Shown: one piece after another, positions 1 through 32,000 of the stretch
Position numbering within the stretch: position 1 is the stretch's first letter
How the letters are laid out: each line of letters opens with the position of its first letter
Assembly: GCF_000406145.1 (NCBI RefSeq)
Contig: NZ_CM001976.1
Location: 2,555,397-2,587,396, forward strand
Reading direction: 5' to 3'
From: Dickeya dadantii NCPPB 898
GTDB taxonomy: Bacteria > Pseudomonadota > Gammaproteobacteria > Enterobacterales > Enterobacteriaceae
DNA: 32,000 nucleotides
The notes under the pieces: generated by a model
Seen by the model: the letters and a program-made list of their open reading frames with translations, nothing else
Databases searched by the model: none
What the model was told of the DNA's origin: nothing
Translations under genes and position numbers: made by a program

Positions 1-2215
1 TTACGCCAACTAACTGATTTGCGCCAACTTTCTTGCACTCAGCCAAAACGTCGCCCGCTGGCACGCTTTCAGCCACCACCACAGCAATATCACGGCGATT
101 CGCCGGGAAACGGGAAATGTCCGCCGCCTCAGGCACCACGCGCTCGGCAAGCTTGTCCCACAGTACTTCAAACACCACGGTGCGCCCGTTAAGATCCAGC
201 TTGCGCTCCAGCTCCGGGTGAATCACACCGATATAACCGATGCGCTCGCCAGCCAGATAAATGGCCGCGGTCTGTCCCGGATGCAGCGCCGGATGACTCT
301 CAGCCCGGAACTCAAGTACAGACAGTTTCCCGGTCAATGCCAATACGGCTTCCAAATCGCCTTTCAAATCATAGAAGTCAACCGCCTGACGCGCCAGATC
401 CCAGTGTTCCTCGTACCGGGTGCCGGTAATCACGCCAGCCAGCATGGTTTCCTGACGCACACCCAAATCCGCGCGCTGATCCGGAACAAAGCGCAGGCCG
501 CTCTCAAACAGGCGCAGCCGGCTTTGCTGGCGGTTCTGGTTGTACACCACCGCACCCAGCAGACCGCTCCACAGCGACAGGCGCATCGCGGACATTTCCA
601 CCGAAATCGGACTCGGCAGAATCAGCGCATCTTCACCGGGGTGAATCAACGACTGGATTTTGGGATCGACGAAGCTGTAGGTAATCGCTTCCTGAAAGCC
701 GTGATCGACCAGCAGGGTTTTCACACGCTTAAGCGCCAGATCCGCCTCGCGATGTTGCGTCATCTTCAGCGGCGCCTGAGTAGGAATATTCGGAATGTTG
801 TTGTAGCCGTAAACACGCGCCACTTCTTCCACCAAATCTTCCTCAATCGCCATATCGAAACGCCAGCTCGGCGCCACCGCCTGCCAGCCATCGGCTGTCT
901 GGGTTACCTGGCAACCCAGACGATTCAGAATATCGCTGACTTTCTCATCGGAAATCACATGCCCGATCAAACGATCCAGCTTGTCGCGACGCAGTGCGAT
1001 GGTGGCGCGTACCGGCAGGTCTTTCTCGCTGACCGCCTCCACCACTGGGCCGGCTTCACCGCCGCAGATATCCAGCAGCAGGCGGGTTGCACGCTCCATC
1101 GCCTGATGCTGCAAGGCCGGGTCCACGCCGCGCTCATAGCGGTGCGACGCATCAGTATGCAGGCCGTAACGGCGCGCGCGCCCGGTGATCGACAGCGGAT
1201 TAAAGTAAGCGCACTCCAGCAGCACATCCTGCGTTTCGCCGTTCACGCCGGAATGTTCTCCGCCGAAGATGCCGCCCATAGCTAGCGCTTTTTGATGATC
1301 GGCAATCACCAGCGTGTCGGCGCTCAGGGTAGCGTCGGTGCCGTCCAGCAGACGCAGGGTTTCCCCTTCTTTTGCCATACGCACCACGATACCGCCTTCC
1401 AGACGGTTAAGATCGAACGCATGCATCGGCTGCCCCAGCTCCAGCAATACGTAGTTGGTGACATCCACCACCGGGTCGATAGAGCGAATACCGCAGCGAC
1501 GCAGTTTTTCGCGCATCCACAGCGGCGTGGCGGCCTTAACGTTGATCCCCTTGACCACTCGGCCCAGATAACGCGGGCACGCCTCGGTCGCGTCCACCTG
1601 AATCGGGAAACGATCGGCGATGGTCGCGGTCACCGGTTCAGTCGTCGGCGCAGTCAGCGCCAGTTCATTCAGCACCGCGACGTCACGCGCCACGCCCAGA
1701 ATCCCCAGGCAGTCAGCACGGTTCGGGGTCACGCTGATTTCGATGGTATTGTCATCCAGCTTCAGGTACTCGCGGATGTCGGTGCCGAGCGGCGCGTCAG
1801 CCGGCAATTCGATAATGCCGCTGTGATCGTCGGAGATCCCCAGTTCGGAGAAGGAGCACAGCATTCCTTCAGACGGTTCGCCACGCAGCTTGGCCGCCTT
1901 GATTTTGAAATCGCCCGGCAAAACGGCACCCACGGTAGCCACCGCTACTTTGAGGCCCTGACGGCAGTTAGGCGCGCCGCAAACGATATCCAGCAGACGA
2001 TCGCCGCCGACGTTGACTTTCGTCACGCGCAATTTGTCCGCGTTCGGATGCTGTGCGCACTCCACCACTTCCCCAACGACCACGCCGTGGAACGCGCCTG
2101 CAACCGGCTCAACGCCGTCCACTTCCAGACCGGCCATGGTGATTTGTTCAGATAAGGCATCGCTGCTGATGGCTGGGTTAACCCATTCCCGTAACCAGAG
2201 TTCACTGAATTTCAT
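1..2215 (-). CDS. pheT: phenylalanine--tRNA ligase beta subunit; N-terminal ~738 codons, with the 3' end beyond the window start
   Basis: Reverse-strand ATG at 2213-2215, 15 nt after the pheS stop. My translation [71 protein letters not shown] matches the enterobacterial PheT N-terminus. No minus ORF starting at 2215 is listed in the track, consistent with no in-window stop. The + ORFs 218-1285 and 1292-2155 are antisense shadows. Confidence 0.93.
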
Positions 2216-2230
2216 GTTGATATTCCTGCC

Positions 2231-3271
<1,041 letters not shown>

Positions 3272-3320
3272 TCAGTACGCCGGACGTTAACACTACTCAC
3301 GAATTTTGGAATCGAGTCCA

Positions 3321-3348
3321 ATAAAAAAGCCTCCACAGAGGAGGCTTA
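3321..3348 (-). terminator. pheST attenuator (rho-independent terminator between pheM and pheS)
   Basis: On the minus strand: AAGCCTCC-TCTGT-GGAGGCTT followed by TTTTTT. It lies between the Phe-rich leader peptide and pheS, as in the E. coli pheST attenuator. Confidence 0.75.
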
Positions 3349-3393
3349 GGCGCTACTTTTCGTTTCTGTTCTTACGCGCAAAGCCCCCGATGT

Positions 3394-3438
3394 TCAGGCG
3401 CTAAAGTAAAAAAAGAAACGGAAAATAGCAGCGTTCAT
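3394..3438 (-). CDS. pheM: pheST operon leader peptide (Phe-rich, 14 aa)
   Basis: Reverse-strand ATG AAC GCT GCT ATT TTC CGT TTC TTT TTT TAC TTT AGC GCC TGA translates to [14 protein letters not shown]. Five of the 14 codons are Phe. E. coli PheM, from memory, is [14 protein letters not shown]. Confidence 0.85.
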   Translation of the reverse strand: [14 protein letters not shown]

Positions 3439-3450
3439 ACTTGCGTTACC

Positions 3451-3514
3451 TTAATTGTTACCTGGATAGATTGTTATTTGGATAAATTGTTGTATGGCTA
3501 ATTGTTATCTAACT
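3451..3514. repeat. four phased 15-16 bp direct repeats with core ATTGTTA
   Basis: ATTGTT occurs at 3454, 3470, 3486 and 3501 (ttaattgttacctgga / tagattgttatttgga / taaattgttgtatggc / taattgttatctaact). An inverted copy (ttgacaat) lies at about 3517-3524. The array is immediately upstream of pheM. Confidence 0.7.
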
Positions 3515-3596
3515 CGTTGACAATATACCAATTTCGCTCGTTCTGAAAGTCTTTCGTCGGCAATTGCGGAGCGTTGTCGGCTTTCACCGGCCTCAA

Positions 3597-3627
3597 AGAC
3601 GAAAAGAGGGAGACAAGCTCCCTCTTT
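3597..3627 (-). terminator. rho-independent terminator after rplT
   Basis: GAGGGAG (3606-3612) pairs with CTCCCTC (3618-3624). On the minus strand it is followed by TTTTCGTCTTT, and it sits 9 nt after the rplT stop. Confidence 0.75.
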
Positions 3628-3635
3628 CATCTGAC

Positions 3636-4010
<375 letters not shown>

Positions 4011-4035
4011 TTATTCTGAATTAAAAAAAGGTTAC

Positions 4036-4254
<219 letters not shown>

Positions 4255-4279
4255 TTAAACAATGAATCAGATAAGGCGA

Positions 4280-4310
4280 ACAAAAACCGCGCTACACGAA
4301 GGCAGCGCGG
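4280..4310 (-). terminator. terminator-like hairpin after infC, inside the rpmI leader (the region of the L20 translational operator in E. coli)
   Basis: CCGCGCT (4287-4293) pairs with AGCGCGG (4304-4310). On the minus strand the hairpin is followed by TTTTTG. A role as attenuator or operator is inferred from the E. coli infC-rpmI-rplT literature. Confidence 0.5.
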
Positions 4311-4329
4311 AACGTGTTACTTGAATGCC

Positions 4330-4872
4330 TTACTGTTTCTTCTTCGGTGCCAGCACCATAATCATCTGACGCCCTTCGATCTTACTAGGGAACGACTCAA
4401 CGACAGACAATTCATTCAGATCGTCACGAATGCGATTAAGCATTTCGATGCCGATCTGCTGGTGTGCCATTTCACGGCCGCGGAAACGCAGCGTGATTTT
4501 AGCTTTGTCACCATCTTCCAGAAAGCGAACCAGGTTGCGTAGTTTGACCTGATAGTCGCCATCATCGGTACCAGGCCGGAATTTGATTTCCTTGACCTGA
4601 ATAACTTTTTGTTTCTTCTTCTGTTCTTTAGTGGCCTTACTCTTCTCATAGAGGAACTTGCCGTAATCCATGATTCGGCAAACCGGCGGCTCGGCGTTCG
4701 GGCTGATTTCAACTAAATCAACACCTGCTTCCTCAGCTTTCTCTAACGCTTCATTCAGGCTGACAATACCAAGCTGTTCGCCATCAACGCCCGTCAGACG
4801 TACCTCTTGTGCGCGAATTTCTCTGTTGATGCGATTAGGACGCGCCGGTTGAACTCGTTTTCCGCCTTTAAT
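4330..4872 (-). CDS. infC: translation initiation factor IF-3 with a non-canonical AUU start
   Basis: The track ORF (4330-4671) begins only at an internal Met. Reading upstream in frame gives ATT AAA GGC GGA AAA CGA..., translating to [73 protein letters not shown].... This equals the E. coli IF3 N-terminus, which famously uses AUU. The total is 180 aa, and the start lies 3 nt after the thrS stop. Confidence 0.93.
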
Positions 4873-4875
4873 ACC

Positions 4876-6804
4876 TTATTCCTCCAACTGATGAAGACTA
4901 CGGCTGCGAATCTCTTCCTGCAGCTTCGTGATTACTTCACTGACGTCCAGACTTCCCAAGTCTTTGCCGCGGCGGGTACGGACAGCTACTTTGCCTGCCT
5001 CTACCTCTTTGTCGCCACAAACCAGCATATAGGGAACACGCCGTAAAGTGTGCTCGCGGATTTTAAAGCCAATCTTCTCATTTCTCAAGTCCGCTTTAAC
5101 GCGAATCCCAGCATCTTGCAATTTTCTTGTCAATTCGCTGACATAATCAGACTGCGTATCGGTGATATTCATCACCACAGCCTGCACCGGCGCCAACCAG
5201 GTTGGGAAGAAACCGGCAAACTCTTCGGTCAGAATCCCGATAAAACGCTCCATCGACCCCAGTATTGCCCGATGAATCATCACCGGCACCTGACGTTCGT
5301 TGTTTTCGCCGACATAGGATGCACTCAGGCGGCCCGGCAGCGAGAAGTCAAGCTGTACCGTACCACACTGCCAGGCGCGATCCAGACAGTCATGCAAAGT
5401 AAACTCGATTTTCGGACCGTAAAACGCGCCCTCACCCGGCTGATAGTCAAACGGAATGCCGTTTTCAGTCAGCGCCGCCGCCAGATCCTCTTCCGCCCGA
5501 TCCCACATGTCATCGCTGCCGATGCGTTTTTCAGGACGCGTTGACAGTTTCACCACGATTTTTTCAAAACCGAAGGTGCTGTACATGTCGTACACCATCT
5601 TGATGCAGCTATTCACTTCATCGCGCACCTGCTCTTCGGTACAGAAGATGTGGGCATCATCCTGCGTAAAACCGCGCACACGCATCAAGCCATGCAGGGA
5701 GCCTGATGGCTCGTTACGGTGACAACTGCCGAACTCCGCCATACGCAGCGGCAGATCGCGGTAAGATTTCAGTCCCTGATTGAAGATCTGTACGTGACCA
5801 GGGCAGTTCATCGGCTTGATGCAGTATTCACGGTTTTCAGACGACGTCGTGAACATGGCCTCTTTATAGTTTTCCCAGTGGCCGGTTTTTTCCCACAGCA
5901 CACGGTCCATCATGAACGGACCTTTTACTTCCTGATATTGATACTCTTTGAGCTTCATGCGCACAAAGGCTTCCAGCTCGCGGAAAATCGTCCAGCCATC
6001 GTTATGCCAGAACACCATACCCGGTGCTTCTTCCTGCATGTGATACAGGTCCAACTGCTTGCCGATTTTACGGTGGTCGCGCTTGGCGGCTTCTTCAAGA
6101 CGCTGCAGGTAAGCGCTCAGTTGTTTCTTATCTGCCCAGGCGGTACCATAAATACGCTGCAGCATTTTATTCTTGCTGTCGCCGCGCCAGTAAGCGCCCG
6201 ACGTTTTCTGCAGTTTAAAATGATGGCAGAAGCGCATGTTCGGTACGTGCGGCCCACGGCACATATCGATATATTCTTCGTGGTGATACAGCCCAGGGCG
6301 GTCATCATGGCTGATATTTTCATCCAGAATCGCCACCTTGTAGCTTTCGCCACGCGCCGCAAACGTATCACGCGCTTCCTGCCAGCTGACTTTTTTCTTG
6401 ATAACGTCGTAGTCTTTGCTCGCCAGTTCATGCATCCGCTTTTCAAGCAGGTCCAGATCTTCCTGAGTCAGGGTGCGGTCCAGATCAACGTCATAATAGA
6501 AACCGTTGTCGATAACCGGGCCAATCGCCATTTTGGTGTCCGGCCACAATTGCTTGATAGCATGACCGAGCAGGTGCGCGCAGGAATGACGAAGGATTTC
6601 TACACCATCTTCATCCTTGGCGGTAATAATGGACAACTGAGCATCAGATTCAATCAGATCGGTTGCATCGACCAGTTCGCCATTGACCCGACCGGCGATA
6701 CAGGCTTTCGCCAGACCCGGGCCGATATCCAATGCGACATCAAGAGGAGAAACGGCATGGTCATAATGACGCTGGCTGCCGTCAGGAAGCGTAATAACAG
6801 GCAT
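4876..6804 (-). CDS. thrS: threonine--tRNA ligase
   Basis: [47 protein letters not shown]... (642 aa from the ATG at 6802-6804). The 11-codon upstream extension in the track is not homologous to ThrS. Confidence 0.96.
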
Positions 6805-6826
6805 GTAAATTCCCTTATCTGCAGTG

Positions 6827-6847
6827 GTGAGCCACACGAAAGCTCAC
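6827..6847 (-). promoter_or_regulatory. candidate thrS translational operator hairpin (tRNA-Thr anticodon-arm mimic)
   Basis: On the minus strand: GTGAGC-TTTCGTGTG-GCTCAC, with the loop containing CGU (a Thr anticodon). The hairpin ends 23 nt upstream of the thrS ATG. Its position and form resemble domain 2 of the E. coli thrS operator, from memory. Confidence 0.45.
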
Positions 6848-7080
6848 GTGCAAAAGATATTTGCGTTTGATTTAGGTGGTCGGTGGAAAAGGATTTAACC
6901 CACAATTGTTAAATCAGTTCCGCCCTGTGGCATGGCGATGGTCACAGTGTGACAGTTCAACGGGATAGCGCGCCTATGCCTTAACCCGACGGCGTAGAGT
7001 AGCACCATGCTCCCGTGGATGCCACCCATCCGGTCAAAACAGGCGGCGGAAATACGAATTGGCATCATTGAGATACGGGC

Positions 7081-7104
7081 AAAGACCCGTCATTACTGCG
7101 GGTC
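7081..7104 (-). terminator. possible terminator after the yebO-like gene
   Basis: GACCCG (7084-7089) pairs with CGGGTC (7099-7104). On the minus strand it is followed only by TTTGCCC, a weak U-tract. Confidence 0.35.
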
Positions 7105-7142
7105 TCGTTGATACCCTCGGCAGCATGCCGGAAGGCGGAGAA

Positions 7143-7433
7143 TCAGCGCTCAGGAATCATGTCCTTAAACAGCGGATCAATCTCACTTTCCTTAATTTCC
7201 GGCAAGGCAACCGACTGCTCGGGAGCTGGCTCCTCCGCCTGTGTCGGCACTGGCGACAGCGCGTGCAACAGCGCGATTTGCTGTTTCTGCTGCTCGACAA
7301 TTTCATGCAAAAGCTTGATCTGCTCATTAGCCCGCACACTGGCCCGATTGATAAAGAACCAAACCAGAATTACCAGTAGCACAATCAGCGCGACAAAAAC
7401 CACTTCCAGCATGTCTGAAGCAAAACTACTCAT
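7143..7433 (-). CDS. yebO: small single-pass membrane protein, YebO-like
   Basis: 96 aa with an N-terminal TM helix ([22 protein letters not shown]) followed by a Q/E-rich coiled segment ([21 protein letters not shown]). This resembles E. coli YebO (..[35 protein letters not shown].., from memory). E. coli yebO is also a near neighbour of kdgR. Confidence 0.7.
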   Translation of the reverse strand: [96 protein letters not shown]

Positions 7434-7543
7434 GTCTAAAACCTGTTACGTAACCTGACTCAGGCGCGCATTCTAGCACTGTGCCGACAGACAATTCGAC
7501 AGTCATGCCGCGATTCATGGTGCGGAAGACCGGGTTTCACCCA

Positions 7544-7571
7544 TAAAAAAGCCTGTCACCGGGACAGGCTT
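7544..7571 (-). terminator. rho-independent terminator after kdgR
   Basis: On the minus strand: AAGCCTGTC-CCGGT-GACAGGCTT followed by TTTTTAT, about 28 nt after the kdgR stop. Confidence 0.8.
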
Positions 7572-7598
7572 GGTCAAATTGTCGCACATCTTACGATT

Positions 7599-8390
7599 TC
7601 AGAACGGATAATCGTGGTATCCCATTTGATCGGAGATATTGCGCGCCGCTGTATGCAACATGGCGACATATTCGTGTTTATTATCTTCCGAGAAACGAAT
7701 CGTCGGGAAAGAGATACTCAGGCCGGCAATCACCACGCCAAAGCGATCAAATACCGGAACCGCGATGCAACGCAGACCTTCTTCCTGCTCTTCATTGTCC
7801 TCGCCGTACCCCTGCTGACGCACCAGGTCAAGCTGAGGCAACAACTCTTCCGTACTACCGATGGTATGCACAGTGCTGCGCTTGAATTCCACCTGAGACA
7901 GAATTTCTTTGACCTCTTCGCGGTCACGCCAGGCCAGCAACACCTTGCCTATCGCCGTGCTGTGCAGTGGATTCCGACGACCGATGCGGGAATACATACG
8001 CAAATTGTACATGGAATCGATTTTATGGATGTAGACAATGCTGTCTTCATCTAACGCACCGAGGTGGATGGTTTCACGCGTTAACGCCGACAATTCGCGC
8101 ATCTGAATATCCGCACTGCGGATCAGATCAACGTTCTGCAACGCTTTGGCGCCCAGCTCGAACAATTTCAACGTCAGCGAGTATTTCTCTGATTCACCTT
8201 CCTGGGCAACATATCCCAGAGATTTCATTGTCTGCAGGAAACGATAAACAGTACTTTTAGACATCATCACGCGCTGTGAAAGTTCAGTAATGCCAATCTC
8301 ACGCTCTTCGCCTAACGCCTGCAAAATACCAAAGACCTTTAAGACAGATGACACGGAATCGGGTTGTTTATCTAAATCTGCAATAGCCAT
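7599..8390 (-). CDS. kdgR: IclR-family pectin/KDG catabolism repressor KdgR
   Basis: From the ATG at 8388-8390: MAIADLDKQPDSVSSVLKVFGILQALGEEREIGITELSQRVMMSKSTVYRFLQTMKSLGYVAQEGESEKYSLTLKLFELGA...QMGYHDYPF (263 aa). It is near-identical in pattern to E. coli KdgR. The 42-codon upstream extension in the track has no homology. Confidence 0.95.
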   Translation of the reverse strand: MAIADLDKQPDSVSSVLKVFGILQALGEEREIGITELSQRVMMSKSTVYRFLQTMKSLGYVAQEGESEKYSLTLKLFELGAKALQNVDLIRSADIQMRELSALTRETIHLGALDEDSIVYIHKIDSMYNLRMYSRIGRRNPLHSTAIGKVLLAWRDREEVKEILSQVEFKRSTVHTIGSTEELLPQLDLVRQQGYGEDNEEQEEGLRCIAVPVFDRFGVVIAGLSISFPTIRFSEDNKHEYVAMLHTAARNISDQMGYHDYPF

Positions 8391-8560
8391 TTTTGTGGTT
8401 ACCCTACTCAGTATTTTTTGTTTTAAAAAAAATAGAACACGTGTTTTAGTATAAAGGGAACGCTTTGAATATGGCAATCGGGCATTACTATAAGTGACAG
8501 ACTGATTAAATATCATCCATCACAATAGCGCTGCCGAATTAATAATCTTATTGTAAAAGC

Positions 8561-8588
8561 GAAAAAACCGTGCCCTGGCGGGCACGGT
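8561..8588 (-). terminator. rho-independent terminator after ogl
   Basis: On the minus strand: ACCGTGCCC-GCCA-GGGCACGGT followed by TTTTTTCGC, 11 nt after the ogl stop. Confidence 0.85.
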
Positions 8589-8599
8589 TGCAGGTACAG

Positions 8600-9766
8600 T
8601 TATTGCCAGACGGAATCAGGCACTTTTGCCAGATATAACGCCGGTTTACCATCGACATCAGACGTAAACAGAATGTGCTTGTCATCCGGCGTAAAGGACG
8701 GATGTGGATGAGTTACCTGACGATCGCCCTCCAGCACTTCCCAAGAGGTGTTGTGTTGAGCGACCTGGAAATGTTTCCCGGTCTTCATATTGAACACATA
8801 CAGGAACGGATCGTTTTCAATCTTGTAGCCACCGTCATCTTTCACATCCACCGGCGCATTACACCCATCTCCCACCATCAACGTACCATCGTAGTTACTC
8901 ATCAGGTGAGAACACGGCGGCATTTCAGTCAACTGACGGTTTTCCAGCGTTACCGGATCAACGCTGCAAATGAAACGGTTAGTACTGCCTTTCAGATAGG
9001 AAACGTAGGCCAGCGCAGAACCATTCGGCACCCAGAATTCGTGAGTGCAGCTTTCGCCCGGCGCATGCTCTTTTACCTTACGCATATTGGAGCCATCTTC
9101 ATTGATGAACCACATACGCGCATCAACCAGGTCATGCGGACCTTCATGGCAGAAGGCCACCGTATTATCGTCACCTGGACGGTAAATAGGATGACCCAGC
9201 CATTGGTTTTCCTTCAGAATGGTGGTGGCTTCGCCGGTTTTCAGATCGATACGAATCAAACGGCAGCATGGATTGGTAAAGTAGAATTCCTGGAATTTTT
9301 TCCAGTCGGTCAGTGGTTTCCAATCCTCTTTCTTGATCTCGATACCGACCATTTTGGTGCAGTCGGAGTTGGCAACCCAGGTACCGTACCCGACCCAGTC
9401 GTCCGGCACCTGATAAATATTGGTTTCTTCCAGTGTATTCAGGTCAACACGCATCAAATTACGAACGTTCTTTACATAATAAAGCGCGTCATCATCTGGT
9501 GACAGAAAACCACCAAAAGTATTGTCGCCGGTACCTTCGGTCAGTTGCGTCGCCTGCTGAGTTTTCAGATCCAGCAAATAGTAGTTCCACGGCCCGTCAA
9601 AGGCGCCACCAAAAAGCAGCTTGCTGCCATCATTGGAAAAACACTTCTGATAGAAGTAGTTGCGGTGGCAGATAACATCGGGAGGAGTGAGACGCACCAC
9701 TTCGGTGCCGGTGACTGAATCCTGGTAAGTATGGAACGAAAAAGAAAGCTTTTTACCTTTGGCCAT
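8600..9766 (-). CDS. ogl: oligogalacturonide lyase (PL22 family)
   Basis: 388 aa: MAKGKKLSFSFHTYQDSVTGTEVVRLTPPDVICHRNYFYQKCFSNDGSKLLFGGAFDGPWNYYLLDL.... This is the characteristic Ogl N-terminus and length, beta-propeller-like. An AAGGA Shine-Dalgarno (SD) sequence lies 7 nt upstream. ogl sits next to kdgR, as reported for soft-rot Erwinia/Dickeya. Confidence 0.92.
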   Translation of the reverse strand: MAKGKKLSFSFHTYQDSVTGTEVVRLTPPDVICHRNYFYQKCFSNDGSKLLFGGAFDGPWNYYLLDLKTQQATQLTEGTGDNTFGGFLSPDDDALYYVKNVRNLMRVDLNTLEETNIYQVPDDWVGYGTWVANSDCTKMVGIEIKKEDWKPLTDWKKFQEFYFTNPCCRLIRIDLKTGEATTILKENQWLGHPIYRPGDDNTVAFCHEGPHDLVDARMWFINEDGSNMRKVKEHAPGESCTHEFWVPNGSALAYVSYLKGSTNRFICSVDPVTLENRQLTEMPPCSHLMSNYDGTLMVGDGCNAPVDVKDDGGYKIENDPFLYVFNMKTGKHFQVAQHNTSWEVLEGDRQVTHPHPSFTPDDKHILFTSDVDGKPALYLAKVPDSVWQ

Positions 9767-9859
9767 CCGTAAATCCTTAGCGCTTATCGTGAAAAATCAG
9801 ACGCCGCCAGGTGAAAGATTACCCGTCATCCCGGCCAATCGCCTTGTTATACCGGTATT

Positions 9860-9878
9860 GTAGAAACAACGTTTCATT
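9860..9878 (-). promoter_or_regulatory. KdgR operator (box 1) in the ogl promoter
   Basis: The minus strand reads AATGAAACGTTGTTTCTAC, with palindromic core GAAAC-N3-GTTTC. It matches 16 of 19 positions of the KdgR-box consensus AATRAAAYRNYRTTTYATT (from memory) and overlaps a TACAAT -10-like hexamer about 95 nt upstream of the ogl ATG. Confidence 0.65.
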
Positions 9879-9901
9879 TTTCCGTGATCGTGGTTTTATT
9901 T

Positions 9902-9920
9902 TATAAAACATTCTTTCATT
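9902..9920 (-). promoter_or_regulatory. second KdgR-type operator (box 2) upstream of ogl
   Basis: The minus strand reads AATGAAAGAATGTTTTATA, matching 17 of 19 positions of the same consensus. It lies 42 bp upstream of box 1. Confidence 0.55.
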
Positions 9921-10004
9921 TTTCACTGACTGTTTGCGCTGACGCAAGATTATTTTGCCTGATATTGATCCAGATTCGGCAATAAGCAGCCAGACCAAAC
10001 GTCA

Positions 10005-10032
10005 GAAAAAACAAAGGCCCCGAAGGGCCTTT
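10005..10032 (-). terminator. rho-independent terminator after htpX
   Basis: On the minus strand: AAAGGCCC-TTCG-GGGCCTTT followed by GTTTTTTC, about 22 nt after the htpX stop. Confidence 0.85.
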
Positions 10033-10054
10033 GCGAATAGGACAACCACAGCGA

Positions 10055-10939
10055 TTATTTGAGGTACTCGCCTGCACGCAACGCTTCGATACGTTTGTCC
10101 AGCGGCGGGTGCGACATAAACAACTCGCTGAGGGACTTGGATTTGCCATTGATGCAGAATGCCATCATGCTGCTCGCTTCCTGCGGCTCATAGCTGGTTT
10201 TCAGCCGCTGCAATGCAGCAATCATCTTCTCACGCCCGACCAGTTTCGCTGAACCGGCATCGGCATGGAACTCACGGTAACGGGAGAACCACATGGTAAT
10301 GATGCTGGCCAGAATACCGAACACCAGTTCCAGCACCATGGAAACCGCCATGTAAACCAACGGGTTGCCATTACTGCTCTCTTCGCTGTCGTCGCGATTG
10401 CCGGAAAGAAAACCGGTAACGATTTGCGCGATGATGCGGGAAATAAAGATCACGAACGTGTTCACAACACCTTGCACCAGCGTCATCGTGACCATGTCGC
10501 CGTTAGCAATGTGGCTGATTTCGTGAGCGATAACCGCTTCGGCTTCATCACGGCTCATGTTCTGCAACAGCCCGGTGCTTACCGCCACCAGCGAACTGTC
10601 GCGGCGAGCGCCGGTCGCGAACGCATTAATATCGGGCGCATGGTAGATGGCGACCTGCGGCATGGCGATGCCCACCTGCCGAGACTGAGCGCGCACCGTG
10701 TCCAGCAGCCAGCGCTCGGTTTCGTCACGCGGTTGTTCGATCACCTCGCCGCCAACGGATCGCAACGCCATCCATTTGGACATCAGCAGCGAAATAATCG
10801 ACCCGCCGAAACCGAACAGGCCAGCCATGATAATCAAGCCCGCCATGCTGTTGTGCTGAACGCCCGTCAGACTAAGCACCAGTCCGAATACCACCATCAC
10901 CGCCAGGTTGGTGAGCAGGAAAAGCGCGATACGCATCAT
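10055..10939 (-). CDS. htpX: membrane zinc metalloprotease HtpX (heat-shock protein)
   Basis: From the ATG at 10937-10939: [26 protein letters not shown]...[19 protein letters not shown] (HEXXH)...[19 protein letters not shown] (294 aa), collinear with E. coli HtpX. Confidence 0.95.
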
Positions 10940-10996
10940 ATGATTCAGATTTCCTCTTTCAGCAAAAGCAACAAAAGTGTTTGCAACACCCACATC

Positions 10997-11022
10997 GTAT
11001 GGGTTACGCCGCCATTTTCAAG
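10997..11022 (-). promoter_or_regulatory. candidate sigma-32 heat-shock promoter of htpX
   Basis: The minus strand reads CTTGAAA-12 nt-CCCATAC about 60-85 nt upstream of the htpX ATG. The sigma-32 consensus is CTTGAAA-N13-15-CCCCATNT, and htpX is sigma-32-dependent in E. coli. Confidence 0.45.
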
Positions 11023-11402
11023 CACCCATAACCTTTATGTTACCAAATTAACATAACTTTACATTTTTATTGAGGAATGATCCGGGAAAAACACGGAGCG
11101 TCGCCCACACCAAGCGGACCGTTTGCAAAACAGCCAATAGCAAGGAATCTGATGTAGTTATGTTGGAAATCATGAAAGAACCTGGCATATACGCAAGTTT
11201 AGATGTAATAAAATATAATTCGCGTAATATTTTTCCTGAAATGGCGAAAAACATCAGTCAGCCTGACCTGTGGCAAAGAACCGTAGCGCAGAGGAGATGC
11301 AACCAGATCCGCTTTGCCGCATCTCGCACGAATGATTCAAAATATCGTGGTATCCATACGCATTTTCGCGGCTTAACAGATGCCAGTCACATCATAGTGA
11401 TA

Positions 11403-13574
11403 TCACTGGACCAGAGGCGCATCCTCCAAACCCAGCAATTTTTCGAACTCCTCCGCCGGCATTGGCCGACCAAACAGATAGCCTTGCGCCTGCTCACATC
11501 CCTTGTTGAGCAATCTTTCACACTGCTCCTGCGTTTCCACGCCTTCGGCGATCACATCCAGACCGAAGCTTTTTCCCAGATAGAGAATCGCGCGAACAAT
11601 CGCCGCATCCGGCGCCGACTCGCACATAGCGCGCACAAAGGTTTGATCGATCTTAAGCCGCGTGACCGGGTAATGCTTCAGCATGCTGAGTGACGCATAG
11701 CCTGTGCCATAGTCGTCAAACGCAATGCCGACGCCGCTGCTACGCAGCTCATTGAGGGGCTTCATCATATTCTCGTCATGCCGCAATATGATGTTCTCCG
11801 TGATTTCCAACTCCAGCGCACCGGGTTTAAGGCCCGTTTGCGTCAGGACTTCCTTGATTTTCTGCGCCAGCATGCCGGAGCGGAACTGGGCCGCGAACAA
11901 GTTGATGCTGATACGGAAATTCCCCGCGCCGGACCGGCACCAGTCAGATGCCTGCTGACAAGCGGACCGCACGACCCAGTCGCCAATACGCTCCGCCCAG
12001 GGGCCGCGCTCCAGCGCGGACATAAACGCAGCCGGCCCCAGCAGCCCTTTATAAGGATGACGCCAGCGCAGCAACGCTTCCGCACCCACTACCTTACTGT
12101 TAACCAGGCTGACCTGAGGCTGATAAAACACCTCGAACTCTTCCTGCTCATACGCCCGGATGAATTCCAGTTGGAAAGCATGCCGGGCCTGAAACACTTC
12201 TCTCAATTCGCGAGTAAAGAAGCGATAGCAGTTACGCCCATCCGCCTTCGCCTGATATAACGCCAGATCGGCGCTGGTGAGCAGATCCTGCACGGTTGTC
12301 CCATGTGCCGGATACATGACCAGCCCGATGCTGGCGCTGGTGTTGATTTGCTTGTCATCCACCGGCACGGCTTGCGAAATATCATAAATGATTTTTTCCG
12401 CCAGTTTTGCCACCTGCGACTCGTCATTCTGCTTCGGCAACAGAATCGCGAACTCATCGCCCCCCATGCGGGCCACCAAATCGCCGGAACAGACATTATC
12501 CTGTAATCGTTTGGCGACGCTGGACAGAATCTCGTCGCCGCTGGCATGGCCAAGACTGTCGTTGATATCCTTAAAACCATCCAGATCGATAATCATGATG
12601 GCGGTCGGCTCGCCGTTTTTCAGCACCTGCTCCAGCGTGGAAGTCAGTAATGTGCGGTTAGCCAGCCCGGTCAGCGGATCGCGGTGCGCCTGCAGGAACA
12701 ACCGCTCTTCGTAGCGTTGCCTTTCGGTGATATCGCGCAGAATGATGCCGTAGCGCGTCTGATTGTTGACATGCCACATTGACACCGTAAGCTCGGTTGG
12801 AATCAGGGTGCCGGGCAATGCGCGCGTTTCCAGCTCGATCGAGCTACCTTTGAATATCGCGGTTTTGTCCGTCGCCAGATGATGCAACTGCACCACGAAC
12901 ATATCCGGCACGATAATGCTGATGTGTTCGCCAACAATCTGGTCACGGCTGTACTCCAGCATTTTTTCTGCCGACTCGTTCCAGAAAGTGATAGTGCCCC
13001 TGTCGTTGACGCAGAGAATGGCGTCCGGCGAGGATTCGGCGATGCTCTCAAAGCGGGCCTGGCTGGCACGACGCGCCAGATCCAAACGCCGCATCTCTAG
13101 TTTGTCCATCACCAGCGCGGCAAAATCCTGCAAATTATGTGCATCGCGGGCGCTGAGAGAAGATCGGGGTTTGTTGTCAATAATACATAACACGCCGATA
13201 GGAAAACCGCTCGGCGTCCGCAATGGGATACCAGCGTAAAAACGGATGTGCGGCTCGCCGGTTACCAATGGATTATCATGGAAGCGAGGGTCTTTGCGCG
13301 TATCGGGGATCACCATGATCCGTTTTTTAAGAATCGCATGCGCACAGAATGATTCGTCCCTTGACGTTTCGCACACCGACATGCCGACGCTGGCGGCAAA
13401 CAGTTGTCGTTCTTCCTCTACCAGCGAAATCAATACGATAGGGACGTTGAAAACGTTAGCCGCCAGATTGATCAAATTGTCAAAACCAGGATCAGACAGT
13501 GGTTTACTGATGCCGTACTCTCTCAATGCCTCAAGTCGGCTTTTCTCATCTTTATTTGCTGGGGCTCGACTCAT
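11403..13574 (-). CDS. c-di-GMP turnover protein with GAF-PAS-GGDEF-EAL architecture
   Basis: A GAF-like N-terminus (SRLEALREYGI...DESFCAHAIL...FYAGIPLRTPSGFPIGVLCIID) is followed by PAS (FESIAESSPDAILCVNDRGTITFWNESAEKMLEYS). Next comes GGDEF (RDPLTGLANR...ARMGGDEFAILL), then EAL (GAEALLRWRH...ELEITE...DDYGTGYASL...KIDQTFV...EGVET...QGYLFGRP). The start is placed at the ATG at 13572-13574, preceded by GAGGGGA. Alternatives are the ATG at 13598 or the GTG at 13661 (track start). Confidence 0.9.
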   Translation of the reverse strand: MSRAPANKDEKSRLEALREYGISKPLSDPGFDNLINLAANVFNVPIVLISLVEEERQLFAASVGMSVCETSRDESFCAHAILKKRIMVIPDTRKDPRFHDNPLVTGEPHIRFYAGIPLRTPSGFPIGVLCIIDNKPRSSLSARDAHNLQDFAALVMDKLEMRRLDLARRASQARFESIAESSPDAILCVNDRGTITFWNESAEKMLEYSRDQIVGEHISIIVPDMFVVQLHHLATDKTAIFKGSSIELETRALPGTLIPTELTVSMWHVNNQTRYGIILRDITERQRYEERLFLQAHRDPLTGLANRTLLTSTLEQVLKNGEPTAIMIIDLDGFKDINDSLGHASGDEILSSVAKRLQDNVCSGDLVARMGGDEFAILLPKQNDESQVAKLAEKIIYDISQAVPVDDKQINTSASIGLVMYPAHGTTVQDLLTSADLALYQAKADGRNCYRFFTRELREVFQARHAFQLEFIRAYEQEEFEVFYQPQVSLVNSKVVGAEALLRWRHPYKGLLGPAAFMSALERGPWAERIGDWVVRSACQQASDWCRSGAGNFRISINLFAAQFRSGMLAQKIKEVLTQTGLKPGALELEITENIILRHDENMMKPLNELRSSGVGIAFDDYGTGYASLSMLKHYPVTRLKIDQTFVRAMCESAPDAAIVRAILYLGKSFGLDVIAEGVETQEQCERLLNKGCEQAQGYLFGRPMPAEEFEKLLGLEDAPLVQ

Positions 13575-14331
13575 GGGGGTTCCCCTCACATTATCCATTG
13601 TTTTTTCTTTCAGAAAAAATTGTAGCCTGTTGTCGCGACGATGCTTACCGTAACTTTTCACGCAAAAAAAATCATCGATGAATAAAATCCATCGATCTCT
13701 TTCGATTAAATTTAAAACGATAACTGGCTACTATCCCTCTTTGCTCAGTCTCTTCCCCACACCAGGGTTCGCCTCTTTCATGCAAATTATCGGGCAGCAT
13801 CAACAGAATAGCAAAATGCAGACGCGGAGGAAGACCTGTCGCCAAGATTTTCTAAGATTCCTGGATTCCCATAAAAATAGAGGAAAACACGAGTGGTTAA
13901 TTATCTTAATAGATCGTTATTCCCAATCGTCAATGCAAAGTTGATAACTTATTACTATAAAAATGTACTTATTTACGACTTCTCAAAACTGATAGAACAG
14001 CGGATACGTTTTCCCGATCGGTTAAATGCCGATAAAAGACTTTCTCTTTAAGAAAATTGGCGCGTAAAACCGAAATAACAATTACATCTACCGGCGTTAT
14101 ATCCGTGCCGATCTCATTCTGTCCCGATGTAGATATGAGCGGAAAAAACAGGCTGCTATTCGCTCACTCGCTTTATGCCGGACAAAATCTGACGGTTCGC
14201 CTGGAGCAAATGCATTAAAAAAAGAGAAGAGAAAGTAAAGTGATAGTACAAAAATGCGGAGCGGCAAGCCCAAAGACTCACAATTAATGCGGAATAGTAC
14301 ATCAGAAAAACGGCAAATATCGCTGGAGAAC

Positions 14332-14363
14332 AACCTCACGGAAGCCGGGACCGCCGTGAGGTT
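14332..14363 (-). terminator. hairpin terminator after icd
   Basis: CCTCACGG (14334-14341) pairs with CCGTGAGG (14354-14361). On the minus strand it is followed by TTGTTCTCC and lies 15 nt after the icd stop. The U-tract is modest. Confidence 0.55.
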
Positions 14364-14378
14364 TGATGCAATCGTCGA

Positions 14379-15632
14379 TTACATATTGCTGATGATGTCC
14401 TGCGCAAACTCGCTACATTTACGCAGCGTGGCGCCTTCCATCAGTCGCTCAAAGTCATAGGTGACGGTCTTGTTCTTGATCGCGCCTTCCATACCTTTCA
14501 CGATAAGATCAGCCGCTTCAAACCACTGCAGGTGACGCAGCATCATTTCAGCGGACAGGATCACGGAACCCGGGTTCACTTTATCCTGGCCGGCGTACTT
14601 CGGCGCCGTGCCGTGAGTAGCTTCGAACAGCGCACAATCGTCACCGATATTGGCGCCCGGCGCGATGCCGATCCCGCCCACCTGCGCCGCCAGCGCATCG
14701 GAAATATAGTCGCCGTTCAGGTTCATACAGGCGATGACATCGTACTCTGCCGGACGCAGCAGAATCTGCTGCAGGAAGGCGTCGGCAATCACATCTTTAA
14801 CGATGATGTCTTTGCCGGTTTTCGGGTTCTTGATTTTCACCCACGGCCCGCCATCAATCAGCTCACCGCCGAACTCTTCGCGAGCTAACTGGTAACCCCA
14901 GTCTTTGAACGCACCTTCGGTGAATTTCATGATGTTGCCTTTGTGCACCAGCGTCACGGAGTCGCGATCATTGGTGATGGCGTATTCGATTGCCGCACGA
15001 ACCAGACGTTTGGTCCCTGCTTCGGAACACGGCTTCACACCGATACCGCACTGTTGCGGGAAACGGATTTTCTTCACGCCCATTTCGTCTTGCAGGAACT
15101 TGATTACTTTGTCCGCTTCCGGCGTACCGGCTTTCCACTCGATACCGGCATAAATGTCTTCGGCGTTTTCGCGGAAAATGACCATGTCGGTCAGCTCGGG
15201 CTGTTTAACCGGGCTCGGCGTGCCTTCGTAATAGCGAACCGGACGCAGACAAACGTACAGATCCAGTTGCTGACGCAGCGCCACGTTCAGAGAACGGATA
15301 CCACCGCCTACCGGCGTAGTCAGCGGCCCTTTAATGGCGACACGGTAATCGCGGATCAGATCCAGCGTTTCATCCGGCAGCCAAACATCTTGACCATACA
15401 CCTGAGTGGATTTCTCACCGGTGTAAATTTCCATCCAGGAAATTTTGCGCTTGCCCTGGTAAGCTTTGTTCACCGCGGCATCGACAACGTTAATCATGGC
15501 TGGCGTCACATCGACACCGATACCGTCACCTTCGATAAACGGAATGATCGGATTAGCCGGCACGACCAGTTTACCCTGAGCGTCAACCGTGATTTTCTGC
15601 CCTTCTGCCGGTACAACTACTTTACTTTCCAT
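14379..15632 (-). CDS. icd: NADP-dependent isocitrate dehydrogenase
   Basis: 417 aa: [46 protein letters not shown]...[13 protein letters not shown] (the AceK-phosphorylated Ser context)...[12 protein letters not shown], collinear with E. coli Icd. Confidence 0.97.
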
Positions 15633-15733
15633 TAACCTCTCCTTCGAGCGCCATTTTGTTAATGACTTGTAAGATGCGTGTCAATACTACTTGAATATTT
15701 AGCCTGAGCCAATCACAAACCATTTCGAGTATA

Positions 15734-16390
15734 ATGTTTTTGCCATCCACAGCCAGTAATAAGATGAATAAATTCCCTGTTAAAAATCACCGACTTAAAC
15801 GATTCAGCTCTCGGCCGGTAAAAAATGAATCCACCGCCGTGACGAAAACGCATATCGTGTTGTTCAATAAACCTTTCGATGTGCTTTCCCAGTTTACCGA
15901 CGAGGGCGGCCGCGCCACGCTGAAAGACTATGTTCCGTTGCGGGATATCTATTCTGCTGGTCGACTGGACCGTGACAGCGAAGGCCTGATGATACTGACC
16001 AACGACGGCAAGCTGCAGGCGCGGCTGACCCAGCCCGGCAAGAAAACGCCCAAAATCTATTACGCTCAGGTAGAAGGCGTTCCCGACGAAGAGGCTTTGC
16101 ACGCGTTTCGCACCGGTCTGATACTGAGTGACGGTCCGACCCTGCCCGCCGGCGTGGAGCAGGTAGAGGAGCCGGCCTGGTTGTGGCCGCGTCAGCCGCC
16201 GATCCGCGAACGTAAAACTATCCCGGTTAGCTGGCTGAAAATCACGCTGTACGAAGGTCGCAACCGTCAGGTGCGACGTATGACTGCGCATATCGGCTAC
16301 CCAACGCTGCGTTTGATTCGCTACAGTATGGCCGGCCAGACTCTTGATGGATTGCACCCCGGCGAATGGAGGGAGATTGACCATGTTTAA
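15734..16390 (+). CDS. rluE: 23S rRNA pseudouridine(2457) synthase RluE
   Basis: 218 aa: ...[75 protein letters not shown]...[28 protein letters not shown], collinear with E. coli RluE (YmfC). An alternative start is the ATG at 15764. Confidence 0.9.
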
Positions 16391-16841
16391 ACCGCATGTG
16401 ACCGTGGCCTGCGTTGTACAGGCGGAAGGCCATTTTCTGGTTGTTGAAGAAGAAATTAACCACCGGCGTCTGTGGAACCAGCCTGCCGGTCATCTGGAAG
16501 CGGACGAAACGCTGATTCAGGCGGCACAGCGAGAGCTGTTTGAGGAAACCGGCATCCGCGCCACACCGCAAAGCTTCCTGCAACTGCATCAGTGGATCGC
16601 GCCGGACAAAACGCCCTTTCTGCGTTTTTGTTTCACGCTTGACCTGCCCGAGCGGCTGCCCACCACCCCGCACGACAGCGATATCGCCTGCTGCCACTGG
16701 CTGAAGCCGGAAGTCATTCTCCAGGCTGATTGCCTGCGATCCCCGCTGGTGGCCGCCAGCCTGGTATGCTATCAGCGCGGCCAGCGCTACCCGCTAAGTA
16801 TACTGGAAGCCTTCAACTGGCCGTTTCCCGATCCGGCCTGA
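16383..16841 (+). CDS. nudJ: Nudix hydrolase NudJ
   Basis: From the ATG at 16383: [58 protein letters not shown] (Nudix box)...DSDIACCHW..., equal to the E. coli NudJ N-terminus. It overlaps the rluE stop by 8 nt (ATGTTTAA), which indicates translational coupling. Confidence 0.9.
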
Positions 16842-16913
16842 TGCTGCCTGCCCGGCACGCTGTTTCTCAGACTGCGTGTCATCTCCGCCCGGAAAATGTG
16901 TTTCCGGGGTAAA

Positions 16914-16981
16914 GGTGTTATCAGGATAAGAATGTGTTATCAGGAGAAATGTGTGATCAAGATAAATGTGTTAACCTGTTG
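16914..16981. repeat. about four tandem 17-19 bp repeats (TGTGTTATCAGGAGAAA type)
   Basis: ggtgttatcaggataagaa / tgtgttatcaggagaaa / tgtgtgatcaagataaa / tgtgttaacctgttg, located in the nudJ-mnmA spacer. Confidence 0.7.
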
Positions 16982-17036
16982 CGCCTGTTTTTCGCTTTAA
17001 CGCTTTACACCACATCATTGAGTTCGCGAGACGTCC

Positions 17037-18149
17037 ATGTCAGATAACAGCCAGAAAAAAGTCATTGTCGGTATGTCCGGCGGTGTTGACTCATCGGTAT
17101 CCGCCTACCTGCTGCAACAGCAGGGGTATCGGGTAGAAGGCCTGTTCATGAAGAACTGGGAAGAAGATGACGATACGGAGTATTGCTCCGCCGCCACCGA
17201 TTTGGCCGATGCGCAGGCTGTCTGCGACAAGCTGGGCATTGAACTGCACACCGTCAATTTCGCCGCCGAATACTGGGACAACGTTTTTGAGCACTTTCTG
17301 GCGGAATACCGCGCCGGTCGCACGCCCAATCCCGATATTTTGTGCAACAAGGAAATCAAGTTCAAAGCCTTCCTGGAGTTTGCCGCCGAGGATTTAGGGG
17401 CGGATTACATCGCTACCGGCCATTACGTGCGCCGTAAGGACGTGGATGGTAAAAGCCGCCTGCTGCGCGGTCTGGACGGCAACAAGGACCAGAGCTACTT
17501 CCTGTATACCCTAAGCTATCAGCAACTGGCGCAGAGCCTGTTCCCGGTCGGCGAGCTGGAAAAACCGCAGGTGCGCGAAATCGCGGAACAACTGGATCTG
17601 GCGACCGCCCGGAAAAAAGATTCCACCGGCATTTGCTTCATCGGCGAGCGCAAATTCCGCGACTTTCTGGCGCGCTACCTGCCCGCACAGCCCGGCCCGA
17701 TTCTGTCCGTCGACGATGGCAAGGTGATGGGCGAACATCAGGGGCTGATGTACCACACGCTGGGGCAGCGCAAAGGGCTTGGCATTGGCGGCGTAAAAGA
17801 AGGCGGCGACGACCCGTGGTACGTGGTCGACAAAGATGTCGCCAACAACGTGCTGTATGTCGCGCAGGGCCATGAACACCCGCGCCTGATGTCTGTCGGC
17901 CTGATTGCCCAGCAACTGCACTGGGTCGATCGTGAACCGCTGACTCAACCGCTGCGTTGCGCGGTAAAAACCCGCTATCGTCAGGCCGATATTCCCTGCC
18001 TGCTGACGCCGCTCGACGCAGACCGCATCGAAGTCCGTTTTGATGAGCCGGTGGCCGCGGTCACGCCGGGTCAGTCCGCGGTATTTTATCAGGGCGAAGT
18101 CTGCCTTGGCGGCGGCATCATCGAAGAGCGTCTGCGCTCGGCGCAATAA
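17037..18149 (+). CDS. mnmA: tRNA 2-thiouridine(34) synthase MnmA (TrmU)
   Basis: 370 aa: [114 protein letters not shown].... It carries the PP-loop SGGVDS. Confidence 0.97.
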
Positions 18150-18167
18150 GCGGCCGCCGCACCTGCC

Positions 18168-18200
18168 AAAGGGAACCGTACCGGTTCCCTTTGCGTTTCT
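18168..18200 (+). terminator. rho-independent terminator after mnmA
   Basis: AAAGGGAACCG-TA-CGGTTCCCTTT followed by GCGTTTCTG, 19 nt after the mnmA stop. Confidence 0.7.
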
Positions 18201-18343
18201 GACATCCCCTACGAGAAATCAATCGCATCAGTGCGCTGCGTCAAATAAAACACGGTGCGGGCACCTTTTCCGTTTTCATGACACTAAACTTGAATTGCCG
18301 GACAATCGAGTCTGACGATTTTCAGCGTGAACAAGGTTTTACC

Positions 18344-18376
18344 GGGTTCATACTGGGTTCATGCTGGGTTCATGCT
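18344..18376. repeat. 11-bp tandem repeat x3 (GGGTTCATGCT)
   Basis: gggttcatact gggttcatgct gggttcatgct, read directly in the mnmA-hflD spacer. Confidence 0.85.
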
Positions 18377-18531
18377 GATTTTTATGGCATGATCACCGCC
18401 CTTTTCGGCTGTATGGGTGAAAAAGCCGGGGCATGTTCGCCGGCGTTTATTTTTTCCTCTGGACCGAACCGGAAACACAGACAGGTATTCCGACCTCGCA
18501 CGCCGGCCAGATGATGTTGACAGGAGCAATT

Positions 18532-19164
18532 GTGGCTAAAAACTATCATGACATTACGCTGGCAATGGCAGGCATCTGCCAGTCTGCTCATTTGGTGCAG
18601 CAATTAGCTCATCAGGGCAGTTGTGATATGGATGCGTTAAAAGCGTCACTGAAAAGCATCATGAACATTAATCCGCCCAGCACACTGGATGTTTTTGGCA
18701 ACACGGAACGTAATCTAAAAATCGGGCTGGAAACCCTGCTGGGTATTCTCAATTCGTCGCGCGAAGGGCTGGGCGCGGAGCTGTCGCGCTATACCTTCAG
18801 CCTGATGGTGCTGGAACGCCGCCTGCACAATAACCGCGAAGCGATGAACGATCTGGGTAGCCGCATCAGCCAGTTGGACCGGCAGTTGGAGCACTACGAC
18901 TTGCTGTCGGACACCTTCATTAATGTGCTGGCCGGCATTTATGTGGACGTGATCAGCAAACTCGGCCCGCGCATTCAGGTGACAGGCGCGCAGGAAGTGC
19001 TGAAGAACCCGCAGATTCAGGCGAAGGTGCGGGCAGCGCTGCTGGCCGGAATCCGCGCCGCCGTACTCTGGCAACAGGTGGGCGGCAGCCGGCTGCAATT
19101 GATGTTCTCCCGCAGCAAGCTGGTGCGCCACGCGCAGGAGATCCTGGCCCGCTGCCACGACTGA
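18532..19164 (+). CDS. hflD: high-frequency-of-lysogenization protein HflD (YcfC)
   Basis: A GTG start at 18532 is preceded by AGGAG (18522-18526). The product is [56 protein letters not shown]...LGPRIQVTG...[30 protein letters not shown] (210 aa), collinear with E. coli HflD ([29 protein letters not shown]...). The upstream extension in the track has no homology. Confidence 0.88.
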
Positions 19165-19190
19165 CCGGAACCCGTGCATCCGTGCATTGA

Positions 19191-19220
19191 CGGCGGCCGC
19201 TTATTCCGGTTCGGCCGCCG
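19191..19220 (+). terminator. GC-rich hairpin after hflD (possible terminator with no U-tract)
   Basis: CGGCGGCCG (19191-19199) pairs with CGGCCGCCG (19212-19220) around a 12-nt loop. It is followed by CCATGAGA, not a T run. Confidence 0.35.
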
Positions 19221-19224
19221 CCAT

Positions 19225-19345
19225 GAGATACTATCGATATTAAGATACTATCTGCCTGATACTGTCTGCCTAAGATACTGTCTACCTAAGATGCTATCTG
19301 CATGAGATGCTATCCGCCATGAAATGCTATTCGTCATGCGATAGG
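19225..19345. repeat. 7-8 degenerate tandem repeats of 14-17 bp (AGATRCTRTCTRCCTA type)
   Basis: GAT anchors occur at 19227, 19244, 19258, 19274, 19290, 19306, (AAT) 19323 and 19340. The units are gatactatcgatattaa / gatactatctgcct / gatactgtctgcctaa / gatactgtctacctaa / gatgctatctgcatga / gatgctatccgccatga / aatgctattcgtcatgc. The array ends about 50 bp before the purB ATG. Confidence 0.8.
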
Positions 19346-19373
19346 ATGACGACAACCAATGTTCTTTATTTGA

Positions 19374-20765
<1,392 letters not shown>

Positions 20766-20784
20766 TCCTATTTCTGACCCTACT

Positions 20785-20810
20785 CCGGGCGGCATTCTCT
20801 CGCCGCCCGG
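20785..20810 (+). terminator. hairpin after purB (terminator-like)
   Basis: CCGGGCGGC (20785-20793) pairs with GCCGCCCGG (20802-20810), followed by CTCATTTCC, a weak U-tract. Confidence 0.45.
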
Positions 20811-20907
20811 CTCATTTCCTGCCTCCCTGTTTAGCCTCAGTTGAGCACAACTGTGGATAATGCTGACGAACCCGCCGACAATGGCGTATTTCTATCTATG
20901 ACTCTAC

Positions 20908-20944
20908 TGGACTGGGCTATCCCGGACTGGGCTATCCTGGATTG
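20908..20944. repeat. 15-bp tandem repeat x2.5 (YGGACTGGGCTATCC)
   Basis: tggactgggctatcc cggactgggctatcc tggattg, located in the purB-phoP spacer. Confidence 0.7.
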
Positions 20945-20988
20945 AGGCAAACGTGCTGGTGCACGCCGCCAGGTCTGTACAACACGTT

Positions 20989-21027
20989 GATAGTTCACTA
21001 CGTTTACGTCGATAGCTCACTGAGTTT
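20989..21027 (+). promoter_or_regulatory. 17-bp direct repeat pair upstream of phoP (candidate regulator site)
   Basis: GATAGTTCACTACGTTT (20989-21005) and GATAGCTCACTGAGTTT (21011-21027) match at 14 of 17 positions and are 22 bp apart. A third GATAG lies at 21029-21033. The pair ends about 40 nt before the phoP ATG. It is not a canonical PhoP box. Confidence 0.35.
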
Positions 21028-21065
21028 GGATAGACTCCATCAGGAAAATGACCGAGGAAAACGTC

Positions 21066-21734
21066 ATGCGCATTCTTGTCGTTGAAGATAATGTTCTGTT
21101 ACGCCATCACCTGAATGTCCAGTTAAATGAAATGGGGCACCAGGTTGATGCGGCGGCGGACGCGAAAGAAGCGGATTATTTCCTTCAGGAACACGCGCCG
21201 GATATCGCCATCGTCGACCTGGGCCTGCCGGTGGAAGACGGCACCAGTTTGATCCGCCGCTGGCGCGCGCATCAGGTCAAATTACCGATTCTGGTCCTCA
21301 CCGCACGGGAAAGCTGGCAGGAAAAAGTGGCGGTGCTGGAAGCCGGCGCCGACGATTACGTCACCAAACCGTTTCACATCGAGGAAGTGGTGGCGCGCAT
21401 GCAGGCGCTGATGCGTCGCAACAGCGGTCTGGCTTCCCAAATCATCAGCCTGCCGCCCTTTGAGGTCGACCTGTCGCGCCGGGAATTGCTGGTACATGGC
21501 GACCCGGTCAAGCTGACGGCGTTTGAATACACCATCATCGAAACCTTGATCCGCAACAATGGCAAGGTAGTCAGCAAGGAGTCGCTGATGCTGCAACTGT
21601 ACCCGGACGCCGAATTGCGGGAAAGCCACACCATCGACGTGCTGATGGGCCGACTGCGCAAAAAATTGCAGACCGCCAATTCCCACGATGTCATCACCAC
21701 CGTTCGCGGGCAGGGTTACCGCTTCGATATCTAA
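21066..21734 (+). CDS. phoP: OmpR-family response regulator PhoP
   Basis: From the ATG at 21066 (GAGGA 7 nt upstream): [139 protein letters not shown]... (222 aa), collinear with E. coli PhoP. Confidence 0.95.
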
Positions 21735-21770
21735 TCATGCTGGACGGCCTATTTCATTCTGGACGACATA

Positions 21771-23222
21771 TTGAAAAAATCTCCTTTTTCGCTGCGATTT
21801 CGCTTTCTGATCGCGACCGCCGCGGTGGTGCTGGCGCTGACGCTCTCCTACGGTATCGTCGCCGTGGTGGGCTACAGCGTCAGTTTCGATAAAACCTCAT
21901 TTCGCCTGCTACGCGGCGAAAGCAACCTGTTCTACAGCCTGGCGCAATGGCACGATAATCAACTGACCATCGCCACGCCGCCTGAAATCGACATCAATTA
22001 CCCGACGCTGGTGTTTATCTACGATAAGCACGGCAAACTGCTGTGGCGGGAACGCGCCGTCCCAGAGCTGGAATCGCAGATCAAACCGGAATGGCTGGAA
22101 AAAACCGACTATCACGAGCTGGACGCCGACACCAACACCAGTAACGCGGTATTGCAAGGCAGCAACCCGCAGATGCTGGACAAACTGCACGCCTACAGTT
22201 CAGAAGACAAAACGCCGTTCACCCATTCTATCGCCGTCAATGTTTACCCGGCCTCCGAGCGCCTGCCCAAGATGGTGATTGTGGTAGTAGACCGGGTGCC
22301 GCAGGAACTACAACAGGCTGATGTAGTCTGGGAGTGGTTCCGCTACGTGTTTATCGCCCATTTGGTGCTGGTATTGCCGTTGCTGTGGCTGGCGGCGCAC
22401 TGGAGCCTGCGGCCGATCAAACATCTGGTGCATCAGATCAGCGAGCTGGAACACGGCTCCCGCGAGCATCTGGACGAAAATCCGCCGCGGGAATTGAACA
22501 GTCTGGTGCGCAACCTGAATACGTTGCTGAGCAATGAGCGCCAGCGCTATCACAAATACCGCACTACCCTCACCGACCTGACCCACAGCCTGAAAACGCC
22601 GCTGGCCGTGTTGCAAACCACGCTGCGTTCGCTGCGTACCGGTAAAGAACTGACTATCGAGCAGGCCGAACCGATCATGCTGACGCAAATCAGCCGCATC
22701 TCGCAGCAAATCGGCTATTACCTGCATCGCGCCAGCGTGCGAACGGAACATCTGACCATCACGCGGGAAGTGCACTCCGTTCCGGCGCAGTTGGACGCGC
22801 TCTGCTCTGCGCTGAACAAAGTGTACCAGCGTAAAGGCGTGGTGCTGACGATGGACATCGCCCCGGAGCTGACCTTCATCGGCGAGAAAAACGATTTTAT
22901 GGAGGTGATGGGCAACATTCTCGACAACGCCTGTAAATACTGTCTGGAGTTCGTGGAAATCAGTGCCCGTTACTCTGGCCAGAAGCTGCATCTGGTGATT
23001 GAGGACGATGGCCCCGGCATTCCCGACAGCAAACGGGAACTGATTTTCCAGCGCGGGCAGCGGGCGGACACCTTGCGCCCCGGTCAGGGCATCGGGCTGT
23101 CGGTCGCGGCGGAAATCATCGAGCAGTATCAGGGCGAAATTCTGATCGGTACCAGTGCGCTCGGCGGCGCCAAGGTGGAAGCCATTTTCGGCCGCCAGCA
23201 TCTTGGCCAGAATGAGAACTGA
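21771..23222 (+). CDS. phoQ: sensor histidine kinase PhoQ
   Basis: 483 aa beginning at TTG 21771 ([60 protein letters not shown]...). It has the H-box [20 protein letters not shown] and the N/G boxes [19 protein letters not shown] and EDDGPGIP...GQGIGLSVA, collinear with E. coli PhoQ. Confidence 0.93.
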
Positions 23223-23393
23223 CGCCATCAGGCCTGGCATTAACCGTCTACAATACAGGGAAAACCACCGTCTGCCGGTCGATAAGGTTAAGGGCCTTTT
23301 ACCCCTTCCGCCTCGTCCGTGAATTAAGGACGGGACACCATCACGGCGACTTCGTTATAATCGCCGACAGCTCCCTGTTACTGGAAATGCGTT

Positions 23394-24515
23394 ATGGACT
23401 ACCAACTTAATCTCGACTGGCAGGATTTTCTGACCCACCACTGGCAAAAAAAACCGGTAATCATCAAAGGTGGTTTCCGCCATTTCATCGATCCGATTAC
23501 CCCGGATGAATTAGCCGGGCTCGCCATGGAAAACGAGGTGGACAGCCGACTGGTAAGCCATCAGGACGGCCGCTGGGATGTCAGCCACGGTCCATTCGAA
23601 AGCTACGATCATCTGGGAGAAAGCAACTGGTCTTTGCTGGTGCAGGCGGTCGACCACTGGCATGAACCTTCCGCCGCGCTGATGCGCCCTTTCCGTCAGT
23701 TGCCCGACTGGCGCATTGACGACCTGATGATTTCCTTCTCGGTGCCGGGCGGCGGCGTCGGTCCGCATCTGGATCAGTACGACGTGTTTATCATTCAGGG
23801 CACCGGCCGCCGTCGCTGGCGCGTGGGCGACAAAGTGCCGATGAAGCAGCACTGCCCGCATCCTGACCTGTTGCAGGTCGCCCCATTCGACGCCATTATC
23901 GATGAGGAACTGGAACCCGGCGACATTCTCTATATTCCGCCCAGTTTCCCGCATGAAGGCTATTCGCTGGAAAACTCGCTCAACTACTCGGTAGGCTTCC
24001 GCGCGCCCAGTTCCCGTGAGTTGGTCAGCGGTTTTGCCGACTACGTGCTGTCTCGTGAACTGGGCGGACAGCGCTACAGCGACCCGGACATTCCCGCGCG
24101 TCCACACCCGGCGGACATCCTGCCGCAGGAGCTGGATAAACTACAGCACATGATGCTGGATCTGGTGCAGCATAAAGACGCGTTCCGCCAGTGGTTCGGC
24201 GAATTTGTCTCCCAGTCGCGTCATGAACTGGATCTGGCGCCGCCGGAGCCGCCTTATCAGCCGGGCGAAATGTACGACCTGCTGCAACAGGGCGAAGCGT
24301 TGCGCCGTCTTGGCGGATTGCGGGTGGTGCGTATCGGCGAGGACTGCTTCGTCAACGGCGAGCATCTGGACAGCCGCCAGTCGCAAGCGATCGCCGTGCT
24401 GGCGCAGTACGACGTATTGGATGCCAAACGCCTTGGCGATGCGCTGGACGATCCCTCGTTCCTTGCCCAGTTGACCGCGTTGGTCAACAGCGGTTATTGG
24501 TATTTTGTTGACTGA
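23394..24515 (+). CDS. roxA: JmjC/cupin ribosomal protein uL16 arginine hydroxylase (YcfD/RoxA)
   Basis: 373 aa: MDYQLNLDWQDFLTHHWQKKPVIIKGGF...GGGVGPHLDQYDVFIIQGTGRRRWRVG...GDILYIPPSFPHEGYSL.... It has the same length as E. coli YcfD and the same position (phoQ-ycfD-pepT). Confidence 0.9.
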   Translation: MDYQLNLDWQDFLTHHWQKKPVIIKGGFRHFIDPITPDELAGLAMENEVDSRLVSHQDGRWDVSHGPFESYDHLGESNWSLLVQAVDHWHEPSAALMRPFRQLPDWRIDDLMISFSVPGGGVGPHLDQYDVFIIQGTGRRRWRVGDKVPMKQHCPHPDLLQVAPFDAIIDEELEPGDILYIPPSFPHEGYSLENSLNYSVGFRAPSSRELVSGFADYVLSRELGGQRYSDPDIPARPHPADILPQELDKLQHMMLDLVQHKDAFRQWFGEFVSQSRHELDLAPPEPPYQPGEMYDLLQQGEALRRLGGLRVVRIGEDCFVNGEHLDSRQSQAIAVLAQYDVLDAKRLGDALDDPSFLAQLTALVNSGYWYFVD

Positions 24516-24533
24516 CGGTATTTTGTCGACTGA
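24499..24533 (+). repeat. 18-bp tandem duplication spanning the roxA stop codon
   Basis: GGTATTTTGTTGACTGA (24499-24515, encoding the last codons ..WYFVD* of roxA), then c, then GGTATTTTGTCGACTGA (24517-24533). The two copies match at 16 of 17 positions. Confidence 0.75.
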
Positions 24534-24561
24534 TTAGCGACACCCGATCACCTAAAACACC

Positions 24562-24590
24562 AGAGACGCCATGCGGCGTCTCTTTTTTTT
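24562..24590. terminator. bidirectional rho-independent terminator between convergent roxA and pepT
   Basis: AGAGACGCC-ATGC-GGCGTCTCT with TTTTTTTT on the + strand. An A-run precedes the stem, and GGTGTTTTA follows it on the - strand. Confidence 0.85.
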
Positions 24591-24618
24591 CCAAAACTTT
24601 GCCAAAACCTACAACCCG

Positions 24619-25887
24619 TCAGGCTTTAACCGACACACTCTTGCTGCTGGTGTGCCGGGTTTTGGCCCGTAACGCGGTCAGTTCGGCGATACGCATGATC
24701 ACCGCCACTGCGCTTTCCATCCCTTCCAGCGTGACAAACTCGTGCTTGCCGTGAGCATTGTACCCGCCGGTAAACAGATTCGGGCACGGCAACCCCCGGA
24801 AGGAAAGCTGCGCACCATCGGTGCCGCCGCGAATCGGCTGCATCAGCGGCGTAATGTCGCAATCACGCATCGCCTGCTGCGCCAGCGCGATGATATGCGG
24901 GTACTGTTCCACCTGCTCGCGCATGTTGTAGTAGCTGTCGGTAATTGTGACCTCGATATAACAATCCGGGTGCAACCCTTTACCTACCGTTTCGGCAATC
25001 TCCAGCAGGGTTTTCTTGCGCCGTTCGAAACCGTCGCGCTCAAAATCCCGGATGCTGTAGTGCAGTTCGGCCCGCTCCACCGTCCCTTTCGCGCTGTGCA
25101 GATGATAGAACCCCTGATAACCTTCGGTCTGTTCCGGAACTTCATTAGCCGGCACCAGTTGGTGGAAACGCGTCGCCAGCGACAGCGCATTAACCATTAC
25201 CCCTTTGGCCCAGCCAGGATGCACATTGTTGCCGACAATCTTCACCACCGCCGAGGCGGCATTGAAGTTTTCATACTCCAGTTCGCCCACGCCGCCGCCG
25301 TCCACCGTGTAAGCCCATTCGGCCCGGAACGCCTCAACATCGAAATGCTGCGCGCCCTTGCCCACTTCCTCATCCGGCGTAAAGGCGACGCGAATATCAC
25401 CATGTGGGACCTGCCGTTTTTTCAGCCGCACCAGCGCGGTGATGATCTCCGCGATCCCCGCCTTATCATCGGCGCCCAACAGCGTTTTGCCGTCGGTCGT
25501 AATCAGCGTCTGCCCCAGCAGATGATGCAACACCGGGAACATCACCGGCGACAGCACCTCGTCGCCCACGCCCAGTGCGATATCACCGCCGCGGTAATTC
25601 TCCACAATCTGCGGGTTGACGTGCTTGCCGCTGAAATCCGGCGAGGTATCCATATGCGCGATAAACCCCACCGCCGGCACCGGCCAGGCCACATTACCCG
25701 GTAACGTTGCCATCACACAGCCGTGCTTGCTGAGGGACACCTGCTCAAACCCCAGCTCGGTCAATTCCTGTTGCAACGCCTGCGCCAGTTTTAATTGCCC
25801 TTCGGTACTCGGCACCTGCCGCACACCCGCTTTGGACTGGGTGTCAAACGCGACATAATTTAAAAAACGATCAAGTAATTTTTCCAT
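24619..25887 (-). CDS. pepT: tripeptide aminopeptidase PepT
   Basis: From the ATG at 25885-25887 (GGAGGGGG SD upstream): [38 protein letters not shown]...[17 protein letters not shown]...[23 protein letters not shown]...[40 protein letters not shown]..., collinear with E. coli PepT. It carries about 15 extra C-terminal residues ([15 protein letters not shown]). Confidence 0.95.
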
Positions 25888-26124
25888 CACCACCCCCTCC
25901 GATGGATTACGTGTTTCATTATGTAGAGGGTGTCAGCGTCAGATATTGCGTCAGGTCAGTTTTTATTGGTTTTCCCCCTGACGCCACCGCTCAGAACGCC
26001 CGTACGGCAGGGCGGATAACACGCCGGCATGCCGACCGCGCCCATCAGGCTCAGCAATTAATTAACAATTTATCAACACGAAGAGACTGGCGAAGCGAGT
26101 CGCCACAAGGCAAGGCAGGAATGG

Positions 26125-26153
26125 AACCCCCAGCCTAGCTGGGGGTTTTCTAT
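26125..26153 (+). terminator. plus-strand-oriented intrinsic terminator with no annotated plus-strand gene
   Basis: AACCCCCAGC (26125-26134) pairs with GCTGGGGGTT (26138-26147), followed by TTTTCTAT on the + strand. On the - strand the hairpin is followed by CCATTCC, with no U-tract. Confidence 0.5.
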
Positions 26154-26197
26154 AGACAATAGGGGCCGACGGCTTGACGCCCGCCGGCCTGCGAAGG

Positions 26198-26422
26198 TTA
26201 CAACCACTCGTAATACTGACCCAGGCTTTTATCGCAGCCGCAGCAACTACCGCATTTGGGCGCGGCCTCGCCGCTGTGAAAGCGGATTTTGCCCTTCTGC
26301 ACCCACACCGCCAGCATCCCTTCCACCACACCGGGATCGGCCTTAAAAGCGGTGCTAATGTCCTGCAGCGACACCTTTTTTCTTTCGCGGACAAAATCCC
26401 GCAATTCCAGTAGCGTCATCAT
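26198..26422 (-). CDS. feoC: FeoC-like small winged-helix / Cys-cluster protein
   Basis: 74 aa: MMTLLELRDFVRERKKVSLQDISTAFKADPGVVEGMLAVWVQKGKIRF....CGSCCGC.... The size, the N-terminal wHTH pattern (compare E. coli FeoC ..[23 protein letters not shown]..), the Cys cluster and the position 35 nt after feoB all fit FeoC. A GGGGAG SD is present. Confidence 0.75.
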   Translation of the reverse strand: MMTLLELRDFVRERKKVSLQDISTAFKADPGVVEGMLAVWVQKGKIRFHSGEAAPKCGSCCGCDKSLGQYYEWL

Positions 26423-26457
26423 GTTCTCCCCGGCGGGCGGCTGGCCCGCCCGACTGG

Positions 26458-28779
26458 TTACTTCGCTTCACCTACCGCCATACGCTGACGTTGCAAGCCA
26501 TTACGGCGCAGCAGCATCACCGTGACGCACAGCATCGCCGCCACCCCCAGCAACGCGCACAGCGAGTACAACGGATGCTGGGCAAAACGCCCGATCTGAT
26601 ACACCACTACCGCGGTGCTATACCCGACCTGAATGGTCCACCCGGCGCAGAACAGCGTCCAGGCGGTTCCCACTTCACGCCAGATGGCCGACACCGCCGC
26701 CACGCAAGGGATGTACAACAACACCATCAGCAAATAGCTGAACGCGCCCAACCGGCCATCAAACATCTGACTAATCACGGTCAGCGAGGTCACGGAAAAC
26801 TTGTTGTCTTTAGCGATGGTGTCGGTATCGGTCAAATCCCCGACGTTGATCCCCATCGGGTTAAGCAGCGCATCGCCCAGCTTGCCCAGGTTTTCCGGAA
26901 TGGTCGCCAGCGCGTCGTGAATACCGCCGGTCAGGCTGAAGGTTTTTTCCTCCTTCGCGCCGCCGCTCTGCGAGGCCGCCATCGCGCCATACAACGAATC
27001 CAGCGTACCGACCACCGCCTCTTTGGCGAAGATTCCGGTGAATACTCCCACCGCCGCCGGCCAGTTCTCCTCCCGAATCCCCATCGGTTTGAATACCGGC
27101 ACGATGGCTTGCCCGACGGCCGACAGCACCGATTTCTGGGTATTCTGGTTGCCGAAGGAACCATCCGTCCCCATCGAGTTAAGGAAACCCAACACCGTCA
27201 CCACCACCACAATCAGCCGCCCGGCGCGTAGCAGGAACCCTTTCAGACGCTCCCAGGTACGGATCAGCACGCTGCGCAGACTGGGCAGATGGTAAGGGGG
27301 AATCTCCATGACAAACGCGGAAGCATCACCTTTCAGCGCGGTGTTTTTCAGCAGAAATCCGGTGGCGATAGCGGCGGCGATCCCGACCAGATACAACCCG
27401 AACACCAGATTCTGTCCGCCTTCGACAAACAACGCCGAGGCAAACAGCACGTATACCGGCAGCCGCGCGCCGCAGGACATAAACGGCGCCATCATCACCG
27501 TGACCACGCGGTCGCTGTGACGCTCCATGGTGCGGGTCGCCATCACGGCGGGCACGTTACAGCCAAAGCCGACAATCAGCGGCACAAACGCCTTACCCGG
27601 CAAACCGATGCTGCGCATAAACCGGTCCATCACAAACGCCGCCCGCGCCATATAACCGGAGTCTTCCAGCCAGGACAGGAACAGATACAGACAGCCGATC
27701 ACCGGAATAAAGGTGGACACGGTCTGAATGCCGCCGCCCACGCCATCCGCCAGCAAGGTTTTCAGCCATTCAGGGGTGTGCAACGCCAGCAGCAGTTCGC
27801 CGAACCCCTCCACCAGCAACGCACCGAACAGCTTGTCGAAGAAATCGATAAACGCGCTGCCGACATTGATGGTGAACACAAACATCAGGTACATCACCAG
27901 CAGGAAGATCGGAATACCAAAAAAACGGTGCAGCACGACGCGGTCGATCTTGTCGGTCAGAGTCGCGGAGACTTCGCCGCGCCGGGTAATCACCTCGCGG
28001 GCCACCGCCCCCACAAACTGATAACGCGCGTCCGCCAGGAAGATATCCAGTTCATCTTCGTATTCCGCCACCAGCCGGGTCACCTGCGCATCGGCAAACG
28101 CCAATGCGTCAGCCGTCACCCGGTTACGCACGGTAACATCGCCTTCCAGCAACTGAATCGCCAGCCAATGCGGATTGCGAATGGCGGGCTGCCCCTGCAA
28201 CCGTTCCGCAATCGCCTGCGCAGCCTGGCTCAGCGGCGCATCGTAAGGAATCGACACCGGCGGAATCACCGGCTGCGCCAGTGCTGCCTGACACACCTCG
28301 TGCAGCATCTCGATGCCTTTTTTCTGGCTGGCGGTAATCGGGATGACCGGACATCCCAATCGCTGCTGCAGACCGGCGATATCAATATCCAGTTTGCGGG
28401 CGGTGGCGATATCCATCATGTTGACGGCCACCACCATCGGCACCTGCATATCCAGCAACTGTGCAGTGAGGTACAGATTACGTTCCAGGTTGGAGGCATC
28501 GACGATATTCAGCACCAGATTGGCTTCACCGGACAGAATGTAATCGCGCGCCACCCGCTCATCTTCCGAACTCTCGGAAGAGGGGTTCAGCGAGTAAACC
28601 CCCGGCAGATCCACCAGCGTCACCTGTTGCTGCTGATAACGGTAGCTGCCGACCTTCTTTTCCACCGTCACGCCCGGCCAGTTGCCGACAGTTTGCTTAC
28701 CGCCGGTCAGGACGTTGAATAACGTCGTTTTGCCACAGTTCGGGTTGCCCACCACGCAAATTACGGGTTGCGTACTCAT
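26458..28779 (-). CDS. feoB: ferrous iron transporter FeoB (N-terminal GTPase plus membrane permease)
   Basis: 773 aa: MSTQPVICVVGNPNCGKTTLFNVLTGGKQTVGNWPGVTVEKKVG...VTLVDLPGVYSL...NIVDASNLERNLYLTAQLL...AVNMMD (G1-G4 motifs), followed by a polytopic membrane domain. An AAGGA SD lies 7 nt upstream. Confidence 0.95.
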   Translation of the reverse strand: MSTQPVICVVGNPNCGKTTLFNVLTGGKQTVGNWPGVTVEKKVGSYRYQQQQVTLVDLPGVYSLNPSSESSEDERVARDYILSGEANLVLNIVDASNLERNLYLTAQLLDMQVPMVVAVNMMDIATARKLDIDIAGLQQRLGCPVIPITASQKKGIEMLHEVCQAALAQPVIPPVSIPYDAPLSQAAQAIAERLQGQPAIRNPHWLAIQLLEGDVTVRNRVTADALAFADAQVTRLVAEYEDELDIFLADARYQFVGAVAREVITRRGEVSATLTDKIDRVVLHRFFGIPIFLLVMYLMFVFTINVGSAFIDFFDKLFGALLVEGFGELLLALHTPEWLKTLLADGVGGGIQTVSTFIPVIGCLYLFLSWLEDSGYMARAAFVMDRFMRSIGLPGKAFVPLIVGFGCNVPAVMATRTMERHSDRVVTVMMAPFMSCGARLPVYVLFASALFVEGGQNLVFGLYLVGIAAAIATGFLLKNTALKGDASAFVMEIPPYHLPSLRSVLIRTWERLKGFLLRAGRLIVVVVTVLGFLNSMGTDGSFGNQNTQKSVLSAVGQAIVPVFKPMGIREENWPAAVGVFTGIFAKEAVVGTLDSLYGAMAASQSGGAKEEKTFSLTGGIHDALATIPENLGKLGDALLNPMGINVGDLTDTDTIAKDNKFSVTSLTVISQMFDGRLGAFSYLLMVLLYIPCVAAVSAIWREVGTAWTLFCAGWTIQVGYSTAVVVYQIGRFAQHPLYSLCALLGVAAMLCVTVMLLRRNGLQRQRMAVGEAK

Positions 28780-28801
28780 AAAAAATCCTTACCTGCCCGG
28801 A

Positions 28802-29029
28802 TTAACATTTTTCCAGAATCAAAATCTGCGCTTCGCCTTTGCGCACGCTGATCGCCGCGCCACGCAGGCGCAGCTCAATCGGGTCGCCCAACGGCGCCAC
28901 GCGCGACACCGAAAACTCCACCCCCGGCGTGACCCCCAGCGCCAACAGACGCTTGCGGTAATCCGCCGATCCTTTCTGAAACCCCAGCACACGCCACTGT
29001 GTGCCCACCGCCAATGCTTCCAGTGTCAT
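28802..29029 (-). CDS. feoA: FeoA-domain protein (feoB-proximal copy)
   Basis: 75 aa: MTLEALAVGTQWRVLGFQKGSADYRKRLLALGVTPGVEFSVSRVAPLGDPIELRLRGAAISVRKGEAQILILEKC. This is the typical FeoA SH3-like pattern. The stop lies 22 nt before the feoB ATG. Confidence 0.85.
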   Translation of the reverse strand: MTLEALAVGTQWRVLGFQKGSADYRKRLLALGVTPGVEFSVSRVAPLGDPIELRLRGAAISVRKGEAQILILEKC

Positions 29030-29151
29030 CGCTGTGTTGACCTCATACCTATTGTTGCGTCTGTTGCGTCAGAGTAACGACCGTTGTCGTGAACCCGTAG
29101 TTATCAAATGATGGTCATAAACCTGTGGTTATAAACCGATAGTTAGGCTGA

Positions 29152-29391
29152 TTATTGCTGCGGCGACACCCACACCTGCTTGCCCATCTCCCAGTTGATC
29201 GCCACCCGGCTGTCGCCGGAGGCCAGCATCAACGGCTGATTGGCGTCGCGCTGAATCACGCGCACCTGCCCGCCGACGCGGATGCCAAGCTCGGTCAGCC
29301 GCTGCTGGTATTCGCCTGTCGAACGAATTCGCGCCACCACGGCATTCACGTTAAGGGGGAGATCAAGCAGCGTTTGAAGACTCAGGGCCAT
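29152..29391 (-). CDS. feoA: second FeoA-domain protein (promoter-proximal copy)
   Basis: From the ATG at 29389-29391 (AAGGA 8 nt upstream): MALSLQTLLDLPLNVNAVVARIRSTGEYQQRLTELGIRVGGQVRVIQRDANQPLMLASGDSRVAINWEMGKQVWVSPQQ (79 aa). It shows the same FeoA pattern (L..G.....R......RL..LG...G..v.v......P......g..iai......i.V). The track start is a TTG 13 codons upstream. Confidence 0.75.
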   Translation of the reverse strand: MALSLQTLLDLPLNVNAVVARIRSTGEYQQRLTELGIRVGGQVRVIQRDANQPLMLASGDSRVAINWEMGKQVWVSPQQ

Positions 29392-29459
29392 ACGACAATC
29401 CTTCACTGACAGTGTGCGGCATCCCGCCAACCCACTGGCGGTAATCCATCAAAGCAAGT

Positions 29460-29478
29460 AATAACGATTATCAATCAT
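29460..29478. promoter_or_regulatory. Fur box in the feo promoter
   Basis: The minus strand reads ATGATTGATAATCGTTATT. Compared with the Fur consensus GATAATGATAATCATTATC it matches 13 of 19 positions, with a perfect central TGATAATC. It lies 70-90 nt upstream of the first feoA. Confidence 0.6.
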
Positions 29479-29500
29479 ATTCTTGTTGACAAGCCGCCCC

Positions 29501-29514
29501 TTGACGCACGTCAA
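29501..29514. promoter_or_regulatory. FNR-type palindrome upstream of the Fur box
   Basis: TTGACGCACGTCAA compared with the FNR consensus TTGAT-N4-ATCAA matches 8 of 10 positions and is perfectly symmetric. It sits within the longer palindrome CCCTTGACGCACGTCAAGGG. E. coli feoABC is FNR-activated and Fur-repressed. Confidence 0.5.
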
Positions 29515-29691
29515 GGGAGGTGAAGATTGGGGGAGTGGTGGTAAGGTATGGGGTTTATGTGTGAAGCCACAGTAAGGAAAATTATGCTATCGGTTACGTC
29601 CCTGACGGTAGCAGAGCAAGGACAAATCGCCGCCACAGTTCATGCTGAAGGGCCGTTGGCTGAGAGACTGGATTCAGTTGAGATTATTATC

Positions 29692-30234
29692 ATGAGCAAA
29701 AAAAACACAGATATCAGTAAGTTTTTAAGTTACATATTACGCCATGAACCTGAAGTCATAGGTTTATCTTTGGACAAAGAAGGGTGGGCTATTATAAGCG
29801 ATCTTATCCTTTGCGCCGTTAAAGAAGGCTATACACTCGATAATAGTCTTATTCATAGTATCGTGGATAATAGTGATAAAAAACGCTTTACGATTTCAGA
29901 TGATGGATTACGTATCCGGGCAGCTCAAGGGCATTCATCGCAACAGGTAAATATAACGTATGAAGAAAAAATCCCTCCCGAGTTTTTATATCATGGAACT
30001 GCAACACGATTCCTAATATCAATTCGCGCTCAGGGATTACATGCAAAAGATCGACAATATGTCCATCTATCTGCCGATAAAGAGACAGCAATTCAAGTTG
30101 GAAGTCGGCATGGAAAACCGATTGCACTAAAAATAAAAGCCCTGACTATGTATGAACAGGGCTTTAAGTTTTATCAAGCAGACAATGCCGTCTGGCTAAC
30201 TGATTCTGCTCCCCATCAATACATTGATGAATAA
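29692..30234 (+). CDS. kptA: RNA 2'-phosphotransferase (Tpt1/KptA family)
   Basis: From the ATG at 29692: MSKKNTDISKFLSYILRHEPEVIGLSLDKEGWAIISDLILCAVKEGY...SDKKRFTISDDGLRIRAAQGHSSQQVNITYEEKIPPEFLYHGTATRFLISIRAQGL..DRQYVHLSADKETAIQVGSRHGKPIALKIKA...FYQADNAVWLT (180 aa). It is collinear with E. coli KptA (..[82 protein letters not shown]..), and the catalytic R-H...R...R residues are present. The frame is open upstream, so alternative starts are the ATG at 29584 (strong TAAGGA SD) or 29548. Confidence 0.87.
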   Translation: MSKKNTDISKFLSYILRHEPEVIGLSLDKEGWAIISDLILCAVKEGYTLDNSLIHSIVDNSDKKRFTISDDGLRIRAAQGHSSQQVNITYEEKIPPEFLYHGTATRFLISIRAQGLHAKDRQYVHLSADKETAIQVGSRHGKPIALKIKALTMYEQGFKFYQADNAVWLTDSAPHQYIDE

Positions 30235-30630
30235 CTATTCATTATCATCTGCCCGTTCAGCTTTATAACGGGCAGATTCCAGATGAGCTATTTTCAACCA
30301 TTCAGAAAAATTATCTGTGTAACCTCTGTTTTCCCAACCAGCGGCGGCAAAGGCATGAACATAGTATATCTTTGGATTACCAGATGTATCCTCGCCGTCA
30401 AAACAAACAATATCATCTGAGTAATTAATTTTGGCAAAAGGCACTAGCTTCCTATTAGGATATTTCGCCTTAACCTCATGCATCCAAAACACTGAAGACT
30501 CTTTAAATTCACAGATGAATGACCACGGTTCTATATCAGGAATAACATCTAAAGACATTATCTCCAGATAAAGATCCGGATATTTAAATCCATCAGGAAG
30601 ATCATCTTTTTTATATAAATAGCTATTCAT
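30235..30630 (-). CDS. cdiI: CDI immunity protein, SUKH / SMI1-KNR4-like
   Basis: 131 aa starting 3 nt after the cdiA stop, the typical cdiA-cdiI coupling. SUKH-type motifs are present: LPDGFKYPDLYLEIM near the N-terminus and RKLVPFAKINYSDDIVCFDGED...FSEWL. GC is low (about 35% by hand count of 30361-30420). Confidence 0.78.
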   Translation of the reverse strand: MNSYLYKKDDLPDGFKYPDLYLEIMSLDVIPDIEPWSFICEFKESSVFWMHEVKAKYPNRKLVPFAKINYSDDIVCFDGEDTSGNPKIYYVHAFAAAGWENRGYTDNFSEWLKIAHLESARYKAERADDNE

Positions 30631-30633
30631 TCC

Positions 30634-32000
30634 TTACTTCCCTTTTCCAGTTACTCTAGGTACATCATAAGAACCATAGGGATTCTTATCACCAAATCCT
30701 CCTGACTGTTTATTAATTCTTCCAGTTATTGCTTCCCCCCAAGTTTGGGGAATGAAATCACGTTTTCTATCCGAAAAGCGTTCAATCTCTGAAGATGTTA
30801 ACTTATCATCATAGCTTCTAACATTTGCTTCAACTCTAATCCCCGCATCTCTGGCAGCGCTGATCCGAGTATTATCCATACTTGTCATATTACCATCAGG
30901 CATTTTCACAACATCAACCGGATCCCCCTTCCAGCCATCTTTTCTCATGCTGGAAACAAGATCATCATAAGTGTATTTCACACCTGTACCTCGATCTGTT
31001 TTATTATTTGAAACTGTATTTTGTGAAAAGCGAATTTCGTTAGCATCAAAACTTGAGAGTGAACTATTGCCTGGTTTCGCAGTAGAGCCTTTATTCACTG
31101 CTGATTCTATCTGCATCCCTTTCATACCAACCAAAGCAATTGCGATCGCCTGCAACTGCATCGCCGTATCATACTGCGACGCCACTTCATCCCAGCCTTT
31201 TCCGGTTGATTTGGCTATGGCGGTAATGGCTGCATCGCGTGTGATGCTGCCTTCATCCAGCCCTTTCAGGATGGCGCTTGCATTAGCCGCGTCCTGCGGG
31301 TACAGGTCTTTGTAGATCAGACGGTAGCTCGCCGCACTCTCGCCATAACTATTCAGCGCCTGCTGCGCCTTTGCCACCAGTGCCGAGCAGGCCCCGCCTG
31401 ATTTGTTGCCCTGCGTACAGATATCGTGGATAGCCTGATCGCGATCTTTGTCCAGCTTGCGGGTATCCGCCAGCTCTTTGGCTTCGTCCGCCGTCAGTGT
31501 TCCGGCTTTCTCCTTACGCTCCAGATCGGCCTTCGTCTGAGCTTCTGTGGCGCTGAGATAGTTATTCTCCACCGCATTACGCCCGGCCTGCGCACCTGTC
31601 GCCGCACCGGTGGTGTTACCCGACGCAATCCCCGATGCCAGACCGGCCGCCAGCGAAGCCAGCGCGCTTACCGACTGTTTTTCCGCTTCAGTCAGGTCGC
31701 TGGTGTCCCGCCCTGAGTACAGCTCCTTCATGATCAGCAGCCGCGCCGTCAGTTCGCCGCCTGCTGCGCCCACTGCGCCCGCCACCGCATCCTTGCCGGA
31801 CAGTTGCGCCACCACCGCGCCCATCAGCGCATGCCCCATCGCGTTGGCCGCGATGTCCGATGCCGTGGCTTTACTCTCGTCCGCCGGCATCGTCACGCCT
31901 TTCACCAGCTGCGCCAGATACGGCGCCGACGCCCCGGCCAGCGCCTGCTGCAGGTTACCGCCGCCCGCACCGCGCGGATTTCGCCTTCGGTACGGACAAT
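30634..32000 (-). CDS. cdiA: contact-dependent inhibition exoprotein CdiA, C-terminal ~455 codons (the 5' end lies beyond the window)
   Basis: The frame is open to position 32000 by my codon-by-codon check of 31906-31998; the GTG 'start' in the track is internal. It contains a Gly/Ala-rich pre-toxin region (HALMGAVVAQLSGKDAVAGAVGAAGGELTARLL...SALASLAAGLASGIASG...GAQAGRNAVENNYLS). The VENN motif is followed by a 308-aa variable CdiA-CT. Confidence 0.9.
   Translation of the reverse strand, partial: CPYRRRNPRGAGGGNLQQALAGASAPYLAQLVKGVTMPADESKATASDIAANAMGHALMGAVVAQLSGKDAVAGAVGAAGGELTARLLIMKELYSGRDTSDLTEAEKQSVSALASLAAGLASGIASGNTTGAATGAQAGRNAVENNYLSATEAQTKADLERKEKAGTLTADEAKELADTRKLDKDRDQAIHDICTQGNKSGGACSALVAKAQQALNSYGESAASYRLIYKDLYPQDAANASAILKGLDEGSITRDAAITAIAKSTGKGWDEVASQYDTAMQLQAIAIALVGMKGMQIESAVNKGSTAKPGNSSLSSFDANEIRFSQNTVSNNKTDRGTGVKYTYDDLVSSMRKDGWKGDPVDVVKMPDGNMTSMDNTRISAARDAGIRVEANVRSYDDKLTSSEIERFSDRKRDFIPQTWGEAITGRINKQSGGFGDKNPYGSYDVPRVTGKGK
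31561..31572 (-). other. VENN motif marking the CdiA / CdiA-CT boundary
   Basis: The reverse complement of 31561-31572 is GTG GAG AAT AAC, encoding V-E-N-N in the context GRNAVENNYLS. Confidence 0.9.

Follow-up and report, generated by a model that had tools for sequence, protein, structure and literature searches.

Genes for the putative toxin domain of a CdiA C-terminus, for a predicted immunity protein of the SUKH family and for KptA, a predicted RNA 2'-phosphotransferase, have been inherited and exchanged as a unit, between genera and phyla and from one delivery system to another. In the window (the whole 32,000-nucleotide stretch of Dickeya dadantii DNA that was analysed), the unit is a horizontally mobile three-gene module that forms an orphan at the far end of a Dickeya CDI (hec/cdi) locus. 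The principal features are as follows.

29670..31073, no strand assigned: mobile cassette (toxin domain, immunity gene and kptA), delimited by 38% GC and blastn homology
29692..30234, plus strand: kptA, predicted NAD+-dependent RNA 2'-phosphotransferase (Tpt1/KptA family, PF01885), 180 aa
30235..30630, minus strand: cdiI, predicted SUKH (SMI1/KNR4) family immunity protein (PF09346), 131 aa
30634..31073, minus strand: putative toxin domain, predicted ParB/sulfiredoxin fold, Tox-ParBL1-like (AlphaFold2 and Foldseek)
31074..32000, minus strand: pre-toxin part of the orphan cdiA fragment, with host GC content, VENN and the DUF6862/entry region (PT-VENN, DUF6862), a recombination handle
31561-31572, minus strand: VENN motif (PF04829, PT-VENN)

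A low-GC module with an orphan cdiA fragment

The preliminary description had proposed that a low-GC block contains exactly the toxin domain, its immunity gene and a convergent kptA, and this was confirmed, the block having 38% GC in a locus of 59-61%. The GC content was 0.391 for the toxin domain, 0.364 for cdiI, 0.383 for kptA and 0.380 for the entire block (29670-31073), compared with 0.614 for the flanking pre-toxin part of cdiA (31074-32000) and 0.589 for the feo genes. No other 1.4-kb stretch of the window is as low in GC, the next lowest elsewhere having a value of 0.449. The genes are packed as tightly as had been stated: the cdiI ATG follows 3 nt after the toxin stop codon, and cdiI and kptA converge with a 0-nt gap separating their stop codons. 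A blastn search showed that 14 loci from other genera share 72-78% identity with the cassette, and that the identity is limited to the block, starting at 29658-29701 and ending at 31050-31073. The coincidence of the DNA homology block with the low-GC block bears out the earlier suggestion that the three genes travelled together. No conservation past kptA was found across the cassette loci compared, and the cassette was absent, at blastn sensitivity, from 5,426 complete E. coli genomes.

The toxin domain had been taken for the end of a full cdiA gene. Comparison with the Dickeya record CP023467.1, which is 100% identical to the window across the 6 kb compared, showed that it instead belongs to an orphan cdiA-CT fragment downstream of the main cdiA. 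In the identical record (L097), the main cdiA ends at 7406 and the fragment starts at approximately 8355, some 950 nt apart; the toxin and the immunity gene that go with the main cdiA are of another type, the latter encoding 88 aa. The fragment is devoid of the TPS/FHA secretion part and bears an internal deletion and a frameshift near window positions 31905-32000; in this orphan state the toxin is probably not exported. Upstream of the toxin domain, the same ORF contains PT-VENN (PF04829, E=6.7e-21) and DUF6862, and 110 of the 111 residues that precede VENN match the main CdiA encoded in this genome.

Orphan cdiA-CT/cdiI modules have reportedly been described downstream of CDI loci, by Poole et al. 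in 2011. The window module resembles them in its 5'-truncated cdiA, VENN motif, toxin and adjacent immunity gene, and in following a main cdiA/cdiI pair with which it shares a near-identical pre-VENN stretch that permits recombination. It differs in that a third, conserved gene encodes an RNA-repair enzyme, and no such gene is part of the CDI modules that we found described. Standalone toxin/immunity units were also noted in a preprint on the CDI toxin ToxB (bioRxiv 10.64898/2026.05.05.722872).

The toxin domain resembles Tox-ParBL1

The toxin domain comprises the final ~141 residues of the ORF that ends at 30634 on the minus strand. Sequence searches with the domain (Pfam at E<=10, NCBIfam, PDB by phmmer and a PDB profile search) returned nothing meaningful, and the domain was placed by fold comparison only, not by sequence. 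The AlphaFold2 model had a pLDDT of 90.7, and all 50 matches listed by Foldseek against the PDB belong to the ParB/Srx superfamily; among them are ParB, Noc, KorB and PadC CTPases, sulfiredoxin, the serine kinases SbnI/SerK and uncharacterised ParB-like proteins. The best matches had a probability of ~1.0, but with E values from about 1e-3 and TM scores of ~0.4 the fold match is consistent, not strong. The modelled fold is consistent, if weakly, with that of NTP-binding phosphotransferases such as sulfiredoxin, the SerK/SbnI kinases and the ParB CTPases.

As modelled, the domain fits the Tox-ParBL1 family, with a phosphotransferase-type fold. Two motifs fit the published definition of the family (PMC3482391).

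31021-31035, minus strand: toxin motif IRFSQ
30865-30876, minus strand: toxin motif DNTR

Tox-ParBL1 has a predicted ParB fold, as does the window toxin according to the model, together with a conserved N-terminal Ser/Thr and an [NT][RT][RT] motif that replaces DGHHR; the corresponding residues here are the S of IRFSQ and N-T-R. Among 45 sequences, IRFSQ was 70-90% conserved, and T75 and R76 of DNTR were invariant. The partners of Tox-ParBL1 are SUKH or Imm44 immunity proteins, and that of the window toxin is a SUKH protein. The carriers of the two likewise agree (T5SS, T6SS/Rhs, T7SS and MafB). The prototype, NGK_2271, is from Neisseria gonorrhoeae, the species that also supplies the MafB relative of the window domain, the MafB C-terminus and the toxin being 52.5% identical across 86% of the domain's length. 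Zhang, de Souza, Anantharaman, Iyer and Aravind predicted in 2012 that Tox-ParBL1 is a nuclease (PMC3482391), and KptA/Tpt1 is unmentioned in the portion of the main text of that paper that was available.

A ParB-superfamily fold at an Enterobacterales CdiA C-terminus, such as is predicted here, is also found in the CdiA-ToxB/iToxB system (bioRxiv 10.64898/2026.05.05.722872). ToxB is the only characterised ParB-fold CDI toxin; it hydrolyses ATP slowly, neither a target nor a connection to RNA has been reported for it, and the arginine of its phosphate-binding motif is essential. ToxB was found through PF02195, whereas the window toxin gave no PF02195 match even at E<=10. The GxxR motif of ToxB is GNHR, and DNTR occupies the equivalent strand-to-helix position in the window toxin, so that N and R are common to the two but G and H are not. 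Furthermore, iToxB is not described as a SUKH protein and the preprint does not mention KptA, in contrast to the window toxin, which is accompanied by both a SUKH gene and kptA.

KptA and the immunity protein

The window KptA matched PF01885 (PTS_2-RNA) with E=4.6e-46 over profile positions 2-176 of 177, a full-length domain, and scored slightly under the cut-off of the NCBIfam equivalog NF002014 (236.9 bits against 239). The motifs LRHEP, KKRF and IRAAQGHS, on which the claim of intact catalytic residues had been based, are all present in the sequence. Residues R17-H18, R65 and R121, the Arg-His-Arg-Arg catalytic tetrad of Tpt1/KptA enzymes, were invariant among 58 cassette-linked KptAs, as were the GHS and HGT motifs. 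The kptA start at 29692 fits the point at which blastn homology begins, and database gene calls place the start further upstream, giving a protein of 216 aa. An exact-sequence look-up of the 180-aa KptA found no match because the database gene calls start upstream, and one of another protein, P0083, was also without a match; the look-up with CdiI retrieved a record. In a promoter scan, kptA had no sigma-70-like site on the plus strand, and the total number of sites was lower than in shuffled sequence.

CdiI was assigned to the SUKH family by a marginal match to PF09346 (SMI1_KNR4/SUKH; 25.8 bits against a gathering cut-off of 25.4) and fell below the cut-off of another SUKH model, PF14568. A search of the PDB found no sequence relative of CdiI. 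Its homologues (27-79% identity) come after the toxin in nearly all loci.

The nearest kptA genes that are not linked to a toxin lie in the rtcR-rtcB RNA-repair operons of four Xenorhabdus species. These rtcR-rtcB-nucleotidyltransferase-kptA operons encode KptAs 61-65% identical to that of the window, and their context is RNA repair. Unlike the cassette, they include neither a toxin nor an immunity gene, kptA has another operon partner in them, and the antisense hairpin (see below) is weaker.

kptA is linked to the toxin across phyla

The presence of kptA tracks the toxin type, not the chromosomal neighbourhood or the immunity family. In a census of loci ascertained through the toxin, kptA lay directly after the immunity gene in 32 of 39 informative clusters, and when loci ascertained through KptA and the window were added, the trio was found in 35 of 42; on these counts, chance adjacency of kptA and the toxin was rejected. 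From the KptA side, the same order of kptA, immunity gene and toxin was seen in 10 of the 15 species that have KptA relatives of 61-77% identity, in agreement with the proposed joint travel. The pre-toxin part in these loci was only 31-37% identical.

Since kptA adjoins feoA in the window, it could be argued that it is a resident Dickeya gene alongside which the CDI module landed by chance. The preliminary description had named kptA next to feoA in relatives with a different or no CdiA-CT as a result that would count against its interpretation, and the Dickeya comparison did not show this. Among 10 Dickeya genomes with identical FeoA, kptA was present in both that carry the module (2/2) and missing in all those with other CT/immunity types at the site (0/8). 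Moreover, kptA shares the 38% GC content and homology block of the cassette, and none of the 15 other species (0/15) has feoA near kptA. The Dickeya comparison refutes a resident, feo-linked kptA, to which we assign practically no probability.

The link spans three phyla (Proteobacteria, Actinobacteria and Bacillota) and two families of immunity protein, and the delivery systems number at least three. The toxins are carried by CdiA (VENN), by Rhs (DPxGL) and by actinobacterial proteins encoded near an FtsK/EccC-like ATPase gene (type VII-like). The linked KptAs of Actinobacteria and Bacillus are 34-41% identical to the window KptA, less than the unlinked KptA of E. coli (55%), which indicates that the link is old or arose repeatedly. 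Pairwise identities of toxin and KptA were correlated (Spearman 0.59), and the link was kept down to ~32% pairwise identity of the toxins. The toxin and immunity gene occur with no adjacent kptA in N. gonorrhoeae MafB, Streptococcus Rhs, a human-gut Rhs group and locus L030, so KptA is either not obligatory or has its gene at another site of the genome in these cases.

A second toxin family with the NTR motif was represented by BcpA of Burkholderia ambifaria pBMC401. It is distantly related to the first (hhalign E=6.6e-4), and its best Foldseek matches were ParB/Srx proteins with E values of 0.05-0.5, consistent but weak. The immunity genes of this family are non-SUKH and unrelated to those of the first, and kptA was the next gene in five of the seven lineages checked; of the other two, one was negative and the other unclear.

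In most loci kptA is convergent with the toxin and immunity genes, and in some it is part of a co-directional operon. Two inverted repeats were identified where the convergent genes meet.

30128..30173, minus strand: terminator-like hairpin I1, AAAGCCCTG/CAGGGCTTT, followed by a T-run on the minus strand (inverted repeat search)
30247..30277, plus strand: perfect 11-nt inverted repeat I2, just past the kptA stop codon and within the 3' end of cdiI

Judged from its sequence, I1 is terminator-like for the cdiA-CT/cdiI transcript and lies antisense inside the 3' coding part of kptA. It was found in 14 of the 23 convergent loci checked, where both arms vary and the pairing is kept, and it is weaker in the Xenorhabdus kptA genes that are not linked to a toxin. 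I2, which lacks a T-run, is a possible terminator stem for kptA and did not turn up in the remaining loci checked.

The hairpin and the arrangement of the proteobacterial loci, most of which are convergent (in nearly all convergent loci, 0-33 nt separate the stop codons), could be taken to mean that the linkage has no biochemical meaning, kptA being a hitch-hiker or serving only as a convergent unit that terminates or dampens expression of cdiA-CT/cdiI. Several results argue against this, and we consider it very improbable. Co-directional toxin-immunity-kptA operons with stop/start overlaps exist in Actinobacteria (L071, L074 and L079; 65-69% GC), an overlapping immunity-kptA pair follows the toxin on Bacillus mycoides plasmid pl391, and co-directional operons with translational overlap also occur in Aminipila and in one Rhs locus; a purely antisense or regulatory role of kptA was rejected on the basis of these operons. 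In addition, the catalytic residues of KptA were invariant in the 58 copies despite divergence to 33% identity, the second toxin family has the same link with different immunity genes, and the link persists between highly diverged toxins.

A possible function of the toxin and KptA

There is now more reason to propose that KptA acts as a second-line antidote or repair enzyme, given the predicted ParB/sulfiredoxin phosphotransferase-type fold of the toxin and the known RNA 2'-kinase/KptA pair. The reading that we favour, at about even chances, is that the toxin phosphorylates the 2'-hydroxyl of RNA and that KptA, as a second line of immunity, uses NAD+ to take the phosphate off again. The toxin would be delivered to neighbours after recombining onto the main cdiA by way of the near-identical 111-residue pre-VENN stretch. 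In the target cell, the toxin would use a nucleoside triphosphate to place a phosphate on a 2'-hydroxyl of tRNA or rRNA, at an internal or 3'-end position, and the modified RNA would block translation. Protection would have two layers: the SUKH protein would bind and block the toxin, and KptA would erase the 2'-phosphate. Even in the orphan state, cdiI and kptA might still protect against neighbours that deploy the toxin.

To our knowledge, no enzyme of the ParB/Srx fold is an RNA kinase; its characterised members act as CTPases or ATPases, or transfer phosphate to serine or to a protein sulfinate. A binding immunity protein alone normally suffices. The chemistry has a precedent in the kinase ArkI, which writes a tRNA 2'-phosphate (2'-phosphouridine 47) that is erased by KptA, and E. 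coli KptA removes the ArkI mark in vivo (Ohira et al. 2022, PMC9095486). ArkI uses ATP for the 2'-phosphorylation of RNA and KptA uses NAD+ to remove the phosphate, much as is proposed here, with a nucleoside triphosphate as donor, for the toxin and the window KptA. ArkI has a protein-kinase-like fold and a beneficial housekeeping role in thermophilic archaea, whereas the window toxin has a predicted ParB/Srx fold and would be toxic.

The toxin might instead be a metal-dependent RNase or phosphodiesterase, with KptA healing the ends (terminal 2'-phosphates derived from 2',3'-cyclic ends) for an RtcB-type ligase. Zhang et al. favoured a nuclease role, but they also called the nuclease evidence for ParB domains flawed and regarded phosphotransfer as the convincingly shown chemistry (PMC3482391). 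The Xenorhabdus operons, with their close KptA relatives, would suit such a repair pathway, and a review assigns KptA to the clean-up of cleaved RNA ends (PMC9503650); in no locus, however, is the trio accompanied by a ligase or 2H phosphoesterase gene. In addition, RtcB joins 3'-phosphate or cyclic ends directly, with no 2'-phosphate junction. We regard the RNase reading as unlikely.

It is also conceivable that KptA ADP-ribosylates a phosphate, either capping 5'-phosphate ends made by the toxin or neutralising a phosphorylated small molecule or a toxin-nucleotide complex. The authors of the ToxB preprint suspect a toxic ATP-derived product for their related-fold toxin (bioRxiv 10.64898/2026.05.05.722872), and Tpt1/KptA enzymes ADP-ribosylate RNA and DNA in vitro at their 5'-phosphate ends (PMC11833690; abstract of PMC12678800). 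Against this, the trio had no linked ADP-ribosyl hydrolase (macro, ARH or NADAR domain) in the loci compared, and an end-masking cap would restore no function. We know of no precedent for protection by 5' capping, and we consider this explanation quite unlikely.

Removal of the mark by KptA, as in the 2'-kinase reading, would have a parallel in toxin modifications that are reversed by enzymatic immunity, as in Tre1-Tri1 and DarT-DarG. ADP-ribosyltransferase (ART) toxins with an ADP-ribosylhydrolase follow the same logic, a mark-erasing enzyme being encoded beside the toxin (PMC3482391). In all these systems the hydrolase itself is the immunity protein or antitoxin and ADP-ribose is removed, whereas the window has a separate binding immunity protein as well and its KptA would remove phosphate. 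Full-text searches for KptA/Tpt1 with contact-dependent, polymorphic toxin or immunity found no description of the link, in agreement with the earlier impression that it is new.

Bacterial KptA is a long-standing orphan, its role having been an open question since its discovery in E. coli, and a toxin family that is almost always accompanied by kptA points to a possible source of its RNA substrate. The association also bears on the function of ParB/sulfiredoxin-fold toxins, which were predicted in 2012 and one relative of which was reported in the 2026 preprint as an ATPase with no target. A broader and more tentative extension, to which we give rather less than even credence, is that ParBL1-type toxins in general are RNA 2'-hydroxyl kinases and that bacterial KptA/Tpt1 is at least partly an eraser of the lesion. 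If true, this would constitute a previously undescribed way in which bacteria kill one another, provide the first physiological substrate of KptA in bacteria and offer a candidate mechanism for the unexplained ToxB. A separate repair enzyme would then form a second layer of immunity beyond the toxin/immunity pair, and target cells that carry kptA may be partly resistant.

A low-GC cassette of three genes

The 1.4-kb stretch at 29670-31073 has the lowest GC content anywhere in the 32-kb window (38%), and is flanked by the feo genes (59%) and the upstream part of a cdiA-like ORF (61%). As the preliminary description had proposed, this block holds a toxin domain, an immunity gene (of the SUKH family) and kptA; the gap sizes that it gave were also right, the cdiI start lying 3 nt past the toxin stop and the convergent cdiI and kptA stops abutting with 0 nt between them. 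The features are as follows.

29692-30234, plus strand: kptA, RNA 2'-phosphotransferase (Pfam PTS_2-RNA, E=4.6e-46)
30235-30630, minus strand: cdiI, SUKH/SMI1_KNR4, 131 aa, opposite in direction to kptA
ORF end at 30634, minus strand: toxin domain (cdiA-CT), the final ~141 codons of the ORF, with PT-VENN and DUF6862 domains upstream
30128-30173, minus strand: terminator-like hairpin of the cdiA-CT/cdiI transcript (9-bp GC-rich stem and T-run)
30247-30277, plus strand: perfect 11-nt inverted repeat, possibly a kptA terminator stem

With the 0-nt gap, the hairpin sits within the kptA coding sequence, across the codons for KAL...QGF. The 3' ends of the kptA and cdiI mRNAs are bound to overlap. 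An antisense hairpin was present in 14 of the 23 convergent loci checked, with both arms changed and pairing kept, and was weaker in Xenorhabdus kptA genes without toxin linkage. The kptA reading frame is open for 48 codons 5' of the conserved MSKKN start (29548-29691), and database gene calls give a 216-aa version; the short form starting at 29692 is the likely product, since cross-locus homology begins only ~20 nt before that position. No sigma-70-like promoter was predicted upstream of kptA. A kptA in the Kalamiella neighbourhood L006 (6001-6546; 72% identical) keeps the antisense hairpin with no toxin or immunity gene alongside, and may be the remnant of a lost cassette.

The three genes form a conserved, mobile module

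The toxin, immunity and kptA genes constitute a conserved, mobile module. Window DNA aligned with 14 loci of other genera at 72-78% identity, within limits at 29658-29701 and 31050-31073, so that the homology runs from ~20 nt before the kptA ATG to the start of the toxin domain and coincides with the GC block. A KptA scan with one genome per species returned 15 loci (61-77% identity), and the convergent kptA, SUKH, toxin order was found in 10 of them, among which were Hafnia, Lonsdalea, Pseudescherichia, Providencia, Pantoea, Phaseolibacter, Erwinia, Photorhabdus and Chimaeribacter. The earlier proposal that the three genes travelled together is borne out by these two results. feoA was not near kptA in any of the 15 loci, and the pre-toxin part in the loci with the trio was merely 31-37% identical to that of the window.

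Co-occurrence was also assessed from the toxin side, as the preliminary description had suggested. Scanning metagenomes with aligned toxin homologues yielded 80 loci; their toxins were clustered at 90% identity, and the 39 clusters with 1.1 kb or more of sequence downstream were retained. kptA lay directly after the immunity gene in 32/39 clusters (28 convergent, 4 co-directional), or 35/42 once the KptA-ascertained loci and the window were added, and the two stop codons lay 0-33 nt apart at almost every convergent locus. Toxin and KptA pairwise identities were correlated (Spearman 0.59, 528 pairs), and no conserved gene was detected beyond kptA across the loci compared. That the linkage is devoid of biochemical meaning, or is purely regulatory, seems to us highly improbable. 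kptA was absent at the locus in a human-gut Rhs group (13 contigs in a single toxin cluster), one Streptococcus Rhs, the Neisseria gonorrhoeae MafB locus, where a SUKH-like gene is present, and L030, L056, L059 and L070; L045, also in the kptA-less set, has an IS element immediately past the immunity gene.

The toxin carriers include CdiA (VENN) and Rhs (DPxGL). On actinobacterial contigs of 65-69% GC the carrier is ~490-520 aa long, and its N-terminal part is helical and transmembrane. Two of these contigs, L071 and L079 (69% GC), encode an FtsK/EccC-like ATPase a few kb upstream, and in both the immunity stop overlaps the kptA start in an operon-like arrangement. On Bacillus mycoides plasmid pl391 the toxin, a SUKH-like gene and a gene annotated "RNA 2'-phosphotransferase" all point the same way, and the latter two overlap. 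These distant linked KptAs (actinobacterial and pl391) are 34-41% identical to the window KptA, compared with 55% for the unlinked E. coli KptA, which argues for a link that is either of great age or of more than one origin.

In at least nine loci the neighbour of kptA opposite the immunity gene is an XRE-type helix-turn-helix gene: L111 (3042-4094) and L122 (2531-3635), where it is directly upstream on the same strand, and L005, L023, L027, L029, L049, L067 and L068, beyond kptA. Such a neighbour could point to regulated kptA expression; the window has none next to kptA.

kptA accompanies the toxin type

Two tandem feoA-like genes (28802-29029 and 29152-29430) precede feoB-feoC in the window. 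The distal copy, beside kptA, encodes the same protein in many Dickeya genomes and marks the fixed edge of a variable CDI region. The FeoA-based comparison returned ten distinct Dickeya neighbourhoods. In eight the site is taken by different toxin/immunity types (CdiI_5, Barstar, Imm42, Peptidase_C39, Tox-HNH-EHHH and others without a name) and kptA is missing, whereas both neighbourhoods with the SUKH module have it; kptA thus goes with the toxin, not with feoA. A kptA beside feoA in relatives with another CdiA-CT or none, which would have spoken against the preliminary description, was not seen; a resident feo-linked gene is refuted by these eight neighbourhoods, which have an identical FeoA and no kptA.

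A SymE-toxin gene or fragment occupies the slot of kptA, between the last immunity gene and feoA, in most of the eight cassette-free Dickeya neighbourhoods (L098, L101-L104 and L106, ~5550-5850). A SymE-like ORF also lies past kptA in eight other loci.

A second toxin family, a distant relative of the first, was reached by examining plasmid-borne KptAs. On Burkholderia ambifaria pBMC401 (L112, 3501-7540), a 130-aa gene comes after a CdiA/BcpA and converges on kptA, 1 nt away; the CdiA/BcpA C-terminus reads ...ANFAQ...PVDYVV..DGTKLILNTRTSVAL..AGIP... This family of NTR-motif toxins (ANFAQ...LNTRTSVAL) comprises 33 clusters. Of seven lineages checked, five have kptA next after the immunity gene: B. 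ambifaria, Aminipila terrae (Clostridia), where it is co-directional, and three metagenomic ones; one further case is ambiguous.

Second-family loci with kptA
L112 (B. ambifaria pBMC401)
L116
L117
L121
L122

At the Rhodocyclus tenuis locus there is no kptA, and IS1595 follows the immunity gene. Profile-profile comparison of the two toxin families gave E=6.6e-4 and a probability of 27%, and their motifs pair as IRFSQ/ANFAQ, DDLV/DDLA, PVDVV/PVDYV and DNTR/LNTR (first/second). The second-family model (pLDDT 93.4) had ParB/Srx structures as 13 of its 15 best matches, all weak (E 0.05-0.7). The second-family immunity genes had no SUKH match, which argues that kptA is partnered with the toxin type and not with the immunity family.

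Toxin fold and the proposed role of KptA

No sequence library searched recognized the first-family toxin domain. A confident AlphaFold2 model built with 45 homologues (pLDDT 90.7) was compared with the PDB by Foldseek, and all 50 matches listed belonged to the ParB/sulfiredoxin superfamily (the CTPases ParB, Noc and KorB; PadC; sulfiredoxin; the serine kinases SbnI and SerK); with a best E of 1e-3 and a TM of ~0.4, this fold match is consistent, not strong. Tox-ParBL1 is defined in PMC3482391 by an N-terminal Ser that is conserved, by an [NT][RT][RT] motif and by immunity proteins of the SUKH family; the window toxin fits this definition with its conserved IRFSQ, the invariant T-R of SMDNTR and its SUKH partner. 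The domain is 52.5% identical to a MafB C-terminus from N. gonorrhoeae, the species in which the Tox-ParBL1 prototype occurs.

All 58 linked KptA copies keep the Arg-His-Arg-Arg tetrad and the GHS and HGT motifs unchanged, at divergence down to 33% identity, which extends the earlier remark that the catalytic residues are intact and argues that linked KptA is probably a working enzyme. That it acts as an ADP-ribosyltransferase we consider improbable. The closest unlinked relatives (61-65% identity) are in Xenorhabdus rtcR-rtcB-nucleotidyltransferase-kptA operons, and this cluster is a bacterial RNA-repair setting for KptA, itself little studied; in L010, L012, L013 and L014 (~2000-6550) kptA is the final gene. 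An RNase toxin whose cut RNA ends are healed by KptA is in our judgment unlikely.

Substrates of bacterial KptA are unknown according to the literature. The kinase ArkI writes a 2'-phosphate on tRNA, which is erased by KptA, including E. coli KptA in vivo (PMC9095486). By our proposal, the toxin would use an NTP to place a phosphate on the RNA 2'-hydroxyl, the SUKH protein would bind and block the toxin, and KptA would clear the RNA lesion with NAD+. We give about even chances to a conserved module in which KptA reverses the harm done by the toxin, RNA 2'-phosphorylation being the most likely lesion; the RNA 2'-kinase step by itself we hold to be less likely than not. If the kinase idea holds, the toxin chemistry would be new.

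Nucleoid compaction also results from translation arrest. ToxB, a ParB-fold CDI toxin, is a slow ATPase of unknown target that causes rapid nucleoid compaction and is toxic in plant cells (bioRxiv 10.64898/2026.05.05.722872). The RNA-kinase idea may be relevant to ToxB too, given this compaction. ToxB belongs to a different clade, and its preprint does not speak of KptA; the window toxin has no PF02195 match and carries DNTR instead of GNHR, which rules out membership in the ToxB family.

Searches of the full-text literature, in which subscription journals are thinly covered, gave no description of a linkage between KptA/Tpt1 and toxin/immunity genes, in agreement with the earlier remark that no CDI module is known with a Tpt1 accessory gene. 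What appears to be new is the conserved third gene, for a repair enzyme, in a polymorphic toxin/immunity module.

The Dickeya locus carries an orphan module

The exact CdiI sequence was found in two NCBI genomes, CM001982.1 and CP023467.1, which we take to be Dickeya dadantii strains, in a neighbourhood of hrp/harpin genes and a hecB/cdiB-type transporter. CP023467.1 was 100% identical to the window over the 6 kb compared. Its main cdiA ends ~950 nt upstream of the cdiA fragment and has a different, glycine-rich C-terminus followed by an 88-aa immunity gene. The cdiA ORF of the window is 5'-truncated, without the TPS and FHA parts, and contains an internal deletion and a frameshift near 31905-32000. 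The toxin domain had been taken for the end of cdiA; with this truncation and a separate main cdiA upstream, it belongs instead to an orphan cdiA-CT/cdiI module. Upstream of VENN, 110/111 residues are identical between the fragment and the main CdiA, a stretch that would be a ready recombination handle between the two. The main cdiA is broken into ORFs of 668 and 1427 aa in the CP023467.1 record (L097, 739-7406) and into smaller pieces in another neighbourhood (L096, 3987-7787), which suggests that the Dickeya CDI system may be decaying, with the orphan immunity gene and kptA intact.

Follow-up and report, generated by a model that had tools for sequence, protein, structure and literature searches.

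A Tox-ParBL1-type CdiA toxin domain of Dickeya dadantii forms a three-gene cassette with a SUKH immunity gene and kptA: a candidate RNA 2'-kinase and its putative eraser

The Tox-ParBL1 toxin domains were predicted by Zhang, de Souza, Anantharaman, Iyer and Aravind (2012, Biol Direct 7:18; PMC3482391) in carriers belonging to the T5SS, T6SS, T7SS and MafB classes, and were described as having an N-terminal Ser, an [NT][RT][RT] motif in which an Arg is conserved and which replaces DGHHR, and immunity proteins of the Imm-SUKH or Imm44 type. The 2012 paper proposed a nuclease activity by default and left KptA/Tpt1 unmentioned, and Pfam has no model for the family. ToxB, a CdiA toxin with a ParB-CTPase fold, has been defined biochemically as an ATPase which in vitro carries out only ATP-to-ADP hydrolysis and needs R108 (May 2026 preprint, bioRxiv 10.64898/2026.05.05.722872). 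An earlier note on the DNA considered here had stated that ParB-like toxin domains had been predicted in surveys of polymorphic toxins, which is correct and refers to Tox-ParBL1, and that none had been biochemically defined, a statement now out of date in view of ToxB.

The fold that Foldseek assigns to the domain under study is also that of sulfiredoxin, SerK and SbnI, single-domain enzymes in which the ATP- or ADP-driven phosphorylation of an acceptor is the chemistry proposed below for the toxin; their acceptors are, however, a protein sulfinate or free serine rather than RNA, they share 12-17% identity with the toxin domain, and they are not toxins. The archaeal kinase ArkI writes an internal tRNA 2'-phosphate which KptA erases with NAD+, and E. 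coli KptA removes the same mark in vivo (Ohira et al. 2022, PMC9095486). ArkI and KptA, as is proposed here for the toxin and KptA, constitute a writer/eraser pair acting on an RNA 2'-phosphate; unlike the toxin, ArkI has protein-kinase affinity (AQ578 family) and not a ParB fold, its mark stabilises tRNA and is non-toxic, and no toxin delivery is involved. Bacterial KptA/Tpt1 has been without a known natural substrate since 1998, internally 2'-phosphorylated bacterial RNAs are still called not known, and tools to search for such RNA in bacteria are under construction. In the Tre1-Tri1 and DarT-DarG systems a covalent modification made by the toxin is undone by a linked enzyme, besides or instead of inhibition by binding. 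There it is ADP-ribosylation that is reversed, by ARH or macro-domain enzymes, whereas the candidate eraser of the present cassette is an ART-fold 2'-phosphotransferase encoded by a separate third gene.

The locus lies in a stretch of 32,000 nt from Dickeya dadantii NCPPB 898 (NZ_CM001976.1, 2,555,397-2,587,396), hereafter the window, to whose positions all coordinates refer (Table 1). On translation, the cdiA frame, with its stop codon at 30634-30636, remained open as far as the window end at 31998, so that the window holds the 3'-terminal portion of a gene that continues past it; the CdiA N-terminal TPS domain, the filamentous haemagglutinin repeats and cdiB, all present in related loci, here lie beyond the window end. 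The arrangement is that of a CDI locus, a VENN-delimited CdiA-CT being followed by its cognate immunity gene cdiI, which starts 3 nt past the cdiA stop codon and is convergent with kptA, the stop codons of the latter two genes abutting at 30235-37 and 30232-34, respectively. The segment containing DUF6862 may be the CdiA entry region, and its GC content (0.55-0.62) is like that of the host-like flanks, compared with 0.33-0.43 in the toxin domain. The low-GC island is a single acquired module. A promoter and terminator scan of 29400-30700 returned sites no more numerous than in shuffled sequence.

Table 1. Features of the cdiA 3' end and the adjoining cassette (positions in the 32,000-nt window)
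Feature	Position	Strand	Basis or remarks
cdiA 3' end	30637..31998	-	Translation; Pfam PT-VENN E 7.4e-21, DUF6862 E 2.5e-9
PT-VENN pre-toxin domain; VENN motif marks CdiA-CT start	31552..31701	-	Pfam PF04829, residues 100-149 of the 454-aa fragment
DUF6862 segment of CdiA-CT, upstream of the catalytic domain	31342..31545	-	Pfam PF21726 E 2.5e-9
Tox-ParBL1-type toxin domain, predicted ParB/Srx fold	30637..31059	-	AF2 model, Foldseek, 1268 related clusters
R-F-S-Q motif, first strand	31021..31032	-	S nearly invariant, Q invariant (81 long members)
D-N-T-R motif	30865..30876	-	D, N and R invariant; aligned with ParB GxxR (Box II / P-motif) and ToxB GNHR
T-W-G-E-A helix motif, family-specific C-terminal extension	30730..30744	-	W invariant
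cdiI, 131-aa SUKH (SMI1/KNR4) immunity protein	30235..30630	-	Pfam SMI1_KNR4 E 1.7e-5, 25.8 bits vs cut-off 25.4
kptA (Tpt1 family, NAD+-dependent RNA 2'-phosphotransferase)	29692..30234	+	Pfam PTS_2-RNA PF01885 E 4.6e-46, full length
Low-GC island, exactly kptA + cdiI + toxin catalytic domain	29650..31100		GC 0.33-0.43 vs flanks 0.55-0.69

The residues which the earlier note had quoted for the toxin domain were recovered by minus-strand translation as the 141 aa at the C-terminus of CdiA (SSFDANEIRFSQNTVS...DNTRISAARDAGIRVEANV...GKGK), and its numbering of them as 283-423 was traced to a count from an internal GTG at 31905. Searches with this domain gave no sequence match in Pfam or NCBIfam, nor in the PDB sequences whether a single sequence or a profile was deployed; PF02195 (ParBc) was unmatched at E<=1 by the window domain and by each of 40 relatives, and weak matches to Transglut_core and Beta_helix (E>0.1) were set aside as noise. 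The AlphaFold2 model (pLDDT 89.3, pTM 0.79), when compared with the PDB by means of Foldseek, returned members of the ParB/Srx superfamily in all of its top 50 matches, namely ParB, sulfiredoxin, SbnI, Noc, KorB, PadC and SerK, the best match having an E of 7e-4 with a probability of ~1 and a TM of ~0.37 over 85-145 columns. The order of motifs that the note had read as that of the ParB N-terminal/Srx fold was thereby upheld, as the structure prediction and Foldseek comparison which it had advised brought up neither an unrelated fold nor, within those 50 matches, a classical nuclease fold. A canonical ParB CTPase clamp or partition protein was considered and rejected, the domain being ~140 aa with nothing after the fold and having no ParA-binding motif, HTH or dimerisation domain; the tip of CdiA is a minimal ParB/sulfiredoxin-fold domain lacking DNA-binding and dimerisation domains.

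Residues invariant in the 81 long members of the family comprised the Q of FSQ, the W of GW, D-N-x-R, an Ala and the W of TWGEA, and the motifs of the domain go far beyond what chance would produce. With hhalign, DNTR was aligned with GERR of Spo0J (E 0.004 over 85 columns) and, over 13 motif columns only, with GNHR of ToxB. At the GxxR position the Arg is both conserved and aligned in the toxin domain, and the Gly has become an invariant Asp. These alignments, together with the [NT][RT][RT] of Tox-ParBL1, agree with the observation of the note that DNTR stands in place of the usual DGHHR, and the invariant D-N-T-R would occupy the nucleotide-phosphate site of ParB, Srx and ToxB.

The window domain fits the published definition of Tox-ParBL1: both are C-terminal polymorphic-toxin domains with the FSQ serine, N-T-R and SUKH immunity, and for both a ParB fold is predicted. 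A profile built from the domain collected 1268 clusters at 50% identity, 835 of them at E<=1e-10, and in nearly all of the best 150 of the 1268 cluster representatives the domain formed the C-terminal end of the protein. Carriers among its relatives include the PT-VENN/Fil_haemagg, RHS, PAAR, LXG, PT-HINT and MafB types. The C-terminus of a MafB class 3 protein of N. gonorrhoeae matched it at E 1e-24 with 45-52% identity; this protein comes from the same species as NGK_2271, which typifies the family. Tox-ParBL1 occurs in Neisseria, Pseudomonas, Enterobacterales, Bacillus, Listeria and Enterococcus, and with its 1268 clusters is a widespread family of predicted toxins. When E. coli genomes were searched at the DNA level for the cassette, no match appeared.

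Comparison with ToxB indicated both likeness and difference. Each is a CdiA-CT which follows VENN and consists of a minimal ParB fold devoid of a DNA-binding domain, and each has a small immunity gene after it; the P-motif Arg essential in ToxB has a conserved equivalent in the window domain, and the Asn is common to GNHR and DNTR, the motifs otherwise differing by the changes of G to D and H to T. However, ToxB was found via PF02195, which does not match the window domain, and the family profile, when run with all filters off against four ToxB fragments of ~112 aa each, gave only E>0.1. ToxB has been reported as rare (52 species), as against the 1268 clusters of the present family; its preprint mentions no KptA, and its immunity protein iToxB, a dimer, appears to belong to another family than the SUKH-type CdiI found here. 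On this comparison, the toxin domain and ToxB are distinct sequence families.

Genome loci to the number of 80 were collected by a toxin-only pattern, and covered Gamma-, Beta- and Alphaproteobacteria, Bacteroidota and Firmicutes. Every one of them contained a SUKH immunity homologue, which in 78 came directly after the toxin (with displacement in L042 and L056) and in the other two, L074 and L059, lay elsewhere. A KptA gene or remnant was located beside the immunity gene in 74 of the 80, 69 of these being full length. Orientations were 51 convergent and 24 co-directional, one remote fragment counted in, the convergent arrangement being that of Proteobacteria and the co-directional that of Firmicutes. 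Pairwise identities of toxin and KptA co-varied (r 0.75, Mantel p 0.001) to the same degree as those of toxin and immunity protein, the linkage persisted down to ~38% toxin identity and ~32% KptA identity, and orphan cassettes also retained KptA. R17, H18, R65 and R121, which we take to be the published catalytic Arg-His-Arg-Arg tetrad of KptA, were invariant in 26 cassette KptAs. No other gene family was conserved in the neighbourhood of the 80 loci, and no ligase, 2H or macro domain was found there. Approached from the other side, KptA-anchored metagenome loci with enough flank, found using as query a KptA alignment narrower than both KptA clades, had a SUKH gene in 27 of 61 cases and the toxin in 22 of 61. 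Within the toxin cassette KptA is conserved, and the three genes are inherited together as a module.

Adjacent KptA was absent from the locus of N. gonorrhoeae MafB3, where the SUKH gene is present, and from about five others, and KptA is for that reason dispensable for self-protection. Many KptA genes are conversely solitary, as in E. coli yjiH-kptA-yjiJ, and since the cassettes are homologous the 80 loci do not represent independent events. A possible fusion of KptA in protein P0172, the sole listed protein with extra C-terminal sequence, was discarded, the tail being of low complexity. Leaving aside PMC5062991 (Burroughs & Aravind 2016) and PMC6126934 (Aravind et al. 2015), the literature searched on KptA/Tpt1, toxins, CDI, ParB, effectors and kinases yielded no earlier report of a link between a toxin and KptA; measured against the 2012 description of Tox-ParBL1, the new elements are the KptA-containing module of three genes and the interpretation as a 2'-kinase set out below.

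A second, divergent toxin type, with an immunity family other than SUKH, is likewise then followed by a convergent KptA. It displays the same order of motifs (FAQ...DDL...VDYV...LNTRTS) and was aligned with the first family by hhalign at E 0.0012; ParB/Srx proteins headed its Foldseek list at E 0.05, a result by which a ParB/Srx fold is weakly suggested for this type also.

The strongest lead as to activity is phosphotransfer onto RNA, which the earlier note had mentioned in passing as fitting the adjacent KptA. The reading to which we would give most weight, with a probability of about 0.45, is that the toxin is an NTP-dependent RNA 2'-OH kinase which CdiI blocks and whose lesions KptA erases. 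Following delivery into a neighbouring cell, the toxin domain would use an NTP, ATP being the probable one by analogy with Srx, SerK, SbnI and ToxB, and phosphorylate the ribose 2'-OH of an essential RNA, for example tRNA or rRNA, with translation being blocked as a result. In the producer, CdiI would bind and block the toxin, and KptA with NAD+ would remove such 2'-phosphates as were formed, and could also guard against non-cognate toxin variants. KptA would then add an enzymatic layer of immunity to that provided by CdiI, and the bacterial KptAs linked to such cassettes would have a natural substrate. Counted against the RNA 2'-kinase reading are the purely hydrolytic activity of ToxB, the replacement of the GxxR Gly by Asp, the loci that lack KptA and the KptA genes that stand alone, as well as the homology of the cassettes, the breadth of Tpt1 and the weakness of the structural match of the second toxin type.

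The properties of ToxB, another ParB-fold CdiA-CT which depends on R108 and converts ATP to ADP and nothing more, could alternatively be those of the present toxin, given that DNTR keeps the N and R of GNHR; the toxin would in that case be an NTPase with no specific phosphoryl acceptor, and KptA would be unrelated to its action. This is unlikely, as similarity to ToxB is undetectable outside the motif, the immunity proteins appear to belong to different families, and the linkage of KptA across phyla and with two toxin/immunity types, of which the ToxB preprint has no counterpart, would be left unexplained. A metal-dependent nuclease, with KptA helping to heal 2'-phosphate RNA ends, is quite unlikely, although nuclease action was the role favoured by Zhang et al. 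on the ground that nucleases dominate polymorphic toxins (PMC3482391), and KptA has been placed in RNA end-healing pathways in the literature. Removal of a 2'-phosphate cannot rejoin cut RNA, the cassettes have no RNA ligase, 2H phosphoesterase or further repair gene in common, the top 50 Foldseek matches consist only of ParB/Srx-fold NTP-binding proteins and kinases, and the original claim of nuclease activity for ParB was disputed by the same authors (Zhang et al., PMC3482391).

NADP(H) and 5'-phosphate ends are further substrates of Tpt1, and the lesion may therefore be something other than an internal RNA 2'-phosphate. A toxin that phosphorylates the 2' position of NAD(H) or of another nucleotide cofactor, the phosphate being removed by KptA, would accord with the transfer by Tpt1 of the NADP(H) 2'-phosphate to NAD+, reported in PMC10622864, and with the phosphorylation of free serine by SerK and SbnI, which have the same fold; it is nevertheless distinctly improbable, as from the known reaction KptA would spend one NAD+ for each NADP+ reconverted and leave the NAD+ pool unrestored, and the cassette KptAs still have both lobes of the RNA enzyme in full, along with its residues. 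Nucleotidyl transfer had been raised in the earlier note, and ParB-fold proteins bind several NTPs, yet the addition of a nucleotidyl, pyrophosphoryl or other group to RNA or a different target, with KptA handling a secondary product, is very doubtful, for the first step of KptA needs a phosphate monoester to attack NAD+, and neither a diester nor a pyrophosphate adduct is known as a substrate. Least probable of all, in our estimation, is that KptA is a passenger, found beside the cassette only because of common ancestry and functionally unconnected with the toxin. Homologous cassettes that move horizontally, some toxin loci without KptA and many solitary KptA genes are what such a passenger would lead one to expect; but the linkage outlasts sequence divergence, change of orientation, several delivery systems and the orphan state, it recurs in the second toxin type with its unrelated immunity, no other neighbour is conserved, and the catalytic residues of KptA are intact.

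Were the RNA 2'-kinase reading true, toxins would have a new mechanism in RNA 2'-phosphorylation, bacterial 2'-phosphorylated RNA would have a concrete and testable source in a family whose tie to KptA spans phyla, and the recently shown versatility of the ParB fold, which already extends over a CTPase switch, an ATPase toxin and protein and amino-acid kinases, would reach RNA. A broader proposition, one with the odds somewhat against it, is that Tox-ParBL1 proteins may be the first toxins to kill by ATP-dependent RNA 2'-phosphorylation, with bacterial KptA/Tpt1 as the eraser, acting as a second immunity factor in the cassette and possibly as innate protection where solitary, as in E. coli. 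As a minor observation, the isoelectric points of the two proteins, while uninformative on the target, are those usual for a toxin/immunity pair, being ~8 for the toxin and 4.7 for the immunity protein.

The last ~140 residues of the CdiA fragment were without a Pfam match, and searches with this toxin domain against NCBIfam and PDB sequences, whether as a single sequence or as a profile, returned nothing; the Pfam domains located upstream of it were PT-VENN (E 7e-21) and DUF6862 (E 2.5e-9). An earlier note numbered the residues from an internal GTG (31905); the cdiA frame is in fact open to the window end, and therefore belongs to a larger gene of which the window holds the 3' portion. The succeeding SUKH ORF is the CdiI immunity gene. 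Both kptA and cdiI are convergent with abutting stop codons (TAA, 30232-30234, plus; TAG, 30235-30237, minus) and zero spacer, no terminator-like hairpin was found between them, and the transcripts would therefore overlap. Precisely across kptA, cdiI and the catalytic domain of the toxin (about 29650-31100), the GC content falls from 0.55–0.69 to 0.33–0.43; at the upper boundary, the DUF6862-containing part of the CT gives way to the catalytic domain. Because the corresponding step, from about 0.40 to about 0.58, sits at ~31100 within CdiA-CT, it suggests that the swapped module recombined within the CT and not at VENN.

Coordinates of the toxin, immunity and kptA features and of a second-type toxin example
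Feature	Position	Strand	Description
Toxin domain	30637-31059	minus	translation SSFDANEIRFSQNTVS...SMDNTRISAARDAGIRVEANV...GKGK
cdiA stop codon	30634-30636	minus	
cdiI	30235-30630	minus	131-aa ORF; SMI1_KNR4/SUKH match above Pfam cut-off; start 3 nt past cdiA stop
kptA	29692-30234	plus	PTS_2-RNA, E 4.6e-46
Second-type CdiA-CT	L114 3984-4433		further loci L119, L086, L131; proteins P0234-P0275

An AlphaFold2 model of the toxin domain, generated from an alignment of 40 homologues (A1), was confident (mean pLDDT 89.3, pTM 0.79), and its top 50 Foldseek matches in the PDB were exclusively ParB/Srx-superfamily proteins (best E 7e-4, probabilities near 1), including ParB (Myxococcus, Caulobacter, Bacillus), plant and human sulfiredoxin, SbnI, Noc, KorB, PadC, Atu1540, SerK and pNOB8 ParB; the TM-scores were modest (about 0.37) because just the ~90-residue core superposes. 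These matches, together with the motif placement by hhalign, upheld the ParB N-terminal/Srx motif order proposed in the earlier note, which had also suggested the structure prediction and Foldseek comparison. In profile-to-sequence hhalign, SMDNTRISAARDAGI aligned with VAGERRFRAAKLAGL of B. subtilis Spo0J (E 0.004, 85 columns), a match that serves as a lead only. The D-N-T-R motif is predicted to coincide with the phosphate-binding motif GxxR, retaining its Arg and having an invariant Asp in place of the Gly.

The domain profile matched 1268 clusters at 50% identity (835 at E<=1e-10), N. gonorrhoeae MafB class 3 being among the relatives. The domain was almost always at the extreme C-terminus, and the upstream modules recognised by Pfam in 81 long members comprised PT-VENN, haemagglutinin repeats, RHS, PAAR, LXG, PT-HINT, PT-TG and T7SS-signal. 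The Q of FSQ, the W of GW, D-N-x-R, an Ala and the W of TWGEA were invariant, and the S of FSQ, the T of DNTR and the R of AAR nearly so. The domain matches the published description of Tox-ParBL1, a family typified by an N. gonorrhoeae MafB toxin, joined to ParB via HHpred (93% probability), marked by an [NT][RT][RT] motif and a conserved Ser near the N-terminus, delivered by T5SS, T6SS, T7SS or MafB, and neutralised by Imm-SUKH (Zhang et al. 2012, PMC3482391). ParB/Srx fold and Tox-ParBL1 membership can be assigned with very high confidence; both family and ParB-like fold were predicted in 2012, so that the fold call is not new. That study is the only one in the literature searched to name Tox-ParBL1 as a toxin. 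In one 247-aa protein (P0085) the toxin domain continues in frame into a SUKH-like immunity sequence; this is either a true fusion of toxin and immunity protein or an artefact of read-through or assembly.

The claim in the earlier note that no ParB-like toxin was biochemically defined has been superseded by a May 2026 preprint describing ToxB, a CdiA-CT with a ParB-CTPase fold that binds ATP (Kd about 87 µM), turns over about 300 ATP per hour by hydrolysis, depends on R108 in the motif G-N-H-R, causes nucleoid collapse and is occluded by an iToxB dimer; found via PF02195, it was reported as rare (52 species) (bioRxiv 10.64898/2026.05.05.722872). The ParBL1 profile failed to detect N-terminal 112-residue fragments of four ToxB proteins taken from the preprint supplement (E>0.1, filters off), and hhalign covered only the 13 motif columns, pairing TSMDNTRISAA of the window domain with ISEGNHRMVAA of ToxB. 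Since the profile misses ToxB and hhalign reaches the motif alone, the domain, although built on the ToxB scaffold, lies outside the ToxB family. No KptA was found near an orphan ToxB-like fragment on a Pantoea plasmid, a single case and a very weak control.

Searching 185,579 species genomes for a toxin-only peptide pattern, DNTR[IV]xAAR[ED], yielded 80 loci, the neighbours of which were sought by tblastn with the window's CdiI and KptA. Every one of the 80 had a SUKH homologue, which immediately followed the toxin in 78, and 74 had a KptA homologue at a distance of about 10-150 nt from the immunity gene, matched over its full length in 69; the remainder comprised two cut by contig ends, three degraded, one with a remote fragment only and five with none. 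KptA was convergent in 51 loci, mostly from Proteobacteria and Bacteroidota, and co-directional in 24 (Lacrimispora, Anaerocolumna, Bacillus, Listeria, Enterococcus, Clostridium, some Pasteurellaceae and Aeromonas), and clustering of all ORFs around the 80 loci revealed no other conserved gene family. Pairwise identities of toxin and KptA correlated (r 0.75, Mantel p 0.001, 64 loci) to an extent equal to that of toxin and immunity protein. B. mycoides plasmid pl391 carried the toxin, a hypothetical protein and then an annotated 'RNA 2'-phosphotransferase' overlapping the hypothetical protein gene by 8 nt; B. ambifaria pBMC401 carried CdiA, a small ORF and then a convergent KptA, and an orphan cassette 3' of a cdiA gene contained the identical three-gene set. 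As the toxin cassettes share ancestry, these counts are not independent events; functional coupling of toxin to KptA is held with high confidence.

Five KptA-anchored loci with no SUKH gene (L086, L114, L119, L131, L118) instead encoded a CdiA C-terminus of the form ANFAQ...TVDDLA.ALK.G.IKPSQLPVDYV..NGT.LILNTRTSTAL..AGIP, with an unrelated, non-SUKH ~145-aa ORF in the immunity position. The 32 aligned sequences of this second family (A5) displayed the same motif order as the first, with 49 colinear columns (hhalign E 0.0012), and the nine best Foldseek matches of its model (pLDDT 82) were sulfiredoxin, ParB and KorB, none of which reached significance individually (best E 0.046); the family probably consists of divergent ParB-like toxins, with weak fold support. 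Among members found via toxin similarity, two of three contexts comprised toxin, immunity and then convergent KptA, the third having an IS element in KptA's place. Since this type with its non-SUKH immunity also has KptA, KptA goes with toxin type and not with a particular immunity protein.

The reciprocal survey took the best 80 metagenome loci by KptA match, 61 of them with at least 800 nt downstream: a SUKH gene was present in 27/61 and the toxin in 22/61, the fraction being 8/10 among KptAs at least 68% identical to that of the window. Loci with KptA and a convergent SUKH gene and no detectable toxin (L088 3550-3942, L145 3546-3959, L149, L112, L113) look like orphan protective pairs. The remaining loci include the solitary E. 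coli arrangement, in which a kptA 55% identical to the cassette KptA is flanked by yjiH and yjiJ in almost all of the 5426 genomes, without toxin or SUKH gene (L136; E. coli HS NC_009800.1 4564955-4568455); this could provide stand-alone protection, or may be unrelated housekeeping.

The KptA/Tpt1 reaction moves an RNA 2'-phosphate to NAD+ (PMC9095486), and R17, H18, R65 and R121 were invariant in cassette KptAs. ParB/Srx-fold enzymes include, besides CTPase clamps, the ATP/ADP-dependent phosphotransferases Srx, SerK and SbnI, and in the archaeal ArkI/KptA precedent a kinase 2'-phosphorylates internal RNA and KptA, including E. coli KptA in vivo, erases the mark (PMC9095486). Given these three considerations, the simplest account of the module would be one in which the toxin would phosphorylate the ribose 2'-OH of an essential RNA, CdiI would block the toxin, and KptA would erase the lesions. 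RNA 2'-kinase as the specific toxin activity is tentative, with a probability of about 0.45.

Several alternatives compete with this RNA 2'-kinase reading. The toxin could be an NTPase, ToxB having displayed ATP hydrolysis alone, or a nuclease, the activity suggested by default in 2012 in a paper that leaves KptA unmentioned (PMC3482391); replacement of the Gly of GxxR in the window domain also counts against a kinase. It might otherwise phosphorylate a small-molecule 2'-hydroxyl or install another adduct; Tpt1 acts also on NADP(H) (PMC10622864) and on 5'-phosphates. Alternatively, KptA may be a passenger. The shared ancestry of the cassettes weighs against the kinase, as does a KptA-free gonococcal locus (L164 2382-4282; N. 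gonorrhoeae 2022NG-0032, a 2.17-Mb chromosome that PLSDB lists as a plasmid), where a 123-aa SUKH gene comes after the MafB class 3 gene with its Tox-ParBL1 C-terminus and immediately precedes another mafB; no KptA was found within 3.5 kb, and KptA is therefore dispensable for self-protection. Many KptAs are likewise solitary or in phage repair-like contexts with ligase. On a phage-like C. difficile plasmid (pZ1322PCD0028-2; L168 3001-5429), KptA has a gene with an ATP-dependent ligase domain nearby, which places the enzyme family in another, repair-like setting.

Neither the toxin-immunity-KptA module nor the 2'-kinase reading was found in prior reports within the literature searched, where coverage of comparative genomics was partial. 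According to recent Tpt1 papers (including PMC9095486), no bacterial RNA with an internal 2'-phosphate is known, a question which the module renders directly testable.

Elsewhere, the window contains ordinary enterobacterial core genes: pheS, thrS, an IclR-type regulator, oligogalacturonate lyase, icd, mnmA, purB, phoPQ and feoA-feoA-feoB. The kptA-cdiI-cdiA module is inserted right beside this last iron-transport operon, in which tandem FeoA-domain genes (75 and 92 aa; 28802-29430) precede feoB. Two long plus-strand ORFs adjoining pheS (355 and 287 aa; 218-2155), without Pfam match, are probably shadow ORFs, because pheT is expected there on the minus strand.
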